Source: Bifidobacterium breve
Lineage (GTDB): Bacteria; Actinomycetota; Acidimicrobiia; Acidimicrobiales; Acidimicrobilacustridaceae
Direction: 5' to 3'
NCBI GenBank assembly: GCA_945860545.1
Contig: CAMAQM010000002.1
Coordinates: forward strand, 57,942-121,941
Length of the DNA: 64,000 bases
Below, piece after piece: positions 1-64,000 of the stretch; position 1 is the first letter of the stretch, and the number at the start of each line of letters is the position of its first letter. The notes under the pieces were generated by a model, which did not search any database, was not told the origin of the DNA, and was given only the letters and a program-made list of their open reading frames with translations. The position numbers and the translations under genes are program-made.

Positions 1-734
1 TGTCGTTCGCCTATCGCACCGGACCGATGGTGCTGTCCGACGTCAACCTCGAGTTGCCGCCGGGGGCGCACGTGGCGGTGGTGGGAGAGACCGGGTCGGG
101 AAAGAGCACGCTGGTCCGCCTGCTCACCCGCCTCGCCGACCCGACCGAGGGGCGGATCCTGGTGGCGGGAATCGACCTTCGCCGTGTCGACCCGGTGTCG
201 CGTCAGCAGCGCATCCGCCTCGTCCCCCAAGACAGCTTCCTGTTCGACACCACGGTGGGTCGCAACGTCGCGCTGGGTCGGCTCGGTGCCGGTACCGACG
301 AGGTGTCCGCAGCGTTCGCCGATTTGGACCTTGGGTGGTGGGTGGATCAACTCCCCCTCGGCCTCGACACGCCCGTGGGTGAACGCGGCGACCAGTTGTC
401 GGTGGGGGAACGCCAACTCGTGGCGCTGGCCCGCGCCCAACTCGCCGACCCGGGGCTGTTGATCCTCGATGAGGCCACCAGCGCCGTCGACTCGGTGACC
501 GAGCGGGCGTTGGCCTCGGCTTTGACCCGGGTGTCGGCTGGTCGAACCACCGTGTCGGTGGCCCACCGGCTCTCCACCGCCGAAGGTGCCGATCTTGTCC
601 TGGTGTTCGACGGCGGCCGGCTGGTCGAGGCGGGTCACCACGCCGAACTTGTGGCTGCGGGGGGCCGCTACGCCGAGTTGTACGGCAGCTGGCTGGGTGG
701 CACCCGGGAACCTCCGGCGTCCACGACGGGCTGA
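1..734 (+). CDS. ABC exporter, C-terminal ATP-binding domain (5' end outside window)
   Basis: The frame is open to the left edge (..SFAYRTGPMVLSDVNL..). Walker A GETGSGKST, ABC signature LSVGERQ, Walker B LLILDEATSAVD and H-loop VAHRL are present. Confidence 0.88.
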   Translation, partial: SFAYRTGPMVLSDVNLELPPGAHVAVVGETGSGKSTLVRLLTRLADPTEGRILVAGIDLRRVDPVSRQQRIRLVPQDSFLFDTTVGRNVALGRLGAGTDEVSAAFADLDLGWWVDQLPLGLDTPVGERGDQLSVGERQLVALARAQLADPGLLILDEATSAVDSVTERALASALTRVSAGRTTVSVAHRLSTAEGADLVLVFDGGRLVEAGHHAELVAAGGRYAELYGSWLGGTREPPASTTG

Positions 735-842
735 ACGGGGTCTGTACGGGGCGTCGGGCCGGTTCGCGCACCGGCCGGGGGCGCCGCTAGATTCGCCTCT
801 GCCGGCGGAGTGCCGGGAGGATCGTCACGTGGAGGACACGCC

Positions 843-1838
843 GTGAGTGCCAGCCCAGTCCGAGTTGCCGTCACCGGGGCCGCCGGCCAGATCGGCTACA
901 GCCTGCTGTTCCGTATCGCGTCCGGCGCCATGTTGGGCCCCGACACGCCGGTGCGCCTCCAGTTGCTCGAGATCACCCCGGCCCTCGACGCCCTGCGGGG
1001 TGTGCAGATGGAGCTTGAGGATTGCGCCTTCCCGCTGCTCGACTCGGTCGTGACCACCGACGACGCCAATGAGGCCTTCGATGGCGCCGACGTTGCGCTG
1101 CTGGTGGGTTCGCGCCCTCGGACCAAGGGGATGGAGCGGGCCGAACTGCTCGAGGCCAACGGCGCCATCTTCACGGTGCAGGGCAAGGCGCTCTCGGACA
1201 ACGCGTCGAGCGGGGTGAAGGTGCTGGTGGTGGGGAACCCGGCCAACACCAACTGTCTCATCGCCATGAACAACGCTCCGGCGCTCGACTCGTCGCAGTT
1301 CACCGCCATGACCCGACTCGACCACAACCGGGCCAAGGCCCAGTTGTCGGCTCGCACCGGCAACCCGGTGTCTGAGGTGTCCCGCATGACCATCTGGGGC
1401 AACCATTCAGCCACCCAGTACCCCGACGTGTTCCACGCCACGGTGGCCGGGACCCCGGCGTTCGAGGCCATCGGTGGCGACCAGGACTGGTTGGCGGGAA
1501 CGTTCATCCCCACGGTGCAGCAGCGTGGCGCCGCCATCATCGAAGCCCGTGGCCTGTCGAGTGCTGCGTCGGCGGCCAACGCCGCCATTGACCATGTGCG
1601 CGACTGGGTGGCGGGCACCCCGGCCGACGACTGGGTGTCGATGGCGGTGTGCTCCGACGGTTCCTACGGGGTGCCCGAAGGTCTCATCTCGTCGTTCCCG
1701 GTGACGTGTGCCAACGGCGGGTGGGAAATCGTCGCGGGTCTCGACATCGACGAGTTCTCCGCCGAGCGGATCGCCGCAACGGTGACCGAGCTCGGTGAGG
1801 AGCGCGCTGCGGTCGACGAGCTCGGTCTGTTGGGCTGA
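843..1838 (+). CDS. mdh: malate dehydrogenase
   Basis: Rossmann motif [12 protein letters not shown], and MDH-type GNPANTN and IWGNHS. GGAGGA lies 6 nt upstream of GTG 843; the track ORF start at 810 is probably too early. Confidence 0.93.
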
Positions 1839-1844
1839 GCCCGC

Positions 1845-2237
1845 TCAGTCGTCGTCGAGGACGACAGCGGCGAACACGTCGCCCAACCCGTCGAGCAGGT
1901 CGTGGTGGGCCAACAGCACAGTGGTGTCCCCACCCACCTGGAGGCGACCGTGGGTGAAGGCGGTCTGGGCTGTGGTGTCTCCGGCGGTGATGGCTCGGGC
2001 CGTGTCGGCGTCAGTGGTGAACCGGATGTCGGGAGCCTCGGCGGCGCCGGACTCGAATCTGACGTCGCCGTCGTTGACGACCACGTGCCAACGGGCGACC
2101 TCCCGAGACCCTGTGAGATCGGTCACCGCCTGTTCGATCACAAGGTGGACCCCCTGGGTGCGGCGACTGAGGTCATCGTGGGCGTCGGCTGCGGTGTTGA
2201 GGGCGGCGAGCCAGTCATCTGAGAGGTGGCGGGGCAC
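1845..2237 (-). CDS. SCP2 (sterol-carrier-like) domain protein
   Basis: 130-aa acidic protein, convergent with mdh. The segment DIRFTTDADTARAITAGDTTAQTAFTHGRLQVGGD resembles the SCP2 C-terminal region. Assignment is by eye only. Confidence 0.5.
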   Translation of the reverse strand: MPRHLSDDWLAALNTAADAHDDLSRRTQGVHLVIEQAVTDLTGSREVARWHVVVNDGDVRFESGAAEAPDIRFTTDADTARAITAGDTTAQTAFTHGRLQVGGDTTVLLAHHDLLDGLGDVFAAVVLDDD

Positions 2238-2323
2238 GCCCCCACACTAGGCAGTGCCGCCAATGGGCCTCACCACCGGTGGGAGTCACTTGCATTCGAG
2301 CGGGGGTCATGGTGAGGTGGGGC

Positions 2324-2752
2324 ATGCCCCCCCTCCCCGATGATCTGACTGCAGTGCTCTCACGTGCCGCACGGGCCCAGCGGGGTCTGAGCGCCGGTTT
2401 GCTCGCCCCACTCGGCCTGCATCCCGGTCAGGACGAGCTGCTCCGTCTGCTGTGGCGCCAGGACGGTTTGGTGCAGTCCCGGATTGTTGAGGCGCTCGGC
2501 GTCGAGGCCCCCACGGTCACCAAGATGGTGCACCGCCTTGAGGTCGCCGGGTTCGTGCAGCGCAGGGTGGCGCCATCTGATCGTCGTGCCACCCAGGTCT
2601 GGCTGACCCCCGCCGGACGGCAGTTGCGTACCTCGGTCCAGCGACTGCGAAGGCGCGTTGAGCAGCGCATGACCGAGGGGCTCACCGACCGTCAGGTGGC
2701 AAGTCTGCGAGCCCTGCTCGAGCAGGTTGTGGTGAACCTCGACGACCAGTGA
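2324..2752 (+). CDS. MarR family transcriptional regulator
   Basis: Winged-helix segment QSRIVEALGVEAPTVTKMVHRLEVAGFVQRRVAPSDRRATQVWLTPAG. GAGGTGGGG precedes ATG 2324. Confidence 0.8.
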   Translation: MPPLPDDLTAVLSRAARAQRGLSAGLLAPLGLHPGQDELLRLLWRQDGLVQSRIVEALGVEAPTVTKMVHRLEVAGFVQRRVAPSDRRATQVWLTPAGRQLRTSVQRLRRRVEQRMTEGLTDRQVASLRALLEQVVVNLDDQ

Positions 2753-3564
2753 ACGCGCCGCTTTCAGCCGACTTCGATCTGCCGGGGGACCGCAGAGGCG
2801 CCCCTGCGCACTGGTGCGAGCAATGGTCGTTCGACGCCGTGTTCCCCGACCCTGACGATGGTGAGGTGATGCTCGGTGTGGCAGTCAGCGTGGGGCGACG
2901 CCCCGCCACCGGTCGTGGTTGGTATCACGCCGTCGTCGTCGGCCCGAGGCGCGCCACGGTGTTCGTCGTCGACACCGATCTCGTCCTTGGCGGCGGCGCG
3001 GGTGGCCTTGAACTCCGCTCCCCGGGGTTGTGGGCCGACCACAACGCCTCGGCCGCACTGGGTCACTGGACGGTCGCCGCCGAAGCGTTCGGTGTCGCCC
3101 TCGACGACCCCTGGGATGCGTGGGGCCGGGCGTTCGGAACGCCGCAACCGGTCGGTCTGGACCTTGAATGGGATCCGGTGGGTGCCCCCGATGGGCCCGT
3201 TGGGGGGTCGGCGGACGACGCCGGGTCGTGGTGGGTGGGGTGTGAGGTGCACGGCGTGGTGCTGGTCGGCGACGAGCGCCACGACGTCACCGGGTACGGC
3301 ACCCGGGGCCGGTCGTGGGGGCCGGCGGTCCCTGTCGCGGAGGGCCATCGCAGGGTGTGGTGGCGTGACGGCGCCGGCCGGTGGCGCCACGCCGCCGGTG
3401 CGGCCCCGATCGATGCTGATGGAGTCGCGCCTCTCGTCCCACCGGTGCGGTCGGTGACGGCGTGGGCCCCGGTGCTCGGTGCAGGAGATCAGCGTCTGAT
3501 TCAGGCCCTAGTTGCGTGTGACGACGGCGAGTCCGCTGGTGCGGGCTGGCTGGTGCAGCGCTGA
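2749..3564 (+). CDS. hypothetical protein, translationally coupled to the MarR gene
   Basis: GTGA start/stop overlap with the MarR gene and coding-like third-position GC. No motif recognised. Confidence 0.5.
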   Translation: MNAPLSADFDLPGDRRGAPAHWCEQWSFDAVFPDPDDGEVMLGVAVSVGRRPATGRGWYHAVVVGPRRATVFVVDTDLVLGGGAGGLELRSPGLWADHNASAALGHWTVAAEAFGVALDDPWDAWGRAFGTPQPVGLDLEWDPVGAPDGPVGGSADDAGSWWVGCEVHGVVLVGDERHDVTGYGTRGRSWGPAVPVAEGHRRVWWRDGAGRWRHAAGAAPIDADGVAPLVPPVRSVTAWAPVLGAGDQRLIQALVACDDGESAGAGWLVQR

Positions 3565-3589
3565 CCGGCGAGTAGGCGGCTGGGCCGGT

Positions 3590-4537
3590 CTAGTTCTCGC
3601 CGAGTTCAGCGGCGAGGTCGGCGTCACTTCGATGGGCGACACGCTCGCTGATGGCGGTGATGCCAATCACGACGATGAAACCCACCACCGCCAACACGAT
3701 GGGGAGTGCCACGTCTCCCGAAGGCATCTCAAGGGCGGCGTTGCCCGAGGTGCCGTCCGGCCACGGCCACAACACCCGCAACGAACCCACCATCAGCCCG
3801 ATCAACCCCGCCAGCATGGTGCGTTCGTGGTGGACGAGTCCCCAGTGCAGCAACTGCGAGAAGGCGGCGAGGCCGATGACACAGCCGGCGATGAACACGA
3901 CGAGCACCATCAGGTTCCGGTCGGTGAGCGCCCCGAGCACGTTGTCGTACATACCGAGCATCAACAACAGGAACGACCCGGAGATGCCGGGGAGGATCAT
4001 GGCGCAGATGGCGATCGCTCCGGCGACGAAGTAGATCACGAGCGACGGGTTGTCCACCGGACCGGACTGCAGGCCCAGGACGAAAAAGGTCACGACGGCG
4101 GTCAGGGCGCAGATGGCCAGTCTCGTCGTGTCCCAGCCCTGCACGAGTCGCGACGCGACGACGACCGACCCGATGACGAGACCGAAGAACAGGCCGGCCA
4201 TGCGGACCGGCTGCGTGTCGAGGAGGTGTTCGATGATGCTGGCCAGACCCACAACGGCCGCGCCGATGCCGAGGAGCAACGGAATCAGGAAACGCCAGTC
4301 GAGTGCCCGCAGGCGCACCCACGCCGTTCGGAGATCGAGTTTCGCCGCGGAGCCGAGCACATGCGCTCCGGCGCTGACCTGACCGATGAGCCGGTGGTAG
4401 ATGCCCAACACGAGGGCCACGGTCCCGCCGGACACGCCGGGCACGATGTCGGCCGCACCCATGAGTCCACCGCGCAGCAACTGGGCTACGAGGGGCGTCA
4501 CGCCCCGCTCCTTGGCAACCGGACGATCCGTACTCAT
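3590..4537 (-). CDS. DUF368 family membrane protein
   Basis: Signature GLMGAADIVPGVSGGTVALVLGIY, a second PGISGS motif, and many hydrophobic segments. Confidence 0.8.
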   Translation of the reverse strand: MSTDRPVAKERGVTPLVAQLLRGGLMGAADIVPGVSGGTVALVLGIYHRLIGQVSAGAHVLGSAAKLDLRTAWVRLRALDWRFLIPLLLGIGAAVVGLASIIEHLLDTQPVRMAGLFFGLVIGSVVVASRLVQGWDTTRLAICALTAVVTFFVLGLQSGPVDNPSLVIYFVAGAIAICAMILPGISGSFLLLMLGMYDNVLGALTDRNLMVLVVFIAGCVIGLAAFSQLLHWGLVHHERTMLAGLIGLMVGSLRVLWPWPDGTSGNAALEMPSGDVALPIVLAVVGFIVVIGITAISERVAHRSDADLAAELGEN

Positions 4538-4565
4538 GTGCTGGCTCCGTTCGCCGACGGGTCGA

Positions 4566-5332
4566 TCAGGGGAAGACCTGTCCGGCGAGTTTACGGTTCT
4601 TCAGCTTCGACTTGAGGTAGTCCCGGTTCATGAGGGCGATGAAGTCGAGCGGGATTTCCTTGGGGCAGGCCTCGTGGCACTCCCCGTGGTTCGTGCACGA
4701 CCCGAAGAACTGCTCCATGGTCTCCACCATCGCCTCGGTCCGCTTGAAGCGTTCGGCCTGGCCTTGGGGGAGCAGGTTGAGGTGGGCGAGCTTGGCCGAG
4801 GTGAACAACTGGGCGGCGGAGTTCGGGCAGGCCGCCACGCACGCCCCACACCCGATGCACGCCGCAGCGTCCATCGCCGAATCAGCGACGGGCTTGGGAA
4901 TCGGGATCTCGTTGGCGTCGGGTGCCGCCCCGGTGTCAGCGGAGATGAACCCGCCCGAGGACACAATGGCGTCGAACGACGCCCGGTTCACCATGAGGTC
5001 CTTGACGATGGGGAACCCGGCAGCCTGCCAGGGCTCGATGACGATGGTGTCGCCGTCACGGAACGCCCGCATGTGCAACTGGCAGGTGGCTGCGCCCTTC
5101 CAGGGGCCGTGGGCCTGCCCGTCGATCATGACGCCACACGTCCCGCAGATGCCCTCACGACAGTCGCTGTCGAACGTGATGGGGTCACCGCCCGCTTCGA
5201 CGAGTCGGTTGTTGACGACGTCGAGCATCTCAAGGAACGACATGTCGGGCTTGATGTCGACGGCGTCGTAGGTCTCAAAGCGTCCGGGGGCCTCGGGGCC
5301 GTCCTGGCGCCACACCTTCAGTTTCAGCTGCA

Positions 5333-5336
<4 letters not shown>
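4566..5336 (-). CDS. sdhB: succinate dehydrogenase/fumarate reductase iron-sulfur subunit
   Basis: Cys clusters [22 protein letters not shown] and [12 protein letters not shown]. The start overlaps the sdhA stop by 4 nt. Confidence 0.92.
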
Positions 5337-7252
<1,916 letters not shown>

Positions 7253-7271
7253 GGTTGCCTCCTGACGGCGG

Positions 7272-8048
7272 TCAGCCGCCGACGATCCCGAACTGCACAG
7301 CGAGGGGGAAACTGATGTTTGCGCCGATCACCACGATGGTGAAGCCGGCAGCGAAACCACGGCGCACCGGGTTCCGCATCGGGTTGAAATGTGGGTTCAT
7401 CGAACCCACGGTCTGAAAGATGCTCCAGGTGCCGTGGTAGAGGTGCACCCCGAGGGCGAGGTTGGCGATCACATAGATCAGCGCCACCGGCCAACGGTCG
7501 AAGGTGGTGACGACGTTGTTGTACACCTGCCCGTAGACGAAGTCCGGGTTGCCAAGGCCGAAGGTCAGGTCGGCGAGGTGCCACAGGAGGAACAGGGCCA
7601 CGATGATCCCCGTCCAGCGCATCGTGCGGCCGGCGAAGTTGGCGGCGATGTAGTCGCGACGCGAGTACTTGGTGGGCCGGGCCCGGTGGTTCATTCGGGT
7701 CAGCGAGTAGGCCGAGTGGATGTGCAGGGCGAAGAACACGAGCAGGCCCACCCGGAACAACCACAGCACCATGGTCTTGGGAAGGAACGGGTAGGCGATG
7801 GTCTTGAGCGCCTCTGCGTAGCTGTCGTAGTCGGCTGGGCCGAAGTACATCTTGAGGTTGCCGAACATGTGGGCGAACACGAACCCCATCAGGGCGATGC
7901 CGGTGATGGCCATCACCCACTTCTTGCCCACGGCTGTCTGGTACAGGTCGAGCAACGGGATGGACCGATGCCGAACGGGCTTGTTGATCCGCGCCGCCTC
8001 CGGGCGGGTGGCGCCGGCCCCTGCCGGTCGATCCTGGGTTGCGGTCAC
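7272..8048 (-). CDS. sdhC: succinate dehydrogenase cytochrome b subunit (single-subunit b558 type)
   Basis: Hydrophobic protein with conserved His positions ([26 protein letters not shown]), directly upstream of sdhA. GGAGGA lies 7 nt before GTG 8048; the track ORF extends to 8189. Confidence 0.8.
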
Positions 8049-8240
8049 GGAGTATTCCTCCCGGTCGTGTGGTCGCCCTGACAGGGGCGCTTCGTTGCGT
8101 CCCACAGAGACAGGTCCCTTGGGGCGACGTCCTGACTGAACGGTAGCGTCCCGCCGGGAACGACCCCCAACTCTGTGGTTCCCACCCATCTCGGGGTCCC
8201 TCGGGCACCCGGGGCGCCACCCGCGATGCGCTGGTAGACA

Positions 8241-9557
8241 ATGGCCGTGGCATCAGCCAACCCGGGACTGGGTCGTCGCGCCGGCAACGACGAACGCATC
8301 AGGGACGCGGCGCTCGCCGAGGCGCTGGCGCTCGGACCGGACCGTCTGGGACCCACCGCCGTCGCCCGCCGGGCGGGCCTGTCGACGGGGGCGGTGTACG
8401 CCCGCTACGAGGACCATGCGGAACTGCTCGTCGACCTGTGGGTGAACCGTTGCCGCGTCGAGGTCGGTGACCTTGTCGAGTTGGGTCTTGACTACCTCCT
8501 CGGGGGTGGCGACGACGAGGACCGGGACGAACTCCTGCACCGGTTGGCCAACCCCTCGGCGGGTTGTCGTGTCGGGCTCGACCTGTTGACGCTGACCCAC
8601 CGGGAGGACGCGTTGGCCGAGGTCGTCGGGGTGGACACCGCCCGAGCCTTCGAGCGGTGGCGGTTGGGGTCGGATCACGATCCGGCCGGTACGGCCGCCA
8701 CGGCACTGGTGCTCTCGATCCTGCTCGGACTGATGACTCTCGACGCTCACGGTCCGCGCTGCACCGTGGTGCCGCCAGTGGGTCGACCCCCTGGTCCTGT
8801 CGGCGACCAGTCATCGGCTGGGGCGGCGTCACTGGTGCCCGAGCACCTGGCATCGGCAACCGACGCCGAGGCGGCCGGCGGGGGTGCGATCGACTGGTGT
8901 TCGGCGCTGGGGTGGCTGCGCGCAGCACTCGCCCGGCCCCCCGAGATCGTTGAACTCCCGTCGTTCGTGCGTCCGTTGCTCCCCGAGGTGGCTGGCCTCG
9001 ACACGGACCAGACCCGAGCGATGCTGATGCAGTCGTGCATGGAAGTCATCGCCCGCGTGGGACTCGCCCGAGCGACCGCCACCCGCATCGGTCGTCGGGC
9101 GGGGATGACCCACGGCGCCATCTATGGCCTGTACGAGTCCAAAGAGGAACTCCTGTGTGATTCGGTGCGGGTGATCACCGACGCCGTCATGCGGTCCGAC
9201 CGGGCTCATCTCTCTGCGACCTACTTCGACGGCGTCGACTGGGGAGAGGCCGTCACCGGTCTGCTGGCCACCATGGGTGGTGAGGAACGGAGGTCGTGGC
9301 GACTGTTTCGGATGGAGAGCCATCTCGCCGCCCGGCACCATCCCGAGGTGGCCCGCTCACTCGACTGGGTCTACGGCCGGATCTTCGCCATGGACACCGT
9401 CGTCGCTTCAGCATCGGGTCTCATTGACCCGGCCGTGGCCAGGGCCGCCACCCGTATCGCTCTCGCCATCCCGCTCGGGTACGTCCACCTCGCCGTCGTT
9501 GCCCCCGACCCGCTGGCGTCGGTCGACTGGAGTCTGGCCCCGTCACTGTTGGGCTGA
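8241..9557 (+). CDS. TetR family regulator with two tandem TetR modules
   Basis: Two HTH segments: GPTAVARRAGLSTGAVYARYEDHAELL near the N-terminus and TATRIGRRAGMTHGAIYGLYESKEELL around residue 290. Divergent from sdhCAB. Confidence 0.75.
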   Translation: MAVASANPGLGRRAGNDERIRDAALAEALALGPDRLGPTAVARRAGLSTGAVYARYEDHAELLVDLWVNRCRVEVGDLVELGLDYLLGGGDDEDRDELLHRLANPSAGCRVGLDLLTLTHREDALAEVVGVDTARAFERWRLGSDHDPAGTAATALVLSILLGLMTLDAHGPRCTVVPPVGRPPGPVGDQSSAGAASLVPEHLASATDAEAAGGGAIDWCSALGWLRAALARPPEIVELPSFVRPLLPEVAGLDTDQTRAMLMQSCMEVIARVGLARATATRIGRRAGMTHGAIYGLYESKEELLCDSVRVITDAVMRSDRAHLSATYFDGVDWGEAVTGLLATMGGEERRSWRLFRMESHLAARHHPEVARSLDWVYGRIFAMDTVVASASGLIDPAVARAATRIALAIPLGYVHLAVVAPDPLASVDWSLAPSLLG

Positions 9558-9647
9558 CCGTTCCGTGGAGGGAGCCGCTAGCGTGCCCTCAGCCGCCAGT
9601 GGCGCCGGGGAACCTGCGTCAGCCGAGCCGTCTGACAGGGAGGATCC

Positions 9648-11051
9648 ATGAGCGACCGACCGGGCACCCTTGGTGCCTTGCGAGCATCGGGGTGGGAGAG
9701 CGTTCCCGTCAAAGAGGAACTCCGGCGCAACGCCATCGCCCGGATCCGTTCGGGGGAGGACCTGTTCCCCGGGGTGCAGGGTTACGAGGACACGGTTCTC
9801 CCGCAGTTGGAGAACGCCCTGCTCGCCGGCCACGACGTCATCTTCCTCGGCGAGCGCGGGCAGGCCAAGACCCGCATGATCCGCGCCATGGTCGGCCTGC
9901 TCGACGAGTGGTTGCCGGTGGTGGCCGGGTCGGAGATCAACGACGACCCCTACGCCCCGGTGTCACGTCACGCTCGGGATCTCATCGCCGAGCTTGGGGA
10001 CGACACGCCGATCGAGTGGGTGCACCGCGACACCCGCTTCGGGGAGAAACTCGCCACGCCCGACACCTCGATCGCCGACCTCATCGGTGAGGTCGACCCC
10101 ATCAAGGTTGCAGAGGGCCGGTACCTCTCGGACGAACTGACGTTGCACTACGGCCTCGTGCCCCGGACCAACCGCGGGGTGTTCGCCATCAACGAGTTGC
10201 CCGACCTCGCCGAACGGATCCAGGTGGGTCTGCTCAACGTTCTTGAGGAACGCGACGTCCAGGTGCGCGGCTACAAGGTCCGTCTCCCGCTCGACGTCGT
10301 GTTGGTGGCGTCGGCGAACCCCGAGGACTACACGAACCGCGGGCGGATCATCACGCCGCTCAAGGACCGGTTCGGTGCGCAGATCCGCACCCACTACCCC
10401 CTTGAGGTGGACACCGAGGTGGCCATCGCGCTCGCCGAGGCCCGTCCGCTCGAGGCCGAGGGGTTGTCGGTCAGGGTTCCGCCCTACATGGCCGAGGTGG
10501 TGGCGACGTTCTCCCACCTCGCCCGTGAGGCACCTCAGGTCAACCAGCGGTCGGGGGTGTCGGTGCGTCTCACGGTGGCGAACCTCGAGACCCTCGTGGC
10601 CAACGCCGCCCGTCGGGCGCTGATGCTCGGCGAGACCGACGTCGTTCCCCGCGTCAGCGATCTCGACGCGCTGGTGGCGTCCACCTCGGGAAAGGTGGAG
10701 ATTGAAGCACTCGAGGAAGGCCGGGAGGGCCAGATCATTGAGCACCTGCTGCGTTCGGCGGTGCTTACGACCTTCCGTCGCCACTGCGCAGTGGAGAGCC
10801 TCTCGGCGCTTGTCGACGGCTTCGCCGACGGCCGTGTCGTGCACGCCGGCGAGGACGTCACCGTGGCGGACTACCTCGCCGCCGTCGAGTCGATCCCGGC
10901 GTTGTCCGAAGCGGTCGCAGGCTTCACCGGTGGTGACGACTCACCCGCGGCGGTGGCCGCCGCCACCGAGTTCGTGCTCGAGGGCCTCCACCTGTCCAAG
11001 CGGCTGAACAAGGACGCCGCCGGCGGACGGTCGACGTACCGGAGCCGCTGA
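9648..11051 (+). CDS. AAA+ ATPase, Mg-chelatase subunit I-like
   Basis: Walker A-like GERGQAKT and Walker B-like FAINELPD. The overall pattern matches the conserved actinobacterial ATPase that pairs with a VWA protein. GGAGGA precedes the ATG. Confidence 0.75.
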   Translation: MSDRPGTLGALRASGWESVPVKEELRRNAIARIRSGEDLFPGVQGYEDTVLPQLENALLAGHDVIFLGERGQAKTRMIRAMVGLLDEWLPVVAGSEINDDPYAPVSRHARDLIAELGDDTPIEWVHRDTRFGEKLATPDTSIADLIGEVDPIKVAEGRYLSDELTLHYGLVPRTNRGVFAINELPDLAERIQVGLLNVLEERDVQVRGYKVRLPLDVVLVASANPEDYTNRGRIITPLKDRFGAQIRTHYPLEVDTEVAIALAEARPLEAEGLSVRVPPYMAEVVATFSHLAREAPQVNQRSGVSVRLTVANLETLVANAARRALMLGETDVVPRVSDLDALVASTSGKVEIEALEEGREGQIIEHLLRSAVLTTFRRHCAVESLSALVDGFADGRVVHAGEDVTVADYLAAVESIPALSEAVAGFTGGDDSPAAVAAATEFVLEGLHLSKRLNKDAAGGRSTYRSR

Positions 11052-11054
11052 GAA

Positions 11055-11729
11055 TCAGTGGGTGCGTTCGCTCACGGTGCCGTCTGCACCGGCAACGATC
11101 ACCCGTTCCACCATTGCACCCGGGAAGATCCCGTGTTCGACGATGCCGGGGATGCCCGACAGTGCGGCGGCGAGCGATACGGGGTCGTCAATGGCGGGGA
11201 AGTGCGCGTCGCACAGCAGGTTGCCGTTGTCGCTGCGTTCGTCACGGACCGAAACCGAAGTCGCTCCGAGCGCTTGCACGGCAGTGGCCACCACGCCCGG
11301 GGCGAATTCGAGGACCTCGAGTGGCGTCCCGAACGGACCGAGTCGATCGACGATCTTCGACTCGTCGACGACGATCACGAACCGGTCGGACATGGCGGCC
11401 ACGATCTTCTCCCGCGTGTGCGCTCCGCCACCTCCCTTGGTCAGGTTCAGTTCGCCGTCGACCTCGTCGGCGCCGTCAATGGTGATGTCGAGGTGCCCGA
11501 TCTCGTCGGGTGACACGACCACGAGGCCGAGCGAGGTGGCGAGTTCGTGGGTGCGCAGCGAGGTCGCCGTGCACGTGATGTCAGGCCTGCGGTCCCCGAG
11601 CGCCACGATGGTGTGGTGCACCGTTGATCCGGTACCGAGCCCGACCCGCATACCGTCCACGACGTAGCCGGCGGCGTGGACCCCGGCAGCCTTCTTGGCG
11701 TCATCCATGGTCACAGCATCGCGCACCAT
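11055..11729 (-). CDS. rpiA: ribose-5-phosphate isomerase A
   Basis: GLGTGSTV, DGADEVD, LTKGGGGAHTREKIV. An alternative start exists at 11708; the track ORF to 11786 is probably too long. Confidence 0.85.
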   Translation of the reverse strand: MVRDAVTMDDAKKAAGVHAAGYVVDGMRVGLGTGSTVHHTIVALGDRRPDITCTATSLRTHELATSLGLVVVSPDEIGHLDITIDGADEVDGELNLTKGGGGAHTREKIVAAMSDRFVIVVDESKIVDRLGPFGTPLEVLEFAPGVVATAVQALGATSVSVRDERSDNGNLLCDAHFPAIDDPVSLAAALSGIPGIVEHGIFPGAMVERVIVAGADGTVSERTH

Positions 11730-11806
11730 CGGCGTCGAGCCCTTCGCTTGGGGCACCCCGGCTCTGCGCTGCGCACCGCCGGTCATGTGCCGGTACCCTC
11801 GGGGGC

Positions 11807-13825
11807 GTGACCCGTCGACCGCTGCGACACACCTACTCGCGATGGGACGGCACCCAGACGGGGTTCTCCCTTGACGCCAGCGACGTCATGTCCGAGATCA
11901 CCGACGACCTGCTCTACCACGGGGACCTGTCGGCTGCGCTTCGGCGGATGATGAATTCGGGGTTCGACGACGCCGACGGGCAACGGATCCAGGGGTTGCG
12001 GGAGATCCTGCGCAAACTCGCCGAGGAACGTCGCCAACGGCTCGAACAACATGACCTCGGCGGGGTGTACGACGACATCGCCCAGCGCCTCCGTGACGTG
12101 GTGGACACCGAGCGATCTGCGCTCGACGACTTCGTTGCTGACGCCGAGAGGTCCGGTGACCAGCGCCGCAACGAGGTGGCCCAAGGTTCCGCAGCCGAGC
12201 GCCGCATGCACCTCGACCTGCTGCCACCTGACCTTGCGGGGATGGTTCGGTCACTTCAGGAGTACGACTTCACCTCCAACGACGCCCGGCAACGGTTCGA
12301 GGAACTCCTCGATGAGCTCCGTACCGAACTCGTTAACCAACAGGTGGCCCGCATGTCGGGGGCTATGGAGAACATGACGGCTGAGGACTTGGCCCGGACC
12401 AAGGACATGATGGCCGAGCTGAACCGGATGATCGAGCAGCGTTCTCGTGGGGAGGAACCGGACTTCGACGGGTTCATGGAGCGCTTCGGCGACTTCTTCC
12501 CGGAGAACCCTCGCAACCTCGACGAGTTGCTCGAGGTCATGGCCCGTCGCATGGCTGCGATGCAGTCGCTTCTCAACTCCATGACCCCCGAGCAGCGAGC
12601 CCAACTGCAGGCACTGTCCGATCAGTTGCTCGAAGACCTCGACCTGCGGTGGCAGGTCGAGCAACTCGGCCAGGCGTTGCGAAGCCAGTTCCCCCAGATG
12701 GGGTGGGACTCCTCCCAGGAGTTCAGCGGTCAGGACCCACTCGGGTTCGCAGAGGCGGCCGAGATGATGGCCGAACTGGGGGATCTTGATCAGCTTGAAC
12801 AACTGATGCGTGGTGCGGCCAACCCCGGGGCCCTCGCCGAGGTCGATCTCGATCGGGCCCGCCAACTGCTCGGTGACGACGCCGCCGACAGCCTGGAGCG
12901 GCTCTCGGAACTGAACCGCATGCTTGCCGACGCCGGGCTCATCGAACAGCGTGAGGGTCGGTGGCAGCTCAGCGCGTCCGGTATCCGACGCATCGGACAG
13001 AACGCGCTGCGGGACCTGTTCCGCAAGCTCGACGGTTCGGCGCTCGGTGGCCATCAGGTGCACCGCACCGGGGGCGGGCATGAACGTGACCTCGACACCA
13101 AGGCCTACGAGTTCGGTGACCCGTTCAACCTGCACATCGAACGCACGGTTCGAAATGCTGTGCGTCGCGCCGGGGGCGGCACGCCGGTGCAGCTGACACC
13201 CGAGGACTTCGAGGTGGAACGCACCGAACACGTCGTGCGTTCCGCCACGGTGCTGATGTTGGACCTTTCGCTGTCCATGCCGATGCGGGACAACTTCCTG
13301 CCGGCCAAGAAGGTGGCGATGGCGTTGCACTCGCTGATCACCACCCAGTTCCCCCGTGACTGGCTTGGTCTGGTCGGGTTCAGCGAGACCGCCCGGGAGA
13401 TCACCGCCGACCAACTGCCGGAGGTGTCGTGGGACTTCGTCTACGGCACCAACATGCAGCACGGTTTCGCCATTAGCCGTCGCCTTCTCAGCCGCCAGCA
13501 CGGCACCAAACAGATCATCATGATCACCGACGGCGAACCAACCGCCCACATCACCGAACGGGGCGAACCGTTCTTCAGTTACCCGCCTGTGCGCGAGACC
13601 GTCGATGCCACCTTGCGGGAAGTGGTGCGATGCACCAACGACGGGATTCGCATCAACACGTTCATGCTCGACCCCACTCCACACCTGCGGGGTTTCGTGG
13701 AGAAGCTGACCGAGCTGAACCGGGGTCGGGCGTTCTTCACCACGCCTGACACGCTCGGGGACTACGTGCTCGTCGATTTCCTCGAGCAACGTCGGTCGAT
13801 GCTGCGGGGTCGACGGGCAGGCTGA
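11807..13825 (+). CDS. VWA domain-containing protein (partner of the AAA+ ATPase)
   Basis: N-terminal YSRWDGTQ, an acidic coiled middle, and a C-terminal VWA domain with MIDAS-like MLDLSLSM. GTG 11807 was chosen because the longer track ORF overlaps rpiA antisense. Confidence 0.8.
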   Translation: MTRRPLRHTYSRWDGTQTGFSLDASDVMSEITDDLLYHGDLSAALRRMMNSGFDDADGQRIQGLREILRKLAEERRQRLEQHDLGGVYDDIAQRLRDVVDTERSALDDFVADAERSGDQRRNEVAQGSAAERRMHLDLLPPDLAGMVRSLQEYDFTSNDARQRFEELLDELRTELVNQQVARMSGAMENMTAEDLARTKDMMAELNRMIEQRSRGEEPDFDGFMERFGDFFPENPRNLDELLEVMARRMAAMQSLLNSMTPEQRAQLQALSDQLLEDLDLRWQVEQLGQALRSQFPQMGWDSSQEFSGQDPLGFAEAAEMMAELGDLDQLEQLMRGAANPGALAEVDLDRARQLLGDDAADSLERLSELNRMLADAGLIEQREGRWQLSASGIRRIGQNALRDLFRKLDGSALGGHQVHRTGGGHERDLDTKAYEFGDPFNLHIERTVRNAVRRAGGGTPVQLTPEDFEVERTEHVVRSATVLMLDLSLSMPMRDNFLPAKKVAMALHSLITTQFPRDWLGLVGFSETAREITADQLPEVSWDFVYGTNMQHGFAISRRLLSRQHGTKQIIMITDGEPTAHITERGEPFFSYPPVRETVDATLREVVRCTNDGIRINTFMLDPTPHLRGFVEKLTELNRGRAFFTTPDTLGDYVLVDFLEQRRSMLRGRRAG

Positions 13826-13846
13826 ACCCGCCCGCCGCCCGGTCGA

Positions 13847-14611
13847 TCAGATTGTCGACATCCGCGCCGCAGGGTCCTGCCCGTACCACTCGGCGAGCTC
13901 GGCGTAGAGCTCAGGTTCGTGGGTGGTGAGCAACGCCGGCGTGTCGAAGAACACCTCGGTGGCAACGGCGAAGAACTCGGCGGGGTTCACCCCGGCGTAG
14001 CTCCGCAGCGCCTTGCTGCGTCCCTCCACCACTCGTTCGTAGGCGCCAGTGCATGCCGTGATCCACCGTTGTTCCTGGTCCACGCTGTCCATCGGTGGGG
14101 TGCCGTTGGCGATCCCGACCAGCATGTCGAGTTTGTGGGCGAACTCATGGAACACCACGTTGTTCCCCTCCTCGGGGTGGCGTGCCTGATGGGTGGCGGC
14201 ATCCCACGCCACGAGGACCGGTCCCGTCGGGTCGGCCTGACCGATGATGGCAATCGGGTCGTCGCTGGCCAGACCCGCCACCTGTGAGTGCTGGCCCCGC
14301 ATGACCATGGTGGTGGGGTGCACGACGACGGCGTGCACGTTGCGAAACGAGTCTGAGGGGCGTTCGAGGGCGATGAGCGAGGCCTCTGCGGCGATGAGCA
14401 TGGTCATCTCGTCGCTCAGCAGAAAGCCGTTCGCCGCTTCCCACCGAATCCGGGCGAACAGGTCGACCGCCCGCTCCCCGAGGCGCCCCTGTTCGTCATC
14501 GTCGAGGAGGTCCCAGTGAGCCATGTGCACCGACAGCGTCGACCGCCAGGCATCGGTGAATCCCGCCTCGAGAATTTCCTTGCGGTGCCGGTGACGACTG
14601 GTGCCGAACAT
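13847..14611 (-). CDS. zinc-dependent peptidase, M90 (MtfA-like) family
   Basis: Metal site HEFAHKLD in the context VVFHEFAHKLDMLVG. The size of about 250 aa fits MtfA-like proteins. Confidence 0.7.
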   Translation of the reverse strand: MFGTSRHRHRKEILEAGFTDAWRSTLSVHMAHWDLLDDDEQGRLGERAVDLFARIRWEAANGFLLSDEMTMLIAAEASLIALERPSDSFRNVHAVVVHPTTMVMRGQHSQVAGLASDDPIAIIGQADPTGPVLVAWDAATHQARHPEEGNNVVFHEFAHKLDMLVGIANGTPPMDSVDQEQRWITACTGAYERVVEGRSKALRSYAGVNPAEFFAVATEVFFDTPALLTTHEPELYAELAEWYGQDPAARMSTI

Positions 14612-14623
14612 GTCGCCCTCCGG

Positions 14624-15448
14624 TTAGCGCGACGCCGAACGGGCGAATTTGCGTGCAGCGAGGAAGGCGAACACCACCGTGATCCCGACCGCCCAGGCAA
14701 TGGCCTGCCACAGGTCGCTGCCGGGGTCCTGACCGTTGAACAACGCCCGGGCGGCGTTGGTCAGCTTGGTGAATGGGTTGGCGTCGGCGATCGTGGCCAG
14801 CCAAGAGGGCATCGACGAGGTCAGGACGAACGCCGAGGACACGAAGGTGAGCGGAAACATCCAGATGAATCCCGCCGAGTTCGCTGCCTCGACCGAACTC
14901 ACCGACAGGCCAATGAGTGCCTGGATCCAGCTGAAGGCGTAACTGAACCCCAACAGCAGCGCCGTGGCACCAAGTGCGGCGACCCATGAGCCCTCAATAC
15001 GGAACCCGACGAGGAACGCCACCACCATCATCACCACGAACGCCACCACGTTGCGCGCCAGGTCCGACAATGTCCGTCCGATGAGTACCGCTGACTGGTG
15101 CATGGGGAGGGAACGGAGGCGGTCAATCATCCCTTTGCTCAGGTCGTCGGCGAGACCCACTCCGGTGAATGCGCTACCGAACACCACGGTCTGGGCGACG
15201 ATGCCGGGAATCAGGTACTGCTCGTAACTGGAGTAGCCCGGGGTGGCGATGGCGCCACCGAACACGTACACGAACAACAGCACGAACATGACGGGCTGGA
15301 TGGTGGCGAACACCAACAGTTCGGGGTTGCGGGGAACGGCTCGCAGGTGGCGTGTGGCCTCGGTCCAACTGTCCTTCCAGATCCAGATCGGCCCCGACGG
15401 CAGGGGAGTGGAGTCGGCGTCGTTGGCTGTCGGTGTCGTCGTGGTCAC
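14624..15448 (-). CDS. ABC-2 type transporter permease (DrrB-like)
   Basis: Multi-span hydrophobic protein. It overlaps the upstream ATPase gene by 4 nt. Confidence 0.8.
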
Positions 15449-16449
15449 TTGCGTGCCTTCCTCTTGGTCGTGGTGGCAGCGGAGTCGTTGTCGTCGTCGG
15501 GTGTTGCGGTGGATCGGCCGGTGAGTTGGAGGAACACGTCGTCGAGTGTCGGGCCCGCAACGTCGACGTCGGCGATGCCGATGCCGTCGGCGTCGAGGAG
15601 GCGCACGATCGCAGGCACCACGCCATCGGTGTCGCTGACCGTGACACTCACCGACCTTGTCACCGGGTCGACCTCGGTGGCGCCGACGGCCGCAGGGAGC
15701 CGGGAAAGTGTTGCCGCCATGGCGTCGAGCGAGGAGGCGCTCGTGCCGGTGACGGTCAGGCGCGCCCCACCAATCTGCGCCTTGAGTTCGTCGGCGGTGC
15801 CGCGGGCGATCACGACACCTTGGTCGATGACGGCGATCTGGTCGGCGAGACGTTCGGCCTCGTCGAGGTACTGGGTGGTGAGCACCGTGGTGGTGCCGTC
15901 ACGGACCAGTCCGTCGATGAGGTCCCACATGCCGAGCCGGCTGCGGGGATCGAGTCCGGTGGTGGGTTCGTCGAGGAACAGCACCGACGGCCGCGAGATG
16001 AGGCTCATGGCGATGTCGAGACGTCGGCGCATACCACCCGAATAGCCTTTGACCACCCGATCCCCAGCGTCGGTCAGGTCGAACTGGGCCAGCAGTTCGG
16101 CGGCGCGTTGACGGGCGTGGGGGGCGCTGAGGCGGAACAGGCGTCCGATGTGTTCGAGGTTCTCGGCACCGGTCAGACGTTCGTCCACCGCTGCGTACTG
16201 GCCGGTCAGACCGATCCGGGCACGCACGGCCCGTGGATCGTCGACCACGTCGATTCCGTCGATGCGTGCGGAGCCCCCGTCGGGTTGGAGCAGGGTGGTG
16301 AGGATCCGCACGGTCGTCGTCTTGCCCGCACCGTTGGGTCCGAGCAGGCCGAGCACCGTGGCACGGGGAACTTCGAGGTCGACTCCGTTGAGCGCCATGG
16401 TGGCGCCGAACTTCTTTCGCAGGTCGCGGGTTTCTACGGCGATGGTCAC
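15445..16449 (-). CDS. ABC transporter ATP-binding protein (DrrA-like)
   Basis: Walker [10 protein letters not shown], signature YSGGMRRR, Walker [12 protein letters not shown], plus the C-terminal extension typical of DrrA-type ATPases. Confidence 0.9.
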
Positions 16450-16707
16450 GCCGGGACGCTATCGGACCCACGTCAGTGGCCAACCTGTGGATAACGGGTC
16501 GAGCGGATATGGGCAGGAATTCCAAGAATTTCTTGCATTTCGGGCCCGTTCGGGGCCATGATCACGTCGTTGTAATTACACCATCGTCGTGGCAGCCCCG
16601 CTCCGGGTGCCGCCCGTGGTGGCTCGGGGGGCTGCTTCGGCGGTTCAGGGCCGGTACGGGGTTGCACAGGGGTGTCGGCGGCTGCTGGCTGACATGAGGA
16701 GGCTGGA

Positions 16708-16983
16708 ATGCGAGCTGCATCCATCGAGGTTGTCGAGGAGAGTTCGTGGCAGGACCTGGCCAACTGCCTCGGGGTGGATCCCGACCTGTTCTTCCCTGAA
16801 CGGGGAGCGTCGACCCGTGAGGCAAAAGAGGTGTGCCGTGGTTGTGTCGTCCGGGACGACTGCCTTGAGTACGCCCTGGCCAACGGGGAGAAGTTCGGCA
16901 TCTGGGGCGGCATGAGCGAGCGTGAGCGTCGACGGATCCGTCGGCAGCGTGCCCTTGCCCGTGCCGCTGAGGCCACCGCCTGA
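16708..16983 (+). CDS. WhiB family transcriptional regulator
   Basis: Four Cys (C..CRGCVVRDDC), GIWGGMSERERRR and a basic tail. GAGGAGG precedes the ATG. The gene has a 258-bp leader containing an AT-richer patch. Confidence 0.9.
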   Translation: MRAASIEVVEESSWQDLANCLGVDPDLFFPERGASTREAKEVCRGCVVRDDCLEYALANGEKFGIWGGMSERERRRIRRQRALARAAEATA

Positions 16984-17029
16984 GGGGTCGGAACCTGCGG
17001 GCAACCGGGATCGCTTCTGCGACCCCGGT

Positions 17030-17833
17030 TCAGTCCGGTGACCGGTGGGCGATACGCCACTCGATGGTGCACTCTTCGGCGAGGTCGAGTTCCTCCCAGC
17101 GGCCCCGCTCAACGGCGTGGAGCACCGCTTCGGGGATGAGTCCGACGAGCTCGGCGCCTTTGACGTCGCACCCGTGGTGCGTGGCGAGTTCGCTCACGAG
17201 GTCGTAGGCGTCGGCGGGGCCGACACGTGTCGGTTCGGTGAGGTTCATCGAGACCTGGACCCGTGTGCCCACGGCAAGCCCCAGTGCGCGCAGTCCCGGT
17301 TGACGGATCTCTCGGGCAATGTCCCGGGCGGCGTCAAGGCACGAACCGGGCAGCCAGACGTTGTAGGCCACCAACACGTCGCGCGCTCCTACCGCGCACC
17401 CTCCGGCGGTGGGGTGCGGGCTGCGTGGACCGGCGTCGGGGGCAAGGGCGCCGAACGCTTCTCGGCGTACCTCGGGCAGCGATCGATGTGCCCCGTAGGT
17501 GAAACACGGCAAGGCGAGCGCCTCCGCCGCCCACGTTGCGAACGCGTGCCGTGCCCTCTCGGCGTCGTGAGGTGCGCCGTCGAGTGACACGAACGGCACG
17601 ACGTCCACGACACCCAGGCGGGGATGGACTCCGGTGTGGACGTTGAGGTCAAGGGCGGATACCGCAGCGGCGGCAAGGCGTCGCGGGGCGGACTCGCCGA
17701 GGAGGGTGAAGACCGACCTGTTGTGGTGTGGGTCACGGTGCATGTCGAGGAGATCGTCGCCGCAGGCGTCCCGCAACACTGCAAGCACCTCGTCGTCGGT
17801 TCCCTCGCTGATGTTCACGACGCACTCGAGCAC
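17030..17833 (-). CDS. glutamate formimidoyltransferase (FTCD N-terminal domain type)
   Basis: N-terminus MLECVVNISEG and internal HPRLGVVDVVPF match the formiminotransferase signature regions. Confidence 0.75.
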   Translation of the reverse strand: MLECVVNISEGTDDEVLAVLRDACGDDLLDMHRDPHHNRSVFTLLGESAPRRLAAAAVSALDLNVHTGVHPRLGVVDVVPFVSLDGAPHDAERARHAFATWAAEALALPCFTYGAHRSLPEVRREAFGALAPDAGPRSPHPTAGGCAVGARDVLVAYNVWLPGSCLDAARDIAREIRQPGLRALGLAVGTRVQVSMNLTEPTRVGPADAYDLVSELATHHGCDVKGAELVGLIPEAVLHAVERGRWEELDLAEECTIEWRIAHRSPD

Positions 17834-17904
17834 CGGGATCCCCCTTGTCGCTGGTCACAGGGTGCCCCTGTCGGATTGAGGCTGGTGCCACTACACTCGC
17901 GCAC

Positions 17905-18099
17905 ATGACTCTCGCCATCGCCCTCGGCGGACCCGAACTGCTCGTCATCCTGCTCATCGCGCTCCTTCTCTTCGGTGGCACCCAGTTGCCCAAGTTGGCC
18001 CGGTCGCTCGGTCAGGCGCAGAAGGAATTCAAAAAGGGCATTGACGGTGGCCCAGAGGACCCCGAAACGTCGTCAACGGGCGACAAGCCGGCTTCCTGA
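17905..18099 (+). CDS. tatA: twin-arginine translocase subunit TatA/E
   Basis: GGPELLVILLIALLLFGGTQLPKLARSLGQAQKEFKKG is the canonical TatA TM plus amphipathic helix. ATG 17905 is preferred to the longer track ORF. Confidence 0.85.
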   Translation: MTLAIALGGPELLVILLIALLLFGGTQLPKLARSLGQAQKEFKKGIDGGPEDPETSSTGDKPAS

Positions 18100-18151
18100 A
18101 ACGGCCTCACCGGGTTCCGGTTGGTCCGGCCCGGCCACGTGACCGAAGCGC

Positions 18152-18472
18152 TCAGATGCCGAGTGGTTCGATGACGCCGTTGGGATCTGCGTGACCTCGT
18201 TTGCGCAGGATCCGTCGCCGCTGGCGTTCTGAGGTCCCGCCCCACACACCGTGATCGATGCGGTACTCGAGCGCGTACTCCAAACAGGGTTCTTTCACCG
18301 GGCAGGTGGCGCAGATGCGCTTGGCCACCTCCACCCCGACGCCGTCGCTCGGGAAGAAGGTGGCGGGCGGCTCAAAGCGGCAATTGCCCTCCGCCATCCA
18401 TTCCTGTTCCACAGCGTCCTCCGTTGGGGCCCGGGCTGAGTCAGCCCGGCCGATTCGCCGCGCCGCGTTCAA
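18152..18472 (-). CDS. WhiB family transcriptional regulator
   Basis: C..CATCPVKEPC, GVWGGTSERQRRR. The start is uncertain: TTG 18472 or ATG 18397. Confidence 0.85.
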   Translation of the reverse strand: MNAARRIGRADSARAPTEDAVEQEWMAEGNCRFEPPATFFPSDGVGVEVAKRICATCPVKEPCLEYALEYRIDHGVWGGTSERQRRRILRKRGHADPNGVIEPLGI

Positions 18473-18583
18473 TCCATCGCCGATGCTAGCGGCCGACCGC
18501 GCAGGGTGGGTGACCGTGGATACGCTGCGGAGAGGATCGCCTGCACCGCAGAGTCGGTAGCCGGGCCACAGGGAGGTAGAGAG

Positions 18584-20020
18584 GTGGACAATCCGGGGTC
18601 AGGCGATGAGGGTGGGCCACGCACATGGTCTGACGCCCCAAGTGGGCCACCGACCGTGCCCGAACCGCCCATCGCTGCCGAGGACCCGCCGACATGGCGT
18701 CCGGCGGGTGTGGACGGGGAGCATGCCCCCGACTGGTTGACGGGTTCGGCCGCCCCGACCCGTGTGGGGGCGCCGACCGCTCCCGCCGCCCCCTCCCCAC
18801 CAGCCCCTGCCGCTGCCCCGACCTGGCCGGCGCCCCCAGGTGCCCCACCAGTACTGCCTCCATCGACCCAGCCACAGCCCGGCTGGGGGCCACCGTCGGG
18901 GCCAACACCGCCGCCGCCTGCCCCCGATGGTCGCCGCGGCCCCGGCCTCTTCACCGTGATCGTGGTGGCGTTTCTCGCCGCCATGCTCGGAGCTGGAGCA
19001 GCGGTTGCCGTCTTAGGCAGTCAGGGCGGACAACGGGTGGTGGAACGCATCATCGAGCCGCCGCTTGCCTTCGAGGACGAGGACCTCAACATTGCGTCGC
19101 TACTCACCAAGGCCCAACCGTCGGTCGTGTCGATCCGAACCGGGGCGAGCCCCAACAGCGGTGGGATCTCCGGCGGGGCGGGGTCGGGCGTGATCATCTC
19201 AAGCGACGGGCTGGTGCTGACCAACGCCCACGTCATCGGCAACTCCACCTCGGCGGAGGTCACCCTGTTCGACGGCAAGACCCGCGAGGCAGTTCTTGTG
19301 GGGAGTTCGCCGGCGGACGACATCGCGCTGATGGCCATGGTCGACTCACCCGAGGTGGTCCCCGCCGAGCTCGGCAACTCCGCAGACGCCCGGGTGGGGG
19401 ACACGGTGGTGGCCATCGGCAACGCCCTCGACCTCGGTGGGACCCCGAGCGTGACCGAGGGGATCATCTCCGCCAAGGATCGCATCATCGAGGCCCAGAA
19501 CGGGCTGGTGCTCGAGAACCTGATCCAGACCGACGCCGCCATCAACCCGGGGAACTCAGGCGGGCCTCTGCTCAACGCTCGCGGTGAGGTCATAGGCATC
19601 AACACCGCCATCATCTCCGACGCGCAGAGTGTTGGTTTCGCCATCGCCATCGACGCCATCAAGCCGCTCATCGATGAGATCACCGCCGGCGGCGGGACGA
19701 TCCGCGGGGATCAGGCATTCCTCGGTGTGTCCATGGTCAGTGTCGAGGATCTCCTCGGGGCCACCCGTGATGAGTACGGCGTGACCGTCGACGAGGGCGT
19801 GTTCGTCACCGAGATCGTCGCCGGGTCAGCTGCCGAACAGGCCGGTATTGGTCTCGGCGATGTCATCGTGTCGGTCGATGGGCAGTCGGTGCGCACCCCA
19901 GCCGACGTCTCCACGATCATTCGGTCCAAGTCCCCCGGAGACACCGTCACGATCCGGATCGTCTCAGGCGGTGAGGAACGGGACGTGTCCGTCACTCTCG
20001 GCCAGCGCGACGGCGGCTGA
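18584..20020 (+). CDS. HtrA/DegP-like S1C serine protease with Pro-rich N-terminal region, TM segment and PDZ domain
   Basis: TNAHV, DIALM and GNSGGPL form the catalytic triad context, with a C-terminal PDZ-like GLGDVIVSVDG. GGGAGG lies 7 nt before GTG 18584. Confidence 0.85.
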   Translation: MDNPGSGDEGGPRTWSDAPSGPPTVPEPPIAAEDPPTWRPAGVDGEHAPDWLTGSAAPTRVGAPTAPAAPSPPAPAAAPTWPAPPGAPPVLPPSTQPQPGWGPPSGPTPPPPAPDGRRGPGLFTVIVVAFLAAMLGAGAAVAVLGSQGGQRVVERIIEPPLAFEDEDLNIASLLTKAQPSVVSIRTGASPNSGGISGGAGSGVIISSDGLVLTNAHVIGNSTSAEVTLFDGKTREAVLVGSSPADDIALMAMVDSPEVVPAELGNSADARVGDTVVAIGNALDLGGTPSVTEGIISAKDRIIEAQNGLVLENLIQTDAAINPGNSGGPLLNARGEVIGINTAIISDAQSVGFAIAIDAIKPLIDEITAGGGTIRGDQAFLGVSMVSVEDLLGATRDEYGVTVDEGVFVTEIVAGSAAEQAGIGLGDVIVSVDGQSVRTPADVSTIIRSKSPGDTVTIRIVSGGEERDVSVTLGQRDGG

Positions 20021-20146
20021 GTCGGCGACGGCGCCCCCGCTGACGCGGCCTCGCCACCAGGGCTGGCCGGACGGTAGGGTGGGGGACCCCGGTGACATCG
20101 GTCGCCGGAACCGATTCGCCCCCGATCCGATGGGTGGGACCCTGAG

Positions 20147-20416
20147 ATGACTGACCTGCAGACCGAGGAACCCCAGCAGCCGCGTGGTCACGTGAAGTTG
20201 ATCTACACCGGTCCCGTGGCCCCCCACTGGGAACTCCGATCGACCTACGGCGACACCACGGTCATTGAAGAGTTCCGGGCGCGGGTCATGGCCCGACTGC
20301 TGTTGCTGCCCAAGCATGACCCACAGTTCCGTCGCAACAAGGAGCGGGTGGCCCGCGACGCCGAGCGCGAACTACTCACCCTTGAGTGGGACCTCGGCTA
20401 CGGCGACGAGGAGTAG
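20147..20416 (+). CDS. hypothetical protein (89 aa)
   Basis: Clean ORF with coding-like composition between htrA and ppk. No motif recognised. Confidence 0.5.
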   Translation: MTDLQTEEPQQPRGHVKLIYTGPVAPHWELRSTYGDTTVIEEFRARVMARLLLLPKHDPQFRRNKERVARDAERELLTLEWDLGYGDEE

Positions 20417-20504
20417 CAGCGTCGCAATCGCCGGGGACATCGGGCGCTGAACCCGCTTCGGGCCCGGGCGGCGTCAGCTTCGGCCCGGTACCCTTGGCGG
20501 TCTC

Positions 20505-22697
20505 ATGGGAAAAAAACAGCGCTCGGTCGAGCCGCCGCCGCTCCTGACGGATTGGGCCCCGATTGTGGGTTCACCCGCCACCGATGTGCGTGAACCCTCG
20601 GATCTTCCCGATGCCGACGAGGTGACCGGCCAGCGAACCGGCGCGTTCGCTGAGGCCGCCGACCGGTTCATCAACCGTGAACTGTCATGGCTTGATTTCA
20701 ATGGGCGGGTCCTCTCGCTTGCGAGCGACCCGCGGGTACCCCTGCTCGAACGGCTGAAGTTCGTCGCCATCTTCGGATCGAACCTTGACGAGTTCTTCCA
20801 GGTGCGTGTGGCAGGCCTCAAGGATCAGGTCGCGGCCCGTATCCCCAATCTCAGCGCCGACGGCCGAAGCGCAACGGAACAACTGGCGTTGGTGCACGAC
20901 CGGGTGCAGCAACTCGTGGGTCAGGCAGAGTCCCTGCTCATCGACGAGTTGTTGCCGTCCCTCGCCGACGCTGCTCTACCCCTCGTTGGGTGGGACGATC
21001 TCGACGAGAACGACCGCAAGCATCTCAATGAGGTGTTCGCTGCCCGGATCTTCCCGGTACTCACCCCGCTCGCCGTCGACCCCGGGCATCCGTTTCCCTA
21101 CATTTCGGATCTGTCGCTGAACCTTGCGGTGTCGGTGCTCGACGAACGTTCCGGCGAACGTCGGTTCGCCCGGGTGAAGGTCCCCAACCTCCTGCCCCGG
21201 TACATCGCTCTGCCCGATGGCGGACGTCTGGTGCCGCTCGAGCAGGTCATCGCCGCCCATCTCGACGTGTTGTTCCCCGGGATGCGCATCGAGGGGCACA
21301 GCGCCTTCCGGGTGACCCGCAACGCAGACCTCACCCTCGAAGAGGAGGAGGCCGACGACCTGTTGGCGGCTGTGGAGATGGAGGTCCGACGTCGACGATT
21401 CGGCCGGGCTGTCCGACTCGAGATCACCGCAACGACCACACCGGAGGTTCGGGACCTTCTGGTGCGCGAACTCGACCTTGATGACGCTGACGTGTACGTC
21501 ACGCTCGCACCCGTCGGTCTCAGCGGGTTGTTCTCGGTGGTGGCCGCCGATCGACCGGACCTCAAGGACCCCACCTGGGTGCCCGTCACCCAGAGCCGGC
21601 TCGCCGGTGACGATGACGGGCCGCGACCCTTCTTCCGTGAGATCGCTGCGGGCGACCTGTTGCTCCACCACCCCTACGACTCGTTCTCGACGTCGGTGGA
21701 GGAGTTCATCCGCCAGTCGTCGGTCGACCCGCGCGTGTTGGCCATCAAGCTGACCCTGTACCGGACGTCGGGTGACTCGTCGATCATCCATTCGCTCATT
21801 CGTGCCGCCGAACGCGGCAAACAGGTGGTCGCCCTCGTCGAGCTGAAGGCTCGCTTTGATGAGGAGGCCAACATCGAGTGGGCCCGGGAGTTGGAGCGGG
21901 CCGGGGTTCACGTGGTGTACGGCCTCGTCGGTTTGAAGACCCACACCAAGACGACACTGGTGGTGCGCAACGAACCTGACGGGATTCGCTGCTACTGCCA
22001 CGTCGGTACCGGCAACTACAACCCGCGCACGGCCCGCACCTACGAGGACCTTGGTCTGCTGACCGCCGATCCCGACATCGGTGCCGACCTCACCCAGTTG
22101 TTCAACTACCTCACCGGGTACGGCCGGGACCTGCAGTTCCGCAAACTCCTCGTTGCCCCTGACCACCTCCGTGGGGAGATCGCCGAACTGATCCGAGGGG
22201 AGATCGCCGCCAAGGGCCGGCGCCGACGGATCGTGATGAAGATGAACAGCCTGGTGGACGCCGAGATGGTTGACCTCCTCTACGAGGCCTCACAGGCCGG
22301 AGTGTCCGTGGATCTGGTGATTCGCGGCATCTGCCGGCTCCGGCCGGGGGTTCCTGGATTGTCCGACAACATCCGGGTCCGTTCGGTCATCGGTCGGTAC
22401 CTTGAGCACTCGAGGATCTACCACTTCGGCCACGGCCCCAGTGGTGACGGAGCCTGGTATATCGGTTCGGCCGACCTCATGCCGCGGAACCTGGATCGTC
22501 GGGTCGAAGCGCTCGTGCCGGTTGAGTCTCCCGAACTCACCGCCCGTCTGTCCGCCCAACTCGACACGTTGCTCAGTGACGATTCGTTGGCGTGGGAACT
22601 CCAGCCCGATGGGCGGTGGCGTCACGTGCCGATCACCGGCCGGGTGGATACCCACGAGCACCTCCAGTCGTTGGCTCTGGCGCGTCGACGACGGTGA
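20505..22697 (+). CDS. ppk: polyphosphate kinase 1
   Basis: FINRELSWLDFNGRVL N-terminus, two PLD-like HxK regions (KTHTKTTLV, YLEHSRI), 730 aa. Confidence 0.95.
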   Translation: MGKKQRSVEPPPLLTDWAPIVGSPATDVREPSDLPDADEVTGQRTGAFAEAADRFINRELSWLDFNGRVLSLASDPRVPLLERLKFVAIFGSNLDEFFQVRVAGLKDQVAARIPNLSADGRSATEQLALVHDRVQQLVGQAESLLIDELLPSLADAALPLVGWDDLDENDRKHLNEVFAARIFPVLTPLAVDPGHPFPYISDLSLNLAVSVLDERSGERRFARVKVPNLLPRYIALPDGGRLVPLEQVIAAHLDVLFPGMRIEGHSAFRVTRNADLTLEEEEADDLLAAVEMEVRRRRFGRAVRLEITATTTPEVRDLLVRELDLDDADVYVTLAPVGLSGLFSVVAADRPDLKDPTWVPVTQSRLAGDDDGPRPFFREIAAGDLLLHHPYDSFSTSVEEFIRQSSVDPRVLAIKLTLYRTSGDSSIIHSLIRAAERGKQVVALVELKARFDEEANIEWARELERAGVHVVYGLVGLKTHTKTTLVVRNEPDGIRCYCHVGTGNYNPRTARTYEDLGLLTADPDIGADLTQLFNYLTGYGRDLQFRKLLVAPDHLRGEIAELIRGEIAAKGRRRRIVMKMNSLVDAEMVDLLYEASQAGVSVDLVIRGICRLRPGVPGLSDNIRVRSVIGRYLEHSRIYHFGHGPSGDGAWYIGSADLMPRNLDRRVEALVPVESPELTARLSAQLDTLLSDDSLAWELQPDGRWRHVPITGRVDTHEHLQSLALARRRR

Positions 22698-23113
22698 GCC
22701 CGTCGGTGGGCAGAAAGGTGGAGGCGGCCGGTGCGGTTCCGTGGCGCCCCCTTCACGACGGTGGGATCGAGGTGGCCGTCGTTCACCGAGGCCGTTACGA
22801 CGACTGGTCGTTTCCCAAGGGACACCTCGAAGCGGGGGAGTCGTCCGAACAGGCGGCGAGGCGGGAAGTCCTCGAGGAGGCGGGTCTGTCGGGTCCGCTT
22901 GGGGTTGAGTTGCGTCCCTCGCGTTACGAGGATCGTCACGGGCGGCCCAAGGTGGTGCGGTGGTGGGCCATGGAGGTCACCGGAGGGGAGTTCGTCCCCA
23001 ATGACGAGGTTGACGAACTCCGGTGGCTCGCCGCGACGGATGCGGACCGGTTGCTGACCTACGCCGACGATCGAGCGTTGCTCGGTGAACTCTTGGGGGC
23101 GTTCGAGCCCTGA
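22694..23113 (+). CDS. NUDIX hydrolase
   Basis: Nudix box GHLEAGESSEQAARREVLEEAG. GTG 22694 overlaps the ppk stop (GTGA). Confidence 0.8.
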   Translation: MSPSVGRKVEAAGAVPWRPLHDGGIEVAVVHRGRYDDWSFPKGHLEAGESSEQAARREVLEEAGLSGPLGVELRPSRYEDRHGRPKVVRWWAMEVTGGEFVPNDEVDELRWLAATDADRLLTYADDRALLGELLGAFEP

Positions 23114-23157
23114 ATTCTGCAGCGGTGGTCACCCCGGCCGCCAAGACTTCGTCTTTC

Positions 23158-23179
23158 GTTCACCTCAGGTTCACCCAAG
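23158..23179 (+). promoter_or_regulatory. PHO-box-like direct repeat (two 11-nt units GTTCACCTCAG GTTCACCCAAG)
   Basis: The exact heptamer GTTCACC repeats with 11-nt periodicity about 145 bp upstream of the pstS start. It matches the actinobacterial PhoP-type direct-repeat unit. Confidence 0.55.
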
Positions 23180-23322
23180 GGCCGCCGATCGGTCAGGTGG
23201 CGTCCGTAAGGTCCGATCGTGCCCGGATTGGCCACGCAACGATCATCTCGCCGCAACCCGGCGTTCGCATTGCCAGCCCGATGCACCTCTCCACCATCCA
23301 CAACTCCGAGGAGCTGTCCCTA

Positions 23323-24402
23323 ATGACCGTGCGTGCTTTCTCCCCCAGGCGTCGCAACCGTCGGCGTGTCACCGCAGCGGCGGGTCTTGGCGCCGTCGCC
23401 CTGTTCGCCGCAGCGTGTGGTGGCAGTGGCAGTGGCAGTGGGAACACCAACGAGGCCTCGGGGTCTTTGTCAGGCACCGTCGAGGTGTCCGGCTCGTCAA
23501 CCGTGGAGCCGATCTCGACGTGGGTGGCCGAGGAGTACGCCGTTGAGCAGCCCGACGTCCTGGTGAACGTCGACGGGCCCGGTACCGGCGACGGCTTCGA
23601 GCTGTTCTGCAACGGTGAGACCGACATCTCCGACGCCAGCCGCCCCATCAAGGCCGCCGAGGTGGAGAAGTGTCAGCAGAACGGCGTCGAGTTCATTGAG
23701 ATCAAGGTGGCCATCGACGGCCTCGCCGTGGTGACCAACGCCAGCAACGACGCCGTGTCGTGCCTCTCGACCGCCGACATCTACGCCCTCGTCGGACCCG
23801 AGTCGCAGGGCTTCACCAACTGGGCGGACGCCCAGGCGCTGGCCACCGAACTCGGTTCCACCACCCAGTTCCCCTCCGCTCCGCTCGACATCACCGCCCC
23901 TGGTGAGGAGTCCGGTACGTTCGACTCGTTCGTTGAGCTCGCCATCACCCCCGTTGGTGAACTGCGTGCCGAGAGTGGTGCCATCACCGAGGACGAGGCG
24001 GAGACCACCCGTCCCGACTACGTCAGCCAGGCCAGCGACAACGTCATCATCCAGAACATCACCGGGAGCCCCACGAGCTTCGGCTGGGTCGGGTACGCCT
24101 TCGCCTCGCAAGCCAGTGGCGTGAAGATGATCGCCGTGCAAAACGACGACGGTGAGTGCGTCGAACCGAACGCCGAGACCATCGCCTCGGGTGCGTACCC
24201 ACTCGCCCGGGACCTCTACATCTACGTGAGCGCTGCCAGCGCCGAGCGTGCCGATGTGGCCGGGTACGTGGACTTCTACGTCGAGAACCTCGCCGAAGCG
24301 GCATCAGCAGCCGGGTTCGTGCCGTTGACGACCTCGGCCATTGAGGCGTCGGCAGCAGCGTGGAACAACCGCACCACCGGTGTGGTCGACGGGAGCAAGT
24401 GA
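23323..24402 (+). CDS. pstS: phosphate ABC transporter substrate-binding lipoprotein
   Basis: Lipobox LFAAACGGS, and SGSSTVEP, GTGDGF, ASRPIK motifs. GAGGAG precedes ATG 23323. Confidence 0.9.
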   Translation: MTVRAFSPRRRNRRRVTAAAGLGAVALFAAACGGSGSGSGNTNEASGSLSGTVEVSGSSTVEPISTWVAEEYAVEQPDVLVNVDGPGTGDGFELFCNGETDISDASRPIKAAEVEKCQQNGVEFIEIKVAIDGLAVVTNASNDAVSCLSTADIYALVGPESQGFTNWADAQALATELGSTTQFPSAPLDITAPGEESGTFDSFVELAITPVGELRAESGAITEDEAETTRPDYVSQASDNVIIQNITGSPTSFGWVGYAFASQASGVKMIAVQNDDGECVEPNAETIASGAYPLARDLYIYVSAASAERADVAGYVDFYVENLAEAASAAGFVPLTTSAIEASAAAWNNRTTGVVDGSK

Positions 24403-24429
24403 ACAGGCTTGTGGCCTTCATGACGTTGT

Positions 24430-24476
24430 CCGTGCCGTGTTCGGGGTGGGGGTACGCTGCCCCCGCCCCGGCACGG
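24430..24476 (+). terminator. intercistronic GC-rich stem-loop between pstS and pstC (possible attenuator or mRNA stabiliser)
   Basis: An 11-bp stem 24442-24452/24060-style pairing with one G-U (24442-24452 with 24460-24470), a 7-nt loop, and an outer 6-bp extension 24430-24435/24471-24476. There is no U-tract. Confidence 0.4.
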
Positions 24477-24504
24477 TCCGGGCCGCCCACCTGAGCAGGA
24501 TGAT

Positions 24505-25440
24505 GTGACCGCCACCCAACTCACCGTGGCCGACCTCGGCCCCGATCGCCGCCGGCACCGCACCCAGCGCCGGGTGCGCACGGTGATGATGGTGGCTGCC
24601 GTGCTGTCGGTGGTCATCAGTGGGCTCATCCTCGTCTCCCTGCTGGGGGAGACGTTCACCTTCATCAAGGGCCTTGCCGACACCGGGACGTGGAGTTCGC
24701 TGTGGGCGGACGGGTGGTTCCCCCGCCGTGGGCAGTACTCGGTGGCGACGCTGTTGATGGGGAGCCTGATCGTGACCCTGGTGGCCATGTCGGTGGCCAT
24801 CCCGCTCGGTCTGGCCGGCGCCATCTACCTGTCTGAGTACGCCCGTCCCTCGGTGCGCCGGGTACTCAAACCTGCGCTCGAGACCCTCGCCGGCATTCCG
24901 TCAGTGGTGCTCGGGGTGTTTGCCCTGATGTTCATCTCGCCCGAGGTGGTGCAGCGGTTCTTTGAAGCCCCGCAGGCCAACCTCGCCGCAGCTGGTCTCG
25001 GCGTGGGCATCCTCACCATCCCGCTCGTCGCCTCGGTGTCCGAGGACGCCATGCGCTCGGTGCCGGCCGCCCTGCGTGAGGCCTCCTACGGTCTCGGTGC
25101 CCGCAAGGCGACCACCTGTGTGCGGGTCGTGTTGCCCGCCGCGCTCTCCGGCCTCGTTGCCGCACTGATCCTCGCCGTGTCGCGGGCGCTGGGGGAAACG
25201 ATGGTGGTGGCGATCGCCGCAGGCGGCTCGGCAGGAGCGCTGTTCACCGCCGACCCGTTGCGGCCGGGTACGACCATGACCGCAGCGATGATCTCCCAGG
25301 CCGGCGGCACCGACCAGGTCAAGGGTGACGCGCTCACCTTCCAGAGTCTGTTCTTCGTCGGGACGCTGCTGTTCGCCATCACCATGTCGTTGAACCTCGT
25401 CGCCGGTCGTTTCGTCCGGCGTTTCCGGAACGTGTACTGA
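24505..25440 (+). CDS. pstC: phosphate ABC transporter permease
   Basis: Multi-span permease with an EAA-like loop (EASYGLGARK). Its position in the operon fits. Confidence 0.9.
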   Translation: MTATQLTVADLGPDRRRHRTQRRVRTVMMVAAVLSVVISGLILVSLLGETFTFIKGLADTGTWSSLWADGWFPRRGQYSVATLLMGSLIVTLVAMSVAIPLGLAGAIYLSEYARPSVRRVLKPALETLAGIPSVVLGVFALMFISPEVVQRFFEAPQANLAAAGLGVGILTIPLVASVSEDAMRSVPAALREASYGLGARKATTCVRVVLPAALSGLVAALILAVSRALGETMVVAIAAGGSAGALFTADPLRPGTTMTAAMISQAGGTDQVKGDALTFQSLFFVGTLLFAITMSLNLVAGRFVRRFRNVY

Positions 25441-25449
25441 GGCGGCGGG

Positions 25450-26400
25450 ATGGCTCTTTCACAGATCAGCGTCGGTTCCGACGTCGCCGCCGAACTCACC
25501 CGGGCCAGGCTGACGGGCAAGCGTGCCGACGTGTCCGGAACGGCGTTCCGCACCGCACTCCAGATCGGACTCAGTCTGTCGGTGGTGGTGCTCGTCGTGC
25601 TTCTCGCCGACGTGCTGACCGGCGGGTGGAGCGTGTTGACCACACGACTCGGTGAGTTCCTCACCTCGCCGCTGCGGGCCAACCCCGCCCAGGCCGGCAT
25701 CGCCCAGTCGCTGGCGGGCACGTTGTGGACCGGTGTCGTGGTCGTGGTGTTGTCGTTCCCCATCGGGATCGGCGCGGCCATCTACCTCGAGGAGTACGCC
25801 CCACAGAACCGCCTCACCCGGTTCATCGAGGTCAACGTCCGCAACCTCGCCGGGGTGCCTTCGGTGGTGTACGGCATCTTGGGGTTCACCATTTTCGTGC
25901 AGTGGTCCGGCGGGTTCACCGGGGGTCGTACCGCCCTCGCCGGCGGTTTGACCCTGGCGTGCCTGGTGCTGCCCATCGTCATCATCACCTCGTCTGAGGC
26001 CATCCGTTCGGTGCCTCGGGCCATCCGCGAGGGTGGCTACGGCGTCGGGGCCACCCAGTGGGAGATCATCCGCACCTTCGTGCTGCCCTACGCCGCTCCC
26101 GGCATCCTCACCGGCACCGTGCTGTCGTTGGCCCGTGCGCTCGGGGAAGCGGCACCGCTCATCCTCGTCGGCGCCGTGCAGGGCCGTCTCGCCAGTCAGG
26201 ACCCCATCTGGGACCCGGCGTGGCTGACCGAACGGTTCACGGCCATGCCGGTCACCGTCGCCGACTGGGCGACCCGGCCCGAGGAAGGGTTCGTGGCCAA
26301 CACCGCAGCAGCCATCGTGGTGCTGTTGGCCATCGTTCTCATGTTCAACCTCGGCTCCATCTTGTTGCGCAACCGCTACGAAAAGAAGAGGCACCGCTGA
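25450..26400 (+). CDS. pstA: phosphate ABC transporter permease
   Basis: Multi-span permease with the loop [13 protein letters not shown]. Its stop overlaps the pstB ATG. Confidence 0.9.
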
Positions 26401-27260
26401 TGTCTGACGAAGTGCTCGCCACGAGCGCCCCCGAAACCTCCGTCCGCCCACCGGCGGGGGAGTCGACTGAGTTGCCGGTGGTGTTCGACGTTGACGATCT
26501 CAGCGTCTACTACGGCAACTTCCGGGCGGTGCGCGACGTCACGATGGAGATCCGCCAACGTGAGATCACGGCGTTCATCGGTCCGTCGGGTTGCGGCAAG
26601 TCCACGGTGCTGCGCTGCTTCAACCGGATGAACGACCTGGTCGAGATCGCACGGGTCGAGGGACGACTCACCTACCACGGTGTGGATCTCTACGCCCGGG
26701 GTGTCGACCCCGTTGAGGTTCGTCGACGCATCGGGATGGTGTTCCAAAAGCCCAACCCGTTCCCCAAGTCGATCTACGACAACATCGCCTTCGGCCCGAA
26801 GGTCGCTGGCCTCGTCAAGGGCAAGTCGGAGACCGACGACCTCGTGGAACACGCGCTGCGGCGTGGCGCCCTGTGGGACGAGGTCAAGGACCGGTTGAAG
26901 GACTCGGCCATGGGACTGTCGGGCGGTCAGCAGCAGCGCCTGTGTATCGCCAGAGCCATTGCGGTGGAACCCGAGGTGGTGCTCATGGATGAGCCGTGTT
27001 CCGCACTCGACCCGGTGGCGACCGCTCGCATCGAGGACCTCATGATGGAACTCAAGGACGACTACACGATCGTGATCGTGACCCACAACATGCAACAGGC
27101 CGCCCGTGTCAGTGACCGCACGGCGTTCTTCGTCACCGAGGTCAACGACACCAGCGACGTCCGCACCGGTGTGCTCGTCGAGTTCGACGCCACCGACAAG
27201 ATCTTCTCGAACCCCGAGGATGAGAGGACCGAGAGGTATGTCACCGGCCGATTCGGCTGA
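26400..27260 (+). CDS. pstB: phosphate ABC transporter ATP-binding protein
   Basis: [45 protein letters not shown] 26400 shares its A with the pstA TGA; the long track ORF from 26058 overlaps pstA. Confidence 0.95.
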
Positions 27261-27930
27261 CAACCGCCCAACACGTCTCGCCTACCGCGAGGAGCTCGAA
27301 CAGCTCCGGCTGCAGGTCGAACTGATGGCGGTGCGCGTCGACGAGAACCTAGAACGGGTCCGCAGTGTCCTCCAGAGCGGGAACACCGCGCTGGCTGACG
27401 CCGCCTACGCCACCGATGACGAGATCGACGCCATGAACGTCTCGCTCACCGAGCGCTGCTACTCGATCCTGCGTCTCGAATCTCCGGTGGCCACCGACCT
27501 TCGGCTGGTGGTGTCGGTGCTGCGGGTCATCGGCGAACTCGAGCGCATCGGGGACCTCGCCTTGCGGGTCATCAATCTCGCCCCGGACCACCACCGACTG
27601 ACCGCTGACCCTGAGAGCCACGACATCGTGACGGTGCTGGCTGAGGAATCCATCGAGCGGTACCGCATCGCGGTGGAGTCGTGGGCCACCCTCGACCCTG
27701 GTTTGGCCCAGAGCCTGCTGCGGCCGTCGGCGGCGGTGGAACTGGCCATGGGGCACCTCACCCGCCGTATCCGCGCCTTGCAGGGGCCCGACGCCGTTGA
27801 GGTGGCGCTCGTGCTCACCACCGCTGCACGCTCCCTTGACCGGATCGCCGACCACTCCCTCGTGCTCGGTGCCCGAGTTCGCTACCTGATCAGTGGGGAT
27901 TCCGCCCATCTGGCGGTGGAAGTCCGGTGA
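27238..27930 (+). CDS. phoU: PhoU family phosphate signalling protein (copy 1)
   Basis: PhoU repeat motifs ([24 protein letters not shown]; DRIADHS). ATG 27238 overlaps the pstB 3' end by 23 nt. Confidence 0.8.
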
Positions 27931-28736
27931 ACCGCCCTGACCGGCTTGCGGGCCGCAACAATGAACCCATGCCCGAACGCCATTCGCCTTTCCACCAAGA
28001 GCTCGATCAGGTGCAGGCCGAGGTGGTCCGCCTCGCCGCCATGGTGACCGAGACCATCCCGCGCGCCACCGAGGTGCTCCTCAGTGGCGACATGGCCGCC
28101 GCCCAGGCGGTGATCGAGGACGACGACCACCTTGACGTGCTCTCCCTCGAGATCGAGGAACGCTGCTACCACTTGTTGGCGCTGCAGCAGCCCATGGCTA
28201 CCGATCTGCGCAGCATCATCACCGCCCTGCGACTCAGTTCGGAGATCGAACGTTCCGGGGACCTGATGGTCAACGTGGCCAAGGCCGCCCGACGGATCTA
28301 CGGAGCGGATCTCGGTCCGCGCCTGCGAGGCCTCATTGAACAGATGGGTGAGGAAGCGGCCCGTTTGTTCAAGCGGTGTGTCGACGCCTACGCCGAGCGC
28401 AACGCGGGGCTCGCCGCCGCCCTCGACGACATGGACGACCGGCTCGACGACCTGCACGCAGATTTCATCCAGGCCATCTTCGAGTCGTATCAGGGCGACG
28501 CCATGGACCTGCAGCCCGCCGTGCAACTCGCCCTCATCGGCCGGTACTACGAGCGGGTCGGGGACCACGCCGTGAACATCGGGGACCGGGTGCAGTACAT
28601 GGTGACGGGGTGGCTGCCCGAGCACGCTGGTGCGGCACGCCTCGAGGCTCGTTCCCGCCGGTCCGACGGCGACCCCGTCACCGGCGAGTTGCGCGTCATC
28701 AGCGCCGATTCCGATGGGGGTCCACCCCCGACATGA
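27927..28736 (+). CDS. phoU: PhoU family phosphate signalling protein (copy 2)
   Basis: ATDLRSIITALRLSSEIERSGDLM and YYERVGDHAVNIGD. GTGA overlap with copy 1; an alternative ATG exists at 27969. Confidence 0.8.
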   Translation: MNRPDRLAGRNNEPMPERHSPFHQELDQVQAEVVRLAAMVTETIPRATEVLLSGDMAAAQAVIEDDDHLDVLSLEIEERCYHLLALQQPMATDLRSIITALRLSSEIERSGDLMVNVAKAARRIYGADLGPRLRGLIEQMGEEAARLFKRCVDAYAERNAGLAAALDDMDDRLDDLHADFIQAIFESYQGDAMDLQPAVQLALIGRYYERVGDHAVNIGDRVQYMVTGWLPEHAGAARLEARSRRSDGDPVTGELRVISADSDGGPPPT

Positions 28737-30004
28737 CGTTGGTACTGGCGCTCCTTGGTGTGGTCGTGGGGGGTGCCCTCGGCGCCGCCGTGGCGACATC
28801 GGTTCAGCGCCGTCGTTGCGAGATGGCCGTCGGCCGTATCGAGCAACTCGCTGTCCGTCACGGGGTTGACCTCGACGCCCATCCCGGAACCGCCGACGAC
28901 CTTGACCGGGTGGTGGAACTCGTCAGTGTGGCGCTGACCCTCGGTGAGCGTCGCATGGCCGAGGCGGCGGCGGTGGAGAGCCGACTCGCCGGGGCCCTTG
29001 ACGCTCTGGCGCGCGGGGTGCTCGTGACCGACGCCGAAGGAATGGTGGTGTTCCGCAACACCGCCGCAGCGGAGTTCCACGGTGCCCGTCACGGTGAGGC
29101 GCTCGTGGAGGCGGCCATTGCCGAGTTGCTCATCGTTGCGGTGTCGGGAGAGCCGGTGCAACGCACCGTCGAACTGTTCGGTCCACCCCGACGGGTGTTG
29201 GTGGTCACTGCCGAGCCGTTGGTGGACGACGACAACCTGATCGGTGCGGTGGCCCAGGTGGAGGATCTCACCGATCGTCGACGCCTCGAGGACGTGCGGC
29301 GCGACTTCGTGGCCAACATCAGTCACGAACTCAAGACCCCGGTGGGGGCGTTGAGTCTGCTGGCGGAAACCATCGCGGCTGAGACCGAACCTGAACTCAG
29401 TCGGCGGCTGGCAGAGCGAATGGTCGGCGAGGCGTCACGGGTGGCGAACACCATTGACGACCTGTTGGTACTCAGCCAGATCGAGGGTGGCGAGTTGATC
29501 GAGCACACCCCGGTGGCAGTGGCCTCGGTGATGGCTGAGGCGCTCGAGCGGGTCGGCCCGGCCGCCGCCCAGCGCCGCATCCACCTCGAGTTGGCGGAAC
29601 CCGATCCCGGCGTTGCCGTCCTCGCCGACCGCCGTCAGGTCGTCTCGGCGTTGCACAACCTGTTGGACAACGCCACGAAGTACTCCGATGAAGGCTCCAC
29701 CGTGGTGTTGTCTGCCGTCCGGGTGAACGGTTCGGTCGAACTCGTCGTCGCCGATGCGGGCATCGGTATCCCCGCCAAGGACCTCGAGCGGGTGTTCGAA
29801 CGTTTCTACCGGGTCGACCAGGCGCGATCCCGTCAGACCGGCGGCACGGGCCTGGGGTTGTCGATCGTGCGTCACGTGGCGGTGAACCACGCCGGCGAGG
29901 TCCGCGTCGAGTCCCGGCTCGGTGAGGGATCGACGTTCACCCTGTGTCTGCCCGCCGCCAAACCCCAAGAACCCGAATCCCAAGAACCCAGAGAGGACGT
30001 CTGA
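28733..30004 (+). CDS. sensor histidine kinase (SenX3/PhoR-like)
   Basis: N-terminal TM segment, PAS-like region, H-box FVANISHELKTP, N-box LLDNATKY, and G-boxes DAGIGI / GGTGLGLSI. ATGA overlap with phoU copy 2. Confidence 0.85.
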   Translation: MTLVLALLGVVVGGALGAAVATSVQRRRCEMAVGRIEQLAVRHGVDLDAHPGTADDLDRVVELVSVALTLGERRMAEAAAVESRLAGALDALARGVLVTDAEGMVVFRNTAAAEFHGARHGEALVEAAIAELLIVAVSGEPVQRTVELFGPPRRVLVVTAEPLVDDDNLIGAVAQVEDLTDRRRLEDVRRDFVANISHELKTPVGALSLLAETIAAETEPELSRRLAERMVGEASRVANTIDDLLVLSQIEGGELIEHTPVAVASVMAEALERVGPAAAQRRIHLELAEPDPGVAVLADRRQVVSALHNLLDNATKYSDEGSTVVLSAVRVNGSVELVVADAGIGIPAKDLERVFERFYRVDQARSRQTGGTGLGLSIVRHVAVNHAGEVRVESRLGEGSTFTLCLPAAKPQEPESQEPREDV

Positions 30005-30726
30005 TGGCGACCCGACCCACCTCGGTGCTGCTCGTTGAGGATGAGGAGTCGTTCGTGGAGGCCCTCACGGTGGGGTTGCGCCGCGAAGGCTTCGAGGTGT
30101 CGGTGGCTTCCGACGGCGCCGAAGCCCTCGACATGTTCGACGATCTCCAACCTGACCTCGTCCTGTTGGACGTGATGCTGCCGCGCATCAGCGGCATCGA
30201 CGTGTGCCGCGAACTGCGCGCCCGATCCTCGGTGCCGATCATCATGGTCACGGCAAAAGCCGCTGAGATCGACACGGTGGTGGGCCTCGAGGTCGGTGCC
30301 GACGATTATGTGACCAAGCCGTACCGCCTGCGTGAGCTCGTGGCCCGTATGCGTGCCGTGTTGCGCCGCCAGGCGGGCGAACGTGCCCCTGAACCGGTTC
30401 CCGCAGCGTCGTCGTCACCATCGGTGGTCGAGGTCGGGGACGTCCGTGTCGACCACCAGCGCCACGAGGTGATGGTGCGGGGGGCGGAGGTGCGTCTGCC
30501 GCTCAAGGAGTTCGAACTGTTGGCGCTGCTGCTCGACAACGCCGGGTGGGTGCTGACCCGCGACACCCTCATCGACCGGATCTGGGGGGCGGATTACGTG
30601 GGGGACACCAAGACCCTCGACGTGCACATCAAGCGCCTCCGGTCCAAGATCGAACCCGACCCGGCCAACCCGACCCGGATCGTCACCATCCGGGGTCTCG
30701 GCTACAAGTTCCAAGCGCCTGACTGA
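30004..30726 (+). CDS. OmpR-family response regulator (RegX3/PhoP-like)
   Basis: Receiver domain (LLVEDEES, DLVLLDVMLP, MVTAK) and winged-helix output (TLDVHIKRLRSKIE, IVTIRGLGYKF). TGATG overlap with the kinase gene. Confidence 0.9.
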   Translation: MATRPTSVLLVEDEESFVEALTVGLRREGFEVSVASDGAEALDMFDDLQPDLVLLDVMLPRISGIDVCRELRARSSVPIIMVTAKAAEIDTVVGLEVGADDYVTKPYRLRELVARMRAVLRRQAGERAPEPVPAASSSPSVVEVGDVRVDHQRHEVMVRGAEVRLPLKEFELLALLLDNAGWVLTRDTLIDRIWGADYVGDTKTLDVHIKRLRSKIEPDPANPTRIVTIRGLGYKFQAPD

Positions 30727-30750
30727 ACCCGTCCACGTTGCCGGCGGGGA

Positions 30751-30774
30751 CGTCGTAGCGCCCCCCTACGATGG
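30751..30774 (+). terminator. short stem-loop after the response-regulator gene
   Basis: CGTCGTAG / CTACGATG form an 8-bp stem (one G-U) with an 8-nt C-rich loop. There is no U-tract. Confidence 0.3.
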
Positions 30775-30778
30775 GGAC

Positions 30779-32590
30779 GTGACGACCGTGTCCCCCGTCG
30801 GTGTCAGCCCCGACCCGCGTCGACCGTGGGTGCCCACTCCTTTCACCCGACTGGCCCGCACCCACGCCCTGTCGGTGGCGGGGGACACGCTGTTCACGGC
30901 GGCCATGGCCGGAACCGTGTTCTTCTCGGTCACCGACTTCGACGCCGCCCGTGGCCGGGTGGCGTTGCTTTTGGTGTTCACCATCGCCCCGTTCGCCGTT
31001 GCCGCCCCGTTGCTCGGACCACTGCTCGACCGGGCCCGAGGGGGGCGCCGCTGGATGATTCTGGGTATCGCCGTCGCCCGTGCCGTGTTGTGCGTGCTCA
31101 TCATCTGGCATTGGGACCTCTGGCTGTTCTACGTCGAGGCGTTGTTGTTCCTCGTGTTGTCCAAGGGGTACCTCATCGCCCGCGGGGCGGTGGTGCCCAC
31201 CACGGTGCACAACGACGCCGAACTGGTCGCCGCCAATTCGCGGCTCGCCCTGCTCAGCGGCGTGACGGCCGTGCTCGCCGGTGGGCCGGCCATCGTGCTG
31301 TTGTGGCTGGGTGGGTCTTCTTGGGTGTTGGGACTCGCCGCGGTGTTGTTCGTGGGGTGCGCGGTGGCCGCCGCCCAACTGCCTGCCGCCAGGGTGGCGT
31401 CTGCTCCGGCCGACGCCGTGGAGATCGCCGAGTTGCGCAGCACCGGGATCCTGGTGGCGGCCACCTCAATGGGGGCGGTGCGGTTCATCGTCGGGTTCCT
31501 CGTGTTCCAGGTCGGGTTCTACGCCAAGGACAACGACCAGGGGCTCCTCATCGTGTTCGCCGCCATTGGGGCCCAGGCGGGTTTCCTCATTGGGTCGCTC
31601 GGCTCCCCGGTGCTGCGACGACGGTTCTCCGAGGAACGCATCCTGGCCATCGCGTTGGCGGTCACGATCGCCGTCGGGCTGGTGTCGGTGCTGATCGGTC
31701 TCGCCGCCGACGGCAGCGCCGTCACGTTGGGGGCGGGCGCCACACTGCTGTCGATGGCGGTGGGGGCCACCTCCAACGTGGGCAAGCAGGCCTTTGACGC
31801 GCTGGTGCAGCGCGACGCCCCTGACGCCAACCGGGGACGCTCGTTCGCCCGTTTTGAGACCCGATTCCAGCTGATCTGGGTGTTCGGCGCGTTGCTGCCT
31901 ACCGCCGTGGTGCTCCCCATGGAGGTGAGCTTCGCGCTGGTGTGTGCCGTTGCAGCGTTCGCGTTGTTGTCCTACCTGGTGGGTCGCCAACGGGCCGCTG
32001 CGGGTCGTGACCACCGTCTCGTCCGCCTGCCCCCACTGCCGCGGCGTCGTCGCCGTGCCGACGGGCAGGACGCGGTGACTGCGGGTGCACAGCGCCGGCG
32101 GGCTGATTCCCCAGCGGAGGCGGGGTCCACCGCCCGGGTCGCCCGCCGTCGACGGAGCGGACCGGATCGTCGGCGGGTGGTTCCGCCGGTGGGGACCGGA
32201 TCGTTGCCGGACTGGCCCACGGTTGCCGACCTGCCGCCGGTGACCCCCACCCCCGCATCAACGGGTCGCCTCGGCCTGGACGACGACGACACCGTGCCGA
32301 CCCCCGAGATGGGCGACCCTGAGGGCGCAGCGCTGTTCGGAGCGGGTGGTGAACCGCTCCACCGACCGGTGCTCGACCCCCGGGTGGCGCTCGACCCGAC
32401 CGTTTCCGTCGAGGGCCCCGTGGTTGACCCCACGCGGGACCTCGGGTTCCTTGACGACCCCGATGGTTCCCCGGGCTCCCGGCGGGGTTCGAACCGTCGA
32501 CTGGGATTGGGTCGTCGTCGACGCAGTGGGCGGCGACGGCGACGGAGTGACCGTGACCAACCACTCCCGGGTTTCGACGATTTCGGCTGA
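30779..32590 (+). CDS. MFS-like polytopic membrane protein with long Arg/Pro-rich C-terminal tail
   Basis: About 400 aa of alternating hydrophobic segments are followed by about 200 aa of low-complexity R/P/D-rich sequence. Confidence 0.6.
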   Translation: MTTVSPVGVSPDPRRPWVPTPFTRLARTHALSVAGDTLFTAAMAGTVFFSVTDFDAARGRVALLLVFTIAPFAVAAPLLGPLLDRARGGRRWMILGIAVARAVLCVLIIWHWDLWLFYVEALLFLVLSKGYLIARGAVVPTTVHNDAELVAANSRLALLSGVTAVLAGGPAIVLLWLGGSSWVLGLAAVLFVGCAVAAAQLPAARVASAPADAVEIAELRSTGILVAATSMGAVRFIVGFLVFQVGFYAKDNDQGLLIVFAAIGAQAGFLIGSLGSPVLRRRFSEERILAIALAVTIAVGLVSVLIGLAADGSAVTLGAGATLLSMAVGATSNVGKQAFDALVQRDAPDANRGRSFARFETRFQLIWVFGALLPTAVVLPMEVSFALVCAVAAFALLSYLVGRQRAAAGRDHRLVRLPPLPRRRRRADGQDAVTAGAQRRRADSPAEAGSTARVARRRRSGPDRRRVVPPVGTGSLPDWPTVADLPPVTPTPASTGRLGLDDDDTVPTPEMGDPEGAALFGAGGEPLHRPVLDPRVALDPTVSVEGPVVDPTRDLGFLDDPDGSPGSRRGSNRRLGLGRRRRSGRRRRRSDRDQPLPGFDDFG

Positions 32591-32608
32591 ACCCGCTGGG
32601 TCTCCGAC

Positions 32609-33829
32609 TCAGTCGAGGGGCAGGTCGATGCGGGCCAGCCACAGACCGGGGGCGTCGACCTCAGCGGGGGTGGGGAGGTTGCGGGGTTCGTCCCACAGCC
32701 GGGAGATCGCCTCCGCCCCGGCGCGTTCGGCCACGCCGTCGACGAATCGTCGTCCCCGTTCGTAGGTGGCCTGGGTCATTTCAAGTCCCAGCAGGCGCTC
32801 GACGAAACGGTCGGCGTCGCTCGCTTCGACCCGTCGTCGCCGCAACGCCTCGGTGAGTTGGGCGTAGTCGCCGAGCAACCCGTTGCCGATGGTGTCCATG
32901 ACGTGGTCCACGACGCCCACCACGACCGCGACAGCGGCCTCGAGGTCGGGGAGCAGCGCCTCTTGGGCGGGGCTGCGGAGTGCGCCCAACAGCACATCGG
33001 GGCTCCCAAGCAGGCCGGCCATTGCGGCGGGGTCACCGAGTTGGTCAGGGTCGATCCCCCCGAGGCGGTCTGACAGGTCGGCAGCGCCGGGGTCGAACCC
33101 GCTGGCGTAGGCGTTGAGCAGTTCGGTGAGGCGGGCGCGCACGTGAGGGACGTCGAGTACGGCGTGGTGGGCGAGTTCGTGGATGCACACCCACAGGCGT
33201 ACGTCATCGGCCGGCAGGCTCCAGTCGGCGGCGAACTCGTCGACGGTGGCGGCAACGACCAGGACCGGTTCCCGGGTGGGCCGGGGGATGGGCAGGTCGT
33301 ACTGCCCGAAGGATCGGCGGGCGAGGTTGCCCACCATTGACCCGGTGGCGAGACCGACCATCATCGGGCCCATCATCTCCATGAGCGGTCCGAACATGGC
33401 GAGCGGGTCGCCCGGGTCGGGCGGCCCGTCGTCGTCGGGGGCTGTGGCCAACGACGACGCCAGCACGTCGAGGAGGTCGCGGTAGTCGTCGAGGGTGCGC
33501 TCCACCCAGCGGGTCCGTGTCACGGGTTCCACGAGGGAGATGCCTGCAGTGGGGACCCCAAGTCCGGTCACCCGGGTGACGTGCAACTCGGCCACCCGGG
33601 CCAGTTCCTCGAGCCGGATCCTCACCAGCGGATCCACGTTGGGTTCGCTGCGTCCACCGGTGGCGACCTGCACGGCGAACTGCCGGGCGGTGTCTCGGGG
33701 GCCGAACCCCGGGCGACCCATCTGCTGGTTCAGCATCCTGGCGAGGTCACCGAACAGCGGCACACCCCGGAACGGGTCGTCGTCGGGGTCCTCGCCTGGT
33801 CCGAGGGGGAAGTCGGGGGGTGGAGTCAC
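32609..33829 (-). CDS. zinc-dependent metalloprotease, DUF2342 family
   Basis: HELAHH metal motif in the context WVCIHELAHHAVL. Size and pattern fit the actinobacterial DUF2342 hydrolase family. Confidence 0.7.
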   Translation of the reverse strand: MTPPPDFPLGPGEDPDDDPFRGVPLFGDLARMLNQQMGRPGFGPRDTARQFAVQVATGGRSEPNVDPLVRIRLEELARVAELHVTRVTGLGVPTAGISLVEPVTRTRWVERTLDDYRDLLDVLASSLATAPDDDGPPDPGDPLAMFGPLMEMMGPMMVGLATGSMVGNLARRSFGQYDLPIPRPTREPVLVVAATVDEFAADWSLPADDVRLWVCIHELAHHAVLDVPHVRARLTELLNAYASGFDPGAADLSDRLGGIDPDQLGDPAAMAGLLGSPDVLLGALRSPAQEALLPDLEAAVAVVVGVVDHVMDTIGNGLLGDYAQLTEALRRRRVEASDADRFVERLLGLEMTQATYERGRRFVDGVAERAGAEAISRLWDEPRNLPTPAEVDAPGLWLARIDLPLD

Positions 33830-33869
33830 CGGCTCAGCCTACGGCCGCTGCGTGCCAATGGGTGCCGGG

Positions 33870-35102
33870 TCAGGGAACGCCGGGGGCGCCCCGCAGGCGG
33901 GTCACCACCGTCACCGGGGCGCCGTCGCGCACCACGGCGATGTCAACTTCGTCACCGGGTTGGTAGCGGCGAACCTCGGTGACCGAGTCGTTGAGGTCGT
34001 TGACATCAGCGCCGTTGATGGCGGTGATCACGTCGCCCGGTGCGAGTCCGTCGGGTGCGGGGGCCGCAACCGGACTCACGACCACACCTCCGGACACGTT
34101 GAGGGCGTCTGCGGTGGCGTCGTCGAGTTCCTCGACCGCCACGGCGAGATCGGCGGTGTTGATCTCGCCGGAGTCCATGAGCTGGCGGTACACCTGACGG
34201 GCGTAGTCGAAGGGGGTGGCGTAGCGGGCGGCGTCGTCACCGTCGGTGCGGGCGGTGACGATTCCGAGCACCGAACCGTTGCCGTCGAGGAGCACCCCAC
34301 CGGCGGGGTTGGTGGTTGCGTCGGGTTCGAGACGAACCTCGACCATGCCGTACATCGGTGTGCCACCCTGACCCCCGTCGGGGCCGAGGGCCTCGGCGGG
34401 GAGTTCGGTGGACGGGCCTGACACCACGGCTTCGCTGACCTGGGGCCCATCGCCCGCCGAAGCGGCGTTGACGAGCACCACCGAGTCGCCGAAGGCCACT
34501 GCCTCGTCAAGACGGGCGTCGGGGAGTGCTGCCACGGGCAGACCGTTGGCCTCGATGTCGAGAACCCCGAGGTCGGTTCCGCGGTGGCGGCCAACCAGCG
34601 TGGCGGGATAGACGGTGCCGTCGTCGAGGGTGACGGTGATGTCGTCTGCGGCGTCGAGCACGTCGGAGTTCGTGAGCACCATCCCGTCGTCACGCACCAC
34701 AACCCCGGTGGCGGTGCGTTCTCCTGCGGGGCCACGCACCCGGACTGACGCCACCGACGGCAGGGCTGCTTCGGCCACCGCCAACTCGTCGACGGTGGCG
34801 GTGCGGGCAATGGGGGCGGCTATGCGTTCCACGGTGGATCCGGTGGAGTTCTGGCCCACCGATCCGGAGGCCACCAACGCCCCGATACCGATCACCGAAC
34901 CGCCGATGAGGCCCATGGCGGCCGCCACGAGAACCCGGCTCATCGCCGGTCGTTTGCGCAGGATCACCCGCGGTCCCGTGTCGGCGTAGACGCCGAGTTC
35001 TGACGGGTGCCGCCACAACCGGTCCTCAAGGGGAACCGGTGGTTGGAACGCGTCGCGGCGCCCGCGGTTGTCGGATCCAGACATCATTGTGATCCTAGTC
35101 AC
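33870..35102 (-). CDS. S1C trypsin-like serine protease with PDZ domain
   Basis: N-terminal TM segment and a C-terminal PDZ-like LAPGDVITAINGADV. An alternative start ATG 35087 has a better-spaced AGGA. Confidence 0.8.
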   Translation of the reverse strand: MTRITMMSGSDNRGRRDAFQPPVPLEDRLWRHPSELGVYADTGPRVILRKRPAMSRVLVAAAMGLIGGSVIGIGALVASGSVGQNSTGSTVERIAAPIARTATVDELAVAEAALPSVASVRVRGPAGERTATGVVVRDDGMVLTNSDVLDAADDITVTLDDGTVYPATLVGRHRGTDLGVLDIEANGLPVAALPDARLDEAVAFGDSVVLVNAASAGDGPQVSEAVVSGPSTELPAEALGPDGGQGGTPMYGMVEVRLEPDATTNPAGGVLLDGNGSVLGIVTARTDGDDAARYATPFDYARQVYRQLMDSGEINTADLAVAVEELDDATADALNVSGGVVVSPVAAPAPDGLAPGDVITAINGADVNDLNDSVTEVRRYQPGDEVDIAVVRDGAPVTVVTRLRGAPGVP

Positions 35103-35168
35103 GACCTCCCCGAAAAGGAGGTCGCCCCCCTCGGGGCGGGTCGGCGGTCGGCTCGGTAGGCTAAATCT

Positions 35169-35816
35169 GTGGATTCGGGCGCCGATCAGGCTTCAGATGA
35201 CGGTCTTGGCGACGCTCCGATCGGGGTGATTGAGGATCCCGCCGGGCGATGGCGGGTCACTCTGGGTGCTCGGGCCCTTGACGCCGGGGCCCTCGGGGCA
35301 TCGGTAGTTCTCCCCTCGTGCGGTGCTGTAGTGACCTTCACTGGCACGACCCGCGACCATGCCCCCGATCCCGCAGGGGGGTTGCGCACCGGGATTGGGC
35401 GACTCGACTATGAGGCGTATGAGACCGAGGCACTGGCCCGCATGGCCAAGGTGGCGGCAACCACCTGTGATCGCTGGCCGACCGTCGGTCGGGTGGAGAT
35501 CGCCCATCGACTGGGCTCCGTCGACCTCGGTGAGGCGTCGGTGGTGGTGGCGGTGTCCGCCGCCCACCGCGACGGCGCATTTGAGGCGGCACGGTTCGCC
35601 ATCGACACGGTCAAAGCCACGGTGCCCATCTGGAAACGCGAAGCGTGGGACGGGGGCAGCGACTGGGCGGGCGGGGCCGTTGCGGTGACCAGCCTGCCCG
35701 CGGCACCGGGGCAAGGTGACGTGATTGCGTCCGCCACCGATCCAGCATTCGCAGCCGGCGCCTCCATGTCCGATACTGGAGCCCACCAACGAGCATCAGG
35801 GGACCCGGTCCAATGA
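35169..35816 (+). CDS. moaE: molybdopterin synthase catalytic subunit
   Basis: GAVVTFTGTTRDH, LDYEAYETEA, IAHRLGSVDLGEASVVVAVSAAHR, VPIWKRE. N- and C-terminal extensions are present. Confidence 0.75.
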   Translation: MDSGADQASDDGLGDAPIGVIEDPAGRWRVTLGARALDAGALGASVVLPSCGAVVTFTGTTRDHAPDPAGGLRTGIGRLDYEAYETEALARMAKVAATTCDRWPTVGRVEIAHRLGSVDLGEASVVVAVSAAHRDGAFEAARFAIDTVKATVPIWKREAWDGGSDWAGGAVAVTSLPAAPGQGDVIASATDPAFAAGASMSDTGAHQRASGDPVQ

Positions 35817-35865
35817 GGGGAGCGGTCCACCCCGGGGGTGCCGGCAAGAGCAACAGGGGCAACGG

Positions 35866-36129
35866 TTGGGAAATCTGATCTTTCTGGTCGGGGCCATTGG
35901 CCTGTCGGTGGTTGGTTCGGTGGTGCTGTGGATGCGCAACCGTCCGGCCACGTCAACGCTGTCGAGCATCGACGCCTTCAAGCGCGAGATGACGGCGTTG
36001 GGCAGTGAGCGACCGGTGGGCCCTCCCGCCGGGCCGGCGCCGCGCCCCTCGGCGGGGACGGTCCGTGCCGTCGCCCCTGATCCCGCCGCCCAAGGACACC
36101 CCGATGGTGTCGACGTGGGCGGCTCGTAA
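35866..36129 (+). CDS. small membrane protein coupled to mreB
   Basis: One hydrophobic segment (LIFLVGAIGLSVVGSVVLW). Its TAA stop overlaps the mreB ATG (TAATG). The TTG 35866 start is a guess; the track ORF starts at 35725 inside moaE. Confidence 0.35.
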   Translation: MGNLIFLVGAIGLSVVGSVVLWMRNRPATSTLSSIDAFKREMTALGSERPVGPPAGPAPRPSAGTVRAVAPDPAAQGHPDGVDVGGS

Positions 36130-37130
36130 TGGCCCGCGACCTCGCCATCGACCTTGGAACCGCCAATACGCTCGTGTACGAGCGGGGCAGCGGCATCGTG
36201 CTCAACGAGCCGTCGGTGATCGCCCTCAACAGCCGCACCCAGGACGTGCTGGCCATGGGACATGAGGCTTGGCAGATGATCGGCCGCACCCCGAGCTACA
36301 TCGTGGCGGTCCGGCCGTTGCGCAAGGGAGCCATCACCGACTTCGAGGTGACCCAACGGATGATTCGTCTGCTCATGCAGCGCGTCGGGGTGAGCCGGTT
36401 CAACCGGCCTCGGGTCGTGATCTGTGTGCCGTCGGCGATCACCGCGGTGGAAAAACGTGCCGTGACCGAGGCGGCCCGCCGTGCCGGAGCGGCCGAAGCC
36501 CACCTGCTTGAACAACCCATGGCGGCCGCCATCGGGGCAGGCCTCCCCATTCACGAGCCTCTCGGGAACATGGTCGTCGACATCGGCGGCGGCACCAGTG
36601 AGGTCGCGCTCATCTCCCTCGGTGGGGTGGTGGCGCTCGAGGCGGTGCGGGTCGGGTCGTTCGACATCGACGCCGCCATCCAGACCTGGGTCCGCCGGGA
36701 GTACGGCATCGCCATCGGGGAACGCACCGCTGAGGAGATCAAGGTCACCATCGGTTCGGCGTGGCCCACCGACGACGAGTTCGCTGCGGAGGTCCGCGGC
36801 CGGGAACTCATGAGTGGCCTGCCCAAGACCGTCGTGCTCACCGCTGCGGAGGTGCGCGACGCCATCGACGAACCGGTGTCAGCCATGGCCGAGGCGGTGG
36901 TGACCTGTCTGGGTCAGGCGCCAGCGGAACTCGCCCAGGACCTCATTGGCCAAGGCATTCATCTCGTCGGCGGCGGGGCGCTGCTTCGGGGGTTCGACCA
37001 GCGACTCAGCAACGACACCGCAGTACCGGTGAACCTCGTCGATGCCCCTCTCGAGTGTGTCGTGCTCGGCGCCGGTCACTGCATCGAGGCGTACGATCAG
37101 CTTCGGGCCATGTTCATGGACGAACGCTGA
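36129..37130 (+). CDS. mreB: rod shape-determining protein MreB
   Basis: DLAIDLGTANTLVY, VICVPS, DIGGGTSEVA, GIHLVGGGALLRG: the actin-fold phosphate and adenosine motifs. Confidence 0.92.
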   Translation: MARDLAIDLGTANTLVYERGSGIVLNEPSVIALNSRTQDVLAMGHEAWQMIGRTPSYIVAVRPLRKGAITDFEVTQRMIRLLMQRVGVSRFNRPRVVICVPSAITAVEKRAVTEAARRAGAAEAHLLEQPMAAAIGAGLPIHEPLGNMVVDIGGGTSEVALISLGGVVALEAVRVGSFDIDAAIQTWVRREYGIAIGERTAEEIKVTIGSAWPTDDEFAAEVRGRELMSGLPKTVVLTAAEVRDAIDEPVSAMAEAVVTCLGQAPAELAQDLIGQGIHLVGGGALLRGFDQRLSNDTAVPVNLVDAPLECVVLGAGHCIEAYDQLRAMFMDER

Positions 37131-37149
37131 CCTGGGCGCTGCGCCGAGG

Positions 37150-37857
37150 TCAGCGGTGGGGGTCGAGCAGCACCGACGCGGCTTGACGCACTTGCCAGTC
37201 CCGGTCCTCGGTGGCGCGTTGCAGCGCCTCGTCAACGCCGGCTTCGCCCAGGAATGCCGCCAGGGCGATCACTGCCCGTCGCCGGACCGCCGGCTTGTCC
37301 TTCGTGGCGGCCAGCACCGCCGGGAGCCCGTTGGGGTCCCCCACGGCGCCGAGGGCCGCAGCCGCCGCTTCGCGGACCAATGGGTCGTCGTGGTCGGTGA
37401 CGGCGGTGCCGAGCAACGCCACGACGGTGCGCCGCTCGGCTGCCGACAGGGGCTCGAACTCCGACGATGCCAGCTCACCGAGCGCCCACGCCGCCGCTTC
37501 GGCCACGAGGCCGTCGGGGTCGCCCAGCAGGATCACGAGTGCACCGTGGTCCGACCCGCCCCCGCTGGGCCCGGGTGGGTCCTGGGGCCCTCCGATGGCG
37601 CTCCAGCGGCGACCGAGCTCCTCTGCGAGACGGCGGCGGACCGATGGAGCGCCGTCGGCCACGAGCACCACGACGGACTCGCTGCCGAGGGCGTCGAGAC
37701 GCACGAGTGCGCCGAGGGCGGCGGTGCGTACACCCGGGTCGGGGTCGCCGAGGAACGCCATGGCGGCGGCAAGATCGTTGCGGTGACCGGCGAGCGCGGC
37801 TTCACGCCGTCGGGTCTGGGGGGTCGTCGGCCGACCGTGGTCAGAGGTGGTGTTCAT
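37150..37857 (-). CDS. HEAT repeat-containing protein
   Basis: Recurring units of D..VR..AA.ALG... (DPGVRTAALGAL, PSVRRRLAEELG, LVAEAAAWALGEL, LVREAAAAALGAV, AVRRRAVIALAAF). Confidence 0.55.
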   Translation of the reverse strand: MNTTSDHGRPTTPQTRRREAALAGHRNDLAAAMAFLGDPDPGVRTAALGALVRLDALGSESVVVLVADGAPSVRRRLAEELGRRWSAIGGPQDPPGPSGGGSDHGALVILLGDPDGLVAEAAAWALGELASSEFEPLSAAERRTVVALLGTAVTDHDDPLVREAAAAALGAVGDPNGLPAVLAATKDKPAVRRRAVIALAAFLGEAGVDEALQRATEDRDWQVRQAASVLLDPHR

Positions 37858-37910
37858 GGCAGGCTGGTGCTCCGTCGCCGGCGCCGTGCCGGTCCAACCA
37901 GGAGACACCG

Positions 37911-39122
37911 TTGAACCAGAGCGTACCGGGTGACCCTCTCGGCCAAGGTGGTGTCGCACCTCCCGTCGACGGACAAGGGTCCCTTGGCGTGGACGGGAAC
38001 CCCGCCGGTGGGACCGGGCGTCGCCGGGTCGACTGGCGGGTGGCCGGCGGGGTCGCCGTCGTCGTGGCAGTCCTGTTGGTCGGGGCGTTCTGGCGGGTTC
38101 CGTACTTCACGGTCGCACCGGGATCGTTGCGTGCCACCGAACCGCTCATCTCGGTGGAAGGTGCCCCCACTTACCCCGATGACGCCGGCGAGATCGGCTA
38201 CCTCACCGTCACCTTCGGCCAGACCACCCCGTTCGGGCTGGTCCGGGCGTGGATCGACGGCGACATCGAGGTGCTGAGCGAGGATCAGGCGCTTGGCGGT
38301 CTGAACCGTGACGAGAACCGTGAGGTCAACGAGGCGTTGATGACCAACGCCAAGGACACCGCCACCGCCGTGGCGCTCGACGCCCTCGGTTATGACGTGG
38401 AGTTGTTGGGCACCGGGTCCATCGTGATCAACGTGGAGGACGGGACCCCGGCGGTGGGGGTGGTGCAGCCGGGTGACGTCATCGTGTCAGTCGACGGCGA
38501 GCCGGTGACCACAGCAATCGAACTCACCGAGTTGTTGGCCCTGGCGGTCCCCGGCCAGGAGGTGCTCCTCGGTGTCCAGCCGCAGTCGGCCTCGATGATG
38601 GTGGGGCACGCCGGATCCCAGCCACCGGCCTCGACCGAACCCGAGCGTGAGGTGTCGGTGACGCTGGCGGAGCGGCCCGACGAGCCCGGTCGCGCCTACC
38701 TCGGGGTTCGTTCAGCCACCCGTGACGCCACCTACAACCTCCCCTTTGAGGTCACCATCGATTCGGGCAACGTCATCGGCCCCTCGGCGGGTTTGGCGTT
38801 CACGTTGGCGGTGATCGACGTGTTGACCCCGGGCAACCTCACCGGTGGACGCACCGTGGCGGTGACGGGGACCATCTCACCGTCGGGTCAGGTGGGTCGG
38901 GTGGGGGGTGTCCCCCAGAAGGCGGCGGCGGCCATGGGGGCCGGTGCGACCGTCTATCTGGTACCGGTGGACGAGGCGGAGCAGGCTCGAACCCGGGCCG
39001 GTGACACCATGGAGGTGGTGCCGGTGGCCACCCTTGACGAGGCGTTGGCCTACCTCGCCACCCTGAGTGGCGACACCTCAGTTGTGGACATCGTGGCCGC
39101 CAATCGGGCGGCCGAGGGGTAG
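37911..39122 (+). CDS. PDZ domain plus Lon-like S16 peptidase domain protein (YlbL/SdrC-like)
   Basis: TM segment, PDZ-like VQPGDVIVSVDGEPV, and an S16 Ser-Lys context GPSAGLAFTLAV ... GGVPQKAAAA. GGAGA lies 5 nt before TTG 37911. Confidence 0.8.
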   Translation: MNQSVPGDPLGQGGVAPPVDGQGSLGVDGNPAGGTGRRRVDWRVAGGVAVVVAVLLVGAFWRVPYFTVAPGSLRATEPLISVEGAPTYPDDAGEIGYLTVTFGQTTPFGLVRAWIDGDIEVLSEDQALGGLNRDENREVNEALMTNAKDTATAVALDALGYDVELLGTGSIVINVEDGTPAVGVVQPGDVIVSVDGEPVTTAIELTELLALAVPGQEVLLGVQPQSASMMVGHAGSQPPASTEPEREVSVTLAERPDEPGRAYLGVRSATRDATYNLPFEVTIDSGNVIGPSAGLAFTLAVIDVLTPGNLTGGRTVAVTGTISPSGQVGRVGGVPQKAAAAMGAGATVYLVPVDEAEQARTRAGDTMEVVPVATLDEALAYLATLSGDTSVVDIVAANRAAEG

Positions 39123-39176
39123 CGAACCCTTCGGTCCGCATGTCGGTATTGGCCTCCGCTGCCCTAGAGTGACGTC

Positions 39177-42100
39177 GTGCGAGCCCCCGCTGACATGCCG
39201 TCGCGTCCCCGCCCATCAGGTTCGGGCCGTGGCCGGATCGCCCTGATCGTCGCCGTGGGCGTTGTGGTTCTCCTCATCGCCTCGGCTCGTGGCCTCGCCG
39301 GTTTTTGGACCGACTTCTTGTGGTTCGACGCCGTGGGACGCACCGACGTGTGGAGCGGCACCCTCGGGGCCAAGGTCACGCTCGCTGTGATGTTCACGGC
39401 GGTGTTCGCCGTGATCCTGTGGGCGAACCTCACCGTGGCTGACCGGTTGGCGCCGGGGTTGCCGGCTGCGGACACCGACGAATTGCTGAAGCGCTACCAG
39501 TCGCTGATGAGTCGCCGGGCGGTGGTGATCCGGGTGGCGGTGGCTGTGGTGGCCGGCCTGTTGGCCGGGGTGTCGATGTCGGCGCAGTGGGAGACGTGGC
39601 TGTTGTTCCTCAACGGCGGCACCACCGACATCACCGACCCCCAGTTCGGCATGGACGTCACGTTCTACCTGTTCCGTCTGCCGTTCATCACCCTCGCCCT
39701 CGACTGGTTGTTCGCCTCGCTGGTCGTCATCACGTTCATCACCGCCATCGCCCACTACCTCAACGGGGGTATTCGCCTGCAGGCGCCCGGTGACCGGGTC
39801 ACCCCCCAGGTCAAGGCCCACCTGTCGTTGCTGCTCGGGTTGATGGCCGTGGTCCGCGCCGTCGGGTACTGGTTCGACCGGTACGAACTCGTCTACTCGA
39901 CCCGTTCCACGGTGACGGGGGCGTTGTACACGGCGGTGAACGCCGAGTTGCCCGCCCTGAACCTGTTGTTGGCCATCGCCGTGCTGTCGGCCGTGTTGTT
40001 CATCGTGAACATCCGTCGCCGCGGCTGGGTGCTCCCGGTGGTTGCGGTCGGCTTGTGGGGTTTCGTCGCCATCGTGGTGGGGGTTGCCTACCCGGCGTTC
40101 ATCCAGCGTTTTCAGGTCACCCCTGACCTGTCCCAAAAGGAAGCGCCGTTCGTCGAGCGCAACATTGAGGCCACCCGTTACGCCATGGGTCTCAACGACG
40201 TCGAGATTCGCCGCTACGGGGACTTCACCGTCGACATCGCCGAGGGTCGTGCCGCCGTGGCCAACAACCCGGCCACCATCCGCAACGTGCCGCTGCTTGA
40301 TTCGCGTGCCGTGCTCCGCACCTTCCAGCGACTCCAACCGGGACTGGGTTTCTACCGGTTCCTGGGTCTCGAGGTGGACCGGTACCAGGTTCGTGACCCC
40401 AACGGGAACATCAATCTCACCCAAGCCCTCGTCAGCACACGTGAACTGGCGACCGACGAGATCCCCGACACGTGGGAGAACCAGCACATCGTCTACACCC
40501 ACGGCTACGGGATGGCGCTCGCCCCCGCCAACGTCACGACCTCCAACGGTCAGCCGGACTTTTTGGTGCGGGACCTCCCCGTTGAGGTGAGTCCCTCACT
40601 TGTCGGTGTCGAACTGAACCGACCGGAGTTGTACGTGGCGGAGGACTTCGCTGGCTACGCCATCGTGGGCACCACCCGAAACGAGTTGGCGTTCCTCGAC
40701 GAGAACGGCGCCACCCAGGAATTCCGTTACGACGGGGACGATGGGGTGGGGCTCGGGTCGTTCGCCCGACGGGCGGCGTTCGCGCTGCGTTTCGCCGACT
40801 GGAACGTGTTGGTGTCGGACTTCATCACCGGCGACTCCAAGGTCATCTTCCGTCGTGACGTGCGCGAGCGGGTCCGTGAGGTCGCGCCGTTCCTCTCACT
40901 GGATTCCGAGGTCTACCCCGTCATCGCCAACGGGCGGATCTATTACGTGCTCGACGCGTACACGACCTCGAACCGTTGGCCCTACGGCCAGCAGGCTGAT
41001 CTGACCGGGTTGGCGGACAGCGGACTGCAGCGAGACTTCAACTACGTGCGCAACTCGGTCAAGGCGGTCGTGGACGCCTACGACGGCACCATCAGCCTCT
41101 ACGTCATGGACGACACCGACCCGGTGGTGAACGCCTGGCGGAGCGCGTTCCCCGATCTGTTCACCGGTGTGGACCAGATGGACGAAGGGATCCGCCAGCA
41201 CATCCGTTACCCCCGTGACCTGTTCACGGTGCAGACCACGATGTACTCGCGTTACCACCTGACCCAACCGCAGGAATTCCTCGAACAGACCAACGCCTGG
41301 CAGGTCGCTCCGGCCCCGCCCCGCACTCTGCAGAGCCAACAGGTCAATGTCACCCTCCCCACCACCGGGGTTGGCGCCACCCAGGCCCAGCCGCTCGTCA
41401 CCAACGTGTCCGACGACCGGATGAGTCCGTATTACCAACTGTTGCGTCTGCCGGGAGAGACCGAGCAGACATTCGTGCAGATGCGGGCCTACACGCCGCG
41501 TTCGCGTGAGGACACGTCGCAGAAACTCACGGCGTTCATGGCGGCCAACAGTGACCCCAACCAGGACTACGGCAAGCTCATCGTGTACGAGATGCCCTCC
41601 AATCTTCAGGTGTCGGGCCCCAAGCTCGTCACCTCGCAGGTCCTCGCCGACGATGTCATCGCCCAGCAGTTGAACCTGCTCGACAGTCGCGGGTCCACGG
41701 TGACCTTCGGCGACCTGATGCTGCTGCCTCTTGAGACCGGCAAGGGGGCCAGCACCATCCTGTACGTGTGGCCGGTGTACGTGGCGAGTTCGCAGACCAA
41801 CGTGCCCGAGCTGCGCAACGTGGTCGGGGTGTTCGGCGAGGAAGTCGTCATGATGCCGACGCTGCGCGAGGTCATCCAGGAATTGTTCGATCTCGACCTC
41901 ACCACATTCGAAGGGGTCGCAGGGGAGGGTGAACCCACCGACGGACCCACCGACCCCGGAGCGCAGACCGAGATCGAGGTGGATGACGGTGGTACGACGA
42001 CCACCGCGCCGCCCACCACCGTGGTCCCCACACCTTCGGGGCGTCCCACCGAGGCGGAAGTCCAAGCTGAGATCAGTGCCATTGACGACCTGTTGGCCCA

Positions 42101-42209
42101 GGCAGACCGGGCGCTCCGCACCGACGGCGACCTCGGGACCTACCAGCGACTCGTTGCTGAGGCGTCCCGTCGTCTCGACGCGCTGACCGCCCGCCTCAAC
42201 ACCGCCTGA
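39177..42209 (+). CDS. UPF0182 family large membrane protein
   Basis: 1010 aa. N-terminal multi-TM region with FWTDFLWFDAVG, then a large extracytoplasmic part, matching the conserved actinobacterial UPF0182 architecture. Confidence 0.85.
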   Translation: MRAPADMPSRPRPSGSGRGRIALIVAVGVVVLLIASARGLAGFWTDFLWFDAVGRTDVWSGTLGAKVTLAVMFTAVFAVILWANLTVADRLAPGLPAADTDELLKRYQSLMSRRAVVIRVAVAVVAGLLAGVSMSAQWETWLLFLNGGTTDITDPQFGMDVTFYLFRLPFITLALDWLFASLVVITFITAIAHYLNGGIRLQAPGDRVTPQVKAHLSLLLGLMAVVRAVGYWFDRYELVYSTRSTVTGALYTAVNAELPALNLLLAIAVLSAVLFIVNIRRRGWVLPVVAVGLWGFVAIVVGVAYPAFIQRFQVTPDLSQKEAPFVERNIEATRYAMGLNDVEIRRYGDFTVDIAEGRAAVANNPATIRNVPLLDSRAVLRTFQRLQPGLGFYRFLGLEVDRYQVRDPNGNINLTQALVSTRELATDEIPDTWENQHIVYTHGYGMALAPANVTTSNGQPDFLVRDLPVEVSPSLVGVELNRPELYVAEDFAGYAIVGTTRNELAFLDENGATQEFRYDGDDGVGLGSFARRAAFALRFADWNVLVSDFITGDSKVIFRRDVRERVREVAPFLSLDSEVYPVIANGRIYYVLDAYTTSNRWPYGQQADLTGLADSGLQRDFNYVRNSVKAVVDAYDGTISLYVMDDTDPVVNAWRSAFPDLFTGVDQMDEGIRQHIRYPRDLFTVQTTMYSRYHLTQPQEFLEQTNAWQVAPAPPRTLQSQQVNVTLPTTGVGATQAQPLVTNVSDDRMSPYYQLLRLPGETEQTFVQMRAYTPRSREDTSQKLTAFMAANSDPNQDYGKLIVYEMPSNLQVSGPKLVTSQVLADDVIAQQLNLLDSRGSTVTFGDLMLLPLETGKGASTILYVWPVYVASSQTNVPELRNVVGVFGEEVVMMPTLREVIQELFDLDLTTFEGVAGEGEPTDGPTDPGAQTEIEVDDGGTTTTAPPTTVVPTPSGRPTEAEVQAEISAIDDLLAQADRALRTDGDLGTYQRLVAEASRRLDALTARLNTA

Positions 42210-42216
42210 GTCACCT

Positions 42217-43761
42217 GTGCTGCTGCACCACGTGGTGGGGGAGCGGTCCGCGGCCGACCCCGATGGCGTTGCCCTCGTCGGCCCCGACGGCCTGCCCGTC
42301 ACCTGGCGTGAACTTGCCGTTCGGGTGGGCGCCGTTGCCGCAGCCGTGTCGGCCGAGGTGCCTGCGGGGGGTCGTGTCGCCGCCATCGGGCCGAACCACG
42401 CGGCATGGGTTGACCTCTACTACGGGGTTCCCGCCGCCGGCAGGGTGCTGGTGCCGCTCAACCATCGGCTCGCTCCCGCCGAGTGGGTCTCCCAGATCGG
42501 CCGCGCCGGGGTGTCAGCGGTGTTCGGGGACGGGCACTACCTCGCCCAACTGGCGTCGGCCGGGGTGGACGAGGCGCTCCTGCGACCGTGGCCGACGCCA
42601 CCGACCCACAGCGCTGATCCCGAAGGGTTCAGCAACGAGGTGTCCACCGACGACCCGGCGTGGTTGTTGTTCACCAGTGGTACCACCGGCACCCCCAAAG
42701 GGGCGGTGCTGACCCACGGCAGCCTGCTCGCTGCGGTGGCAGCCAGCGCGGCGGCTCGACCCGTCGATCCCGACGACGTCTACCTGTTCTGCTTCCCGCT
42801 GTGTCACGTGGCGGGATACAACGTCATCCACCGCCACGCCCACGGCCGTCCCGTCGTACTCACCGAGCGGTTCGAGCCGGTGTCATTTTGTGACGCTGTG
42901 GCTCGGCACCGGGTGACTTCAGCGTCGCTGGCGGCGACCATGCTCGCTGCGTTGTGTGACCACATTGAGGCCACACCCTCCGCCGTCAACCGGCTTTCCA
43001 CGCTTCGGCTCGTTGCCTACGGTGCCGCCCCCATGCCGCCGCCGTTGCTGCACCGCGCCCACCGACTCCTGCCGCACCTCGACTTCACCCAGGGTTATGG
43101 CATGACCGAACTGTCAGGCAACGCGGTGTTCCTCGGGGTGGACGCACATCGGGAGGCACTGGCCAACAGGGACGACGCCCTGCTTGGCGCCGCCGGTCAC
43201 CCCGCCCCCGGGGTGGAGATCCGGGTCGCGTCGGCGGACACGGGTTTCGCTCTCCCCGTCGGTGCGGTGGGGGAGATCGAAGTGCGTGCCGGACAGGTCA
43301 TGGCCGGGTACTGGCAGGATCCTGAAGCGACCGCGTCAACGGTGCGTGACGGCTGGTTGCGCACGGGGGATCTCGGGGCGTTGAACGCCGACGGGTTGTT
43401 GACGGTGGTGGACCGATCCAAGGACATGATCATCACCGGCGGGGAGAACGTTGCGTCTCGCGAGGTGGAGGACGCCGTGCTCGCCACCCCCGGTGTGGGG
43501 GCCGTTGCAGTGGTCGGGATCCCTGATCCCGTCTGGGGCGAGAACGTGTGCGCCGTTGTGGTGCCACGACCCGGGGAGACGGTGGACGCCGAGGAAATCT
43601 GCGGGATCGTGCGCCGACGACTTGCAGGGTTCAAGGTCCCTCGCCACGTCGTCGTCGTTGACGAACTCCCCGTCAACGCCGGCGGAAAAGTCCTCAAGGC
43701 TGATCTGCGGGCGTGGCTTGCTGCCCACCCCGAGGTAGTGGGGCCACGTAGGTCGACCTGA
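42217..43761 (+). CDS. AMP-dependent acyl-CoA synthetase/ligase
   Basis: AMP-binding motif LFTSGTTGTPKGAVLTHG, plus TGDLG and GKVLK near the C-terminus. Confidence 0.85.
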   Translation: MLLHHVVGERSAADPDGVALVGPDGLPVTWRELAVRVGAVAAAVSAEVPAGGRVAAIGPNHAAWVDLYYGVPAAGRVLVPLNHRLAPAEWVSQIGRAGVSAVFGDGHYLAQLASAGVDEALLRPWPTPPTHSADPEGFSNEVSTDDPAWLLFTSGTTGTPKGAVLTHGSLLAAVAASAAARPVDPDDVYLFCFPLCHVAGYNVIHRHAHGRPVVLTERFEPVSFCDAVARHRVTSASLAATMLAALCDHIEATPSAVNRLSTLRLVAYGAAPMPPPLLHRAHRLLPHLDFTQGYGMTELSGNAVFLGVDAHREALANRDDALLGAAGHPAPGVEIRVASADTGFALPVGAVGEIEVRAGQVMAGYWQDPEATASTVRDGWLRTGDLGALNADGLLTVVDRSKDMIITGGENVASREVEDAVLATPGVGAVAVVGIPDPVWGENVCAVVVPRPGETVDAEEICGIVRRRLAGFKVPRHVVVVDELPVNAGGKVLKADLRAWLAAHPEVVGPRRST

Positions 43762-43790
43762 CGACGTCAGATCGGTTCACCCGTTGAGGG

Positions 43791-44456
43791 TCAACCGGTG
43801 AACGACGGCTTTGCCGGAGCGGGAGTCGGCGCCGGAGTGGGTTCGGGGTTCACGTTGGTGACGGTGAACGTGGCGGTGGCGTCCGAGTTCGGAAGTGACA
43901 ACAGGTCGTTTGCGGCGGCCACCACGGTGGCGTCACAGGTGGGGCCTTCAACGACGGCTGGGACGTTGAACGGTGCGGCGACCACGGTGGCGGTGCCACC
44001 GGTGAGCGGCGACCCGCCGGGGTTCGCCATCGATGCCTCGATCGTCACCGGACTTGCGAGGTCACAGATCACGGTCTCGCTGATGGCGATCTGCACGTTG
44101 AACACGAAGCCGACGTTCGCAGCACCGCTTGCGGTGTCAAGGGTGCCGGTGAAGGGGCTGGCGTCGGTGATGATGATGGCCGCCTGGGGGCCGGTGCCGC
44201 CGCGCAGGAACGGCGGGATGGAAGTGGTGCCGTTGGTGATCGCGTTGGTCTGCTCGTCAAGGTCGAACGTGATGGTCGCACCCGAGGGCAGCTCGACAGC
44301 GGGCGGCGGGCCGACGGTGATCGCACCGGTCACGGTGTAGGTCTGCGAGACGACTGCAGCGCCAGCGGGTGTGCCGTTGGCGCCGAGTGCGGCGACGAGT
44401 GCGACGGCGCCGCCCACGGCGAGCAGTCGACGGGTGGTTCGAGCGGTTGAGGTCAT
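43791..44456 (-). CDS. secreted protein with PT-rich linker and C-terminal PSFTG
   Basis: Signal peptide MTSTARTTRRLLAVGGAVALVAALGANG..AGA. About 180-aa Thr/Val-rich body with two Cys. Ends NPEPTPAPTPAPAKPSFTG-stop. Lies directly downstream of the SLH protein gene. Confidence 0.7.
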   Translation of the reverse strand: MTSTARTTRRLLAVGGAVALVAALGANGTPAGAAVVSQTYTVTGAITVGPPPAVELPSGATITFDLDEQTNAITNGTTSIPPFLRGGTGPQAAIIITDASPFTGTLDTASGAANVGFVFNVQIAISETVICDLASPVTIEASMANPGGSPLTGGTATVVAAPFNVPAVVEGPTCDATVVAAANDLLSLPNSDATATFTVTNVNPEPTPAPTPAPAKPSFTG

Positions 44457-44515
44457 GGGGGCATCGTAGCCCGGGTAGTTCGGGGCCTTGTCGCCTTGGC
44501 GTCCTCGGGGTGTCT

Positions 44516-47167
44516 TCAGAGGTCGCGGGGGCCTGCGCACGGGTTGCCGTTGCAGACGTCACGGAACGGCCCGTTCTCGGCGAGGTACTCGTCGATGAGG
44601 GTGCGCAGGGCCGACAGGCGTGCGCCAGCCCCATGAGGGTCGGGGAATCCCGGTGTGGACGATGGCCCGGTGTTGGTCGTCGGCGGCGCCGGATTCCCGA
44701 AGTCCCAGATCAACATGCCCGACCCCTGGTGAGGGAAGGTCGTCAGCGGCTCGATGTTCCAGAACGGTTCGACGTCAGGGCTGCGGCCGGGGGCGAGTGC
44801 CGGCTGGCGCAACGGGATGTTCATCGTGCGGGCCATGACCTCGGTGGTGACGTTGGCCACCGCCTCGTCGGCGAACGCCATGAAGATCAAGATGTCCTTG
44901 GCCGGCGTGTTGGCGTACGGCTCACTTGTCACGTGGTGGGCGTAACCGTTGGCCTCCGAGCGGTCCCACAGGATCTGGACCACACCGGACCCGATGGAGC
45001 GTTCAATGGGGTCACCGCCGTAGGCGCCGTTGATGATCGAACTGAACGGTGCGCCGAGCACGCTGCGGTCGAGCAGTGTCGAATAGTTCATGCCGGGCAC
45101 GCCGAGCAGGCCCCGATCGAAATCCTGGGCCACGGCCATCAGGGCGCCGCCCATGATGCCGCCCTGGGACAGGCCGATGTAGAACAACTGGTCGTGGTCG
45201 AGCACGCCGCGACCCTGGCTGTCCCTGAACGCCGGGAGGCTGGCGAGCCCACCGGGGTCCTTCATCGCCCGGCCCAACACCAACATGTTCAGGATGGCTT
45301 GCTGCCCGCGGTCGGGCAGGGTCGGGAAGTCACTGAGGTTCTGCAGCAGGCTGAGCACGGCCCCTGACGTCAGGTCGTCTTGTGACAGACCCCACAGGTC
45401 GACGGCGCAGACCGTGAGGTTGCCGTCACGGATCGCCCAGTCGAGATCCTCTTGGGCGATGCGACCTGAACCGAGCAGGCCGTGTCCGGCGAGCACCATG
45501 CGAGTGGGGTTTGCACCCGACACGTTGGCGGGCATCGCACACCAGTAGGTGACATCCAAGGTGGCCCGTGAGGTCGCCGAGTTCGTGTTGCGGCGCGGCA
45601 GGCCGTCGGGGCCGAGGTTGAAACGTGACCCGGGCTGGCCTGAACCGGTGAGGAAGTTGGGGACCTTCACCACGCCGGTGACGCACTTGAGCAGCGATGG
45701 TGCACAGTCACCGGTCGTTGGGGTCGAGGTGACTGACACGCTGGGGGCTTTGCTGGCGTAGAGGTTGAACGTCTCGTCGCGGATCTTGAGGAGCCGTCCC
45801 GAGATGTTCTCGGCGGAGGCGACGGTGAACTCCCACGCCAGGTACAGCTCTGACCGCTCCACACCTCGGGTCCCGAGGTGGTCAATGGTGGCGTTCACCT
45901 CGGCGCGGCGCGCCTCGATGGCGGGGGATGGGGCAGCCCACTGATTTCGGATGGTGTCAAACGCCAGCGAGGGCTCGAGTGGTGTCCCCGACTCGTCCAC
46001 GAGGTTGCGCAAGCCGACCACATAGGTGGCGCCCTCCTCGAAGTTCACCGCCGGTCGGATGAAGGTGATCCGGTCCTCGTCGTCGGTGACCTGTGCGTCG
46101 AGCTCCGCCCAGTAGGGGTGTCGCTCACCGGTTTCCTTGTTGATGATCACCACTGGTGCATCGGGGTCCAGCGAGGAACCCATGTCGGTGATCGGGGCGA
46201 CACCGGATCGGGTGAGATCGACACCGGGGAGGTGCACCAGCAGCGCCGAGCCGGGACTGAACCCGTCGGAGCGGTTCTGATCGGTGGGATCGATGCGCAC
46301 GCCCGTGGCGTTACGAGGCATTGACAGCCGGTCGAAGTCGAGGCGCAGACCGGTTGCAGTGGTCGCGTCGACCCGGGTGAAGTGGTTCGAGGGGAACGGG
46401 AGCAGACAGCTCCGCGGGTCAAGAACCTCGCAGTCGAACCGGGCGCTCGGTGGCGGAGAATCGAACCAGATCTCAGGGGTGGAGGCCATGCGGGACAGGA
46501 ACGCCGCCATCTGCCCGCGGGTCACCGCGATACCCGGGCCGTAACGGGCGGGGTTGCCGTCAATGCCGTTGGTGATGAATTGCGCCTTCATCCAGCACGT
46601 GGCTGATGCCAGTTCGCCACTGCTGGGGATGTCCTGGAAGCCACAGCTCGTGGGTTGGGGTGCGGCGTTGGCCAACCGGTAAAGGAACAGGGCCATCTCG
46701 CCACGTGTCACCGCCCCCTGGGGTCGGTACGGGTTTGCCACGGTGATGTTCTCCGCTCGCAGCCAGCACACCGCCTCACGGACCGCCGCAGGAATCGTCG
46801 CTTCGTCGCTGAGCCCACACGAGTTCCCTGCAGCGGGCTGGCCCATCATCTTGTGGAGGAAGGTCGCCATCTGCGAGCGGGTCACGACACGCTCCGGGCC
46901 GAAGATCACCCCGCCTGAGACGTTGATGCCAGAGGTGATGTTGCGTTCGACCAGCCAGTTGACGGCGTCGGCGTAGAAAGCGTTGGGTGCAACGTCGGGG
47001 AATTGCGCAATGGCCGGGGTGGCATCTGCTGCGGTCTCGGGTTCGGCGGCCGTTGCCGATGACGCGAACGGCACCGCAGTCATCAACAACCCGATGCTCG
47101 CAATGGTTGCGGCGAGACGGCGCAGGGTTCGGCGGTTTGTGGTGCGACGTGACGGTGCGATGTGCAA
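44516..47167 (-). CDS. secreted triple-SLH-domain protein with alpha/beta-hydrolase-like C-terminal region
   Basis: Signal peptide, then three SLH-like repeats ending TRSQMATFL, TRGEMALFL and TRGQMAAFL, and a later GLSQGG nucleophile-elbow-like motif. GAGGGGGG lies 7 nt before TTG 47167; the longer track ORF would read through the tRNA gene. Confidence 0.75.
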   Translation of the reverse strand: MHIAPSRRTTNRRTLRRLAATIASIGLLMTAVPFASSATAAEPETAADATPAIAQFPDVAPNAFYADAVNWLVERNITSGINVSGGVIFGPERVVTRSQMATFLHKMMGQPAAGNSCGLSDEATIPAAVREAVCWLRAENITVANPYRPQGAVTRGEMALFLYRLANAAPQPTSCGFQDIPSSGELASATCWMKAQFITNGIDGNPARYGPGIAVTRGQMAAFLSRMASTPEIWFDSPPPSARFDCEVLDPRSCLLPFPSNHFTRVDATTATGLRLDFDRLSMPRNATGVRIDPTDQNRSDGFSPGSALLVHLPGVDLTRSGVAPITDMGSSLDPDAPVVIINKETGERHPYWAELDAQVTDDEDRITFIRPAVNFEEGATYVVGLRNLVDESGTPLEPSLAFDTIRNQWAAPSPAIEARRAEVNATIDHLGTRGVERSELYLAWEFTVASAENISGRLLKIRDETFNLYASKAPSVSVTSTPTTGDCAPSLLKCVTGVVKVPNFLTGSGQPGSRFNLGPDGLPRRNTNSATSRATLDVTYWCAMPANVSGANPTRMVLAGHGLLGSGRIAQEDLDWAIRDGNLTVCAVDLWGLSQDDLTSGAVLSLLQNLSDFPTLPDRGQQAILNMLVLGRAMKDPGGLASLPAFRDSQGRGVLDHDQLFYIGLSQGGIMGGALMAVAQDFDRGLLGVPGMNYSTLLDRSVLGAPFSSIINGAYGGDPIERSIGSGVVQILWDRSEANGYAHHVTSEPYANTPAKDILIFMAFADEAVANVTTEVMARTMNIPLRQPALAPGRSPDVEPFWNIEPLTTFPHQGSGMLIWDFGNPAPPTTNTGPSSTPGFPDPHGAGARLSALRTLIDEYLAENGPFRDVCNGNPCAGPRDL

Positions 47168-47280
47168 GGAAATCCCCCCTCGGATCACCGGCGACACTAG
47201 TGGCGACTGGAGCAGGTTGTGGCCGCGGGCCGGTAACCACTTTGGAAACGGACGGCAGGGGGCGTAGGATGGAAGCACGC

Positions 47281-47357
<77 letters not shown>

Positions 47358-47499
47358 AGTGAGGCGATATGCCTGCAATGGAGCCGGTCCCAAGGGGCCG
47401 GCTTCTGTGCTTGTTGGGGATGGACCCTGGGCACATCCTGGGGTGGTGTTCGTCAATTTGACGGTTCCTGGCGGCAATTGATTCTCGGTCGAGGTCACA

Positions 47500-48360
47500 G
47501 TGGTGCCGTACGGTTGGCTAATGGTCAACAACGTTGATACTTCCTCCTGCGGTCGCGGTCTGGACGGCCTACCTGGCCGCCTCCGGATCGCCACCTGGAA
47601 CGTCGAACGACCGAAACCTCGCGGCTGGAAGATCCCACCGGCACAGCGCGAGCGCATGGCCGAGGTCAACGCCCATATCTGGGTGCTCACCGAGACCCAC
47701 GTCGACCACCAGCCAACACCCGCGCATACCCATCGTGCATTCAGCCCCCCGCACCCCGAACGGCGGCCCGACCACGAGCGCTGGGTGGGTATCTGGTCAC
47801 GGTGGCCGATGACTGCGCTCACCGATCCCCCGGCCCACCGGCGGGGCAGCCTGGCTGTGGAGGTCGCCACCCCTTGGGGTCCGGTGATCGTGTACGGCAC
47901 GGTGCTGGCGTGGGCCAATGAGCGCCACTTCGACGACGGCCAACCGGCACGCATGTGGGAGGTGCACCACGCCGAGGTCGACCGCCAGTGCGGCGAGTGG
48001 GCATCAATCGCCCGCAACCATCCCGGCTCCCCGCTCGTGGTCGCCGGTGACTTCAACCAGGATCGAGATGGATCGGGCTGGTACGGAACCAACCCAGCGC
48101 GTAAGGCGGTGACCGACGGACTGGCCGCAGCCGGGCTGGAGTGTGTGACTGCGTTCGACGCTGCCGCCGAGGGACGCCTTGCCACAGGCCACCTTGTCGA
48201 CCACATCTGCGTTAGCCGGCACTGGGCACATCTATCAACCGTTGAGTTGGCCGAGCGCATTGACATCCAGGGCCGACGGCTGTCCGATCACCCGACGGTC
48301 ACCGTCGAGATTGATCTCGATCCCGCTCTAATCCCATTGGTCGAACCGATCGTTCAGTGA
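47500..48360 (+). CDS. endonuclease/exonuclease/phosphatase (EEP) family protein
   Basis: LRIATWNVERP, WVLTETH, VVAGDFNQD, LVDHICVS and LSDHPTVTVEI form the EEP catalytic motif series. An alternative start exists at ATG 47521. Confidence 0.75.
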   Translation: MVPYGWLMVNNVDTSSCGRGLDGLPGRLRIATWNVERPKPRGWKIPPAQRERMAEVNAHIWVLTETHVDHQPTPAHTHRAFSPPHPERRPDHERWVGIWSRWPMTALTDPPAHRRGSLAVEVATPWGPVIVYGTVLAWANERHFDDGQPARMWEVHHAEVDRQCGEWASIARNHPGSPLVVAGDFNQDRDGSGWYGTNPARKAVTDGLAAAGLECVTAFDAAAEGRLATGHLVDHICVSRHWAHLSTVELAERIDIQGRRLSDHPTVTVEIDLDPALIPLVEPIVQ

Positions 48361-48824
48361 CGACGACGGGTCGCAGGGAGCGGCCCACCGATTGATGTCC
48401 CCTTCGTCCGCTGCACCACCAGTGCTGCGTCACGACGGCCCACGGCGGTGCCGGGGTCGCAAACATCCAGCAGCGCCGCCACCTCATCGTCAGCCACGTC
48501 TCTTCCCAGCCGCCCGCTGGTGCCTCGCAGGCGTGGAAGGGCGCGCACGTCGTCGAGTAGCTGCTGGTCGACGAGCCCCAGTCGGCGGGCTTCGCCAAGC
48601 ACCTGGCGGACCACGGTCCAGCACGTGTTGCCCCACGACACCGAAAACGCACCCAGCCCGGCACGCACTGTCGCCACTTCGGCGTAGGTGATGGCCGCCC
48701 AGTCGATGGTGTCGACGTCGAGCAGACGGGCGACGGTGCGCAGCGCGGCGGTGGCGGTCCGACGGGAGTGGTCGGTGCCCAGTCGGGCGAGGTAGAGGGC
48801 AGCGGGGTCAGGTGTGCAGGTCAT
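48354..48824 (-). pseudogene. tyrosine recombinase/integrase, N-terminal core-binding part only
   Basis: The SAM-like core-binding pattern runs up to ..GRDVADDEVAALLDVCDPGTAVGRRDAALVV. The catalytic domain is absent in all three frames, and the ORF runs into the 3' end of the EEP gene. Confidence 0.5.
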
Positions 48825-49839
48825 GCACTTTGGCTGGCTGGGGTGCTGGGGTTACTCACTGCTGCAAAGGCCAGTTGGTGGAAGTCAGCGACCGTAGTCG
48901 GGGGTGTTCACAAGTCGCTCTGACCTGTGGCTATGCGACCACTTGTGAGGGGCGCCGCGACAACCCGAGGGGGCTTCACGGTTCCCAGAACCAGCTCGCG
49001 GCGCTCGGTTGGACATCCGCCTGTTCCAGGGAATCACCTTGATGACCTGCCTAACAGCCGATTCATGGGCAGCGTTGACATCTTCCTGCGACGGACGTTG
49101 CTCACCGGTCCACAGTCAGAACGGTTGACCACGTCGACCTCCTAGACCATGGAATCGAACCGACGCTGTATCGGTTCGCCATCGAGAGCAACTCGCCGAT
49201 CTGCGCCGGGGGATGGCGACCCGAGCACACTCCCGATCCGTGGTCGAACTTCCAACCGCCGATCGATCGGATCGCGGCGCGTGCTTCGAGATCGGCGACT
49301 GCGGCCTCAGCTCGGTCGAGGAATGTGCCGGCGAACACTCGTCGTTGCGTCGTTGCGTCGGCCGGGAAGGTGACCACCTGGCCCGATGGCAGGACCGTGT
49401 AGGCGGCGTGCACCCGATGGGCGAGGTAGGCCTCATCTCACGAGAGCGGTTGTCCGCTTCCCGCGTTCCAGTTCTCGAGATAGTGCGACAACCAGCGCAA
49501 CCGTCTCCTCCAAGAACAACAACAACACCTGCGGCGCACCGCTGATTTTCTGTCGCTTCAGCACGCGCACGGTCCAGCAGAACTCATTGTTCTCGACGAA
49601 GTGCGTGATCGGGAGCTATGAACCACCGCCCTCGGTGACTCGGTGCTTGGTTTGGCGATCTTCACCATGACTGAGCTCAGTGGCACTTTGATCAGGTGCT
49701 GCGAAATCTGGGGACTGGTGGTTCAAAGTAGGCCGCGCCAACAGCAGTTTCGTGAAGAACTTAGAAGAACACCGGCGTGGTAGTAGCGTTCGAATATCGT
49801 TTGGCCACGTCCGGGCGAACGTTTCGCTGGGAGTTTCGA

Positions 49840-51045
49840 ATGATTCGAATGTGGCTGTCCAGTGTCGTCGTCGTTTCGGCGCTTTTGTTGGGCTCTGTTG
49901 TGATGCCGACACCCGCCGATGCGGCGATCGACACGCTGACAATTGTGCCGAGTCCCAACGCTGACACAGGCGATAGTTTTTTGTCGTCGGTGTCGTGTGT
50001 GTCAACCTCATGGTGTGTCGCCGTTGGTTCCACGGGTTCCGTCGACGGCGTAGAGACGCTGATCGAGACCTGGGATGGGAGTTCCTGGACGGTTGTTGAC
50101 AGCCCAACTTCCGGCACTCGCGAAGATTTTTTGCGGTCGGTGTCGTGTGTGTCGACCTCATGGTGTGTCGCCGTTGGTTCCACGTACACCGATTTGGGCA
50201 CACAGGCGTTGATCGAGGTCTGGGATGGGAGTTCCTGGACGGTTGTTGACAGCCCAACTGCCGGCAGCAGCAATGATCAGTTGCGTTCGGTGTCGTGTGT
50301 GTCGACCTCGTGGTGCATCGCCGTTGGTTCCACCTCCACCGATACCGCCACGGAGACGTTGGTCGAGTTGTGGAATGGCAGTTCGTGGTCGGTTGTCGAT
50401 AGTCCGAATGCGTCCACGTTCGAAGACATGTTGCGCTCAGTGTCGTGTGTGTCGACGTCCTCATGCATCGCTGTGGGTTATTCCATCATGGATGGTGGGA
50501 ATCAAACACTGATGCTGACTTGGGATGGAAGTGACTGGTCAATCGTGGACAGCCCGAACCCCGGCACAGCGAATGAAATCCTGAACGGCGTGTCCTGCGC
50601 GTCCCTGTCTTGGTGCGTCGCAGTTGGTGCAACGCCATCAGAATCAGGCAATAAACCATTGGTCGAGGCATGGGATGGCAGCTCGTGGTCGGTCGTTGAG
50701 AGTCCGAATGATGGCAACAGCTTGCTGCAGTCAGTGTCGTGCACATCTGCGTCATCGTGTGTCGCAGTCGGATTCCTCGCTCCCTCTTTTTTCGGCACTG
50801 AGATGCTGGTTCAGGTCTGGGATGGCGTTACCTGGTCAACCCTGCCGAATCCGACTTCGGGCGCAACCGACGGTCAACTCGACGGGGCTTTCTGTCTGTC
50901 TGAGGCTTGGTGTGTCGGCGTTGGGATGAAAGCTGGTAGGACACAAACCTTGGTGGTGTCACTCACCGGCCCTGAGCCGGTACCAACAACAACAACTACA
51001 ACCACGACACTTTCGGACGAAGTCATTCCGTCATTCACCGGTTGA
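49840..51045 (+). CDS. secreted seven-repeat (beta-propeller-like) protein with poly-Thr linker and C-terminal PSFTG
   Basis: Signal peptide MIRMWLSSVVVVSALLLGSVVMPTPADA. Seven units of about 50 aa follow L.SVSC.S.SWCVAVG....TL.E.WDGSSWSVVDSPN. GGGAG precedes ATG 49840. Ends PTTTTTTTTLSDEVIPSFTG-stop. Confidence 0.75.
   Translation: MIRMWLSSVVVVSALLLGSVVMPTPADAAIDTLTIVPSPNADTGDSFLSSVSCVSTSWCVAVGSTGSVDGVETLIETWDGSSWTVVDSPTSGTREDFLRSVSCVSTSWCVAVGSTYTDLGTQALIEVWDGSSWTVVDSPTAGSSNDQLRSVSCVSTSWCIAVGSTSTDTATETLVELWNGSSWSVVDSPNASTFEDMLRSVSCVSTSSCIAVGYSIMDGGNQTLMLTWDGSDWSIVDSPNPGTANEILNGVSCASLSWCVAVGATPSESGNKPLVEAWDGSSWSVVESPNDGNSLLQSVSCTSASSCVAVGFLAPSFFGTEMLVQVWDGVTWSTLPNPTSGATDGQLDGAFCLSEAWCVGVGMKAGRTQTLVVSLTGPEPVPTTTTTTTTLSDEVIPSFTG
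49978..50965 (+). repeat. intragenic tandem repeat, period about 150 nt, about 7 copies
   Basis: The first copies share long near-identical DNA runs, such as gtgtcgtgtgtgtcgacctcatggtgtgtcgccgttggttccac and tgggatgggagttcctggacggttgttgacagcccaac. Confidence 0.7.
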
Positions 51046-51183
51046 ATCCGCGGTCGCTCGGCGACGGGTGACGCTCGCTTCTTCGCAGGCATCCCGGGAT
51101 TCAACCCCGGATTCATTTCATAGGCTGCCCGATCAAGCACACCGCGCCGGTTTCAGCCAATCGCGCCGGCAGCTACTTGACGA

Positions 51184-51855
51184 TCAGCAGGTGAAGGCGG
51201 GAACCACTTCGGGCGCGATGGTCGTGCTGGTGGTCGGCACGTACGCGACTCCGACCGGACCCCAGTTCAGACCGAACACTTCAGCACCGACGACCGACAG
51301 CAGTTCGATCTCGTCGCTCGGGGTGGCCACGCTCGCCGACCTGATCGATGTGGAGCCGCCATCACTAGAGACAAATGCGATCCGCACGCCATCTGCAGAC
51401 CACGTGGGCGTATGGATCCGCTGTCCACAGCGCGCCTTCGCCACAGGACTGACACCGGTCCCGTCCGCACTCATCGTCCAGATGCTCGTCGAAGGACCGC
51501 TTTCCTTCGCCCAGCTGATGCGGGTGCCATCGGGCGACCAGGACGGATCGCTGTCGTCGCCGACACGATCTGTGAGCCGGCGCACATCGGAACCATCGGC
51601 GTTCATCACGTAGATCTCGAGATCGCCGTCCATGGTGCTTGACAACACGATGCGGGTGCCGTCGGGTGAGTACTTCGCCGTGTAGATGAATGAGTCGAAC
51701 GAGGTGAGCTGCATGGGCGAGGTGCCATCGACGTTCATCTCCCACAGTTCCTGGAAGCCACTGCGGTCAGAAACGTAGAGGATGCGCGAACCGTCGGGGA
51801 AGAAAGTCGGTGCCGTGTCGATCGACGAACCGTTGGTCAGTTGGGTGAGACCGGT
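51184..51855 (-). pseudogene. PD40/TolB-like beta-propeller protein, 5'-truncated, ending PAFTC
   Basis: Repeated P.FSPDG-type blades (FFPDGSRILYVSD, YSPDGTRIVL, WSPDGTRISW, WSADGVRIAF). There is no signal peptide, and the apparent N-terminus of the track ORF is simply the antisense translation of the tRNA remnant. Confidence 0.6.
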
Positions 51856-51856
51856 T

Positions 51857-51919
51857 TCTGGTAGCTCGGCGCACTCATAACCCGAAGGTCGCAGGTTCAA
51901 ATCCTGCCCCCGCCACCAA
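51857..51919 (+). repeat. partial copy of the tRNA-Met 3' region (att-like direct repeat)
   Basis: It aligns with 47296-47358 with 5 mismatches. Two of these are compensatory in the T-stem (GTAGG/CCTAC versus GCAGG/CCTGC). The 5' acceptor and D-arm are missing. Confidence 0.8.
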
Positions 51920-52124
51920 CTCGGGTCTTCGCCCGTCACCGGAGCCGGTCCTGCGGGGCCGGCTTTTGTGCTTGTCGGCCCCGTGTGGAATCCGTCGGAT
52001 CACCAAGTTTCGGATCAGTCTCGATCTTTACCCCCGTAATCCTGGCGCCCTCTGCCTGTCGTGTCCCCACCACGCCAAACCCGCCGTCACCGGCACCATC
52101 CCCACCGGGCTCGGCAACCATTCC

Positions 52125-52304
52125 ATGGCGCTTGGTTCTATGGCAGCGATCATCCTTTGGAGTCGCAGCGGCAGTCGCTACCTGGAGCGCTTCAACTACG
52201 CCGGCTGGGTGGCACTGACCGACTACCTCACCCAGACCATCCTCGGGCTCACCACGCCGGGTTGGCTGCTCACCGGCGTCGGCTTGACCCGCACGACCGT
52301 GTGA
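52125..52304 (+). pseudogene. fragment of a DUF418 (YeiB-like) membrane protein
   Basis: Only a short piece, ..RYLERFNYAGWVALTDYLTQTILGL.., resembles the conserved GRMALTNYLLQS region. There is no upstream remainder. Confidence 0.35.
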
Positions 52305-52369
52305 AGTGCCGGCGCCGCTGGTGTTGTTGGGATCGCATCACGACGACGTGGCCGGTGCGGCCACCGTCA

Positions 52370-52813
52370 TCATCGGTTGGAGCGGATCCGTCCGGGCGTA
52401 ACCAAAACCGCGGTGCGACACTGTTCGCGCATGGTGCGGTCGTAGTCGTCCCAGTCGTCGTGGGTGCCGCCGGCGGCGGTGAAGACGTCTCGCATCAGGA
52501 CCCGAATCCGGTCCGGGTCAAGCTCGAACGTGTTGTCGTCGGGACCGACGAGTTCGGCGGCGCCGGTCACCGCCACCCAGTTCCAAGCCCGCCGAATGGC
52601 GACGGTCACGGGCGAGCCGCGTCGGACGTGGCGCAGACGGGCTGCAGCGCCTCCGGAGACGAAAGCGACTCGTGGCTCGTGGGTGACCGGATGATCGATG
52701 ACGCCACAGTTCACGACAGTGGACAGAACCGCGCCGTCGGCCTGCACGGTGGACGCCACGGCGAGGCCGTGCTCGTCGGCCAGGAACGACCGGACGGTGT
52801 CGAGTGGGGCCAT
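52370..52813 (-). CDS. pyridoxamine 5'-phosphate oxidase family protein (PPOX class, possibly F420-dependent)
   Basis: Pattern VRSFLADEHGLAVASTVQADGAVLSTVV ... VAFVSGGAAARLRHVRRGSPVTV ... WVAVTGAAELV is typical of the split-barrel family. ATG 52813 was chosen. Confidence 0.7.
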   Translation of the reverse strand: MAPLDTVRSFLADEHGLAVASTVQADGAVLSTVVNCGVIDHPVTHEPRVAFVSGGAAARLRHVRRGSPVTVAIRRAWNWVAVTGAAELVGPDDNTFELDPDRIRVLMRDVFTAAGGTHDDWDDYDRTMREQCRTAVLVTPGRIRSNR

Positions 52814-52901
52814 GGTCGCCTCAGCTCCCACCGGTGTTGACTTCGAGCATGTCACCCATACCGAATGCACCTTGGGTCCCGGCGGTCACCTGCTCGGCTG
52901 C

Positions 52902-52928
52902 GGGGTTGGCGGGGTTGGCGGGGTTGGC
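52902..52928. repeat. 9-bp tandem repeat (GGGGTTGGC) x3
   Basis: Three exact copies lie in the divergent intergenic region between the PPOX gene and the next FTG-tagged gene. Confidence 0.85.
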
Positions 52929-53030
52929 GGCATCGGTCATGCCCACATGGCGTACTCATGCTGTCTGTACATGGTGTATTGTCATGGCGGAAGGCACCGA
53001 AATCGACGCCGATATGCCAAGGAGCGAACC

Positions 53031-53834
53031 ATGGACAACCTGAGAGCAGGACTCGCGGATGCGTCGTCGATTCCGCATGCGAGGCTGGCGAAACGTGGTT
53101 TCTCTCTCCTGATCGCAGGTGTCTTGGTCCTGGCGGTGAGCGGTCCGCTCAGCAGCGCCAGTGCCCAACCGTCGAATTTCCTTACCTCGGACTACGGGAC
53201 CGGCACCGTGTTCGCCGAGGGACGGGCGTGCTGGGTGGGGTATCCGTTCCAAGTGAACGAAGCCATTGAGGTCACGGCCCTCATCGGTAGCCCGGAGTTC
53301 CCTGGCGGCTCGTCAAAGCCGATTGGCTACGAGGTAGCGATCTTCGAGGGTGGGTACGCGCCAGCGGATGAGGAGGCAGCGCAGGATGGTCTTGGCTGGA
53401 CGGGCACGGGTCTGATTGCAAGTGCGACGTTCACCGAGTCCGGTGAGGATCAGGCCGCATCCTTGTCCAGTCCCGTGGTGCTCGAGCCGGGCACCTGGTA
53501 CTTCCTCGGTGGGGGGTTCATCGAGGACGACTCGGTCTCCGGACCATACGTCGTCGAAGAGTTCGACCCCGTCGGCATGACGGCACCGGGTTCCGCTATC
53601 TCGACCTGGGCGGTGGCTGGCGACGGCACGAACCGGTCGCTTTCTCTTCCCCCGTGCGTCGGGTCGGCATCGGACCTTGCCACCCTTAGCAGCGACGACT
53701 CGTCGAATGTGAGGCCGTCCTATGGCTTTGCCTACGGTCCTGCTCCCGAGCCGGAGCCCCCAACTCCAACCCCGACCTCAACGCCGACGCCCGGACCGAC
53801 GCCCGGACCCGTGGCACCGAGCTTCACCGGTTGA
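53031..53834 (+). CDS. secreted protein with PT-rich linker and C-terminal PSFTG
   Basis: AAGGAG lies 6 nt before ATG 53031. Signal peptide ..FSLLIAGVLVLAVSGPLSSASA. Ends PEPEPPTPTPTSTPTPGPTPGPVAPSFTG-stop. Confidence 0.7.
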   Translation: MDNLRAGLADASSIPHARLAKRGFSLLIAGVLVLAVSGPLSSASAQPSNFLTSDYGTGTVFAEGRACWVGYPFQVNEAIEVTALIGSPEFPGGSSKPIGYEVAIFEGGYAPADEEAAQDGLGWTGTGLIASATFTESGEDQAASLSSPVVLEPGTWYFLGGGFIEDDSVSGPYVVEEFDPVGMTAPGSAISTWAVAGDGTNRSLSLPPCVGSASDLATLSSDDSSNVRPSYGFAYGPAPEPEPPTPTPTSTPTPGPTPGPVAPSFTG

Positions 53835-54390
53835 CGTGAAGCGTGTGGCCGACCCGTGGGACATCGTGAGTAACGGTGTCGCCACAGGGTCGTCGCAGGA
53901 TCGAAGTGGGTTCATGAGGAGCGGCGCAGAATAACTGCGGGCAGATCTTGGAACTCGACGTTGCCGCCATCGATACCGGGGTGAGGCTGCCATCGGCGCG
54001 AATGACATCGTGGCGGAGGTGGGTGTTGCCCCGCCGGTGCCCTACTGCCACGTCGGTAGTTGCGACGGGCTTGTGATCGCAGCACCGGTCGAGCGCTACT
54101 CCCGCCGGGCGTCTGACGACATCGTCGTGATCCGGCGGGCCGAGGCCCCGCCCGGTGTGAGAGCTCTAGGTCGCTGCCGTTGGTTGGATTACTCATTCCC
54201 CGGGCGCCGTCACCGGCGGGTACACGATTGCGAGCAGGAGTGTGGGTGGGGTCTGTGCCATGCTTTCGCTTGGGTCTCGACTGTGTGTGGACAAGCCCGG
54301 TGGATTGAACGGGTCGGTACCGGACAGACGGAAGGCCACGCGTACCAGCCCCGAGGGTCGGGGACCACCTCGAACAAGGAGTACCTCTCA

Positions 54391-55089
54391 ATGGCCAAGA
54401 CCAGTTTTTGGGGCGCACGTGCAGCGGCTGTGGCTGCTGCCGTTGGCCTCCTCGTCGGCACCGCCGGAGTTGTGGAAGCACAGCCCGTCGGCGGTGTTGA
54501 CGTCGCCTTCAACATCGCCGCAGGCGGAAGTTTGTCTGTCCCCCCTCTCGACGACAACTTTGAGATTGCCGTCCCCGACCCCAACGCACCGCAGCTGCAG
54601 GGCTCGTGGGACCCGACGACCGGCGATTTCGTCGGCGACCTGTCCGAAGAGAAGTTCACGGTCCAGATCACTGATCCGCTGGACATCACGATTGAGGTCT
54701 CCTTCGCGTCAACGGGGGTGAGCGGCAACATCCCGGCCGACGGCGAGCCCGGTTTCGTGGAGGTTTCGGGCTTCACCTACACCGCGCGTAATCCGGCCGA
54801 TCCGGTAGTGCTGAACTGCACGCTGGACGCGGGGGACGTGGAATTGGCCGCCACTCTGGTCCCCGGCGAGCCGGTCGGTCTGGTGTTGACGGGTACGGTC
54901 GTGTTTCCGTTGTCTCCGCTGCCTGGAGGCTGTGCTCTGTTGGCCTCACTGCTGCCCCAGGGGACGAACTCCCTCCCCGTGGATCTTGACTTGAGGCTGG
55001 CGCAGGTCACCGAACCGGCGCCCACGCCGACCCCCGAACCCGCGCCCACGCCCGCCCCTGCGGTCGCCAAGCCCGCGTACACCGGCTGA
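54391..55089 (+). CDS. secreted protein with PT-rich linker and C-terminal PAYTG
   Basis: AAGGAG lies 9 nt before ATG 54391. Signal peptide MAKTSFWGARAAAVAAAVGLLVGTAGVVEA. Two Cys. Ends EPAPTPTPEPAPTPAPAVAKPAYTG-stop. Confidence 0.7.
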   Translation: MAKTSFWGARAAAVAAAVGLLVGTAGVVEAQPVGGVDVAFNIAAGGSLSVPPLDDNFEIAVPDPNAPQLQGSWDPTTGDFVGDLSEEKFTVQITDPLDITIEVSFASTGVSGNIPADGEPGFVEVSGFTYTARNPADPVVLNCTLDAGDVELAATLVPGEPVGLVLTGTVVFPLSPLPGGCALLASLLPQGTNSLPVDLDLRLAQVTEPAPTPTPEPAPTPAPAVAKPAYTG

Positions 55090-55117
55090 GTCAACTCACT
55101 CATAATTGGTGGTCCTG

Positions 55118-55153
55118 GACACGGGGGCCTCGCTTCGGCGGGGCCCCCGTGTC
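55118..55153 (+). terminator. strong hairpin terminator candidate
   Basis: The perfect 12-bp stem GACACGGGGGCC/GGCCCCCGTGTC is extended by three C-G/G-C pairs and a G-U pair around a TTCG tetraloop, 29 nt after the stop. No U-tract follows, as is common in high-GC actinobacteria. Confidence 0.6.
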
Positions 55154-55291
55154 ACGTCCTCAAGCGAGATCCGTCGCTTGTGGCACGGAGATCCGCGCGC
55201 CGCTACCGACGTTGGCGTCGGGCCCGCTGAGGACCTTTACCTGCATCGCGGGGTAGCGGTGGTTGGGTAGTCATTGCATACTTTCCTAAGA

Positions 55292-55311
55292 GAATGTTGA
55301 TGCATCAACAT
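55292..55311. promoter_or_regulatory. perfect 20-bp palindrome AATGTTGATG/CATCAACATT (operator candidate)
   Basis: It sits in an AT-rich patch 60 bp upstream of the ADP-ribosylglycohydrolase GTG start. Confidence 0.5.
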
Positions 55312-55371
55312 TTATCGGCGGTCAGTTCCCTCCGGTTCGGGCCGCAACACCAAAGCGGTAAGGAAGATCAC

Positions 55372-56448
55372 GTGACACACGACGACCCACGGGTACCCCA
55401 ACGACTGCTGCCGTCAACGAGCGCCCCACCTGCGCAACCTGCGCGCATTGCCGCCGAGCGTCGAATCGAGTCTGCACGCGGCGTCATGGTGGGCACGGCC
55501 GTCGGTGACGCGCTCGGTCGGCCCGCCGAGGCACGCGACCCCACAACGTTTCGAGGCCGGGAGGATGACTTCCGGCACTATCAGCCGTGGAGCGGCTACG
55601 CGGGTGGACCGCCGGGAACGTTCACCGATGACACCCAGATGAGTATCTGCGTGGCGGAATCGATCCTCATCGGTGGCGGTCGGATTGACCCTGTCGACCT
55701 CGCCGAGCGTTTCGTTGCGTGGCTCCCCGAAGGTCGGGGGAAGGGCCAGACGTGTGTGGACGCGGTCCTTGAACTGGAGATGGGCGTCCCGTGGTGGGAG
55801 GCGGGTCAACCGTCCGCTGGCAACGGTGCTGCCATGCGAGTGGCCCCGATCGGAATCGCGCTGGGATCTGATATCGACGCGTTGTGTCTCGACAGCGCGC
55901 TCTCCGCAGTGATCACCCACGCAGATCCGATGGCGGTCGCAGGTGCGGTTGGACACGCCTGGCTCGTCGCCCGACTCGCTGCGTTGCGACCCGGCGGATT
56001 GGACGCCGCTTCGCTGCTCGACGATCTCGCGACTGCAATTTCGGTCATTGACGATCCCGGACACCCCGAACGGAGTTGGGAGAAGCGTCCAGGGAAGACG
56101 TCGGAACCGATCACACTGGCGTCACGTGTCCGGGAAGTCGCCGACATGCTTTCGTGGCCGACCGACAAGGCGTTCAGCCACCTGTACAACGGAGCCTTCG
56201 TGCTGGAAACGCTCCCGTGTGCCCTGTGGTGTTTTCTCCGTGACGTCAACGACCCCGAGGAAGGGGTGGTGACTGCCGTACTTGGTGGGCGCGACGCCGA
56301 CACCGTCGCATCCATGGCCGCGGCCTACTTCGGAGCGCTCCATGGCCCTAATGCCTTCCCGGAGCGGTGGTGCGGTGAGAACCTTGAGCGCTGGGACGAC
56401 CTCATCGATCTCGCTGATCGGCTCGTCGCGCTACCGGAGGTGTCCTGA
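55372..56448 (+). CDS. ADP-ribosylglycohydrolase family protein
   Basis: GTAVGDALGRP, FTDDTQMS, GNGAAMRVAPIG, GGRDADTVASMAAAYFGA. AAGGAAG precedes GTG 55372. Confidence 0.8.
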   Translation: MTHDDPRVPQRLLPSTSAPPAQPARIAAERRIESARGVMVGTAVGDALGRPAEARDPTTFRGREDDFRHYQPWSGYAGGPPGTFTDDTQMSICVAESILIGGGRIDPVDLAERFVAWLPEGRGKGQTCVDAVLELEMGVPWWEAGQPSAGNGAAMRVAPIGIALGSDIDALCLDSALSAVITHADPMAVAGAVGHAWLVARLAALRPGGLDAASLLDDLATAISVIDDPGHPERSWEKRPGKTSEPITLASRVREVADMLSWPTDKAFSHLYNGAFVLETLPCALWCFLRDVNDPEEGVVTAVLGGRDADTVASMAAAYFGALHGPNAFPERWCGENLERWDDLIDLADRLVALPEVS

Positions 56449-56553
56449 CGCGTCCTGCTCCGTTGGTCGGCCACACAACCGCTGACCACGACTGATCTTC
56501 ACCTCGTCCGAACGCAGTGTTGGCCCTTAGGACCGGTTCCAGTGGCGCGTCGT

Positions 56554-58080
56554 TCAGCCGGTGAAGGCGGGCCTGACCACCGGGGTCGCTGCTCCGAGTG
56601 GGGTTGGCTCAGGGCCGGGGGCCGAGGGTTGCGGCCCCATTGGGGTGCACGCCCCGGGGACCCACGTCGGGTCGGCGGCGGGGGCGTACCCGGTTTCACC
56701 GACGTCGGCGGATGCGGCCGTCAGCGCGGAGTACTCGTCGTCCTGTTCGGTCACGAACCCCCAATTGCTGTTCTCCCCGTCAGCTCGCCCGATGGCGGGC
56801 TGGTCAACGAGGCCGAACCAGTGGGCCCCGACGACGGCGCCGGTGTTGACGAGGCACTGGGCGAAGTTCCGGTAGCGGTCGGCGCGCTCTTGTTGTGTTG
56901 CGACGACGACCTGCAGCGGCGGCCAGGTGTTGGGCAGCCCCGAGTCGGTCGCCCGCCAACCGAACTCGCTAATCAACAATGGCTTGTCGGCGCGTGACCT
57001 GTGGGCGGCGAGCGTGTCGGCGGTTGGCAGGAATCGCGGCCCGACCCGGCCCACCAGTGCCTCGGCCTCCGGCGTCAATTCGTACCAGTTGATGCTGACC
57101 ACGTCGACGTGCCGGGCGGCGGCGTCGAGGACCTCGGGCACGATGAGTTGACCGAAGAAGCGGGTGCCGAGATTCATGTGGTTCGGGGCTGCAGCGGCAA
57201 GCGCAGCGTCCGTGACGGCGAAGTAGCGGTCGGCAACCTCGCCTGACCAGGCGTCACGGGTGGCCTGTGCACCCGGCCCGCGATCGGTGAGGGTGGTGGC
57301 AGCCGCCAGTGCTCCCCAGTCGCCAGCAGCGGTGTCGAAATCGGCGGCGAACGCCGCGAAGTTGTCTGCGTAGCGTCCCCGCAGCCAGTTCACCAGGTGC
57401 GTCTTGCCCGGCTCGGGAGATCCGCGTTCGGCGTAGTAGTCGAGCTGGTCACGTGGACGGAAGTCCTTCGTCCAGTGCAGCTCGTTATCGAGGAAATACC
57501 CCACCAGCCAGGGGTCGTTGGCCTTCCCGGCGGCCGCTTCCACCGTCTCTGCCTGCACGCTGTCCACCCAAGTCGGTGCCCAGAAGTCGTCGGTGCGTCC
57601 CGTGGCGACATCGTGATCGGCGAGCGAGAGCGAGACGGTGTACGGCGCGCGTCCGGCGAAGAGATCCAGATTGCTCCACCCACCGATGGTGTTGATCCCC
57701 CAGGAGTCGAAACGGGCCAGTTGGGCGTCAGCCCACGCAGCTTCACTGCCGTACTTGGCGAGAATGGTGTCGAGGTAGGCGGCGTTGCCGTTCCTGTCGA
57801 CGGTTCCCGTCGGGCGGACCGAGTTCAGCCCATTTGAGAAGAACGGGTGACCGTCGGGCGTCACCAGCCACCAGCGGTCGTCGACCTTCTCGGTGCGGAA
57901 ATGGCCGGTGGCGGCGAGCGTCAGCGGTGCCCATCCTCCGTAGGTGTCCCACAGTTCTTCGGCTGCGGACGATGGGGCAGGGGTGGCGATGGTTGCGAGC
58001 AGAATGAGTGTCGCTGCGAGGCCAGCACCGACGAACCGCAGCGGTGCACGACGACGCTGACAAGATCGCAGCTGAGGCAT
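56554..58080 (-). CDS. secreted glycoside hydrolase-like TIM-barrel protein with C-terminal PAFTG
   Basis: Arg-rich signal peptide (QRRRAPLRFVGAGLAATLILLA). FLDNELHW and LISEFGW are clan GH-A-like acid/base and nucleophile contexts. Ends PEPTPLGAATPVVRPAFTG-stop. Confidence 0.65.
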   Translation of the reverse strand: MPQLRSCQRRRAPLRFVGAGLAATLILLATIATPAPSSAAEELWDTYGGWAPLTLAATGHFRTEKVDDRWWLVTPDGHPFFSNGLNSVRPTGTVDRNGNAAYLDTILAKYGSEAAWADAQLARFDSWGINTIGGWSNLDLFAGRAPYTVSLSLADHDVATGRTDDFWAPTWVDSVQAETVEAAAGKANDPWLVGYFLDNELHWTKDFRPRDQLDYYAERGSPEPGKTHLVNWLRGRYADNFAAFAADFDTAAGDWGALAAATTLTDRGPGAQATRDAWSGEVADRYFAVTDAALAAAAPNHMNLGTRFFGQLIVPEVLDAAARHVDVVSINWYELTPEAEALVGRVGPRFLPTADTLAAHRSRADKPLLISEFGWRATDSGLPNTWPPLQVVVATQQERADRYRNFAQCLVNTGAVVGAHWFGLVDQPAIGRADGENSNWGFVTEQDDEYSALTAASADVGETGYAPAADPTWVPGACTPMGPQPSAPGPEPTPLGAATPVVRPAFTG

Positions 58081-58243
58081 TTCTTCAGTCTTTCAGATGA
58101 CTGATGGAACGGGTCGTCGCCCCGGTCTGACATCCGCTGGCATCTCATGGTGAACCGTCGTGGACTGCTACACCAGAGACGGACACGGCGTGATCTCTGC
58201 GGGGTCGCTTCGTTCAGCCGCGATAGTCGCCTCCGGGAGGGCC

Positions 58244-59848
58244 ATGGCACTTGAGGTAGATCACGACAGGGACCACCTGCATTCTCTCGGTTACGCCCAA
58301 GAGCTCAAGCGCGGTCTCGGAACGTTCAGCAACTTCGCCATCAGTTTCTCGATCATTTCGATCCTCGCCGGTGGTTTCACGAGTTACTGGATTGGGGTCA
58401 CGTTCGGTGGGCCGCTGGTGGTCACACTGGGCTGGCTCGTCGTTGGTGCCATGGCGTTGCTCGTCGGAATGGCGATGGGGGAGATCTGCTCTGCGTACCC
58501 AACTGCGGGAGGCCTGTACTTCTGGTCGGCCAAGTTGGCTCGTCGCAACGGCCCGGCGTGGAGTTGGTTCACCGGCTGGTTCAACTTCATTGGCCAGATC
58601 GGGGTGATCGCCAGTGTCGACTATGCGCTGGCGAACTACGCAGTGGCGTTCATCAACCTCTATGCCACCGACCCCAACGCTCCGATCATCGAACCGACGG
58701 CGGGCAACTTGTTCGTCGTGTTCGTGTGCATACTCGCCCTCCACGGGCTGCTCAACACGTTCGGCGTCGGCCTGGTGCGGATCCTTGGGAACGTCAGTGT
58801 TTGGTGGCACGTCGCAGGTGTGCTCGTTATCTGTGGGGTGCTGTTCATCGGACCCGACCAGCACCAGGACCTGAGTTACCTGTTCGAGTTCCAGAACAAC
58901 AGTGCGTGGTCGGGTGGGCTCAGCACCATCTACGTGTTCCTCCTCGGTTTCTTGTTGGCCCAGTACACGATCACCGGGTTCGACGCGTCCGCTCACGTGT
59001 CCGAGGAGACCCGCAACGCCCGCACCGCCGCCCCCAAGGCCATCGTGCGGTCCATCTGGATCTCGGCCATCGCTGCGCTTGTGCTCAACGTGGCGTTCCT
59101 GCTCGCCACCCCCGCCGACCTCGTCCGGATTGACGCCAGTGAGTACGGCATCACCTTCCCAGTGGTGATCTTCACCTCGGTGTTGGGCACCACTGCAGCA
59201 AAGGTGCTGGTGTTCATCACGGTGGCGGGCCAGTTCTTCTGTGGCATGGCGTCGGTGACCGCCAACAGCCGAATGATCTACGCCTTCAGTCGGGACGGCG
59301 GGCTTCCGGGCTCGAAGCTCTGGCACCGGATCAACCCGCGGACCCGCACCCCGACGAACGCCGTCTGGTTGGGGGTCGTCGTGGCTGCGGCCACCGGGGC
59401 GTTGTCGTTGTTGCAGTACGACGGGGTGTCCACGGCGTTCTTCGCCCTGACGGGGATCTGCGTCGTCGGGCTCTACATCAGTTACGTCATCCCGGTGTTC
59501 CTACGGCTCCGTAACCCCGATTTTGAACAAGGCCCCTGGAACCTCGGCCGCTTCAGCCACGTCGTCGGGTGGATCGCTGTGTGCTGGGTGGTGTTCATCA
59601 GTCTGCTGTTCGTCGCACCCCTGTTCCCGCAGTGGCAATGGTGGAATCCCGCCGACGTCAACACCGCCAACTTCGCCGGTCCGTTGATCCTGTTGTCGTT
59701 CCTGTTCGTCGGTGGCTGGTGGTTGCTGTCGGCTCGCAAGTGGTTCACCGGCCCGAAGGTCCAGGGCTCACCAGAAGAACTCCTGGCCATCGAGCGGGAA
59801 CTCGACGCGCTCGAACACGGTGGTGCAGTTGTGTCGGTGCAACGCTGA
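58244..59848 (+). CDS. APC superfamily amino acid permease
   Basis: Twelve-span-type hydrophobic pattern, with N-terminal GTFSNFAISFSIISILAGG and GEICSAYPTAGGLYFW. GGGAGG precedes ATG 58244. Confidence 0.85.
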   Translation: MALEVDHDRDHLHSLGYAQELKRGLGTFSNFAISFSIISILAGGFTSYWIGVTFGGPLVVTLGWLVVGAMALLVGMAMGEICSAYPTAGGLYFWSAKLARRNGPAWSWFTGWFNFIGQIGVIASVDYALANYAVAFINLYATDPNAPIIEPTAGNLFVVFVCILALHGLLNTFGVGLVRILGNVSVWWHVAGVLVICGVLFIGPDQHQDLSYLFEFQNNSAWSGGLSTIYVFLLGFLLAQYTITGFDASAHVSEETRNARTAAPKAIVRSIWISAIAALVLNVAFLLATPADLVRIDASEYGITFPVVIFTSVLGTTAAKVLVFITVAGQFFCGMASVTANSRMIYAFSRDGGLPGSKLWHRINPRTRTPTNAVWLGVVVAAATGALSLLQYDGVSTAFFALTGICVVGLYISYVIPVFLRLRNPDFEQGPWNLGRFSHVVGWIAVCWVVFISLLFVAPLFPQWQWWNPADVNTANFAGPLILLSFLFVGGWWLLSARKWFTGPKVQGSPEELLAIERELDALEHGGAVVSVQR

Positions 59849-59937
59849 ATGCTGGTCGGATCCGGAGTCCCGGGACCCCGGTAACGGTCAACCGAGTGTG
59901 CCTCCCGCTCACCACCGGCGTCGTGACACGGGATCGG

Positions 59938-61179
59938 TTAGACGCTGGCTGTGACCTCTCGGAAGCGACCGGCCACGACGTACCCGGTGACCAGCAGGGC
60001 CACCATGGCGACGGTGAGCACGGCAGCGTTGTGCGCGTAGGTCAGCGCCGCGAGCACCGCTGCCGCTGCGCCGATGAGGAGGTTGCGCGCTGCGTTCATG
60101 GCACCAGACAGCGAGCCGCGGAACTCGTCGGGGACCTGCTGTTGGAGGAGGGCGGCCGGGAGGTTCTGGGTGAAGGAGATGAGTGCGCTGCCCACAAACA
60201 CGATGGCGGCGACGAGCACGGGGTAGTTGAGGATCCAGCCGCCAATGAGCGAAGGGATGGCTACGAGCGCGAGGGTGGTAAATCCGAGGTACGTGATGCG
60301 CAGTCGACGGGTGAGGTTCCCGCGTACACCGGTGATTGTCAGAGCCAGTCGGCCGAGGAGCAGGCCCATCAGCGACGACGTGAAAGCAACGGTGGTGAGT
60401 TCGGGCGCATCGAGATCGACGATGACGAGGGCGATGAACTGCGTGGGTAGTGCCGCGGCCAGCACGAGGTCGACGGTGACCGTCCGCCGAAGCGGCGGTC
60501 GGGTGCGCACGATCTGGACGAGATCGACGAGCCGTCGTTGGACCTTTTGTGATGTCGGAACCGTCACCGGCGCCACGATGGCCGCGGTCACCACGCCCAG
60601 AAGGACGCTGATTGCGCCCGAGATGACGAGGGTGGTCACCTGGTCCCCGATGAGTCCGGCGGCGACGGTTCCGACCGCGGCCCCGATGCCACTGCGCAGG
60701 ATGTTCACCGTCTCGGCGGCGCCGCGCGCATCGCTCCGCACGATGGCGGCCTGCACCTTGAGAAGCGCTGTGGTGGCGGCGCCAAAGATGATGGCATCGA
60801 GCGCTGTGGAGATGACCAGCCAGCCCACCGGCATCGGGCCGCGTGCCAAAAACCAGGCGTTGGTGGCGGTGAGCACACCGGCGGTGAGCAACGAGCCGAT
60901 GAGGAATGGTCGAGGGTCGGCCACGTCCATGTGGCGTCCGGCGACGACACTCGAGAGCGCCAGTGACAGGGCGAAGACCACGGCCACGATGCCGATGCCG
61001 AACTCGCTGCCGAGCGAGTCGGTGACGTAGCCCACCCGGGTGACTTCCCGGGCGCCGACGGTTGCGGCACTGAGGATGAATACCCCCATGAGCCACAAGA
61101 AGCGTGGCGTGGGACGCAGGAGGGCCACCGCCCCTCGTTCGTTTCCCTCGGGCGGAGAGGGGCGAACGGACGAGGTCAT
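59938..61179 (-). CDS. MFS transporter
   Basis: 413-aa polytopic protein with short basic loops between hydrophobic segments. Confidence 0.75.
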   Translation of the reverse strand: MTSSVRPSPPEGNERGAVALLRPTPRFLWLMGVFILSAATVGAREVTRVGYVTDSLGSEFGIGIVAVVFALSLALSSVVAGRHMDVADPRPFLIGSLLTAGVLTATNAWFLARGPMPVGWLVISTALDAIIFGAATTALLKVQAAIVRSDARGAAETVNILRSGIGAAVGTVAAGLIGDQVTTLVISGAISVLLGVVTAAIVAPVTVPTSQKVQRRLVDLVQIVRTRPPLRRTVTVDLVLAAALPTQFIALVIVDLDAPELTTVAFTSSLMGLLLGRLALTITGVRGNLTRRLRITYLGFTTLALVAIPSLIGGWILNYPVLVAAIVFVGSALISFTQNLPAALLQQQVPDEFRGSLSGAMNAARNLLIGAAAAVLAALTYAHNAAVLTVAMVALLVTGYVVAGRFREVTASV

Positions 61180-61231
61180 CGGGTCATAGTACGTTGTCCG
61201 TCAAAGCACAGCTGTTTGGCGGTGCAAAGGG

Positions 61232-62248
61232 ATGAGGAGAGTCGTCGTGGGACGTACCAGGCAGCAGTTGTTGCGCACGGCGGTCGTGGGTGTCGTGGTG
61301 GTCTTGCTCGCTGGTGCCTGCGGGTCGTCAGGCAACGAGGAGCCCGCCAACGAGGAATCGCGTGAGGCCGCGCTGCTCGATCAGGCCCGTACCTTGTTCC
61401 AACTGCCCGACGGCGACCCTGTCGCCGGGGTGCGGGTGGCGAACTGCCCCGGCTCCGCTGCGCGCTCGGTCTGCATGTACGTCGTCAACTCGATGTTCGA
61501 TCTCACCGGCCCCAACCAGTGGAGTCAGAACGGCAAGGTGTCGCTGACCTACTCGAACTTTGCCGCCGAGTCGGGCATCATGACCGGCGCCTATTCGCCA
61601 CCGACCTCAATGCCCAACAACCCCGACGCGTCGGTGTGGTGGCGGATGGAGTCCGAGGGCATGTTCACCGGTTCGGTCGGCACCGTGTACTACGGGGCAC
61701 CGCGGCCCTACCCGACCGGGGAGCGGGTCGGCTTCTACGGAAGCGTGCCGTACAGCGGCGGAAACACGTTTGAGTGCCGCGACGGCACCTACCTGCGCTG
61801 CCGAGTGGCTGCGGTCAGCGGTACGGAAAAGGACGCCATCGCCTTGTACGAGGTCACGAACGCGCCGGTGGTGGTGCGGATCACCAACCGGCTTGGTACT
61901 CAGGTCGCCCGGGAGGGCGAGGCCGCCACAACGTCGTTCGTGGCCGTGCCAGCCGCCGGCAATCCGACGTCGGTGGCTCCGAACGGCACCGCCTACGCCG
62001 GTGGCTATCGCTCCATCAGCCAGGACAGTCGGTACACCGCCACCTACGTCGTCGGTGACGCCGAACCTAACCTCGGTGGTGCCCGGGCGGTAGCGAACAT
62101 CATCATCGACCCCAAGACGGGTGCAGACAAGGGATCGAAGTGCGAGGTCTCGAACCCGCGCAGCACCGGAACGCAGCTCCAGTGCAAGGTCTCCGTGTCC
62201 GGTGGGGAGTCGGGTGTGGTGTACGCCGACGTCACCCTGCTCCGCTGA
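61232..62248 (+). CDS. lipoprotein of unknown function
   Basis: Lipobox VLLAGACGSS. An alternative start GTG 61247 lies behind GAGGAGA. No catalytic motif recognised. Confidence 0.6.
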   Translation: MRRVVVGRTRQQLLRTAVVGVVVVLLAGACGSSGNEEPANEESREAALLDQARTLFQLPDGDPVAGVRVANCPGSAARSVCMYVVNSMFDLTGPNQWSQNGKVSLTYSNFAAESGIMTGAYSPPTSMPNNPDASVWWRMESEGMFTGSVGTVYYGAPRPYPTGERVGFYGSVPYSGGNTFECRDGTYLRCRVAAVSGTEKDAIALYEVTNAPVVVRITNRLGTQVAREGEAATTSFVAVPAAGNPTSVAPNGTAYAGGYRSISQDSRYTATYVVGDAEPNLGGARAVANIIIDPKTGADKGSKCEVSNPRSTGTQLQCKVSVSGGESGVVYADVTLLR

Positions 62249-62321
62249 GCGTCCTGCCACCATGGCCCACGTGGGCGCTTGGGTACTATCGCCTCGTGAT
62301 CGCCGCTGACGTCGGACACCA

Positions 62322-64000
62322 ATGAGGGGCCGAGGGGTCCTGAGGTCTCGGCGGCCGTGGGTGGCGGCCGGGTCTGTGGCGCTCGCCCTCACCCTGCTCG
62401 TTCCCACCCTGTCAGCTTGTGGCGCTTCGGGTGGCAACGAGTTGGTCGTGCCCGTGTTGTGGGCGTCGGGAACCGGCGATTCGGCGAGCGGGGGCATCGA
62501 ACGAGCCCGCGTCCGGGTCGGGAACGGTGACGGCGGGTTCACCGTCGATCTCGCCGACAGCGAAGCGGAAGGCGCCGGCCCGGCGTGGCTGGCGGCGTCA
62601 GCATCGGCCGCTGCGGTGGCGACCCTCGTCAGCGGTGTCGATCCGAGCACCCTCGAGGTGAGCTTCTCGGTCACGGGGCGCATCGATGGCCCATCAGGGG
62701 GCGCCGCCCTTGCGGTCGGCGTCCTCGCCGCCATTCGAGGCCTGACCTTGCGAGACGGCGTCACCATGACCGGCACCATTTCGCCTGATGGATTCGTGGG
62801 GCGGATCGGTGCCGTCGCCACGAAGGTGCGTGCCGCAGCAGACAACGGCTTCAACGTGGTGCTCGTACCGGTGGCCAACGCCACCGACCGAGACGTCGAA
62901 ACAGGTCTGGACGTGGTGGCGCTCGGTGAGTCCCTTGGGGTGGAGGTGCGACCGGTGGTTGACCTCGGGGCAGCGGTGGCGGCGTTCACTGGTGGCCCCA
63001 TCACCGCCGGGCCGGACTCCCCACCACCGTTACGCCCCGCCGTCGAAGCTGTCGCAGCATCCACGAGCGAGGCCATGGTCGCCCGACTGGCCGACGCTCT
63101 CGCCGTCTCGAGCGCATCGTCGTCGGTCCGTGAGATCCCTGCCATCCGGCTCGCCTCGGCGCAATCAGCGCTCGCTGCAGGCAACCTCGCTGACGCCTAC
63201 GGCATCGCTACCGACGGATGGTTGCGGCTGCAGCGCAATAGCGCCTCAGAGGCGACGACCGCTGCAGCCCTTGCCAGCGGCGTTGAGACCGTGCGGGCCC
63301 GCCTGGGAAGTGAGGCCGCTTCGGTGATGGCGGCCGCCGATGCGGCACTGGATCGCGCCGGGAACGGCGACACCCTCTCTGGTGTGGCGCGTTTGAACCT
63401 TCCCGCTGCACTCGGGTGGTTGACCTACGCCCGCGCCGTCGCAGAGGCGGTGGCCTCGGTGGTCCCGACCGCGCTCGGCGCCGATCAGCTAGGTGCCCTC
63501 GCTGGCACACTCGCTGAGCAACGTGCCGAGGTGGAGGTGCTCTGGCCTGATGCTGAAGAGGCGGTGCTGGCGCTCAACGAAGGTGGCGTCCGCTTGACCG
63601 ATGACCCGGCAGCCTTTCTTGACGGCTACACCGGGCTGATCGTGTCTGCAGCGAAAGCGAACGAGACCTACCTGGCCGACGTGCTCGATACCGGTCGTGT
63701 GGGTCAGGCCGTCACCCAGACGGCGGCGGTGGCGACCACGGTCCTGTCAACCCTCGCTGAGAGCGGCGCCACTCCTGAGATTCGGGCCTCGGCGGCACTG
63801 TCGTGGTGGTTCATCACCGCCGCTGAAGTCGCCGGCCGGCAGGCGTACGGGCTCGAGGATCTCGGGATCGGGACCGGTATTGGTGCTCCCGCCAACCAGC
63901 AGGCCCTCGACACCGCCATTCGCAACGCGTCGGACACCATCACCGCGGCGGCGGGGAATCTCGACTCGCAGGGGGTCGACACCGGCTACCCGGTGTGGTC
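62322..64000 (+). CDS. lipoprotein with S16 Lon-like peptidase domain and Ala-rich helical C-terminal region (3' end outside window)
   Basis: It is not in the ORF track because it is open at the window edge; I translated it manually with no stop to 64000. Lipobox TLSACGAS. S16 context GPSGGAALAVGVLAA..TGTISPDGFVGRIGAVATKVRAAADNGFNVVLVP. Confidence 0.7.
   Translation, partial: MRGRGVLRSRRPWVAAGSVALALTLLVPTLSACGASGGNELVVPVLWASGTGDSASGGIERARVRVGNGDGGFTVDLADSEAEGAGPAWLAASASAAAVATLVSGVDPSTLEVSFSVTGRIDGPSGGAALAVGVLAAIRGLTLRDGVTMTGTISPDGFVGRIGAVATKVRAAADNGFNVVLVPVANATDRDVETGLDVVALGESLGVEVRPVVDLGAAVAAFTGGPITAGPDSPPPLRPAVEAVAASTSEAMVARLADALAVSSASSSVREIPAIRLASAQSALAAGNLADAYGIATDGWLRLQRNSASEATTAAALASGVETVRARLGSEAASVMAAADAALDRAGNGDTLSGVARLNLPAALGWLTYARAVAEAVASVVPTALGADQLGALAGTLAEQRAEVEVLWPDAEEAVLALNEGGVRLTDDPAAFLDGYTGLIVSAAKANETYLADVLDTGRVGQAVTQTAAVATTVLSTLAESGATPEIRASAALSWWFITAAEVAGRQAYGLEDLGIGTGIGAPANQQALDTAIRNASDTITAAAGNLDSQGVDTGYPVW

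Follow-up and report, generated by a model that had tools for sequence, protein, structure and literature searches.

Surface display of proteins in Gram-positive bacteria is explained almost wholly by sortases and by non-covalent wall-binding domains. The LPXTG and LAXTG signals of the sortases (classes A-F) are C-terminal, lie on otherwise unrelated surface proteins with signal peptides, often past a Pro/Thr-rich stalk that spans the wall, and hold an invariant Thr-Gly pair; a Cys transpeptidase transfers the carbonyl of the Thr to an amine of the wall. The PEP-CTERM/exosortase, PGF-CTERM/archaeosortase, GlyGly-CTERM/rhombosortase and MYXO-CTERM/myxosortase systems use tripartite domains, in which a motif is followed by a transmembrane helix and an Arg cluster and is processed by intramembrane enzymes. 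These domains also occur in several copies on unrelated carriers with signal peptides, and they show lineage restriction and occasional adjacency of substrate and enzyme genes (10.1101/2023.06.07.544157). The criteria of Haft for such signals are a C-terminal site, several examples per genome, signal peptides and carriers otherwise without homology (10.1101/2023.06.07.544157), together with at least three near-invariant residues.

A further route uses L,D-transpeptidases of the YkuD family. What defines these enzymes is the removal of one terminal residue, as leaving group, from the tetrapeptide stem, and they also exchange that residue for other amino acids (PMC12729407). In every protein attachment described in that review (Lpp by LdtA/B/C, OutB, and beta-barrel proteins of Coxiella, Brucella and Agrobacterium), all of them Gram-negative, the protein supplies the amine from a C-terminal Lys or its N-terminus, and the acyl group comes from the peptidoglycan stem. 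The determinant is very short, terminal and free of any membrane segment, and the outcome is a covalent tie between protein and peptidoglycan (PMC12729407).

We analysed a 64-kb stretch of DNA (the window) from an uncultured Acidimicrobiales bacterium, in which six neighbouring secreted proteins close with Pro-x-Phe/Tyr-Thr-Gly-stop behind a flexible linker. The first gene (43791..44456, minus strand) encodes a 221-aa secreted protein whose fold is unknown; its PEPTPAPTPAPA linker leads to the ending ..AKPSFTG (tag codons plus stop at 43791-43808). Its product had no match in Pfam or NCBIfam searches, and an identical copy of the gene is present on a JGI metagenome contig (L175). The second (49840..51045, plus strand) encodes a 401-aa secreted protein with seven propeller-like repeats, a poly-Thr linker and the ending ..VIPSFTG (tag at 51028-51045); its GC3 is 0.64, compared with about 0.8 in the adjoining genes. 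It sits within a small island that has tRNA-Met at its bounds. Next to it is a 5'-truncated PD40 beta-propeller gene (51184..51855, minus strand; Pfam PD40 repeats at E = 4e-27) ending ..VVPAFTC (tag at 51184-51201), which is a decayed tag with Cys in place of Gly. The upstream end of this gene meets a partial tRNA-Met copy at 51858-51918. The fourth gene (53031..53834, plus strand) encodes a 267-aa secreted protein without a family match in Pfam or NCBIfam, with a PTPTSTPTPGPTPGP linker and the ending ..VAPSFTG (tag at 53817-53834). The fifth (54391..55089, plus strand) encodes a 232-aa secreted protein with a PAPTPTPEPAPTPAPA linker and the ending ..AKPAYTG (tag at 55072-55089). By reading of the sequences, the metagenome protein L224/P0529 (107 contigs listed; 169 blocks of the metagenome collection in the index) is a homologue of this product and ends ..APATPAFTG. 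The sixth (56554..58080, minus strand) encodes a 508-aa glycoside-hydrolase-like secreted enzyme with a short P-rich linker and the ending VVRPAFTG-stop (tag at 56554-56571). Homologues of this enzyme are called agarase in some sources.

Public gene calls for the same region on an ENA metagenome contig give products of 508, 232, 267, 251 and 401 aa. By inspection, the N-termini of the five intact proteins resemble signal peptides, with a charged start, a hydrophobic run and an Ala-rich cleavage region, and exact gene calls with these N-terminal starts are present in the public collection. This agrees with the initial annotation, which had assigned signal peptides to all but the truncated protein. 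The mature parts of the six proteins are unrelated; Pfam identified PD40 in the truncated gene only, and no domain common to the set. The two small two-Cys proteins of the initial annotation, the products of 43791-44456 and 54391..55089, are not detectably related to each other either: BLASTP gave no alignment between the two at E <= 100.

A six-frame scan of the window for ORFs ending [FYW]T[GC]-stop returned exactly six, all with P-[SA]-[FY]-T-[GC] and all identical to the endings first annotated. These ORFs span 255-512 codons and all lie within 43.8-58.1 kb, with none in the first 43 kb. Using the window's own amino-acid frequencies, the probability of P[SA][FY]TG at a protein end was 3.4e-6 per protein, which gives an expectation of 1.3e-4 in about 39 genes; five were observed, and the Cys variant besides (Poisson P about 3e-22). 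The ending appeared in none of 100 codon-block shuffles of the window. In the 180 nt 3' of each stop, no hydrophobic helix or basic tail was encoded in any of the three frames, and comparison of the DNA downstream of the six stops revealed no common repeat.

Conservation of the tag was assessed in homologues of the 508-aa enzyme. The closest homologues, from Acidimicrobiales and Iamiaceae MAGs, end with [PA]-x-[FY]-T-G at their very C-termini in 35 of 38 cases, behind linkers that have diverged; in distant homologues the protein stops where the catalytic domain does, and both linker and tag are absent. Mean pairwise identity among the orthologues was 0.66 over the last 5 residues and 0.14-0.27 over the preceding 35 residues. 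Across the 35 orthologues, the tag residues were P in 28/35, F/Y in 35/35, T in 32/35 and G in 34/35. No homologue extends beyond the terminal Gly. The initial annotation had named orthologues continuing past the Thr-Gly into a transmembrane segment and basic tail as the mark of truncation or assembly error, and since they never do so, that objection does not hold. A logo built from these 35 orthologues and 15 enzyme-adjacent tails (described below) had P at -5, a variable residue at -4, F/Y at -3, T at -2 and G at -1, with no Leu. Position -6 was T, R, V or A, rarely K, and none of the last 14 positions had a conserved Lys. The linkers, originally described as PT-rich, are better described as S/T/P/A-rich, and are short next to YkuD genes.

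The tag also occurs well beyond this enzyme family. A metagenome search by the DNA pattern of the tag alone returned 120 loci, of which about 35 are genuine tagged ORFs encoding secreted proteins of many unrelated families, with N-terminal signal peptides by inspection. One is an SCO2321-family protein, matching profile positions 36-231 of 405 of an NCBIfam family named 'membrane protein'. In two others, the NCBIfam choice-of-anchor Q domain directly precedes the tag. This domain is named for preceding various C-terminal anchors; it and its relatives (NF041518 and others) are a feature of the carriers and not of the tag, and 0/6 window proteins have one. The tag matched no NCBIfam model even at E <= 10, including TIGR01167 and other anchor models, no Pfam model fits it, and we found no published description of it. 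The tag is thus a selected, portable and previously undescribed C-terminal module restricted to exported proteins, and the earlier proposals that it is portable and lies outside the LPXTG, PEP-CTERM, GlyGly-CTERM and PGF-CTERM classes are both upheld.

Measured against Haft's criteria, one contig has six examples in 14 kb, each of them closing its protein; four positions (P, F/Y, T and G) are near-invariant; and the carriers in both the window and the metagenome are unrelated to each other and have signal peptides by inspection. By these criteria the tag behaves as a sorting signal. It resembles the tripartite domains in that it is limited to certain lineages, recurs within a genome on unrelated carriers with signal peptides, and sometimes lies beside an enzyme gene. 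We also considered whether it is itself a tripartite sorting domain, and rejected this on the lack of a transmembrane helix or Arg-rich cluster in the window genes and their homologues. In contrast to those domains, the tag consists of the motif only, and its candidate enzyme would be a soluble or lipid-anchored extracytoplasmic transpeptidase.

This candidate comes from the neighbourhoods of tagged genes in other bacteria. In seven loci selected by the DNA pattern of the tag only (L127, L156, L159, L167, L180, L197 and L219), the tagged gene is directly followed on the same strand, often after 0-20 nt, by a gene for a YkuD L,D-transpeptidase. Seven enzyme-centred look-ups tested the reverse direction: the immediate upstream gene ends PSFTG, PAFTG or PGFTG in 5/7, and in a sixth look-up a tag-ending gene is two genes off. 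Two of the seven (L244 and L245) have no tagged gene directly upstream, and only L245 lacks a tag-ending ORF anywhere in the locus. The adjacent enzymes match Pfam YkuD (PF03734) at E = 7e-21 to 3e-19 together with SH3_3, and have no NCBIfam equivalog. They keep the catalytic motif SHGC[IL]R (family motif [ST]HGC[IVL]R), with SHGC invariant in the alignment, and among solved structures B. subtilis YkuD (1y7m) is the nearest, at E = 3e-13. Their tagged partners come from five or more unrelated families, and the tail is the only stretch that these have in common. In a conserved ferritin-like gene pair, only the copy adjoining the enzyme gene has a 16-residue extension closing in the tag. In Gaiellales, unrelated partners of closely related enzymes have a longer common tail, xMT[AT][ST]GxxP[SAG]FTG, which fits enzyme-specific recognition. 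When the 310 neighbouring ORFs were all compared with one another, nothing else specific recurred beside the tag; the other repeated neighbours were generic dehydrogenases and crotonases.

Where the organism is named, all of the adjacencies between tag and enzyme are in Thermoleophilia, in which the two are tightly coupled. One enzyme-adjacent tag, ..PAVVKPAFTG in L156, very nearly matches the tag ..VPVVKPAFTG of the Acidimicrobiales protein P0004. The initial annotation saw no processing enzyme in the window, and this stands: the YkuD HMM found no YkuD gene in the window or its 4-kb extension, and the sortase TLxTC signature gave no real ORF in the window or in the scanned tag loci. No YkuD gene was present in roughly 250-300 kb of Acidimicrobiales and Iamiaceae sequence (the window, L001, L003-L008, L010, L067, L074, L246, L249 and L253). 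A single linker-type tag locus (L250) has a YkuD gene nearby, 6.5 kb off and with a different architecture, PG_binding_1 plus YkuD. A cultured Thermoleophilia replicon with a variant enzyme had no tagged ORF in the 197 kb examined. Of the earlier suggestion that a transpeptidase other than a sortase acts with a single Gly as leaving group, the Thermoleophilia adjacencies give circumstantial support; the Acidimicrobiia sequences examined do not show the same arrangement.

The conservation of the tag in related bacteria, and the direct adjacency of tagged genes to L,D-transpeptidase genes in a sister class, Thermoleophilia, suggest a novel means of attaching proteins to the cell wall. Our preferred reading, to which we assign a probability of roughly 0.45, is that the tag is a C-terminal sorting or attachment signal without a membrane-retention part, from which an SH3b-YkuD enzyme would free the Gly and link the Thr to the wall. 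The signal would take the form [AP]-V-x(1-4)-P-x-[FY]-T-G-COOH after a disordered S/T/P/A-rich spacer, on Sec-exported proteins of deep-branching Actinomycetota (Acidimicrobiia and Thermoleophilia). After export and removal of the signal peptide, an extracytoplasmic L,D-transpeptidase would recognise the free C-terminus; it would belong to a YkuD subfamily that has an SH3b-like domain at the N-terminus. The catalytic Cys would attack the Thr-Gly bond, releasing Gly and leaving a thioester on Thr, which a wall amine, for example the free amino group of the stem-peptide diamino acid, would resolve to leave Thr amide-linked to peptidoglycan, with the linker serving as the stalk of the wall-linked protein. 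We infer that YkuD acts on the tag, which bond is cut and what the acceptor is, and also that the Acidimicrobiales proteins of the window are served by the same enzyme class.

The Thr-Gly end may imitate the mDAP-D-Ala bond of the tetrapeptide stem, L-Ala-D-iGlu-mDAP-D-Ala-COOH, because Gly is achiral and is terminal with a free carboxylate. In both, a single-residue leaving group with a free carboxylate follows an L-configured residue whose carbonyl would be transferred, and achiral Gly could replace D-Ala. Unlike D-iGlu and mDAP, the P-x-F/Y of the tag consists of ordinary ribosomal L-amino acids, and the likeness would be one of mimicry. Slightly more tentative, though still a real possibility, is the broader proposal of a sortase-independent wall anchoring in Acidimicrobiia and Thermoleophilia in which a dedicated YkuD subfamily uses a protein Thr-Gly as acyl donor in place of mDAP-D-Ala. 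No L,D-transpeptidase is known to accept as donor a protein tail made up wholly of L-residues.

Members of Acidimicrobiia and Thermoleophilia abound in soils, fresh waters and the sea, but hardly any have been cultured. A five-residue tag without a membrane anchor would be a new design of sorting signal and, if our reading is true, the first protein-sorting signal without a membrane-retention element; secreted proteins that bear it could then be read as surface-retained and not released. If the link to L,D-transpeptidases holds, this would be the first such enzyme with a protein as donor. It would broaden the reactions of an enzyme family that antibiotics target, from protein acceptors to protein donors, and would represent a striking convergence with sortase, both cutting Thr|Gly with a Cys nucleophile. 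The tag might also serve as a very small ligation tag in protein engineering.

Several other readings were weighed against wall attachment through Thr. The best placed of these, which we still consider unlikely, is non-covalent docking, already offered in the initial annotation. Here the free ..P-x-[FY]-T-G-COOH would be a ligand of a receptor domain for C-terminal or proline-containing peptides, for example one of SH3b-like or PDZ-like type, in a protein bound to the wall or membrane, and would keep its carrier at the surface with no cleavage. PDZ ligands are short motifs at the extreme C-terminus of a peptide, the tag has this anatomy behind its flexible linker, and the adjacent enzymes have an SH3-like domain. 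However, the recurrent neighbour is a catalytically intact transpeptidase with a conserved SHGCIR motif and not a bare binding domain, the most invariant residues are Thr and Gly, as would be expected of a bond that is cut more than of a hydrophobic ligand at a C-terminus, and a receptor with repeated binding domains was not seen near the tags.

It is quite improbable that the adjacent enzymes work in the direction already described for their family, joining a peptidoglycan tetrapeptide donor to a protein amine at the mature N-terminus or a Lys, with the tag merely recruiting the enzyme. The genomic adjacency fits this equally well, and it is the sole direction documented for the family (Lpp, OutB and beta-barrel proteins; PMC12729407). 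The tag ends in Thr-Gly-COOH, is found in Actinomycetota and has no conserved Lys in or near it, unlike the C-terminal Lys or Arg-Lys motif of an Lpp-type acceptor, a form that fits a donor. Its invariant part, the last three residues ending in Gly-COOH, is what a donor mimic would need, and mere recruitment leaves the strictly terminal position of the tag unexplained.

We give similarly little weight to a C-terminal event without wall attachment, such as maturation or turnover by a tail-specific or PDZ protease, a glycosylation cue where the Thr/Pro-rich linker ends, or a secretion-quality signal. The S/T/P-rich linkers of actinobacterial exoproteins are frequently O-glycosylated. However, neither a protease nor a glycosyltransferase recurs beside the tagged genes, and a choice-of-anchor Q domain in front of the tag speaks for an anchoring role.

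Less probable still is that the tag is a minimal substrate of a class E or F sortase, cut at T|G as in LAXTG and LPXTG with no membrane anchor. Class E sortases occur in many Actinomycetota, and the tag has in common with sortase signals its T-G pair, C-terminal site, signal-peptide-bearing unrelated carriers and stalk-like linker, and probably the outcome, in which a Cys transpeptidase would transfer the carbonyl of Thr to an amine of the wall. The resemblance noted in the initial annotation nevertheless proved superficial. In LPXTG, LAXTG and NPQTN the register and residues differ from those of the tag, which has Pro at -5 instead of -4, a required aromatic at -3 and no Leu. The tagged proteins stop at the Gly, lacking in any frame the hydrophobic segment and basic tail that hold a sortase substrate at the membrane. 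The neighbouring enzyme has the YkuD fold, and no ORF with the TLxTC signature was seen in the tag loci scanned. In sortase-ligation practice, an LPXTG with a free carboxylate on its Gly is a poor substrate.

Finally, the notion that the endings have no function, having arisen by chance, recent tail paralogy, a repeat element supplying the last codons or an assembly artefact, is extremely improbable. The endings of all six genes have similar codons and a TGA stop, and the genes form a cluster, two of them within what is left of an island. But six endings were observed where about 1e-4 are expected, the DNA past the stops is not common to the six genes, and the same endings recur in independent assemblies, in 35 orthologues that have diverged and whose linkers are unrelated, and, in other samples, on many families without relation to each other.

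Translation of the six genes at 43791-44456(-), 49840-51045(+), 51184-51855(-), 53031-53834(+), 54391-55089(+) and 56554-58080(-) gave proteins ending ..AKPSFTG, ..VIPSFTG, ..VVPAFTC, ..VAPSFTG, ..AKPAYTG and ..VRPAFTG, with a TGA stop after each (6/6), the same C-termini as had been reported in the initial annotation. When the whole 64 kb was scanned in six frames, [FYW]T[GC]-stop closed exactly six ORFs, and these were the same six, 255-512 codons in length and all between 43,791 and 58,080. Chance is the weakest explanation of these endings: given the window's own amino-acid frequencies, a P[SA][FY]TG ending has a probability of 3.4e-6 per protein, with 1.3e-4 expected in the approximately 39 genes versus five observed plus the Cys variant (P ~3e-22), and 100 codon-block shuffles gave no tag ending. 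In none of the frames do the 180 nt downstream of each stop code for a hydrophobic or basic tail, and these downstream sequences have no repeat in common. This indicates that the proteins truly end at Gly, and that the ending does not come from a repeated DNA element. Recoding of TGA and a downstream frameshift were rejected, as no frame leads into an anchor. An ENA metagenome contig also contains this region, and its gene calls are identical. The initial annotation had also described signal peptides on the five intact proteins and unrelated mature domains on all six. On inspection the five N-termini were indeed signal-peptide-like, the sixth gene being a 5'-truncated PD40 propeller; Pfam and NCBIfam detected no domain common to the six carriers, and the two small proteins failed to align to each other at all by BLASTP.

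Conservation of the ending was examined with the 508-aa glycoside-hydrolase-like protein (56554-58080, -) as query. Of its 38 closest homologues (42-99% identity; all named organisms being Acidimicrobiales MAGs), 35 terminate in [PA]-x-[FY]-[T]-[G] after an S/T/P/A-rich linker, with variants including PAFTG, PRYTG, PTFTG, PRFTG, PTYAG and PRFTA. In the next tier of homologues the protein stops with the catalytic domain (..PCTPVGTQxxPG), and linker and tag are both missing. No homologue runs on into a membrane anchor, which argues against the possibility raised initially that orthologues extend past the TG into a transmembrane segment and basic tail. Mean pairwise identity of the orthologue tails was 0.66 in the last five residues versus 0.14-0.27 in the preceding 35, with a weaker upstream preference for A-x-[AP]-V at about -12 to -9. 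T and G are the most invariant positions, Thr being rarely replaced by Ala or Val and Gly rarely by Ala, and the aligned tails contain no conserved Lys. The strict tag was absent from every ORF end in 1.04 Mb from other phyla, used as a negative control, and no NCBIfam or Pfam model touched the tagged tails, even at E <= 10. A literature search for the pentapeptide endings, or for a pairing of YkuD or sortase with such a sorting signal, found nothing relevant. The tag is almost certainly real and undescribed.

Scanning of JGI metagenomes for the DNA pattern CCS KCS TTC ACC GGY TGA, corresponding to P[AS]FTG-stop, identified at least 120 loci. Among the 120 loci listed, around two thirds were noise in short ORFs and approximately 35 were long, high-GC3 ORFs, usually with an S/T/P/A-rich linker and mostly with a signal-peptide-like start; for nine of these approximately 35, the exact protein with the chosen start is a called gene in a public collection. 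The carriers include propeller-like repeats, beta-helix proteins, small beta-sandwich proteins ending ..TVTNTF, a homologue of the window's 232-aa protein, and a large protein (locus L140) that reads by eye as an alpha/beta-hydrolase-type peptidase. A choice-of-anchor Q domain (NCBIfam) lies directly before the tag in two beta-helix proteins (L206 and L147), and L174 encodes a tagged protein of the SCO2321 family, named 'membrane protein' by NCBIfam, with a match spanning profile positions 36-231 of 405. These carriers point to an anchoring role for the tag. Some matches were ordinary cytoplasmic proteins with a fortuitous PAFTG end, such as the crotonase-like L234 and L165 and the phage-tail-like L172, and were left out of the catalogue. 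The same scan of viral contigs gave 35 matches, almost all in tiny ORFs, which sets the noise level. Two longer IMG/VR ORFs, of 191 aa ending ..THLIPAFTG (L091, 5956(+)) and 346 aa ending ..AAVRAAPAFTG (L109, 4237(+)), reach these ends after a Pro/Ala-rich stretch, and may represent genuine tags on phage or prophage proteins.

All fetched loci were screened for catalytic signatures. Directly 3' of tagged ORFs, and on the same strand, we found ORFs encoding SHGC[IL]R, a motif of L,D-transpeptidases, in loci that had been chosen by the tag pattern only. A local HMM placed the enzyme in seven tag-selected loci (L127, L156, L159, L167, L180, L197 and L219), and detected no YkuD in the control loci, the window or the Acidimicrobiales loci. 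These neighbouring enzymes have a YkuD domain after an SH3-like domain (Pfam). A single nucleotide separates the stop of the tagged gene from the ATG of the enzyme in L180, while in L159 two successive genes ending ..QPSFTG and ..KPVFTG precede the enzyme. The neighbour of enzyme P0150 has the tail ..FAAKAATAVRAPSFTG. The partner proteins are unrelated, and the tail is the sole BLAST similarity between them. Approximately one gene in 1000 encodes an L,D-transpeptidase by our own estimate, and at this frequency about 0.05 tag-enzyme adjacencies are expected among the approximately 35 loci. An all-against-all comparison of 310 neighbouring ORFs revealed no other specific recurrent neighbour of tagged genes; the remaining recurrent neighbours were generic dehydrogenases and crotonases, which were set aside as non-specific. 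A scan of viral contigs for the enzyme found none. A representative search also returned P0274, an 803-aa multidomain protein whose C-terminal YkuD domain follows a PT-rich linker and reads SHGSIR, with Ser in place of the catalytic Cys; this domain may be an inactive or serine-type variant.

The association was also examined in reverse, starting from the enzyme. The subfamily is large: at E <= 1e-10 it has 5,985 proteins in the collection, and at E <= 1e-30 it forms 601 clusters (50% identity). Named members are almost all from Thermoleophilia (Solirubrobacterales, Solirubrobacteraceae, Gaiellaceae), with one partial protein labelled Acidobacteriota; the homologue P0314, which has a poly-Thr linker and was tried as a seed for Acidimicrobiia, led to Solirubrobacteraceae. 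Seven members on long contigs were examined, and in five a tag-ending gene lies immediately upstream of the enzyme. The upstream partners are a Cys-rich/Big_1 protein (..VRAPSFTG and ..HHPPAFTG) and the second of two ferritin-like paralogues (..GGSPAFTG, ..GGSPSFTG and ..GHDPGFTG). The first ferritin-like paralogue ends ..ATGFIQG without an extension, and the tag is found on the enzyme-adjacent copy only, which indicates that it was gained only by the enzyme-proximal copy. One of these five loci also encodes, 0.7 kb away, a DUF6351 protein ending ..RGPTFTG. The sixth member (L244, 7143-11465, Solirubrobacterales-type) belongs to a cluster of three YkuD genes with a CAP-domain protein and a small secreted protein ending ..SRTPGFTG, set within a polysaccharide locus (Wzy, glycosyltransferase), where a further protein ending ..RVYHVFAG may bear a degenerate tag. 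The seventh locus contained no tag-ending gene. Since several of these enzyme-tag pairs are orthologous to the earlier ones, we count them as conservation and not as fully independent replication. Gaiellales-type loci (L197, L219, L239, L242 and L243) have a longer tail, ..[PA]xMT[AT][ST]GxxP[SAG]FTG, common to unrelated partners, which suggests that tag and enzyme have adapted to each other. A Cys is found 8-17 residues from the C-terminus in several small tagged proteins, enzyme-adjacent or related (L156, L158, L159 and L244), with tails ..NKCRPAVVKPAFTG, ..NRCPTRRAARTPSFTG, ..SICKPKPVFTG and ..SVCARSAALPSRTPGFTG.

L,D-transpeptidases are defined by the bond that they break, mDAP-D-Ala; a Cys thioester is formed with release of a single terminal residue, and the acceptor may be water, a free amino acid, another stem or a protein amine (PMC12729407). 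Formally the tag resembles a donor, in that Thr, an L-residue, precedes a single achiral Gly at the end, whose carboxylate is free. We therefore favour a mechanism in which the tag acts as donor, given its donor-like Thr-Gly-COOH, the invariance of these two positions and the lack of a conserved Lys. After export of the protein, the free tail would be captured by the SH3b-YkuD enzyme, the catalytic Cys would attack Thr-Gly with loss of Gly, and Thr would pass to an amine of the wall; the linker would be a stalk. If this is right, it would put L,D-transpeptidases to a use that is new in kind.

Foremost among the alternatives is non-covalent docking of the tail. The invariance of Thr-Gly-COOH argues for donor chemistry. 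The tag might instead only recruit the enzyme, with attachment in the established direction; this would follow precedent, as in known L,D-transpeptidase protein attachments the protein is always the acceptor, and the organisms are Gram-negative (PMC12729407). Lpp-type attachment has the enzyme family in common with the tag, but donor and acceptor roles are apparently reversed, and no Lys is conserved in the tails. A sortase and some other C-terminal processing event are further alternatives. The tag would work like an LPXTG signal, but it lacks all three structural features of the LPXTG family. With the sorting domains of Haft (10.1101/2023.06.07.544157) it shares position, multiplicity, at least three invariant residues, signal peptides and unrelated carriers, but it has neither their transmembrane helix nor their Arg cluster. 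We file the tag as a variant form among the C-terminal surface-sorting signals served by Cys transpeptidases.

Assignment of the enzyme to the window's own lineage, Acidimicrobiales, stands at about even odds. No YkuD gene was found in the window, in the 4 kb past its end or in other Acidimicrobiales/Iamiaceae sequence (roughly 250-300 kb in all), and context look-ups of four Acidimicrobiales-type tagged genes showed no adjoining enzyme. A search for the 508-aa family in one genome per GTDB species recovered tag-bearing Acidimicrobiales and Iamiaceae loci; approximately nine Acidimicrobiia loci were among the 80 returned, and these contained no further tags and no YkuD enzyme. A YkuD match in L006 was rejected as a low-complexity artefact. 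On contig L250, which bears a tagged gene with a poly-Thr linker, a lipoprotein PG_binding_1-YkuD gene lies 6.5 kb away. This contig is probably from Acidimicrobiia, an assignment made only because a DUF6777-like protein is common to it and an Acidimicrobiales contig, and it shows only that such lineages possess the enzyme family. That one system operates in both Acidimicrobiia and Thermoleophilia is argued by the identical core P-x-F-T-G-COOH, the common upstream [AP]-V and near-identical individual tags, such as ..PAVVKPAFTG in L156 and ..VPVVKPAFTG in the Acidimicrobiales protein P0004. In the cultured Thermoleophilia Miltoncostaea oceani, positions 1-197000 of the 815-kb replicon NZ_CP064357.1 (L263-L267) contained no tag-ending ORF, and the YkuD homologue of this organism is a variant reading SNGCIR. 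Most genes of the replicon are hypothetical; the others include T4P/T2SS, dnaE, SecY-like and tail-fibre genes.

The neighbours of the six tagged genes are transporters, an ADP-ribosylglycohydrolase and an SLH-domain lipase-like protein; the latter (44516-47317, -), a secreted protein of 933 aa with SLH domains and a weak phospholipase-like region, adjoins the first tagged gene and suggests that non-covalent wall binding of the SLH type is also in use in this organism. A tRNA-Met gene (47281-47357, +) and a 61-nt repeat of the 3' portion of that gene (51858-51918, +) bracket approximately 4.6 kb of the window (47281-51918). Within this stretch are an endonuclease/exonuclease/phosphatase-family ORF (47500-48360), an integrase remnant (48354-48824, -) and two of the tagged genes, the propeller gene (GC3 0.64 versus ~0.8) and the truncated PD40 gene. 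The stretch resembles what is left of an integrated element bearing tagged genes, which suggests that tagged genes are able to travel on mobile DNA. Past the right end of the window, contig L001 (1-5759, approximately window 62322-68080) encodes a 606-aa Lon_C-domain protein and a 1584-aa RHS/YD-repeat protein.
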